Assembly: GCA_044356215.1 (NCBI GenBank)
Contig: JBIKWQ010000052.1
Location: 1 to 25,178 of the forward strand
From: Bdellovibrionota bacterium
GTDB taxonomy: Bacteria; Bdellovibrionota_C; UBA2361; OMII01
Length of the DNA: 25,178 bases
Direction of reading: 5' to 3'
In this document: piece after piece, positions 1 through 25,178 of the stretch
How the letters are laid out: every line of letters begins with the position of its first letter
Numbering within the stretch: the stretch's first letter is position 1
The notes under the pieces: generated by a model
Databases searched by the model: none
The model's input: only the letters and a program-made list of their open reading frames with translations
What the model was told of the DNA's origin: nothing
Program-made: the position numbers and the translations under genes

Positions 1-762
1 TGTTCCGGAGATCTGCGACCTCACTTCAAACGGCTGCAAGCTCTGATTACTCTCAATAATCGCCAGAACCTCGCCCTTTTGAACTGGATCTCCTATGTGT
101 TTGCGCCCCTCTTTAACCACTCCCGCAAAACGCGGCATAACGTGCGCGAGTCTGTGCTCGCTAGGAAGGATCTTGCCCCGGATCCTTAGGGTGCGGGCAA
201 TCTTCCTAACCGCCGCGCGCTCTACCTTTACACCAGAGCTCTCCGCGACCTCTTTAGATATACTCACCCGCCCCTCTGGAGACGAATACTCCCAAGATAG
301 ATTCTTACCTCGACATTCCGCCGATACAGAGACATCGAATGAGTGCGGTTCTTTAACTTGATCCTCTGCGGCTGATTGTTCGTGATGCGACTCACCTTTA
401 TTAGCAGCTCCTCCACCACATCCAGCGAATAGCAGGCCTGAAGTCACTAGAAGAGAGAGGTATCCCCTAGGGGAGCGAGGCAAAACCTGCCCGTAGCGAG
501 AAAGTGGAGGTTGAGTTGATATTCGAGTTTCGTGATGAGAAAAAACCGCACCAGCCTTCGCCAAGGCTACGTCTGGTCCGATGAAAACCTCGCCGGCCGT
601 AGCTTTAGCGAAGGCCGGAGATGTATCCACGACTCGACTGAGCTCGCCGAAGTCTGAGATACATTGAGGATTTTTTCTCGTCGCGAAATTCGAAGAGCAG
701 CTAAAGATCTGCTTTCGCAGCAGGGAGGGGTTTTGCCTCGCTTCCCTAAAAGACTTTTGCAT
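1..762 (-). CDS. RND efflux periplasmic adaptor (CzcB/HelB-like), 5' part, runs off the window; carries a 93-codon in-frame palindromic insertion
   Basis: Manual translation: ATG at 762-760 directly follows the TolC TAA, with no stop down to base 1. MQKSF[93-aa insert]RGYLSLLVTSGLLFAGCGGG...VKEPHSFDVSVSAECRGKNLSWEYSSPEGRV...AHVMPRFAGVVKEGRKHIGDPVQKGEVLAIIESNQSLQPFEVRSQISGT. Shows lipoyl-half motifs of membrane fusion proteins, a lipobox FAGC and a His-containing linker. Not in the ORF track because the stop lies outside the window. Confidence 0.9.
   Translation of the reverse strand, partial: MQKSFREARQNPSLLRKQIFSCSSNFATRKNPQCISDFGELSRVVDTSPAFAKATAGEVFIGPDVALAKAGAVFSHHETRISTQPPLSRYGQVLPRSPRGYLSLLVTSGLLFAGCGGGAANKGESHHEQSAAEDQVKEPHSFDVSVSAECRGKNLSWEYSSPEGRVSISKEVAESSGVKVERAAVRKIARTLRIRGKILPSEHRLAHVMPRFAGVVKEGRKHIGDPVQKGEVLAIIESNQSLQPFEVRSQISGT
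551..618. repeat. REP-like inverted pair nested inside the 468-748 element
   Basis: CCAGCCTTCGCCAAGGCTACGTCTGG ... CCGGCCGTAGCTTTAGCGAAGGCCGG; the right arm reverse-complements to CCGGCCTTCGCTAAAGCTACGGCCGG. It interrupts the symmetric core of the outer element. Confidence 0.8.
631..654. repeat. 24-bp mini-palindrome nested in the central loop of the 468-748 element
   Basis: GACTCGACTGAGCTCGCCGAAGTC has GACT...AGTC ends and a central GAGCTC. It lies between the arms GATGTATC and GATACATT and encodes exactly 8 codons (DFGELSRV) in the adaptor frame. Confidence 0.6.
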
Positions 763-2040
763 TTAAATCTCCTCTCCTATTAAGACTGCTAAACGAGAAC
801 GGGCATTAACTGCCTCTAGCCAAACAGTTAGAGCTTCAAGCTGCGCGTCATTGTAGGTACGCAGGGTCTGCCACACCTGAAGAACATTCCCTTTTCCTTT
901 GGCGTAAAGCTGCTCTTGTGACTTAAGGGCTCCAGAGAACGCCGGCACGACCTTAGATTGAAATATCTGCGCCTGCTCCCTTGCGCTAGCAGCCGCGGCT
1001 CGCAGAGCCACTACCTGAGCTTCAAAACCTCCATCAGCAAGGAGCTCTCGTTTTCGTCTCGCGGCTTCCTGTTCCGCCACGGCGCTCTCTATAGATCCAC
1101 GATTGCGATTAAATACTGGAAGAGGAATGCTGATTCCAGCACCTACAAAGTCACCGCCATCGTTTGTGTGTTGATAAACCACTCGCGGCGCGAATTCCGG
1201 GATAGCATCTAGCTCAGCCAATCGGCGTTGCTCGGAGCTAAGTGCTGACACTAGCTCAACACGAGCTAGCTCTCCTATCTCACTGGCGCGCGCTTTATCG
1301 ATTAATACAGATTCGCTTGGAATATCGCCTAATCCAGATGGAGTTACAGCCTTCATCCCGCATGGGGTTCCTAATAAAAGGCTCTGCTCATAACGCAAAA
1401 CAGCCAAAGCAGATCTTAATCCAGCGCGTTGCGATTGAAGACGATACTTCTCACCTTCGAAGAGTTGGTGATCACCCTCAGATAGCAACCCCTTCTCCAC
1501 TCCTTCATGGATTAACTCAACTTTCTTAGTAGCCCTCTTCTCTGCCTCAGCGAGGATCTCATCGCTACGTTGCAAAACATACAGACTCGCGTACTGAGAC
1601 ACTAGCTTCTGAGTGAACTCAAGTAGCTTAGCTCTTCGTTGCTGATCGCCTGCGCTTCGAAGAAGTGTCGCCACACGAGATTTAGCGCCAAAATTTGAGA
1701 GCCTTAACGGCATCGCCAAGCTCGCGTTTGTTTGAGGATCGCTATCACCTCCGAGCTTCATCCTGGTGTAAACCTGTTCGAACTGAAGCTCTGGGTTTCT
1801 GAACACCTCAGTATCGTACGCCTTAGCGACCTCTCTGGCGTATTGACTATCGATCTCAGAAACCAGCGGACTTCGCTCAAGCGCTATCGCTCGAAATTCA
1901 TCTAGTGTTACCTGACGCAGACAAGACTCGGTTGATGTTGCCTGTTGGTACTGCTTGTTTGGGGAAGCGTTAGAGATACTCGGGGCCGCAAGTAGTAGTA
2001 GCCCAAAAATAAGACCGGGAAATGAGAGTGATAGAGGCAT
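763..2040 (-). CDS. TolC family outer-membrane efflux protein (CzcC-like)
   Basis: 425 aa with a signal peptide, two OEP-like halves (NPELQFE; GAGISIPLPVFNRNRGSI) and a C-terminal LAVLIG. Sits immediately upstream of the adaptor gene. Confidence 0.92.
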   Translation of the reverse strand: MPLSLSFPGLIFGLLLLAAPSISNASPNKQYQQATSTESCLRQVTLDEFRAIALERSPLVSEIDSQYAREVAKAYDTEVFRNPELQFEQVYTRMKLGGDSDPQTNASLAMPLRLSNFGAKSRVATLLRSAGDQQRRAKLLEFTQKLVSQYASLYVLQRSDEILAEAEKRATKKVELIHEGVEKGLLSEGDHQLFEGEKYRLQSQRAGLRSALAVLRYEQSLLLGTPCGMKAVTPSGLGDIPSESVLIDKARASEIGELARVELVSALSSEQRRLAELDAIPEFAPRVVYQHTNDGGDFVGAGISIPLPVFNRNRGSIESAVAEQEAARRKRELLADGGFEAQVVALRAAAASAREQAQIFQSKVVPAFSGALKSQEQLYAKGKGNVLQVWQTLRTYNDAQLEALTVWLEAVNARSRLAVLIGEEI

Positions 2041-2066
2041 GATAGAGACGTGATTTAGCTTTGGGG

Positions 2067-2095
2067 AGTATATGCTTAATATACCGTGCGGGCAA
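2067..2095 (-). promoter_or_regulatory. Candidate sigma70 promoter for the efflux operon
   Basis: Minus strand TTGCCC-N17-TATACT, ending 26 nt upstream of the TolC ATG. Confidence 0.5.
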
Positions 2096-2163
2096 GGTTG
2101 GTATAGCGCCCAGCAAAGATCGCTGGCATAATCACGAAAGCGTTTTAAAAAGCCAATTTAAGT

Positions 2164-2988
2164 ATGATCATTCCCCCAACCACCCTTTTAGAAATCGCTG
2201 TAGACGCGGCAAAACTCGCTGCCGAGCAGGCTCAGAAATATCGTCGCGAGCACTCCTTCTCTGTGTCTATGAAAGGAGACTTTAATTTAGTCACTAGCGC
2301 TGACCTGGCGTCTGAAAAAGTTATTCTTGAGCACCTCAAGAAACATCTCCCTGAACACAAGATTTTGTCTGAGGAGAGCGCTCAAACCTCCTCCCCTGAA
2401 GACTACGGCAAAGGATACACCTGGGTTATCGATCCGATTGATGGAACAACAAATTACGCCCACGATCACTTTCACGTTGGAATCTCAATCGCCTGCGCAC
2501 TGAATGGCGAAACCGTGGCGGCCGCTGTGGCTGCGCCCTTCTTAGATGAGATCTTTACCGCCACCAAAGGTGGAGGCGCGTTCCTAAATGGTAAACCGAT
2601 TAAATGCAAGCAAACTACAAATCTCTCAGACGCGCTGATCACAACTGGGTTTCCATATAGCCGAGCGAATGCTCACAATATCTGCGCACGTCTTGAGCGA
2701 ATATTGCCCTATTGTCGTGATATAAGACGCCTCGGTGCAGCGTCATTAGATCTCTGTTGGGTCGGCTGCGGACGACTGGACGCGTATTATGAAGAGTGTA
2801 TTCAATCGTGGGACGCCGCCGCTGGTGTACTAATAGCGAGAGAGGCCGGATGTGTCATCGATCACTTCGCCTATGATAGTGACTTGCAGAAGATGACCGT
2901 GCGGTACTCGGGCGATCTATTCGCTGATAACATCGTAGCTTGCGTACCAGGTATACATGCTGAATTGATGAGTATCTTAAACAGATGA
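2164..2988 (+). CDS. suhB: Inositol monophosphatase family protein
   Basis: Motifs LSEES, WVIDPIDGTTNY, RRLGAASLDLCWVGCGRLDAYYE and WDAAAG. Confidence 0.93.
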   Translation: MIIPPTTLLEIAVDAAKLAAEQAQKYRREHSFSVSMKGDFNLVTSADLASEKVILEHLKKHLPEHKILSEESAQTSSPEDYGKGYTWVIDPIDGTTNYAHDHFHVGISIACALNGETVAAAVAAPFLDEIFTATKGGGAFLNGKPIKCKQTTNLSDALITTGFPYSRANAHNICARLERILPYCRDIRRLGAASLDLCWVGCGRLDAYYEECIQSWDAAAGVLIAREAGCVIDHFAYDSDLQKMTVRYSGDLFADNIVACVPGIHAELMSILNR

Positions 2989-4115
2989 CCAATATCCAAG
3001 AGTACCTAAGCTTTTACTCTGACTCTTTCACCTCATCTCGTGCCCGATTTCTAGCAGAAACAGCGCGACTCGGTGCCCAGCTCCACTCCATCCAGATTCC
3101 AAGCGCTACCCACAAAAATGGAGATGATCTAGCGATCGACATAGCGGTCATCGGTGATATCAACGCGGATAAACACTTAGTCTGCAGTGCTGGAACTCAC
3201 GGAATTGAGGGATTTGTTGGGTCAGCTATTCAACTAGGTATTTTTAAAAGGATGCGACACCCCCCTGAAGGCTGCGCGCTAATCTTTGTGCATTGCTTAA
3301 ATCCCTGGGGAATGTCGAATTATAGACGCACTAATGAACAGAACGTCGACCTGAATCGGAATTGGCGACTACCTGACTCGGCTATCTCTCCGGCGCCGCC
3401 ACATTATGAGGATCTCAGACCAATACTATTACCTGAAACGCCTTGTTCCTTTCCGACCTTCACACTTAAAGCTCTCTCAAAGGTCGCCAAGCTCGGATTC
3501 CCTGCTGTAAAGCAGGCTGTCACAGGAGGCCAATATCTCGACCAAAACGGGTTGTTCTTCGGTGGCCACAAAGTACAGCCAGAACTTGAGCTCTTCGGAG
3601 AGTGGGCCAAAGCGCACCTCTCCCATTCAGAGAGAATAATCGCAATTGATATTCACTCTGGACTGGGTCGCTTTGGTGACTACACGTTGCTAATAGATCA
3701 TCACATAGATTCAGAGGAGCACTCAAGAGTGGTGGAGATATTTGGCGCGGAGAAGGTACACGGCCCTGATCCGAGACTAGGGATCTCTTATAAAACTTCC
3801 GGGTCGGCGGGAGAACTTCTTCCCTGCCTTCTGCCACAAACCAAGGTGGATCATCTGGTCCATGAATTTGGAACCTTGCATCCGTTTAAAGTTTTACATG
3901 CGCTGGTTCAGGAGAACTTCTACTACCATTCAAACCTTGTCACTAAAACTGGGGGTATCGAGCGTCCCGGCGCGCGACTTCTAAAGGATACCTTCTGCCC
4001 ACCCTCCGATCTTTGGCGCAGAAACGCTGTATCAAATGGACTGTTGATATTCGATACTGCCGTGACCCACCTGACTAACTGCAACTTCCTAGCCCCTTAC
4101 CTGCATCTCAACTAA
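2985..4115 (+). CDS. M14-like zinc metallopeptidase (DUF2817 family)
   Basis: GTHGIEG (HxxE), HCLNPWG, RRTNEQNVDLNRN, IDIHSG and HEFGT motifs. ATGA overlap with the upstream gene. Confidence 0.85.
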   Translation: MTNIQEYLSFYSDSFTSSRARFLAETARLGAQLHSIQIPSATHKNGDDLAIDIAVIGDINADKHLVCSAGTHGIEGFVGSAIQLGIFKRMRHPPEGCALIFVHCLNPWGMSNYRRTNEQNVDLNRNWRLPDSAISPAPPHYEDLRPILLPETPCSFPTFTLKALSKVAKLGFPAVKQAVTGGQYLDQNGLFFGGHKVQPELELFGEWAKAHLSHSERIIAIDIHSGLGRFGDYTLLIDHHIDSEEHSRVVEIFGAEKVHGPDPRLGISYKTSGSAGELLPCLLPQTKVDHLVHEFGTLHPFKVLHALVQENFYYHSNLVTKTGGIERPGARLLKDTFCPPSDLWRRNAVSNGLLIFDTAVTHLTNCNFLAPYLHLN

Positions 4116-4124
4116 GGGCAATTT

Positions 4125-7100
4125 ATGATCAAACTAGTCCTGTCACTGCTATTCCTGCCAATTGCTTTAATCGCTGGGGTACTCTGCGATAGAGCCAATG
4201 CGGACTCGCGTCGAGTTGGCGATGGCAAAGCGAGCCTAGTTTTCTATTCTCAGCAGGGTGAGGTTCTACGTGAAATACACGGACTTAATGGTGTCCTTGG
4301 GTGCATGACTGACCCTGATGGCTCGATTCTCTTCTCCTCCTCTGGGAAGAACGAGCTTCAGCGGATCGATCAACAAGGCAACATCTCGTCACTCTTTTCT
4401 CTTCAAGGGCAACCTAGCATTGTAAAACGCAACCAGAACGGAGAATACCTGGTGATTATGGGCTCTAAAGTTTTAATGCTCAACCCTGATGGCTCGACTA
4501 AATACTCCGTCTCCGCTGAGTTCATCTCTGATGTTGATTTCCATCCTGCAGGCGGGTTTCTGGCTGTTATCAACACATGGAATGGATCACTAGTTCACTA
4601 CGATTGGAATGGCAAAGAGATCTGGCGCTCCACCAAGGTTCGCGAATCACCACAATTCCTCGGTCCTCTCTACGGGATCACCAGCAGAGACTCTAACACT
4701 CACCTGGTCAGTGATGGCAACTACACTTACGAGGTCTCTCGTGATTATCAGATCACTAAAAAGCATAGTTTGAGAGCTATTCCGGGCGGCTCTGTGCCCC
4801 GTTATAGAGCAGATGGTGGAGTGTTTCTGTTCTCTACTTCAGAGATGTCCGCTGGCGCTCTGACGCCAGATGGCACCATCTCTGGATTCTCGTCTAATCT
4901 CGATGTTACCTGCGGTGATAGCTTACCTGATGGCCGATTTTTTCTGACCTTCTATCCTCGTCCGGCTGGTGAATGGAAGGGTCGATCATTTTATGCCGAC
5001 TACTCATCGATTAAGCCGAAGTTAACTTTTAGCTCAGTTGGTGGAGTTATAATACTTACGATCCTATGCTCGCTAGCCGTCGTATCTCTCACTCGCCGGT
5101 ATATGGCTGGAATCAACTGGCCCGCATGGCGCGAGGACTCAACGGGATCGAAAGCCCACATTCACCCTTCATCCAGATTATCTTCACGCAAAGGGTTTCT
5201 GACATCCTCGCTGCTGACGATGCTGATTCTCACCTTATTCGCTACTGGATGCTGGCTATTTAATCAGGGCATACTTCGGCTAAAAGCTCTTGAATTTGGC
5301 CCCTCGTCACTCTGGTTTATTGGGGGCGCATTCTCCGTAGCGGCATCGATTACTCTCCTTAATTACCTGTTAGCTTTACCGCGCGATTTTACGCGCTTTG
5401 GATTAACATCTCTCTACTCACGCTTTGAAAACAGGTTGTGGTGGCCGCTCCTGATAATCGGTGTTATCGCTGGCGGCGCCTGCTCCTACCTACACCAGAC
5501 AACTGGTGACACCAAACTCGCGGTAGCTCTCTGGTTCGCGGCTCCTATATTTTTTATCGGAGCTTTTAGATCAAAACAGATCGCCGACTCCGATCAAGAT
5601 CGATTTATATCTCGTCAACTACTGCCCCTACTTCTCTGCATTAGCGCGCTTATTAATTTTTGGCAGATCGGATTCTATCCAGACCTTCTTCACCACGATC
5701 ACGGCATCATCGGACAGTCAGCGCTTAAGATCCTGCTAGGTGATTGGAACCCCTTCTTCATTCTCGATCCGAACACCAATACAATGATGCGTCCGTGGCT
5801 CTTACCGATGAGCGCTACTCTGTACCTATTTGGCTATGACTATTGGGTACTCCGCGTCACCGCTGCTGTTTGGGGGATCGCTCTTGTTTACGCCACCTAT
5901 TTATTCGCGTCAACGATTAGCTCTAAGCGTCTTGGAATTATCGCCGCTACTTTCGCTGCGACGCACCACATCTTGCTGGTATATATAAGGCAGCCATACG
6001 TAACCGAATCAACCGCGCCATTCATGTTTTGTATGTACTTCTTGGTTTCAGCGCTAAAAACCGGCTCGTTAAGGAGTTGGGCCTGGTGCGGAGCTTGGGC
6101 CGGACTATCGATGTTATCAATCAGACAGTGCACTACATTCCCGTTTATATGGGGAACGCTGTTTATTTGCTGTTCTCTGCTATTTTTCAAGTCAATTTGG
6201 CGTAACAAGACAGGGCTTCTTGTATTGCTAATCAGCGGCCTGATTATAACAGGCCCCTTTATCTTAACGTTTGTTTCCGCTCCAAGTGGTGGAGCGTTAG
6301 TCGATAGACTCTCTCAAACATCGATCTTGTTTGGAACTAATCTAAAGCCAAATCCTGATCTTAAAGTTTGGGCACATCAGTTCGGCCGCTCATTCGGCGG
6401 CTTCCTTTTTTACACCGATGAAAGCCACTGGGGGATCACCACTCCCTCGCCTATTTTTCTAGCTTTCACCGCGTGTCTATTCATGACCGGTGTAGCGTAC
6501 CTAATCCTGAGACCTCTTAGAACCGCCGCTCCATTTATCCTGATCACAATACTTGTCAGCGTAACACTCGGCAGCGCCATGATCATGAGCCCGCCAAGTT
6601 ACTACCATTTCTTTGTGGGAATCATGATGGCTCTTGTAGCCGCCGCGATTCCACTGGAGCGGCTCTGGTCATGCGCCACAGTAATTAGTTATCGGCCGAT
6701 TAGCTACGCGATTAGGGCTCTAGTGATAGCTGCTGTGGTTTTCTTCGCGACAGAGAGTTTCTCTCCGTTCTGGAGGATCACAAATCGGCCGGCATCGTCT
6801 AGGGATCCTGCACTCGCGGCGTGGGGTCCTAATATCTACTCAGTTATGGGACGCTGGGTTGGAGACCACCAAAACACCCGATTCTATATCGTTAGACAAC
6901 CTCGTGGCGGATTCTCCTCTACCGATGGAATCTTTCATTTCTTAGGATTTTACTCAGACCTATCTGATATCATGTACGATCTCGATTCCGATATACCAGT
7001 AAAACCTGATGACTCATACGACGAGTTTCAAGTCGTGGTACTTCCTCAACGCGCTCAGGTCATACCCAGCCTAAAGAGCGTCTATCCAAACGGCAAATGG

Positions 7101-7250
7101 TCACGGCTTGGGTATGGAGTGCTTGAGCAACTAGAGTTTATCGATGTGCTAACGTTGAGCAAGCAAGACGTAAAAGAGGCGTTTGACGCCAAGAGAGTCC
7201 CGCCGCAGGTGCCGGGGGTTAGTAGTTTTGTGCTTAGGAAGACGGTGTAA
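4125..7250 (+). CDS. GT-C fold glycosyltransferase (ArnT/PMT, GT39/83-like) with an N-terminal exported beta-propeller-like domain
   Basis: Signal peptide, then ~270 aa of beta-rich repeats (DPDGSI, NPDGS, YDWNGKEIW, LPDGR), many TM segments, and ArnT/PMT-like motifs LLHHD, YLFGYDYWVLRVTAAVWG, YIRQPYVTES. Confidence 0.72.
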   Translation: MIKLVLSLLFLPIALIAGVLCDRANADSRRVGDGKASLVFYSQQGEVLREIHGLNGVLGCMTDPDGSILFSSSGKNELQRIDQQGNISSLFSLQGQPSIVKRNQNGEYLVIMGSKVLMLNPDGSTKYSVSAEFISDVDFHPAGGFLAVINTWNGSLVHYDWNGKEIWRSTKVRESPQFLGPLYGITSRDSNTHLVSDGNYTYEVSRDYQITKKHSLRAIPGGSVPRYRADGGVFLFSTSEMSAGALTPDGTISGFSSNLDVTCGDSLPDGRFFLTFYPRPAGEWKGRSFYADYSSIKPKLTFSSVGGVIILTILCSLAVVSLTRRYMAGINWPAWREDSTGSKAHIHPSSRLSSRKGFLTSSLLTMLILTLFATGCWLFNQGILRLKALEFGPSSLWFIGGAFSVAASITLLNYLLALPRDFTRFGLTSLYSRFENRLWWPLLIIGVIAGGACSYLHQTTGDTKLAVALWFAAPIFFIGAFRSKQIADSDQDRFISRQLLPLLLCISALINFWQIGFYPDLLHHDHGIIGQSALKILLGDWNPFFILDPNTNTMMRPWLLPMSATLYLFGYDYWVLRVTAAVWGIALVYATYLFASTISSKRLGIIAATFAATHHILLVYIRQPYVTESTAPFMFCMYFLVSALKTGSLRSWAWCGAWAGLSMLSIRQCTTFPFIWGTLFICCSLLFFKSIWRNKTGLLVLLISGLIITGPFILTFVSAPSGGALVDRLSQTSILFGTNLKPNPDLKVWAHQFGRSFGGFLFYTDESHWGITTPSPIFLAFTACLFMTGVAYLILRPLRTAAPFILITILVSVTLGSAMIMSPPSYYHFFVGIMMALVAAAIPLERLWSCATVISYRPISYAIRALVIAAVVFFATESFSPFWRITNRPASSRDPALAAWGPNIYSVMGRWVGDHQNTRFYIVRQPRGGFSSTDGIFHFLGFYSDLSDIMYDLDSDIPVKPDDSYDEFQVVVLPQRAQVIPSLKSVYPNGKWSRLGYGVLEQLEFIDVLTLSKQDVKEAFDAKRVPPQVPGVSSFVLRKTV

Positions 7251-7262
7251 TAAGGGGCAGCG

Positions 7263-9401
7263 TCACATCAAGAGTTGGTTCAATGATTGGTCTACCAATT
7301 CCTCTCTCATAAGCCATTTTTCGAGAATACTCTCTCCCTCATCAACTAATTCATATAGCTCATGGGCTATCTCTAAAGCGACCTTAACTAACTGCCTCTT
7401 CTCTGCCTTATCTCCTGCTGATTTAAGTTCGTCCATACAGCTCATGGACTCAAGCTCCAGCAAACCGGACCACGACATGTCTAGGTAGAGCTCACAGTTA
7501 CGTTTAAGATCTAAGTGATTAACCGGTCCTGCATCGCTGATAGTATCATTCCCTGTCGAGCGCTCGGCATCTCTCCGAATCCTCTCCAGAGAGACCATAG
7601 CCGCCATCTTCCACATTTTCGTGGACTCCCTCCTAATACGATGACCATGTAGGGCTCTTGCCGCCGAAACAAGGTTGCTCTCCGCTAACATTAAAGTTTC
7701 TGCTTGTAGACCTGAATCTTTGCGCGCCGCCTCAAACTGCACGAGTCCCAACAAACCATTAACGAAGGCTGCATCCACCTCATTGCCAATCGACTGGAAG
7801 ATATTCCTGGCCTCGCTTAGCTTAATTTGGGAATTCTGATACCTCTTGGCCAAGAAAAGCATATGGCCTTCGATTTGAGCGAGCTTTCCTCTGAGATACT
7901 CACCTGAGTTACTCGGCAGAATGCCAAGCACTTGGCGCGCTTGTTTGAGAATATTGGAATGCCTGTTCCTTTTAGATTCGCCCCCCAAAGATTCAGCTAA
8001 AACCGCGAGCTGTGTCTGCAGACTAATAACCTTAACCTCGAGAGCTTTGGCTTCATCTCCTCTTTTACGATAAAGGCGCTCTAACTTGGAGTAAGTCGCG
8101 ACAGCTCTCTTATGATCTCCGCGACTGGCATAACTATCAGCCTGGGTTTGTAATGTCCCAGCCTCAAATGTCCACGACTCGATTCTCTTAAAGTGTCCAT
8201 GCGCCCAATTTCTAAGAGCATCACTCTCATCATGCATTCCAAGCTGTTCGCAATATAGGCTAATAGGCAGGGCGTAAGCTAATCCTCCAGGAAGCGCACG
8301 TGAAATGTCGGCCAATCTTTTGACTGCTGCTCTGCTTAAATCTCGTTCTCCTTGAGATATCATTAAATGCAGGCGCGAAATGTGACAGCTAAGACCGCCT
8401 AATGGAAAGCCCATTGAATCGCTCACCTTTTCAGCAGCTATCAAAAGTTGATTTGTATTGTAGCTATCACCCTTGGGAATTGAGTTTTCTATGAGCGTAA
8501 GGAGCCCTTGGAAAACGGTCGCATTGTCTCCCAAATTTTCAGCCAAGCGAACTGCGTGTTCTATGTATTGAATCCCACGGTCGTGATCATTTCCACTACT
8601 CACTTTAAGGAGCGTTTGCGCTAAACGGAGGATCAAATGAGACCGAGCCAGACGACCAACAGCAACTGTTCCATCGACAAGATAGTCGAGTCCATTAATT
8701 AGATCACGAGCGCTTGCAGGAATCGCTAGAAAAGTAGCTTCAACTCCTCGAAAAGCCGCCTCGCTTCTCAAAGCTGCCGTGGGCGCGATATCGTTCGCAT
8801 GCTTGAACAAAGCGCGAGATATCGCGCATCCCTTCGCAACCTTAACGGCCATGATCGATCCTAGCCGCAGGTATGCCTCAGCGGCTCTATGGAGATCCCC
8901 GCTACTCTCCAAACGACTACAAAGCGCTGACAATAGGTCGACCGAGTCATCCATCAAAGATCTCGGAAGTACGCCAAAAACAGCGCCAACCGAACATAGC
9001 TGTGCTGTAACTAGTACTTCATCAAAATCAGTAGGAGCTTTAGATATCTGTTGGCGCACTTCGCGTTGCGAGAGGGTACGTTGGCCACTCATAAAACCAG
9101 CGAGGCTCGCTATAGCTGAAGTGGCCTCGGCTGAATCCATGCTCCGTACAAGGGAGTAGTATCCACCGTCCAGAAGAACTCGCTTCTGGCTTAGTGGAAG
9201 ATCAAATCGACCTCGCGGGTTTTTCTCGAGCATCGCTCTTATAGCTATCGAAGCTAAGTGCAACTCACCGTTGGCGATATGCTGCTGGATGGTCTGTTCA
9301 GGGGTCCTCAACTCTTGAGGAATGATAGTCAAACTATCATTATTAGCTGCGGAAGATGCATTTAATATAGTCGATTTTGCGGCGTTATTATCGAGTGACA
9401 T
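7263..9401 (-). CDS. Alpha-helical repeat (TPR-like) hypothetical protein
   Basis: Long ORF with patterns such as GDLHRAAEAYLRLG, AVRLAENLGD and SRGDHKRAVATY. Start moved from 9467 to ATG 9401 (MSLDNN), which follows GGAGAAG. Confidence 0.65.
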   Translation of the reverse strand: MSLDNNAAKSTILNASSAANNDSLTIIPQELRTPEQTIQQHIANGELHLASIAIRAMLEKNPRGRFDLPLSQKRVLLDGGYYSLVRSMDSAEATSAIASLAGFMSGQRTLSQREVRQQISKAPTDFDEVLVTAQLCSVGAVFGVLPRSLMDDSVDLLSALCSRLESSGDLHRAAEAYLRLGSIMAVKVAKGCAISRALFKHANDIAPTAALRSEAAFRGVEATFLAIPASARDLINGLDYLVDGTVAVGRLARSHLILRLAQTLLKVSSGNDHDRGIQYIEHAVRLAENLGDNATVFQGLLTLIENSIPKGDSYNTNQLLIAAEKVSDSMGFPLGGLSCHISRLHLMISQGERDLSRAAVKRLADISRALPGGLAYALPISLYCEQLGMHDESDALRNWAHGHFKRIESWTFEAGTLQTQADSYASRGDHKRAVATYSKLERLYRKRGDEAKALEVKVISLQTQLAVLAESLGGESKRNRHSNILKQARQVLGILPSNSGEYLRGKLAQIEGHMLFLAKRYQNSQIKLSEARNIFQSIGNEVDAAFVNGLLGLVQFEAARKDSGLQAETLMLAESNLVSAARALHGHRIRRESTKMWKMAAMVSLERIRRDAERSTGNDTISDAGPVNHLDLKRNCELYLDMSWSGLLELESMSCMDELKSAGDKAEKRQLVKVALEIAHELYELVDEGESILEKWLMREELVDQSLNQLLM

Positions 9402-9628
9402 ATAATCTTCTCCATGTCCCTTGCTTCGATGTTTTGCGAGAGCATCGAATCCTACCCTTGAGCGCATTGTAAATCACGCCTACTAGTTTCCAGCCTGCAC
9501 CACTATAATTTACGTCCACCTCACATTCGTAAGAGTTATGAACAAAAACTTCAGGTATGTCGCAAAAATAGTTAGGCACGGTAGCCCACTGCTCCTATCG
9601 CCATCCTATCGCCCCTTTATCCATCCCC

Positions 9629-9814
9629 CTCTCAGAGACCGCGCGAAAACTACCTCAGCTTAACCCAAGTAAAATCAGGTGATTACCCAATCTACTCGCC
9701 CCGCTCTCTTCGCTCTAGCAACACCATCAAGGCCCAAAACTACGCAACGCCGAAGCTAGCCATGAAGGGATCCCCTTTAACGAGTAAAACCATAGTGACC
9801 AAATAAGAATGTAG
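9629..9814 (-). pseudogene. Diverged duplicate of the 3' end and downstream flank of the EamA gene, with a 94-bp internal deletion
   Basis: Aligns with 10884-11163. Bases equivalent to 10990-11083 are missing, with the junction at a shared GGCC. Confidence 0.9.
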
Positions 9815-9896
9815 GTAACTACTCAGCATATTTTGCGGCAATAACGTAGGCCCCTACTAAGGGGCAGCTTTGCGGAGCAACGCGGGGTGGAAATAA
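9815..9896 (+). repeat. Dispersed 82-bp repeat, copy 1
   Basis: Ungapped match to 19371-19452, 70/82 identical by manual count, with an internal hairpin GCCCCT-N4-AGGGGC. Confidence 0.85.
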
Positions 9897-9956
9897 TAAC
9901 TACTCACCAGAAAAAAGCACCCCTGACTAGGGACCGCCTTTTCTGGCGACTAGTTA
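9897..9956. repeat. 60-bp foldback element inserted into the dispersed repeat
   Basis: TAACTACTCACCAGAAAA...TTTTCTGGCGACTAGTTA (16/18 inverted repeat). Absent from the copy at 19371, where the flanks read GGAAATAATCCTAAAA. Confidence 0.7.
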
Positions 9957-10009
9957 CTAAAATTTAAAAATACCTTGCGGCTGTACCGATATACCAGCAC
10001 ACTAGACAA

Positions 10010-10114
10010 ATGAAGTCTTCTGAGGTCCTGGTCTATAAGGGACAAGCTTTTTCGATCGAGTGGTATTTTGAGTTACGGAATAAAAAGGGTACCTATTATG
10101 AAAAAGCGCGCTAA
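10010..10114 (+). pseudogene. RelE/HigB (Gp49-like) toxin gene with most of its interior deleted in frame
   Basis: MKSSEVLVYKGQAFSIEWYFELRNKKGTYYEKAR*. The family-type N-terminus (YxGxxFxIEWYF) is joined directly to the family-type C-terminus (KxGTYYE), and the ORF overlaps the antitoxin start. Confidence 0.75.
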
Positions 10115-10412
10115 CACTAAATCTACCTATGAAAAGGAGATGGAGAATCCAAAGTTTCGAAAGCTTTTTGAGAAAGAGTATAGCGAACTTGTGCTCTCTG
10201 AACTCATTCTCGCTATGATGGCGGAAGATAACGTTTCCGTCAGAAAACTAGCGAAGCAAATTGGGGTAGCACCTTCTGTCGTTCAAAGCGTTCGTTCTGG
10301 GAAACACAAGAATATGACTCTTAAGACCTTTATAAAGATGATAGCAGCACTTGGAGGAGAAATCGCAGTAAAGAGGGGTGGAACCTATGTGCCGCTTAAG
10401 ATAGCAGCCTAG
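10098..10412 (+). CDS. XRE-family HTH antitoxin (HigA-like)
   Basis: 104 aa from ATG 10098: ENPKFRKLFEKEY, HTH SVRKLAKQIGVAPSVVQSVRSG, NMTLKTFIKMIAALG, C-terminal KIAA. Lies downstream of the toxin remnant. Confidence 0.88.
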   Translation: MKKRANTKSTYEKEMENPKFRKLFEKEYSELVLSELILAMMAEDNVSVRKLAKQIGVAPSVVQSVRSGKHKNMTLKTFIKMIAALGGEIAVKRGGTYVPLKIAA

Positions 10413-10646
10413 GGAGACGAGGTAGAACCGCAAAGATGATACGTTGACAACTCATAAAACCTGCGGGGTTTACGATCGCTGAATATGGACTCAGCCGACT
10501 ACACGCTTTGCACGAGTGAGAAGTATTCCCCGTCTAATAGCTCACTATTACCCACAAATAGTAGTTGAGAGGGGAGATGTGTTGGTAGTAATCTTGGATT
10601 TAGCTCAGTCCTGCTGGGCATGACTCCACATCTTTTATTCCCTCCC

Positions 10647-10859
10647 CCTCTTTTCTCTCGCCGCTCTCTTTGTACAAAAAGGATCCGCCGAGGTTTAAAC
10701 AAGAGGCCAGCGAGAACGGACAGAGGGGGGATACTAACGGTGCTGCTTATACCTTCCCTCTCGCTGTCATCCCTGGTCTAGTTTTGAAAAAGCTGTTCAG
10801 GATTAACGAATTGCTGATTTTTTACAAAGAGTAAAAGAGCGCGGCGAGCCGGAAAAGGG
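10647..10859. repeat. ~210-bp foldback element (MITE-like or structured RNA)
   Basis: CTCGCCGCTCTCTTT (10657) pairs with AAAGAGCGCGGCGAG (10834) at 14/15. Internal hairpin CAGCGAGA..AGAGGGGGGGATA...TATACCTTCCCTCTCGCTG. Confidence 0.5.
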
Positions 10860-10946
10860 TTTTTACTTCCCCCCCCCCCCCCTCTCTCAGAGACCGCGCG
10901 AAAACTACCTCAGCTTAACCCAAGTAAAATCAGGCGATTACCTAAT

Positions 10947-11852
10947 CTACACGCCTCGCTCTCTTCGCTCTAGCAACACCATCAAGGCCGATGTCAGCAC
11001 CACCGTGAACGCGCCAAACACCTGAATATTTGTCAGTCTCTGGTCAAAGACGAGCCAGGCTATTGGAGCCGCAATCAGCGGCCCAAAACTACGCAGCGCC
11101 GAAGCTAACCACGAAGGGATCCCCTTTAATGAGTAAAACCATAGTGACGAACTAAGAACGTAGAATACAAGCACTGTAGCTAAGGCATAACACCATCCAG
11201 TAAGCCTCTCTGGAGTTAGTAATAGAAGATTATTTGTGGTGGCCAACATAAAGGGAAGCAGAGCTAGTCCTCCGATTAACTGCGAAAAACCACTCGCGTA
11301 AAGCGACCCCAACTTATCTGCGAATCTCCGGGCCGGATGATAAGTCGCGGCGTGTCCTGTCACCGCTATTAGTATCAGGAGATCTCCTAAGATATCCTGC
11401 GACAAAGCTATACGCCCACCTGTTGAAAGTAATACCGCGCCTCCGATATGAACACCGAGAAGTGTCAGGTGCTGCAGCGTAGTTTTGTGACCCAGCCAAA
11501 TTATCTGGATTAGAAGCACGATGTAAGGCTCGATCTTTGTGAGGAACATAGTCTTTGTACTGCTGGTTAGAGTTAAGCAATAACCAAACAGTAGCGAGAG
11601 CAGCGCGCAGCGGAAAATTGAGAAGAGCAGAAAACGAATATCAATCGCCTCTTTAAACGCGAGCTTAAGATCGCCTCCTCTTAAGTGAGCGATTCCCAGC
11701 AGAGCCACACCGCCAAGGATGAGGGAACAACAGACAACTGAAAGCGGGTCGAGTCTGGCTATCGCCTCCCCCTCAAGGATCCAGCCGATACTAGAGAGCG
11801 CTGAGGCTAGGAGTAGAGCTGCTATGCTTAGGGAGAAGGGGGTGGGGGTCAT
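10947..11852 (-). CDS. DMT/EamA family transporter
   Basis: 301 aa, ~10 hydrophobic segments in two repeats; motifs EPYIVLL, GDLLILIA, LWFYSLKGIP, PLIAAPIAWLVFDQRLT. Confidence 0.92.
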   Translation of the reverse strand: MTPTPFSLSIAALLLASALSSIGWILEGEAIARLDPLSVVCCSLILGGVALLGIAHLRGGDLKLAFKEAIDIRFLLFSIFRCALLSLLFGYCLTLTSSTKTMFLTKIEPYIVLLIQIIWLGHKTTLQHLTLLGVHIGGAVLLSTGGRIALSQDILGDLLILIAVTGHAATYHPARRFADKLGSLYASGFSQLIGGLALLPFMLATTNNLLLLTPERLTGWCYALATVLVFYVLSSSLWFYSLKGIPSWLASALRSFGPLIAAPIAWLVFDQRLTNIQVFGAFTVVLTSALMVLLERRERGV

Positions 11853-11938
11853 GGGGTGAGAGCAGTCTCATTTGACTCAGCTATTTTCTCTCGGACTGGC
11901 CTAAAGAAAAGATTGTCGCGAGTCATAGAAGTTGTACG

Positions 11939-12184
11939 CTAGCGATCGAAAAGTTTACTGATAACTTCAGCTTTATCTAGCGAGAAATGTCCCGCCAAAT
12001 CCGAAATAATCGAATTCAAAGTACCCACTCTGAGTTGATCATGCAACGGGACTGTTATGTGATGTTCCCCCGCCAAGCTTGTTGTAACTCTGACGTGACT
12101 TCCAGTTTGACGAGTAGTGAAATAGCCGAAGGCCTCCAGCCTCTTAATTAGGTCTTTTCCCGAAATATCTCTCGGTAATCTCAT
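11939..12184 (-). CDS. hicA: HicA family toxin
   Basis: GYFTTRQTGSHVRV...HHITVPLHDQLRVGTLNSII, with the conserved GSH. Confidence 0.93.
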   Translation of the reverse strand: MRLPRDISGKDLIKRLEAFGYFTTRQTGSHVRVTTSLAGEHHITVPLHDQLRVGTLNSIISDLAGHFSLDKAEVISKLFDR

Positions 12185-12387
12185 GCCGCTATTATTTCTT
12201 CTCTAGCGAAGTGCAGTCGGATCACTTTCGGTTTTTCATTCTCATCGAAGTGGCACTGCACCGCTTCTCGAACGTTTTGATAAAGCGACTTAAGATCATC
12301 TGCCTCGGTGAACACACTGTGCCCTAAGGCTCTGGCTGTGTACCCGCCTTCGGGAGCTTCTTCGACTGCGAAAATAATCTCATTCAT
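12181..12387 (-). CDS. hicB: Short HicB-like antitoxin (no C-terminal DNA-binding domain)
   Basis: MNEIIFAVEEAPEGGYTARALGHSVFTEADDLKSLYQNVREAVQCHF has a HicB N-domain pattern. ATGA overlap with hicA. Alternative start at 12396. Confidence 0.85.
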   Translation of the reverse strand: MNEIIFAVEEAPEGGYTARALGHSVFTEADDLKSLYQNVREAVQCHFDENEKPKVIRLHFAREEIIAA

Positions 12388-12604
12388 TCCCGACATTTTA
12401 TCATGACTACCGATTTCACGCTCTAAAATTTTCTCCTAGCTTGAGACCGCCACCAAAGCCCCGTGTGTGTCGAATAAAATCAAGTGCTTAATAAGCATTT
12501 GAAATACATTTCCAATTTATCTCATTACTTAAAGAATTTTCTCATTTATGCCGTTGATCGATCGTGAAGGCCGCCCCTTTTGGCTGCCTGACCTAACTGA
12601 TTAA

Positions 12605-15600
12605 ATGACGCATAATTTAGTAACATACAAACTCAGGCAGGCTCTTTTAGGAGCCATGTCCGTGCTTGTATCGCTGCTAGCTCTAACATCCCAGGTCTTA
12701 GCACAGAACTCTCTTATCGGAGTTGATCCATCTAGCGATGACAGAACTACTTATCTGGTATCTAAAAGAGGTACACAGATTCAGATCTCAAACCTCGGGC
12801 GCCGTGAGGATAGAAGCATCTCTGGATACGTAGTTGGCAAGTTCGATAAAGATTCCGATAACACACTTTTAAAAGTAGATCTGCTATCGCAAACGGTGAT
12901 TAGATTCTCTGCGCGACTCGCTTCGGGTTTAATGACTTCGAACTCTCTTAAGCTTGATGAACCTATTCGTTCACCTACTAAGATAATCACTGGATTCGAT
13001 ATTACAGGAGATGGATTAAGCGATATCGCGATCGTCGATTACTATCGAGGACGGATGCGTTGGCGCATCATCTCGAATCCAACTAAGAAAGATTCGCAGA
13101 TATCAAGACGCTTTTTTCTGGGATCCGCAGGTGACATCCCATTTTGGTCGAAAGATGCCGACGACTCCCCTCTTATGCTCGCGATTCGACAGAGTAAAGA
13201 GCTCCGAAGAGTTCGTATCTTGAGCTTTAAGCCAAGAAACGGTGACTTTGAGATAGCTCGTTACCGCCTGGCACACTCAGATGGCGCAATTCAACCGGCT
13301 CGCGTCACTGGCAGTTGGCCCGGAGTAGCGCTCGTCTCTAGATCCTCAAATAACGCTATAATTCCCGGAAAATCAAAACTTTCAAGGATACCCCTCCCGC
13401 GCAAGCGGTGTAACGGCAATTCAACTGTAATCGACGGCGCGACTACGGGGACAATCATTTCTCTGGAGGTATGCGCTGGCGGCTCTTATTTTCTTAACTC
13501 ATCAAGTCGCGAGATAAAAGGAATCAATGATCAGGTCATATCTCAGGGACAACTGCCAAACGAGATCACGGTCTTGTTAGCTGGCGAGGTAGCGTCGGCA
13601 ACCAGCAACGGATCCTCGATTCCGATCTTCGTTCCGAGACCCGGAGCATTAATCGATGAACCGACCGCTACATCGACCCCAACTACCTCACCAACGGATA
13701 CTCCAACTAATACACCTTCAAACACTCCAACAAATACGCCAACGATTACCCCCTCTGTTACCCCAACTCCGATCCCATCACCGATAATCTCTTCATCAGA
13801 TCCGGTATCTCCATCGAGCAGCAATTCAGCAAACCTGCTGGGCTCCGCTATCAGTGGATCCACTGTCCTAATTTACGCGACTAACAACTGTACTGGGGCA
13901 GTAGTCGCCTCAGGCTCAAGTGATCTCTTCTCGACCACCGGGATTACGATTGCAGTTAGTAGCGACACCTCCACTACTTTCTCTGCCAGAGCTCAACTAA
14001 GCGGAGTTTTATCTCCTTGCGGAAGCTCTACTATCACATACATAGAGGACTCGACCGCCCCTGCTGCTCCAAGTGTAAACTCAGCTTCTCCAGCGGGGCC
14101 CGCATCAAACACAACTCCTATGATAATCGGCTCCGCTGAAGCTGGATCTACCGTTACGCTGTTTAGCTCAGCTAACTGCTCAGGCTCGCCGCTTGGATCT
14201 GGCAGCGCTTCTGCTTTCTCCTCAACTGGTATCGAGGCTTTCGTTCAATCTGGTGTGAGTACGACGATCTGGGCGCGGGCCTCAGATCAAGCGGGCAATC
14301 AGAGCTCCTGCTCTAGTACGAGCGTCACCTATCAACACCTCGCCGCCCAGATGATTAAAGATATAAAGACGACCGGTGGCGATGGCTCTAGCCCTAGAAA
14401 CTTCCTTTCGCTAGGAAGTCATCTGTATTTTAACGCGTCTGATGGACCACTCGGAAACGAACTCTGGCGCACAGACGGCAGTGCGTCAGGCACGTTTCTA
14501 TTAGCTGATATTAATCCGTCTGGTAGCTCAAACCCATCTAACCTGACCTTAGCTGATTCATTCTTTTACTTCACTGCCAGTGATGGAACAAACGGTACTG
14601 AGTTGTGGATTAGTGACGGAACAGTCCCAGGGACGATGATGCTTAAAGATATCGCGGATGGAGGGGCTAGCTCTAGTCCAGCATCTCTTACTCTAGTGGG
14701 CTCAACACTTTACTTCCTAGCTGATGACGCGATTAATGGCCGAGAGCTCTGGAAGAGTGATGGGACCAGCTCCGGTACTGTGATGGTCAAGGATATACTA
14801 GTAGGTGCTGGCACACCGGCCACACTCACTATAGCCAGAGTGGTGGGCTCAAAGCTCTTCTTTATAGCTGATGATGGTACCAACGGAGCGGAGCTGTGGG
14901 TATCAGATGGAACAGAGAGCGGCACCTACCTCGTTAAAGATATCAATACTACTGCAAATACAGGTGCCACACTCTCTACCTCGGTGATGGTCGCACTCGG
15001 ATCTCTATTAATTTTTCGCGCCACGGATAGCACTACAGGGGCTGAGTTGTGGGTATCTGATGGAACCTCATCAGGGACCTTCGCGCTAGCGGACATCAAT
15101 GCTGGGGCTAATAGCTCGACTCCAGCAAGCCTTACTGTAATGGGGAGCTATGTCTACTTCAGCGCCACCGATGGCGGCGCTAACTACGGCACTGAGCTTT
15201 TTCGCACAGATGGAACAATCGCTGGCACCGCATTAGCCGCGAATATACGTGGTGGAACATCTAGCTCTAGTCCATCAAATTTTGTTGTAAACAATGACGT
15301 TCTCTATCTAAGAGCCACTGATTCATCCGGCGCGGAGCTGTGGAAATTTGATGGCTCCACAGCAACTCTAATTAAAGATATAAACCCTGGATCTGGCAGC
15401 TCGACCCCTTCCTCTCTCATTACGATCGGCTCTAAAGTCTTTTTTTCCGCGACCGATGGACTATCGGGGACCGAGATTTATGTCACAGACGGAACTACCG
15501 ACGGAACACAAATGTTAAAAGACATAAATGTTGGAAGTAGTGGCGCAACGATCGCTAATTTGAGGGCTCTTGGTAGTATCACGGTATTCACTGCGACTGA

Positions 15601-17071
15601 CGCGACCAATGGAAACGAGGTCTGGATATCAGATGGCACCCCGTCTGGGACCCAGATCCTTAAAGATATCTTTCCCGGATCAAACACATCATCGCCGAGT
15701 CAATTCTTCAATTGGGGCTCAAAGATGTACTGGCAAGCCAATGACGGAGCGACTGGCCTTGAACTCTGGTCATCAGATGGCACTACATCCGGAACCGTAC
15801 AGGTAAAAGATATTAATACACTAGCCGGCTCCGCGCCCTCGCAGGTTACCAAACTCGGCTCATCGCTTATCTTCGCCGCTGATGATGGGATAAATGGGCA
15901 GGAGCTTTGGAGCACAGATGGCACAACAGCGAACACTACCCTTCTAAAGGATATCAATTCTAATTTGGCGACGGGCTCGTCGATCACACAAGCAGTGCTC
16001 TTTGGTTCATCTGTTCTATTCCAAGCTAACGATGGAACAAACGGCGCTGAACTTTGGATTACCGACGGAACAAGCGCGGGGACGATACTTCTTAAGGATA
16101 TCAATCCAGGATCTGGCAGCTCCGCCCCTCAAAACATCTTTGTTCTAGGAGGTATCGCTTATTTTCAAGCCAACGACGGCACTTCTGGCGCGGAACTATG
16201 GAGGACAGACGGAACCACAAACGGTACGTATCTCGCCGCCGACATCGCGACTGGAAGTAGTAGCTCTTCCCCACTTAACTTCAACGCTCTCGGTTCATCA
16301 CTAATCTTCTCCGCGTCAACTACCACATACGGAAGAGAATTGTGGCGGTTCGACGGATCAAGCGCGAGTATCTTGAAGGATATATACATCGGGACAGGCT
16401 CAAGTAGCCCAGCTAGCCTGACAGTTTTGGGCTCTCAGATTCTCTTTAGCGCTACCTCTATATCTGAGGGCTCGGAGTTGTGGATCACTGACGGAACTTC
16501 CGTGGGTACTAACTTGCTGAAAGATATTCGCTCAGGCTCCGTAGGATCATCAATAACTGGTCCAATTGTATTTTATAGCAAGTTATTCTTTCGCGCGACT
16601 ACCACCGCAAACGGCGCTGAGCTCTGGTCAAGCGATGGAACTAGCGGCGGTACCCAGCTATTTATGGATATCAGAGCGGGTGCCGCGAGTTCCACTCCAA
16701 CTGGCATGACGGTAGTTGGCTCGACTCTTTATCTACAAGCAAACGACGGTACGTATGGCGCTGAGTTGTGGCGTAGCGATGGAACAACAGATGGAACAAC
16801 TATGGTTAAGGATATTTTCCCGGGGATTGGTGGCTCAGCCCCATCAAATATAACCGCATACGGTTCAAGTATATTTTTCTCAGCTAACGATGGAAGTCGA
16901 GATACCGAGATATTTAAATCTGATGGGTCTGCTGCCGGCACGTATTTAGTGCAGGATATTAACACTCAGGGACCATCATCGGTCGGAAATATAAGAGTTC
17001 TAGGCAATAAGATCTTATTTACCGCGAATGACGGAATTAATGGGAGTGAGCTTTGGGGGTTGGAGCAATAG
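12605..17071 (+). CDS. Secreted ELWxxDGT-repeat protein with a Pro/Thr linker and two Ig-like domains
   Basis: Signal peptide; DITGDGLSD Ca-binding-like motif; TPTNTP linker; two ~95-aa Cys-containing repeats (GSAxxGSTVxxY/FxxxxC); 19 ELWxxDGT-type repeats by manual count. Confidence 0.92.
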   Translation: MTHNLVTYKLRQALLGAMSVLVSLLALTSQVLAQNSLIGVDPSSDDRTTYLVSKRGTQIQISNLGRREDRSISGYVVGKFDKDSDNTLLKVDLLSQTVIRFSARLASGLMTSNSLKLDEPIRSPTKIITGFDITGDGLSDIAIVDYYRGRMRWRIISNPTKKDSQISRRFFLGSAGDIPFWSKDADDSPLMLAIRQSKELRRVRILSFKPRNGDFEIARYRLAHSDGAIQPARVTGSWPGVALVSRSSNNAIIPGKSKLSRIPLPRKRCNGNSTVIDGATTGTIISLEVCAGGSYFLNSSSREIKGINDQVISQGQLPNEITVLLAGEVASATSNGSSIPIFVPRPGALIDEPTATSTPTTSPTDTPTNTPSNTPTNTPTITPSVTPTPIPSPIISSSDPVSPSSSNSANLLGSAISGSTVLIYATNNCTGAVVASGSSDLFSTTGITIAVSSDTSTTFSARAQLSGVLSPCGSSTITYIEDSTAPAAPSVNSASPAGPASNTTPMIIGSAEAGSTVTLFSSANCSGSPLGSGSASAFSSTGIEAFVQSGVSTTIWARASDQAGNQSSCSSTSVTYQHLAAQMIKDIKTTGGDGSSPRNFLSLGSHLYFNASDGPLGNELWRTDGSASGTFLLADINPSGSSNPSNLTLADSFFYFTASDGTNGTELWISDGTVPGTMMLKDIADGGASSSPASLTLVGSTLYFLADDAINGRELWKSDGTSSGTVMVKDILVGAGTPATLTIARVVGSKLFFIADDGTNGAELWVSDGTESGTYLVKDINTTANTGATLSTSVMVALGSLLIFRATDSTTGAELWVSDGTSSGTFALADINAGANSSTPASLTVMGSYVYFSATDGGANYGTELFRTDGTIAGTALAANIRGGTSSSSPSNFVVNNDVLYLRATDSSGAELWKFDGSTATLIKDINPGSGSSTPSSLITIGSKVFFSATDGLSGTEIYVTDGTTDGTQMLKDINVGSSGATIANLRALGSITVFTATDATNGNEVWISDGTPSGTQILKDIFPGSNTSSPSQFFNWGSKMYWQANDGATGLELWSSDGTTSGTVQVKDINTLAGSAPSQVTKLGSSLIFAADDGINGQELWSTDGTTANTTLLKDINSNLATGSSITQAVLFGSSVLFQANDGTNGAELWITDGTSAGTILLKDINPGSGSSAPQNIFVLGGIAYFQANDGTSGAELWRTDGTTNGTYLAADIATGSSSSSPLNFNALGSSLIFSASTTTYGRELWRFDGSSASILKDIYIGTGSSSPASLTVLGSQILFSATSISEGSELWITDGTSVGTNLLKDIRSGSVGSSITGPIVFYSKLFFRATTTANGAELWSSDGTSGGTQLFMDIRAGAASSTPTGMTVVGSTLYLQANDGTYGAELWRSDGTTDGTTMVKDIFPGIGGSAPSNITAYGSSIFFSANDGSRDTEIFKSDGSAAGTYLVQDINTQGPSSVGNIRVLGNKILFTANDGINGSELWGLEQ

Positions 17072-17327
17072 GTAGGAGAAGCCATTTTGTGGACAATTAT
17101 GGTCAATTCCTCGATAGGATTTAGATGTTTTTGGTACTCGTTCTCTTTCTCCTGCACTTATCTCCTGCTCCTCCGCCTCCTCTTCCTCCCTCCTTATCCT
17201 AATCCTGAACTTGCACCTATCTCCTCCTGTTCAGATAGGTGAAATAAGCAAAGTTAAATCTCCGTGGCCCTCCGCGACCTCGATGTAGAATTTATTCTAA
17301 GATAGTTCTACAGGCTCAAGGGAAGAG

Positions 17328-17486
17328 GAAACCACAGAGGAACACAGAGGGGGGAATATAATTTAATCGTGGCCTGGCTGACTCTTTGGGTTATAACCTC
17401 TGTGATCCTCTGTGTACCTCTGTGGTTTTCTCCCTATCCGTAACATCTAGAATGGAAACACAGAGGAACACAGAGGATCCCAGAGG
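17328..17486. repeat. Inverted arrays of 10-bp ACACAGAGG(A)-type repeats
   Basis: AACCACAGAGGAACACAGAGG (17329), CCTCTGTGATCCTCTGTGTACCTCTGTGGTT (17397) and AAACACAGAGGAACACAGAGGATCCCAGAGG (17456). Confidence 0.8.
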
Positions 17487-17508
17487 CTAGGATTAAAGTA
17501 GCATCTTT

Positions 17509-17533
17509 CGGAGCGCGGCGCTCCCGCGCCGCT
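17509..17533. repeat. REP-like GC-rich hairpin
   Basis: CGGAGCGCGGCGCTCCCGCGCCGCT: a short purine-rich foot followed by an imperfect palindrome. Confidence 0.5.
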
Positions 17534-17737
17534 TAGTGTGGGCTTGCCCTAGGCTTGGTTATCGCTATTCCCCTGTAACAGCTATTCATCGCTCCGTGGC
17601 ACCCTTACCTAAAAATAGCTTATTTGATGTAAACTCTATTTAGGGATAGACCGTGCAGGTGCAGGATGAAGAGAAGGATTAGGAGAAAAAACTTGTAAGG
17701 TCTATTTAGGGATTGATCGGGGGGAGGAGTAGCAAGA

Positions 17738-18979
17738 TCACCTTCTCCACAAACACTCAAGCTCCCCGAGCTCGATATCCTCTATCCGCGGCGGAAATTT
17801 TCCACCCATATATCCGTGATACGAAGTAGTCACCTGCGATGGCTGCTTGCACTCTCTGGCTCGCACCCCCCAAACTCGCACATGCTCAACAAAACCTCCG
17901 CGATCTAGGTTTGATTTGATATTAACAGCGATACCAACCCGTCCCATATTGCACCGAAAAATATAAACTCGGCGCACCCCTCCTGACATCTCACTCCCGA
18001 TCGCTACACCTGCGCTACCACCATACGGCATCTCGCAATCACGGATCACGATATCTTCTGACGGCTTGGCTACCATCCTGCCATCTAGATCGCGGCCTGA
18101 CTTAATCGCGATACAATCATCGCCTGTGTGAAAGGTCGAATTCTCGATCAAAACGCGCTTTGATGAATCAACATCAACTCCGTCGTTATTCACCCGATCA
18201 CTTGTGACCTTAATACCGCGCACTATCACGTCACTTGAGTACAAAAGATGCACCGCCCAGAACGGGGTCGTTCCTACTGAGATCCCCGCTAATAGAACTC
18301 GTTCCGACTCAAAAAATTGAATAAATGATGGTCTTAAAAAACTCCCCTTACCGAAAACCCGCTTCTCAAGAGGAACTCCCGATGCTCCCATCGCCCGCAA
18401 TTTTTTTTGCGCTTCGGTCTGCTCTAATCGCCAACTGTCGATATCACCATCTCGGCTCCACGAAAGCGACCCCTCACCTGTTAAGGCTACATCGCTTACT
18501 TGATACGCATAGATACACGGAGAGTATCCATAAAGGTCAGTCCCCTCCCATCTTGTACGCACTAGGGGGAGGTAGTGTTCGCGGTCTCCGGAAAATTCAA
18601 GGTGGCAGTCACGCTCTAAACGCAGCTCAACGTGAGAGCGTAAATTGATCGGCCCATCACTTCTCCACTGACCGGCCGCCAGAGATAAACGCCCGCCGCC
18701 TTGCTGACTTAGATCATCGATCTGATCTTGGATCTCTTTACGGGCGTCACCCGATACCGGGTCTAGCAGGCGATCCCTGTCTGGGATACGAGGGCTCTTA
18801 ATAGAACGAACCACTTTATCAGCCTCCGCAAACCAATGCGGGGGCCGGATCATCTGGACGACTGAGTCAGCTCTAGCGAGAGATCTCGTCCAAAATGCCG
18901 CGCCTCCAAGTAAGAGAGCGCCTTTTAAAAAAGCGCGCCTTGAGCTGAGAAAATCATTTTTCAGCGAAGAACTCGACAT
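17738..18979 (-). CDS. Glycoside hydrolase family 28 (polygalacturonase-like), Tat-exported, possibly C-terminally truncated
   Basis: SRRAFLK Tat signal; VRTRWEG, LRPSFIQF, NNDGVD, GDDCIAIKSGRD and IGSEMSGGV motifs. Ends abruptly at ELECLWRR. Confidence 0.9.
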   Translation of the reverse strand: MSSSSLKNDFLSSRRAFLKGALLLGGAAFWTRSLARADSVVQMIRPPHWFAEADKVVRSIKSPRIPDRDRLLDPVSGDARKEIQDQIDDLSQQGGGRLSLAAGQWRSDGPINLRSHVELRLERDCHLEFSGDREHYLPLVRTRWEGTDLYGYSPCIYAYQVSDVALTGEGSLSWSRDGDIDSWRLEQTEAQKKLRAMGASGVPLEKRVFGKGSFLRPSFIQFFESERVLLAGISVGTTPFWAVHLLYSSDVIVRGIKVTSDRVNNDGVDVDSSKRVLIENSTFHTGDDCIAIKSGRDLDGRMVAKPSEDIVIRDCEMPYGGSAGVAIGSEMSGGVRRVYIFRCNMGRVGIAVNIKSNLDRGGFVEHVRVWGVRARECKQPSQVTTSYHGYMGGKFPPRIEDIELGELECLWRR

Positions 18980-19247
18980 TACTCAACCGTCCACACCTTG
19001 CCACGCTCTGTTAGGAACATCTTGCGCATCTCATCTAAATTAAACCTAAATTCAGCGATATAACCGAAGAGACTCGCGTTAGTAGACGCTACCTTAATAT
19101 CATAAGTGTCGTTAATCAAACCGTTATCTGTATAGCGTGTGTACTCCTTAGGCGATTCCGGCCTCTCTACATCGATAATTACAACTCCATCACGCCCCCC
19201 GCCACGTAACAGTATGTGCGTGCCACGTAAACATTACGCGCGTCGTC
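18979..19247 (-). pseudogene. C-terminal remnant of an LVIVD-repeat protein, frameshifted and without a start codon
   Basis: DDARNVYVARTYCYVAG / frameshift in the G6 run at 19195-19200 / GRDGVVIIDVERPESPKEYTRYTDNGLINDTYDIKVASTNASLFGYIAEFRFNLDEMRKMFLTERGKVWTVE*. The stop overlaps the GH28 start (TAATG). Confidence 0.8.
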
Positions 19248-19370
19248 CTAATAATGAGCCGTAAGGCGCTCAATTAGAGCCCCTTCCAGAGATATTACCG
19301 CTGAGAACATGGCGGATGTGGGATGTATAGCTTGTAATTCATAGAACTCTTACAGGAATAATTAATCGAC

Positions 19371-19452
19371 GTGACTACGCAGCAAATTATGCCGCAATAA
19401 CGTTAGCCCCTATTAAGGGGCGGCTTTGCGAGGCAACGCGGAGTGGAAATAA
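19371..19452 (+). repeat. Dispersed 82-bp repeat, copy 2
   Basis: Same orientation as 9815-9896 and 70/82 identical to it. Confidence 0.85.
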
Positions 19453-19679
19453 TCCTAAAAATTAATAGTTTAAACAACGCTTGCAGATTTGCGAGTCTAT
19501 TTGCGAGTTTCTCGCATCTTTAGATTGGGAGATATTGTGAGCCGCTTAAATCAAGGGCGGGGTGGTATTTGGGGGTGGAGATGGATAGCGGAAAAAGGTT
19601 GTTACGGCTGGGCAGATCTGAGTCTCTATCACTTACCGCCATTGGGTCGATCCCTTATTGTCGCCTAAGGGACGAGATC

Positions 19680-22600
19680 ATGAGCTTTTTTAGGTTCCTT
19701 TTCATTTCAGCTTCGATAGTTTTCATGCTGATTGATAAAGTAGCCGCGCAGCAGCAGCAATGTCTATTGGTGACCAAAGTAGAGATAGTCCTAGACGGAC
19801 CTGCCGAACCTAGCCCTGACAATTCCTGCTACCTAGCTAATGGAGTATGCACTGCTCCTCGTGGCTATCAACCTTGCTGCCCTGAAGAGTCGTGCCCGTC
19901 TAGTGGTACGATGTGCTACAACCCTAATGCCCAAGATCCACTTAAACCAGGGGTCTCATGTAAGCCAGCACATGAAGGCGTTCCTTCGTGTACCATGTGC
20001 GAATGCACTCGCACTGTGTGCATGGCTGCGCCTTGGATCTCTTGCTACTTCGGCGGCCCAAGTGGATGTTGGCGTGGTCCTGCCATAATAGGTTGCGCGG
20101 CTTGTCCTGGATGGGGCGGAGTAGTTGCGGCCGGCGCTAACACCGGTGATATCGGATCAGCCGCTGGCGCGGGCTCTGGCGCGGGGGCCGGAAATGGAGA
20201 TATCTCTGTTGTGACAGGTAGCGGCGCAGGAAGTGGCGGCGGTAGCGGAGCTGGCACGTCTGGGGATGGAACTTCTGGGACCGTTTCGCCTTCAACTAAT
20301 ACCGGCTCAAGCGGGCCAACAGATACATCTGGTGATTCAACGGGCGGAGATTCAGGGACAAATAGCGGAAACACTTCGACCACAACTGGCTCAACCTCCA
20401 TCACCACAACTACCACCGGTGGCTCAGGAACCAGCGGAAGTGGCACAACTGGAGGTTCTACAGATGGCACAACCTCTGGTACATCAGGAAGCGGGCCAGG
20501 TTCAGACACCACTTCATCTGGATCAACCTCTGGTAGTACAACCGGGGGCTCCGCAACTGAAACCACCACTGGAACCGCGTCTGGTAGCGGAACGACATCC
20601 ACGACTGGCTCCAGCAACACTGGATCTGGAACAACTGATTCGGGAACAACCGGCTCGGGGGTAACCGGCAGCGGTGACACAACCGGCTTCCCCAATTCCA
20701 ACACCGGGGATCCAACCACCACCGCTTCAACTACTGGTGAAAGCTCAACTGGAGGAAGTGGCTCTACAGTGACCAGCTCAACTGGAGGTGACACGACATC
20801 CGGCACCGCATCGGGAACCTCAGACACAACCTCTGGCTCAACAACCACCGGTAGTGGCACCAGCGGCACGACTGACACCACCGGGCCGACCTCATCAGGT
20901 TCTGCCTCTACGGGCGACAGTACCACTGACAGCACTAGCACCGGAGACTCAGGCACCGGAGGTTCAGGCACTGGAGGCTCAGGAACCGGTGGCTCAACAA
21001 CAGGCTCCTCCACCACTACCACAACTGGGGGCGGTTCAGGCTCCACTACAGGTGGCGATCCGAGCTCGCAGATGTTCCCTGATGATCAACCTCTTGTAAT
21101 CTTTACTACTCGCGAATACTTCCGCGGCAACTTAGATGGCTTAGCGGGAGCTACGATTCTGTGCCGAAAAGCCGCGGCTAGCGCCAACTTGGATGGTACA
21201 TGGTACCCGATCTTAGCCAGCAGCGCGTGGGACGCGCGAAATATTACTGGAATAGCCTCACTGTCAGCTCCTATTTACAACACTGGTGGTGAGCTTATCG
21301 CGCCGAATAAACGAGCTCTCTGGTTAAATGTCTTAAACAATCCGCCCCGTTTTGATCAGTTCGGAGTTAAGATTGACGGAGGTCCGGCTTTTACCGGCAT
21401 CGGCACAAATGGCCTTAGACGCAGTGTGTTGCCGATCGATTCGTGCGATGACTGGCAAACAACAAGCCCGATCGCCACCTCATCTGTCGGATCACCAACT
21501 AAACAGGATTCCTCTTGGTATAACAGTGGAAAATCACAATGCGATGATATGAAGCACATCTACTGTATCGGTGATGCCACGCGTCCTCCAACAAATCCCG
21601 ATAGTTCCGGTGGCACCACCACCGGCGGGTCAACCTCAACAGGTGGCTCTGGTACCACTGGTTCAGGCAGCTCGGGATCCGGAACGACTGGCAGCAGCAC
21701 TGGGACAACGAGTGGGACTACAGGAGGCAGTGGCAGCACAGGAGGCGCTAGCGCCACCACAGGAGGTAGTAGCACGACTACCGCAAGCACAACATCTGGC
21801 ACCACAAGCGGCCCAACAAGCGGCACTACAACCGGCAACTCAACCGGTACCGGTGGTACCACTACAGGCACCACGACAGGTACCACGACCGGCGGATCTG
21901 TTACCTCCGGCACAACATCAGGAACCTCACCAAGCACCACTGGCTCCACCACAACAGGTTCGTCGATTCTTCCGCCTACTAATCCAACCGGGGGTACTCC
22001 AGCAAATAATCCGATAACGCTCGTATTAGAGGGGGTATATGATAACGGCGATCAAACCTACACCGCTTACTTCTCTTACTCCAACTCAACAACGAGCGAG
22101 ATAAAGATCCCTATCGGCAAGAACGGCTCGACTGTTAATACGATCGCTGGCGGCTCGGAGATAATTGGACATCCAACCACTTTCAAATCAGGGATATACA
22201 GGGGAGTTGTGCGGATAAGCCTCAAATCAGATCAGACCGTAACCTGGACGGTTGCCCCAAATGATACAAAAAGTGTGTCAGTTTCCGCCACAAGCTCAAG
22301 TCCAAAATTAGCGCGCCTGACCCCACTCTATGAATGCAACAACGATAGTGTGGCGATCCTAGGCTACTTAAACTCGAATGAATTCGATATCTACCTCCCT
22401 GTTGGCAACTCCAACGGATTTAGTCCAGGCGCTGTTGATCGCTCGCAACCGAATAGATTCTTCTCGGGATTAAATAAGGGGGCCTTCTATGTACCAGCAG
22501 AAGAAGGTTTAACTTGGCGGCTATCGGGAACAAGTGTAACGGTGTCGAAGACTAAACCATCCTGCGCTTGCCCAGAGACTAGTAACAAAGTAGTGCGTGA

Positions 22601-23114
22601 TGGTGTGCTGTCATTAGCCGAAGATCTATTCGCCGTTGGCTACGAGACATCAACCAAGTTGAAGCGCGCCTCTGGCGCCCGCATGAGTCACCGCGATCCT
22701 CAGATCAGGAATCGCTCTAAGGTACTACTCGCGAGAGCTCAAGGTCGCTGGGCTCAGCTCTTAGCTGAGTTGCGTTCGCTACTCGACAAGGGACTCCCAA
22801 GTGTAACCTTAAGTTGCCCTGTTGCTCCGATGGGGTGTACTACCGTGGACGATGGATATCTGATACAGCAGATCCGCGAGCGTTATTACAGAGCGCTGAT
22901 TATGATCCGTCGCCAGGCGGCTCGTGCTGGAATGCTCGAAAGCAGCGACACACGCAAGTACCAGACGATCTCGACCCGCGCTTCATCCTGCGCGGCGAAA
23001 GCGTTTGACTCGTTAAACACTGTGCAACGGTTCAGAACTGATTGCTCGAAGCTATCGAGTAAACCGATCGTGACTCAATCTCTATTGCCCGCGGGAGCCG
23101 GAGGTTCAAATTAA
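19680..23114 (+). CDS. Large secreted mosaic protein: Cys-rich domain, Gly/Ser/Thr linkers, DUF1554/endostatin-like domain, two beta-rich repeats, helical C-terminus
   Basis: ATG 19680 gives a signal peptide (MSFFRFLFISASIVFMLIDKVAA). 16 Cys in the first ~120 mature residues; IFTTREYFRGNLDGLAGATILC...CDDW...CDDMKHIYC; repeats YTAYFSYSN..IPIG / ILGYLNSN..LPVG. Confidence 0.8.
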   Translation: MSFFRFLFISASIVFMLIDKVAAQQQQCLLVTKVEIVLDGPAEPSPDNSCYLANGVCTAPRGYQPCCPEESCPSSGTMCYNPNAQDPLKPGVSCKPAHEGVPSCTMCECTRTVCMAAPWISCYFGGPSGCWRGPAIIGCAACPGWGGVVAAGANTGDIGSAAGAGSGAGAGNGDISVVTGSGAGSGGGSGAGTSGDGTSGTVSPSTNTGSSGPTDTSGDSTGGDSGTNSGNTSTTTGSTSITTTTTGGSGTSGSGTTGGSTDGTTSGTSGSGPGSDTTSSGSTSGSTTGGSATETTTGTASGSGTTSTTGSSNTGSGTTDSGTTGSGVTGSGDTTGFPNSNTGDPTTTASTTGESSTGGSGSTVTSSTGGDTTSGTASGTSDTTSGSTTTGSGTSGTTDTTGPTSSGSASTGDSTTDSTSTGDSGTGGSGTGGSGTGGSTTGSSTTTTTGGGSGSTTGGDPSSQMFPDDQPLVIFTTREYFRGNLDGLAGATILCRKAAASANLDGTWYPILASSAWDARNITGIASLSAPIYNTGGELIAPNKRALWLNVLNNPPRFDQFGVKIDGGPAFTGIGTNGLRRSVLPIDSCDDWQTTSPIATSSVGSPTKQDSSWYNSGKSQCDDMKHIYCIGDATRPPTNPDSSGGTTTGGSTSTGGSGTTGSGSSGSGTTGSSTGTTSGTTGGSGSTGGASATTGGSSTTTASTTSGTTSGPTSGTTTGNSTGTGGTTTGTTTGTTTGGSVTSGTTSGTSPSTTGSTTTGSSILPPTNPTGGTPANNPITLVLEGVYDNGDQTYTAYFSYSNSTTSEIKIPIGKNGSTVNTIAGGSEIIGHPTTFKSGIYRGVVRISLKSDQTVTWTVAPNDTKSVSVSATSSSPKLARLTPLYECNNDSVAILGYLNSNEFDIYLPVGNSNGFSPGAVDRSQPNRFFSGLNKGAFYVPAEEGLTWRLSGTSVTVSKTKPSCACPETSNKVVRDGVLSLAEDLFAVGYETSTKLKRASGARMSHRDPQIRNRSKVLLARAQGRWAQLLAELRSLLDKGLPSVTLSCPVAPMGCTTVDDGYLIQQIRERYYRALIMIRRQAARAGMLESSDTRKYQTISTRASSCAAKAFDSLNTVQRFRTDCSKLSSKPIVTQSLLPAGAGGSN

Positions 23115-24968
23115 GTGCTGCGCTTTCTTAAGGCGATGATTGTCACCGTCAGCCGCGTATGGGAGCTAGACCTGCGCTCCCTCGCTCTCTTCAGGGTAGG
23201 GCTCGGCCTCTTAGTAATCGCCGATCTATACCTCAGATATCAGCCGGAGTTCTTTCAAGCTTTCCACACCGACGCCGGAGTCTTATCACGAAGCTTTCTC
23301 ATCGACTCGGTCGGCGACGCCTGGCGCCTCACCCCGCACCTGATGACCGGAACATCAGCGGGAATGACGGCCCTGTTTATCATTGAAGCTATCTGTGGAT
23401 TGCTCCTGGTAATCGGCTGGCATACACGCGCCATGACTGCCGCGTGTTGGCTACTAACATTGGGCCTGCAAAATAGAAATCCGATGGTCATACAGGGTGG
23501 CGATGTGTTCTTTCGCATGTTGCTCATAATAGGTTTCTTTCTTCCGTTGGGGGCTCGCTATTCGATCGATCGTCTTCTACAACCCGATACTGATGAGAGT
23601 AATAAAAAAGCCGATGAGACCAGCAACCTATTCGCTTCCGCGGCTGGACTTCTGCTCTCGGTTCAAGTAGTGAGCGTTTATTTCTTTTCAGGGTGGATTA
23701 AGTACCACGATCCGTCGTGGCAAACCGGACTCGGAGTGTACTACTCACTCGCCACTTATCAATTCGCAAGCGAGCTCGGAATACGGATATCAAAGTGGCG
23801 TGAGTTAATGTTTGTATCGAACTGGCTAGTTTTAGCGCTCGAGATAATCGCCCCTCTCTTTGTATTTTTTCCCCCGAGGAGTTTTCCGCGCATTCGTTCT
23901 ATTACAGTATTTGTATTCATGGGATTTCACATCTCAATTGTCGCCCTTATGTTCGTTGGGCTCTTTCCCTGGATTAGCATAGTGGCATGGATGCCGCTTA
24001 TTCCCTCGTGGTTCTGGGATCGCCTCTGCAAATTAATTCCCGCCCCTAATTGGGAGCATTTCTCCATTTACTACCGCGACAAAAAAGATATCTGTCATAG
24101 ATTAGCCGTCTACACATCTCGCTTCTTCGGAATACCCCGCAGCCAATTAATCGTGGGCGGATCAACGGGAAGCACCGATACCGAGGCTCCAAGTAACTGC
24201 ATCTACGCCTTCGACTCAGCGACCGGCAAGTTCTACGCCGGAGCTGAGCTTGCTTCCAATCTACTAAAGCGAAGAAGCGCTAACTGGTCCGAAGTTCCCA
24301 TCCTTAAACTCTTTACGATTCCACTTGAGCGAACCTACACGCTAGTTGCCTCCTCTCTGGCTTGGATCATGAGAACCCGCCTCAGACCACTCCTTGTGCT
24401 ATCATTTCGCGACACCCGATACATGTACGGAAGATCCGTATTGGCGCAGCTTATCTGTCTGGTCGGACTTTATGTTATTACTCTTTTTAATTTGGCCAGC
24501 CTCCCGCAGCTCAAATATTCGCCCTGGGTTATGCGCAACGATTGGGCGCACCTGCTAGGACTCGACCAAAACTGGGCGATGTTCTCTAGGCCATTTGTTG
24601 ACGATGGCTGGTTTGTTTTTCCAGGCAAATTAGCCGACAGCAGCGATATAGATGTATTCCGCGATGGGGCTCCAGTTACCTTTGAGCCACCTAAGCTAGT
24701 AGCCGCGACCTTCAAGGGGGATCGGTGGCGAAAGTATATGACAAATATATGGGCCTCTCGTGGTGAGAAGCACAGGCTTCCTTTCGGCCGCTATCTCTGT
24801 CGCACATGGAATTCAACTCACGCGGAGGCTCGCAGACTTGAGACATTCGAGATGGTTTATATGCGCCAAGACACTCGTCCAGATGGAACGAAGCAGCCGG
24901 CCACACCGGTCAAGATCTGGCGCCACGAGTGTTTTGACGGAATGTTGAAGAAGTGGGGAAAAAATTAA
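23115..24968 (+). CDS. HTTM domain membrane protein (vitamin K-dependent gamma-carboxylase-like N-domain) with a degenerate DCC1-like insert
   Basis: DLRSLALFRVGLG, LQNRNPMVIQGGD, LPLGARYSID, YFFSGWIK, FHISI, LGLDQNWAMFS, RWRKY and YLCRTWN motifs. GTG start abuts the upstream TAA; ATG 23136 is an alternative. Confidence 0.88.
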   Translation: MLRFLKAMIVTVSRVWELDLRSLALFRVGLGLLVIADLYLRYQPEFFQAFHTDAGVLSRSFLIDSVGDAWRLTPHLMTGTSAGMTALFIIEAICGLLLVIGWHTRAMTAACWLLTLGLQNRNPMVIQGGDVFFRMLLIIGFFLPLGARYSIDRLLQPDTDESNKKADETSNLFASAAGLLLSVQVVSVYFFSGWIKYHDPSWQTGLGVYYSLATYQFASELGIRISKWRELMFVSNWLVLALEIIAPLFVFFPPRSFPRIRSITVFVFMGFHISIVALMFVGLFPWISIVAWMPLIPSWFWDRLCKLIPAPNWEHFSIYYRDKKDICHRLAVYTSRFFGIPRSQLIVGGSTGSTDTEAPSNCIYAFDSATGKFYAGAELASNLLKRRSANWSEVPILKLFTIPLERTYTLVASSLAWIMRTRLRPLLVLSFRDTRYMYGRSVLAQLICLVGLYVITLFNLASLPQLKYSPWVMRNDWAHLLGLDQNWAMFSRPFVDDGWFVFPGKLADSSDIDVFRDGAPVTFEPPKLVAATFKGDRWRKYMTNIWASRGEKHRLPFGRYLCRTWNSTHAEARRLETFEMVYMRQDTRPDGTKQPATPVKIWRHECFDGMLKKWGKN

Positions 24969-25110
24969 GACGCGGTTTGGCTCGTAGTTAAGCCCATTTT
25001 TTAATGGAAACCGGTAGGTGTGCAAATCCCACGCCATGTATTTAGGGGAAATATACACGATCTATTCGATCGTCTCTCATCCGGCATCATATAATAAGAG
25101 CTGATTGCCT

Positions 25111-25178
25111 TAGGGAAGGCCGGCAAAACCCTCCCTACTGCGAAAGCGGATCTTGAGCTGCTCTTCGAGTTTTCGAGA
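25111..25178. mobile_element. Second copy of the RPE1-like element, cut by the window end
   Basis: TAGGGAAGGCCGGCAAAACCCTCCCTACTGCGAAAGCGGATCTTGAGCTGCTCTTCGAGTTT vs the reverse complement of the arm ending at 748, TAGGGAAGCGAGGCAAAACCCCTCCCTGCTGCGAAAGCAGATCTTTAGCTGCTCTTCGAATTT. Confidence 0.88.

Follow-up and report, generated by a model that had tools for sequence, protein, structure and literature searches.

A recent MITE insertion in frame within the lipoprotein signal of a CzcB/ZneB-like adaptor gene

How can a gene for an exported lipoprotein take up a mobile element a few codons after its start and remain open, and is its product still likely to reach the envelope? The question is raised by the first 762 nucleotides of a 25,178-nt contig (the window, meaning here the whole stretch analysed) from an uncultured freshwater lineage labelled Bdellovibrionota. 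An earlier note, made from the letters of the window, had described a palindromic mobile element there, likened it to the Rickettsia palindromic elements (RPEs) and suggested that selection kept it readable.

The insertion, the empty site and the operon

The adaptor open reading frame (762..1, minus strand) encodes 254 amino acids before the contig ends, consisting of MQKSF, 93 inserted residues and RGYLSLLVTSGLLFAGC. After codon 5, the element and its duplicated target lengthen the gene by 279 nt, a multiple of three, and the adaptor ATG (762–760) abuts the stop codon of the upstream TolC-like gene (765–763) in the string TAAATG. The foldback, the inserted length, the 93 stop-free codons and the abutting ATG had all been described in the earlier note and are all in the sequence. 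Its boundaries needed correction: in place of a TA-bounded element of 281 bp, the duplication is a 4-bp YTAR and the element proper is 275 nt long (Table 1). This refinement leaves the inserted length and the predicted empty site as before. The two copies of the duplication differ by one base. The inverted-repeat arms (468–545 and 671–748) are 78 nt long and 74% complementary, and the RNA fold of the element stretch reaches −146.5 kcal/mol, against −99.0 ± 5.6 for 100 shuffles, none of which matched it (z = −8.5). The hairpin begins 14 nt downstream of the adaptor ATG, from where it could impede initiation or invite cleavage. The adaptor frame is the only one of the six that is open through the 279-nt insert, and the peptide it encodes includes the REARQNPSLLRK region. 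An Rfam search of positions 300–900 gave zero matches at E ≤ 1.

Table 1 Features of the window that bear on the insertion
Feature	Position	Strand	Detail
Adaptor gene, CzcB/ZneB-like periplasmic, 5′ part	1..762	-	ATG 762–760; runs off contig
In-frame deletion junction	361..365	-	231 nt (77 codons) relative to L111 (its 3902–4132); 5-nt microhomology
Native signal-peptide remainder	418..468	-	RGYLSLLVTSGLLFAG plus lipobox Cys (codon 115)
Target-site duplication, left copy	467..470	.	CTAG on plus strand; family-wide 4-bp YTAR
Inserted codons in adaptor frame (93)	469..747	-	REARQNPSLLRKQIFSC...GQVLPRSP; same element frame read in the C84 EamA gene
MITE proper, 275 nt, long foldback	471..745	.	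terminal inverted repeats GGGAGCGAGGCAAAAC / GTTTTGCCTCGCTTCC
In-frame TTG in element 3′ end	481..483	-	candidate restart; would give M-PRSPRGYLSLLVTSGLLFAGC
Central module of long copies	551..653	.	missing from the 182/183-nt short form
Target-site duplication, right copy	746..749	.	CTAA on plus strand (TTAG in coding sense)
TolC-like outer-membrane efflux protein gene, 425 aa	763..2040	-	stop TAA 765–763; Pfam OEP PF02321, 62.9 bits
Shine-Dalgarno-like GGAGAGGAG	769..777	-	within tolC 3′ end; would serve adaptor ATG
Partial copy of the same MITE	25110..25172	.	opposite contig end

The empty site that the earlier note had sought in orthologous tolC–adaptor junctions was found in a close relative, the metagenome contig L111, whose TolC is 96% identical in amino acids (about 94% in nucleotides) and whose junction reads MQKSLRVYLSLLVASGLLFAGC with the element absent. 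All 19 of 19 relatives start the adaptor at the tolC stop, have a Cys 20–50 residues on and have short lipoprotein signals. The empty site also appeared, more weakly but exactly as predicted, in one contig of sequencing run X4, which joins position 464 to 744 with four shared letters and skips exactly 279 nt; this joint is weak evidence, as its short side has only 26 letters, below the tool's caution of 30. The same joint implies that the right copy of the duplication, CTAA, is the original target. Over tolC, the X4 contigs that carry the ancestral form depart from the window at only 6 of 857 positions, and they belong to a ~99%-identical strain. The occupied allele was assembled without differences in contigs of runs X1, X2 and X3 (three studies, 2020–2024) that run from the adaptor into the element; the source sample itself may be among these three runs. 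The allele counts are based on contigs of these four runs. We conclude that this is a known kind of event, a recent MITE insertion that is absent from close relatives.

Family domains confirm the tripartite order TolC-like protein, CzcB/ZneB-like adaptor and RND pump. The adaptor gene resumes on contig C45 with a 5-nt overlap; C45 carries an intact C-terminal half (181 aa, HlyD_D23) followed by an intact pump of 1054 aa (ACR_tran, 1023 bits), and there are zero stops or frameshifts in either. Against HlyD_D23 (cut-off 30), the part in the window scores 25.3 bits and so falls short, whereas the part on C45 scores 56.9 and the L111 adaptor 92.2. The full-length L111 protein matches ZneB (PDB 3lnn, E 2.5e-13), and TolC orthologues were present in 17 of the 24 congeners sampled. 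The operon is thus predicted to encode a heavy-metal-efflux-type RND tripartite pump of putative metal specificity. Translation of the adaptor probably begins from the Shine-Dalgarno-like GGAGAGGAG as ribosome-binding site, in keeping with a GGAG-rich tolC end and an abutting or overlapping adaptor start in 19/19 relatives.

The element sits in the n-region of the lipoprotein signal, as the earlier note had it, and its excision restores a normal signal, as in L111. The hydrophobic core LSLLVTSGLLF and the lipobox FAGC, the latter a form of the lipobox consensus of bacterial lipoprotein signals, are both present and both conserved in L111, where the aligned remainder of the signal reads RVYLSLLVASGLLFAGC. 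The n-region is 98 residues long in place of ~5. Three relatives (L033–L035) naturally have about 30 extra residues ahead of the core; the 93-residue extension is roughly three times the longest natural n-region among relatives, and export may therefore fail.

The MITE family and its likely parent

The earlier description of a multi-copy palindromic mobile element holds: the family has about 110 merged loci in the 3.24-Mb genome, 55 of them complete internal copies, and matches in 26 of the 34 other genomes of the genus. Copies range from 181 to 304 nt, contain 0–3 short open frames each and have the same terminal inverted repeats across all 55. The two short copies C84 and C9 match only positions 2–85 and 189–284 of the query, and the window copy is longer than these nearest relatives (182 nt) by 93 nt, or 31 codons. 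The flanking 4-mers are identical in 35 of 59 end-pairs; 17 of these are non-palindromic (TTAG/TTAG or CTAA/CTAA) and so cannot arise from TA plus an inverted repeat. Among 45 xTAx pairs, the outer base is equal in 39 and the inner base in 41. Correia elements duplicate TA, and a Correia-like TA-duplication model of the IS630/Tc1-mariner type was rejected here, as TA plus inverted repeat fits only 26 of the 45 pairs. The element is a MITE: we observed terminal repeats, a fixed 4-bp duplication, many small transposase-free copies, an autonomous insertion sequence (IS) with matching ends in a congener, and empty sites. A limited literature search found no description of MITEs in this phylum.

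The window's assembly is 96% complete and breaks at repeats, and many of its contigs terminate inside family copies. When the 93-aa insert peptide was compared with a protein library, 14 proteins matched at E ≤ 0.001: 13 are ORFs of 33–155 aa over other copies, and the remaining one, a 2448-aa repeat protein, was set aside as unrelated. As the library is reduced to a single representative for each 50% cluster, insert-bearing host proteins may be hidden, and this search yields no count of genic copies.

An IS of 1501 bp in the congener G011 (L070:1200–2700) has terminal 16–17 nt identical to the ends of the window copy and is flanked by YTAR; only these ends are in common with the MITE. Its 397-aa DDE transposase reaches 260.5 bits on NCBIfam IS4_1 (cut-off 115) and matches no IS5 model at E ≤ 0.001. 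CTAG borders three IS copies homologous to this one. The assembly that holds the window yielded no IS with the window-copy ends: the sole IS homologue, on C82, is 55% identical and has other ends, and the only PF01609 gene of this genome was rejected as parent because its ends are unrelated. The family is thus an ordinary IS-derived MITE, with the G011-type IS as the likely parent type on the strength of the shared termini.

A 4-bp YTAR target duplication is a hallmark of the IS5 group, and the MITE family has both this duplication and the group's GGAAGG ends. IS5A of E. coli K-12 has GGAAGG at both ends, which read GGAAGGTGCGAA, and the MITE ends also begin with GGAAGG. The transposases differ, however: InsH of E. 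coli matches IS5_4 (366 bits), the G011 enzyme matches IS4_1 instead, and the two align weakly (24% identity over 87 residues). IS5-family parentage is therefore ruled out at the level of the transposase. IS5-derived MITEs do exist, an example being MITEPsy1 (PMC3189936).

Genic copies, open frames and known in-frame elements

Although an ORF proxy puts the coding share of the genome at about 86%, few of the 55 complete copies lie inside genes. Clear in-frame intragenic insertions number 2/55; another 11 copies fall at the last 0–4 codons of an ORF, at stop codons, and most others are intergenic. The second in-frame case, C84:24696–24877, uses the same element frame within a loop of an EamA transporter gene. 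EamA orthologues at 84–85% identity lack exactly residues 59–118, and the empty site was seen in genomes G004 and G050. A third copy, C16:73575, splits a Peripla_BP_6 gene out of frame by adding 188 nt. The intragenic tally, two clear in-frame against one clear and one possible frame-breaking case, is a tiny count. Two further copies, one beside a Polysacc_synt fragment (C54:14146) and one where a DUF4269 gene ends (C49:13745), have no gene remainder beyond the element. Two candidates were rejected: C60:6516, which seemed intragenic after in-silico excision, lies just upstream of a ychF-like start, and a 256-aa open frame over a copy in G011 (C63) is Arg-rich non-coding read-through.

The earlier note had calculated that a random 93-codon stretch is stop-free only about 1% of the time, (61/64)^93, and had taken this as a sign of selection for readthrough. 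The calculation assumes random sequence, but the frame in use characterises the family: 26 of 30 short copies, almost all lying outside genes, and 2 of 25 long copies have it open. Because openness is family-wide, the chance argument does not demonstrate local selection. Copies with a length divisible by three number 21/55, close to one third. An apparent selection for read-through can come from a family-wide open frame combined with the loss of disruptive copies: genic copies may be seen in frame because frame-breaking ones were purged, a survivorship filter, and not because the present copy was moulded to its site.

The likeness to RPEs is a loose one. RPEs (Ogata et al. 2000, as reviewed in PMC10969869 and PMC2229807) are palindromic, lie in frame in genes and are absent from orthologues. 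The present element shares these traits, being a palindromic, non-coding, multi-copy repeat that is stop-free in frame inside protein genes and missing from orthologues. What did not carry over is the pattern of residence. Nearly half of the copies in three RPE families lie in frame within genes, according to PMC10969869, against 2/55 here; the census of in-frame against intergenic copies that the earlier note had proposed finds in-frame residence rare, and the C16 copy breaks its gene. The present family also differs in its IS-type ends, 4-bp duplication and matching IS, and in a host that is not Rickettsia. Host lineage and IS-type ends make RPE family membership unlikely.

Further parallels come from other MITEs covered in PMC2229807. 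The Correia/NEMIS elements of Neisseria occur as 107-bp and 155-bp species, the short form open and ORF-fused, the long form with stops and intergenic; the two sizes here, with the used frame mostly open in short copies and closed in long ones, resemble this arrangement as it is outlined there. The differences are that our family duplicates YTAR and that the window copy, although long, chances to be open. Yersinia YPAL/RU-2 and ERIC elements form in-frame fusions, and the signal peptide of YPO1552 is partly MITE-formed (PMC2229807). As in that case, translated MITE sequence here belongs to the export region at the N-terminus of a protein predicted to be exported. In YPO1552, as presented there, the element is proposed to help form a new signal, whereas the present copy interrupts the n-region of a conserved signal that was already there and contributes no hydrophobic core. 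The locus is a clean population-level case of a bacterial MITE soon after an in-frame landing in an export signal, with both alleles and the likely parent IS type known.

Likely fate of the adaptor

Our preferred reading, held with modest confidence, is that a genus-wide IS-derived MITE landed at a YTAR site, is likely read through, and leaves a precursor that is still targeted, with the insert as a passenger. The copy inserted five codons into the adaptor gene of the tolC–adaptor–RND operon. Since the landing frame runs through all 279 nt of the insert without a stop, ribosomes starting from the native ATG are likely to read through it. The resulting lipoprotein precursor would carry, in front of its hydrophobic core and lipobox, a positively charged extension of 93 residues; the core may act as an internal N-in signal, with cleavage at the lipobox, so that the insert would be discarded, its effect neutral or mildly harmful. 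The long mRNA hairpin may reduce expression of adaptor and pump. An RPE-bearing guanylate kinase that remains active (discussed in PMC10969869 and PMC2229807) is a precedent for such a neutral passenger. If exported, the extended precursor would be a useful natural construct for studies of signal-peptide tolerance.

The chief alternative is a recent knockout, in which the insertion, with or without a second lesion, inactivated the adaptor and left a newly formed pseudogene in an operon that is being lost. We regard this as possible but on balance doubtful. The second lesion is the 77-codon deletion (Table 1), so that two independent changes fall within 400 nt of the gene's start, neither of them present in L111 or the X4 contigs, as fits a dispensable gene. 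The undeleted form was found in run X4 (record 28), the deleted form in the contigs of X1–X3. The deleted stretch, the RGPHGG region, is kept in L111 and conserved among relatives. The occupied allele has this deletion as well, and the function of its adaptor is accordingly only putative. Chance could explain that frame: a copy of 3n length with one of six frames open lands open about once in six, and a deletion stays in frame one time in three. The family also breaks genes elsewhere, as in the Peripla_BP_6 gene. Measured against L111, the adaptor core has a dN/dS of 0.09–0.10, TolC one of 0.12 and the pump one of 0.054, but both changes in the allele are recent, so these low values are uninformative on the time since insertion and decay would not yet be visible in them. 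Against a knockout, both lesions keep the frame, the remaining adaptor and the 1054-aa pump are undisrupted, and the occupied allele was assembled in three studies over several years, 2020–2024. The deleted part, moreover, has zero Pfam family matches and lies outside the ZneB-homologous core, which begins near residue 172 of the relative's adaptor.

An extension of the passenger reading, which we think unlikely, is that the 182-nt form and its 275-nt derivative make up a coding-compatible sub-lineage, 3n in length with the duplication and with one open frame, and that a 115-residue signal (instead of 22) still works. Such a sub-lineage could live inside genes for membrane and exported proteins, would offer a natural experiment on the N-terminal load that Sec targeting and lipoprotein processing can bear, and would open a MITE route to new cytoplasmic N-terminal tails on exported proteins.

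It is improbable that the element is adaptive, with the family or a sub-lineage selected as readable and the hairpin kept to adjust adaptor and pump levels to that of TolC. The three copies most alike (window, C84:24696 and C9:42990) share a 1-nt loss that makes element plus duplication 3n with one continuous open frame, and two of the three are in genes. Where most copies have TAG, the window copy has CAG and the C84 copy AAG, but non-genic copies (C32 and C9:42990) have this CAG too. The openness of mostly intergenic short copies and the near one-third share of 3n copies likewise argue against selection. Long hairpins of Neisseria MITEs are proposed as RNase III targets in a part of PMC2229807. 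Tuning of adaptor and pump against TolC, as the earlier note had ventured, is unsupported: a promoter and terminator scan of positions 300–2300 found no promoter-like or terminator-like site within the element, and its totals did not exceed the shuffle means. As neither the ~99%-identical strain nor any of the relatives has the insertion, it has no conserved role.

Least probable of all is an internal restart at the in-frame TTG (483–481), by which the element would donate a start giving MPRSPRGYLSLLVTSGLLFAGC, a near-normal lipoprotein signal with two Arg before the unchanged hydrophobic core and lipobox: the site has no good Shine-Dalgarno (a weak GGGCAGG ends 2 nt before the TTG) and is paired within the base of the −146 kcal/mol hairpin, the element has no promoter-like site, and the native ATG lies upstream in the same frame with a strong Shine-Dalgarno and stop–start contact with tolC, so that ribosomes already cover the TTG site. 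For annotation, over-long or mis-started lipoprotein and transporter genes and repeat-induced contig breaks are to be expected in these genomes.

MITE insertion at the tolC–adaptor junction

The adaptor ORF translates as MQKSF, followed by 93 residues and then RGYLSLLVTSGLLFAGC, and carries a HlyD_D23 match. The 93 extra codons coincide with a foldback whose 78-nt arms (468-545 and 671-748) are 74% complementary, with an RNA folding energy of -146.5 kcal/mol, compared with -99.0 +/- 5.6 for 100 shuffles (z -8.5). ORF, arm and RNA-fold analyses confirmed all that the earlier note described of the ORF, the junction and the foldback. We conclude that a MITE has entered a YTAR site downstream of a strong tolC-coupled start and has left the reading frame intact and free of stops.

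Features of the window around the tolC–adaptor junction
Feature	Position	Strand	Basis or remark
TolC-like gene, 425 aa	2040..763	minus	Pfam OEP, 62.9 bits
TolC-like stop TAA	765-763	minus	ORF
Adaptor start ATG	762-760	minus	GGAGAGGAG upstream of ATG
MITE proper, window copy	471-745		flanks CTAG and CTAA, one base apart; family flank analysis
231-nt deletion junction	~361-365	minus	5-nt microhomology; comparison with ~94%-identical L111

A blastn search of the window's own genome (3.24 Mb, 131 contigs) with 466-750 gave 207 pieces, merged into 110 loci, many of them at contig ends, including 25110-25172 at the far end of the window contig. The 55 complete, internal copies fall mainly into four sizes (183 nt, n=23; 251, n=12; 252, n=8; 182, n=5), long copies being short copies plus a central module; the 275 nt of the window copy is unique among them. 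The ends read GGAAG(G/C)(C/G)(C/A)GGCAAAAC. Flanking 4-mers were identical in 35 of 59 end-pairs (TTAG 11, CTAG 10, TTAA 8, CTAA 6), and where both flanks read xTAx (45 pairs) the outer base agreed in 39 and the inner base in 41. The target duplication is therefore a 4-bp YTAR and not the TA boundary proposed in the earlier note; a TA duplication with one extra inverted-repeat base fitted only 26 of the 45 pairs. Of 34 further genomes in the genus, 26 have matches to the family. In some copies a partial extra end stands beside the full element, or there are internal tandem duplications (299-304 nt); examples in the window's genome are C62:2261-2564, C15:10403-10684 and C109:4390-4688. These forms point to nested insertion or slippage in the history of the family.

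Among 30 loci recovered across the genus with PF01609, one in a congener (G011:C374; L070:1200-2700) is a 1501-bp IS with terminal 16-17 nt identical to the ends of the window MITE and with CTAG and TTAA flanks; the two have only their ends in common. Its 397-aa transposase scores 260.5 bits on NCBIfam IS4_1 (cut-off 115). E. coli IS5A has GGAAGG at both ends, like the MITE; its transposase InsH matches IS5 models and aligns only weakly with the G011 protein. The single PF01609 gene in the window's own assembly (C82) is 55% identical to the G011 protein, has ends that differ from those of the MITE and adjoins CTAG; it and the homologues in G024 and G050 (53-55% identity in all) have other ends and CTAG flanks. 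We conclude that this is an ordinary IS-derived MITE family, with IS5-like ends and target (by the general IS5 target rule) and of IS4 type by the transposase model.

Adaptor alleles and the state of the operon

In the tolC loci of all 19 relatives, whose TolC is 46-62% identical, the adaptor begins directly at the tolC stop or overlaps it, a lipobox Cys, placed by the general lipobox consensus, lies 20-50 residues after the adaptor start, and the MITE insert is absent from the junction. Three congeners (L033, L034 and L035) have about 30 extra residues ahead of the hydrophobic core, so the length of the lipoprotein n-region varies naturally in this adaptor. In L111, a close metagenome relative (TolC 96% identical in amino acids, ~94% in nucleotides), the junction reads ...GGAGAGGAGATTTAAATGCAAAAGTCTTTGAGGGTATACC... 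= MQKSLRVYLSLLVASGLLFAGC, and no copy of the MITE ends was found anywhere in its 6.3 kb.

Compared with L111, the window adaptor lacks 231 nt (77 codons, in frame; L111 3902-4132; FERGPHGG...DFLTSQD). This segment, for which Pfam gave no match, precedes the ZneB-like core; it is conserved in the genus, with an RGPHGG motif kept by relatives. We compared contigs, rather than reads, from four lake or aquatic sequencing runs with window 1-1600. Contigs of X1, X2 and X3 (three studies, 2020-2024; one run may be the source sample) continue without a single difference from the adaptor into the element (1 or 11 to 515) and have the deleted form; another X1 contig leaves the element into tolC (720-1600). 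In X4, by contrast, the contigs include the undeleted form, record 28 having 226 additional letters at 361-365, and a contig of 1447 nt, which differs at 6 positions over 744-1600, goes straight from 464 to 744, skipping exactly 279 nt with 4 shared letters. This is the empty site foreseen in the earlier note, with target TTAG, but because the short side of the joint has only 26 letters we count it as a hint. The pairing of undeleted with empty in X4 and of deleted with occupied in X1-X3 indicates that both lesions are recent and linked.

The adaptor continues on contig C45, where its C-terminal half (181 aa; HlyD_D23, 56.9 bits) is intact and is followed by an intact pump of 1054 aa (ACR_tran, 1023 bits). 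The 5-nt overlap between the two contigs lies inside the adaptor gene (window 1); the operon is thus split by an assembly break and not at a repeat. Against L111, dN/dS was 0.12 for TolC (dS 0.19), 0.26 for 36 codons around the adaptor signal, 0.096 and 0.09 for the first and second parts of the adaptor core, and 0.054 for the first 410 codons of the pump; since both lesions are recent, these low values are uninformative on the time since they arose.

We tend to favour a reading in which the adaptor is still made and exported. Ribosomes would translate from the native ATG straight through the MITE, giving a predicted precursor with a 98-residue, net-positive n-region (14 Lys/Arg and 7 Asp/Glu, counted by eye from the translation); the hydrophobic core, which is unchanged, would serve as an internal signal, and the insert would be discarded when the lipobox is processed. 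That the adaptor is instead a young knockout, as the 77-codon deletion would favour, we regard as possible but rather unlikely.

Open frame and placement of MITE copies

The earlier note took a roughly 1% chance of a stop-free insert as a sign of selection. This argument does not hold, as 28 of the 55 copies have no stop in the frame used at the adaptor (E[A/G]RQNPSLLRK...). Because that frame is open in 26 of 30 short copies (and in 2 of 25 long ones), the window copy owes its open frame largely to the family. Of its six frames one is open, and base shuffles of the copy gave one or more open frames in 470 of 5000 trials. In 21 of 55 copies, MITE and duplication together have a length divisible by 3. 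The window copy and its nearest relatives, the 182-nt copies C84:24696 and C9:42990 (ends 95-98% identical), have lost one nucleotide in common, so that with the duplication they are 3n long; the window copy differs from the other two by 93 nt (31 codons). The open-frame pattern is the product expected of a survivorship filter and does not show selection at the adaptor locus; a selected regulatory or coding role for the MITE seems to us improbable. About as improbable is a restart of translation at TTG 483-481, which has a poor ribosome-binding site and is buried in the hairpin stem.

Despite a coding fraction of 86% (an ORF-plus-codon-score proxy, not a gene finder), copies within genes are few among the 55; contig-end copies, about half of all loci, were left unclassed. 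After in-silico excision, an ORF of at least 100 aa spanned the restored site in 21 copies. Eleven of these fall in the final 0-4 codons of long ORFs (for example C25:4647, C30:3179, C67:47253 and C105:1849): YTAR contains TAA or TAG, so the MITE often lands on a stop codon, which the duplication restores. Two, including the window copy, lie within the first 5 codons. The other eight comprise 3 to 4 genuinely internal copies and several that are false or unclear.

One internal copy (C84:24696-24877; L062) adds 182+4 = 186 nt in frame to a loop of an EamA transporter (73.4 bits in Pfam) and is read in the element frame that the adaptor also uses. G004 and G050 have orthologues (84-85% identical) with a single 291-aa frame in which residue 58 is followed directly by residue 119, so that exactly the 60-62 insert residues are missing. 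A Peripla_BP_6-like gene is split by a 184-nt copy (C16:73575-73758; L127), whose 188 added nt break the reading frame. The part after the insertion matches the profile from position 166 of 343 onward (E 5e-5, below the curated cut-off); the part before it is a short one, and the gene may have been decaying already. C48:13301 may be a second frame-breaking copy. The in-frame bias among genic copies that the earlier note expected thus comes down to 2 in-frame and 1 or 2 frame-breaking internal copies, which could be counted but are too few to test. A library-wide search with the insert peptide returned only short ORFs over other MITE copies and one unrelated repeat protein.

A limited literature search found no account of miniature inverted-repeat elements in Bdellovibrionota. 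The window MITE is a new member of an already known kind of in-frame fusion. In two published accounts (PMC10969869, PMC2229807), such fusions are well described: they include ERIC elements, a Yersinia palindromic element that forms part of the YPO1552 signal peptide, and RPEs, one of which is carried by an active guanylate kinase. They also describe Correia elements as a pair, a short open form that is intragenic and a long closed form that is intergenic, and the window MITE family mirrors this short-open, long-closed pattern.
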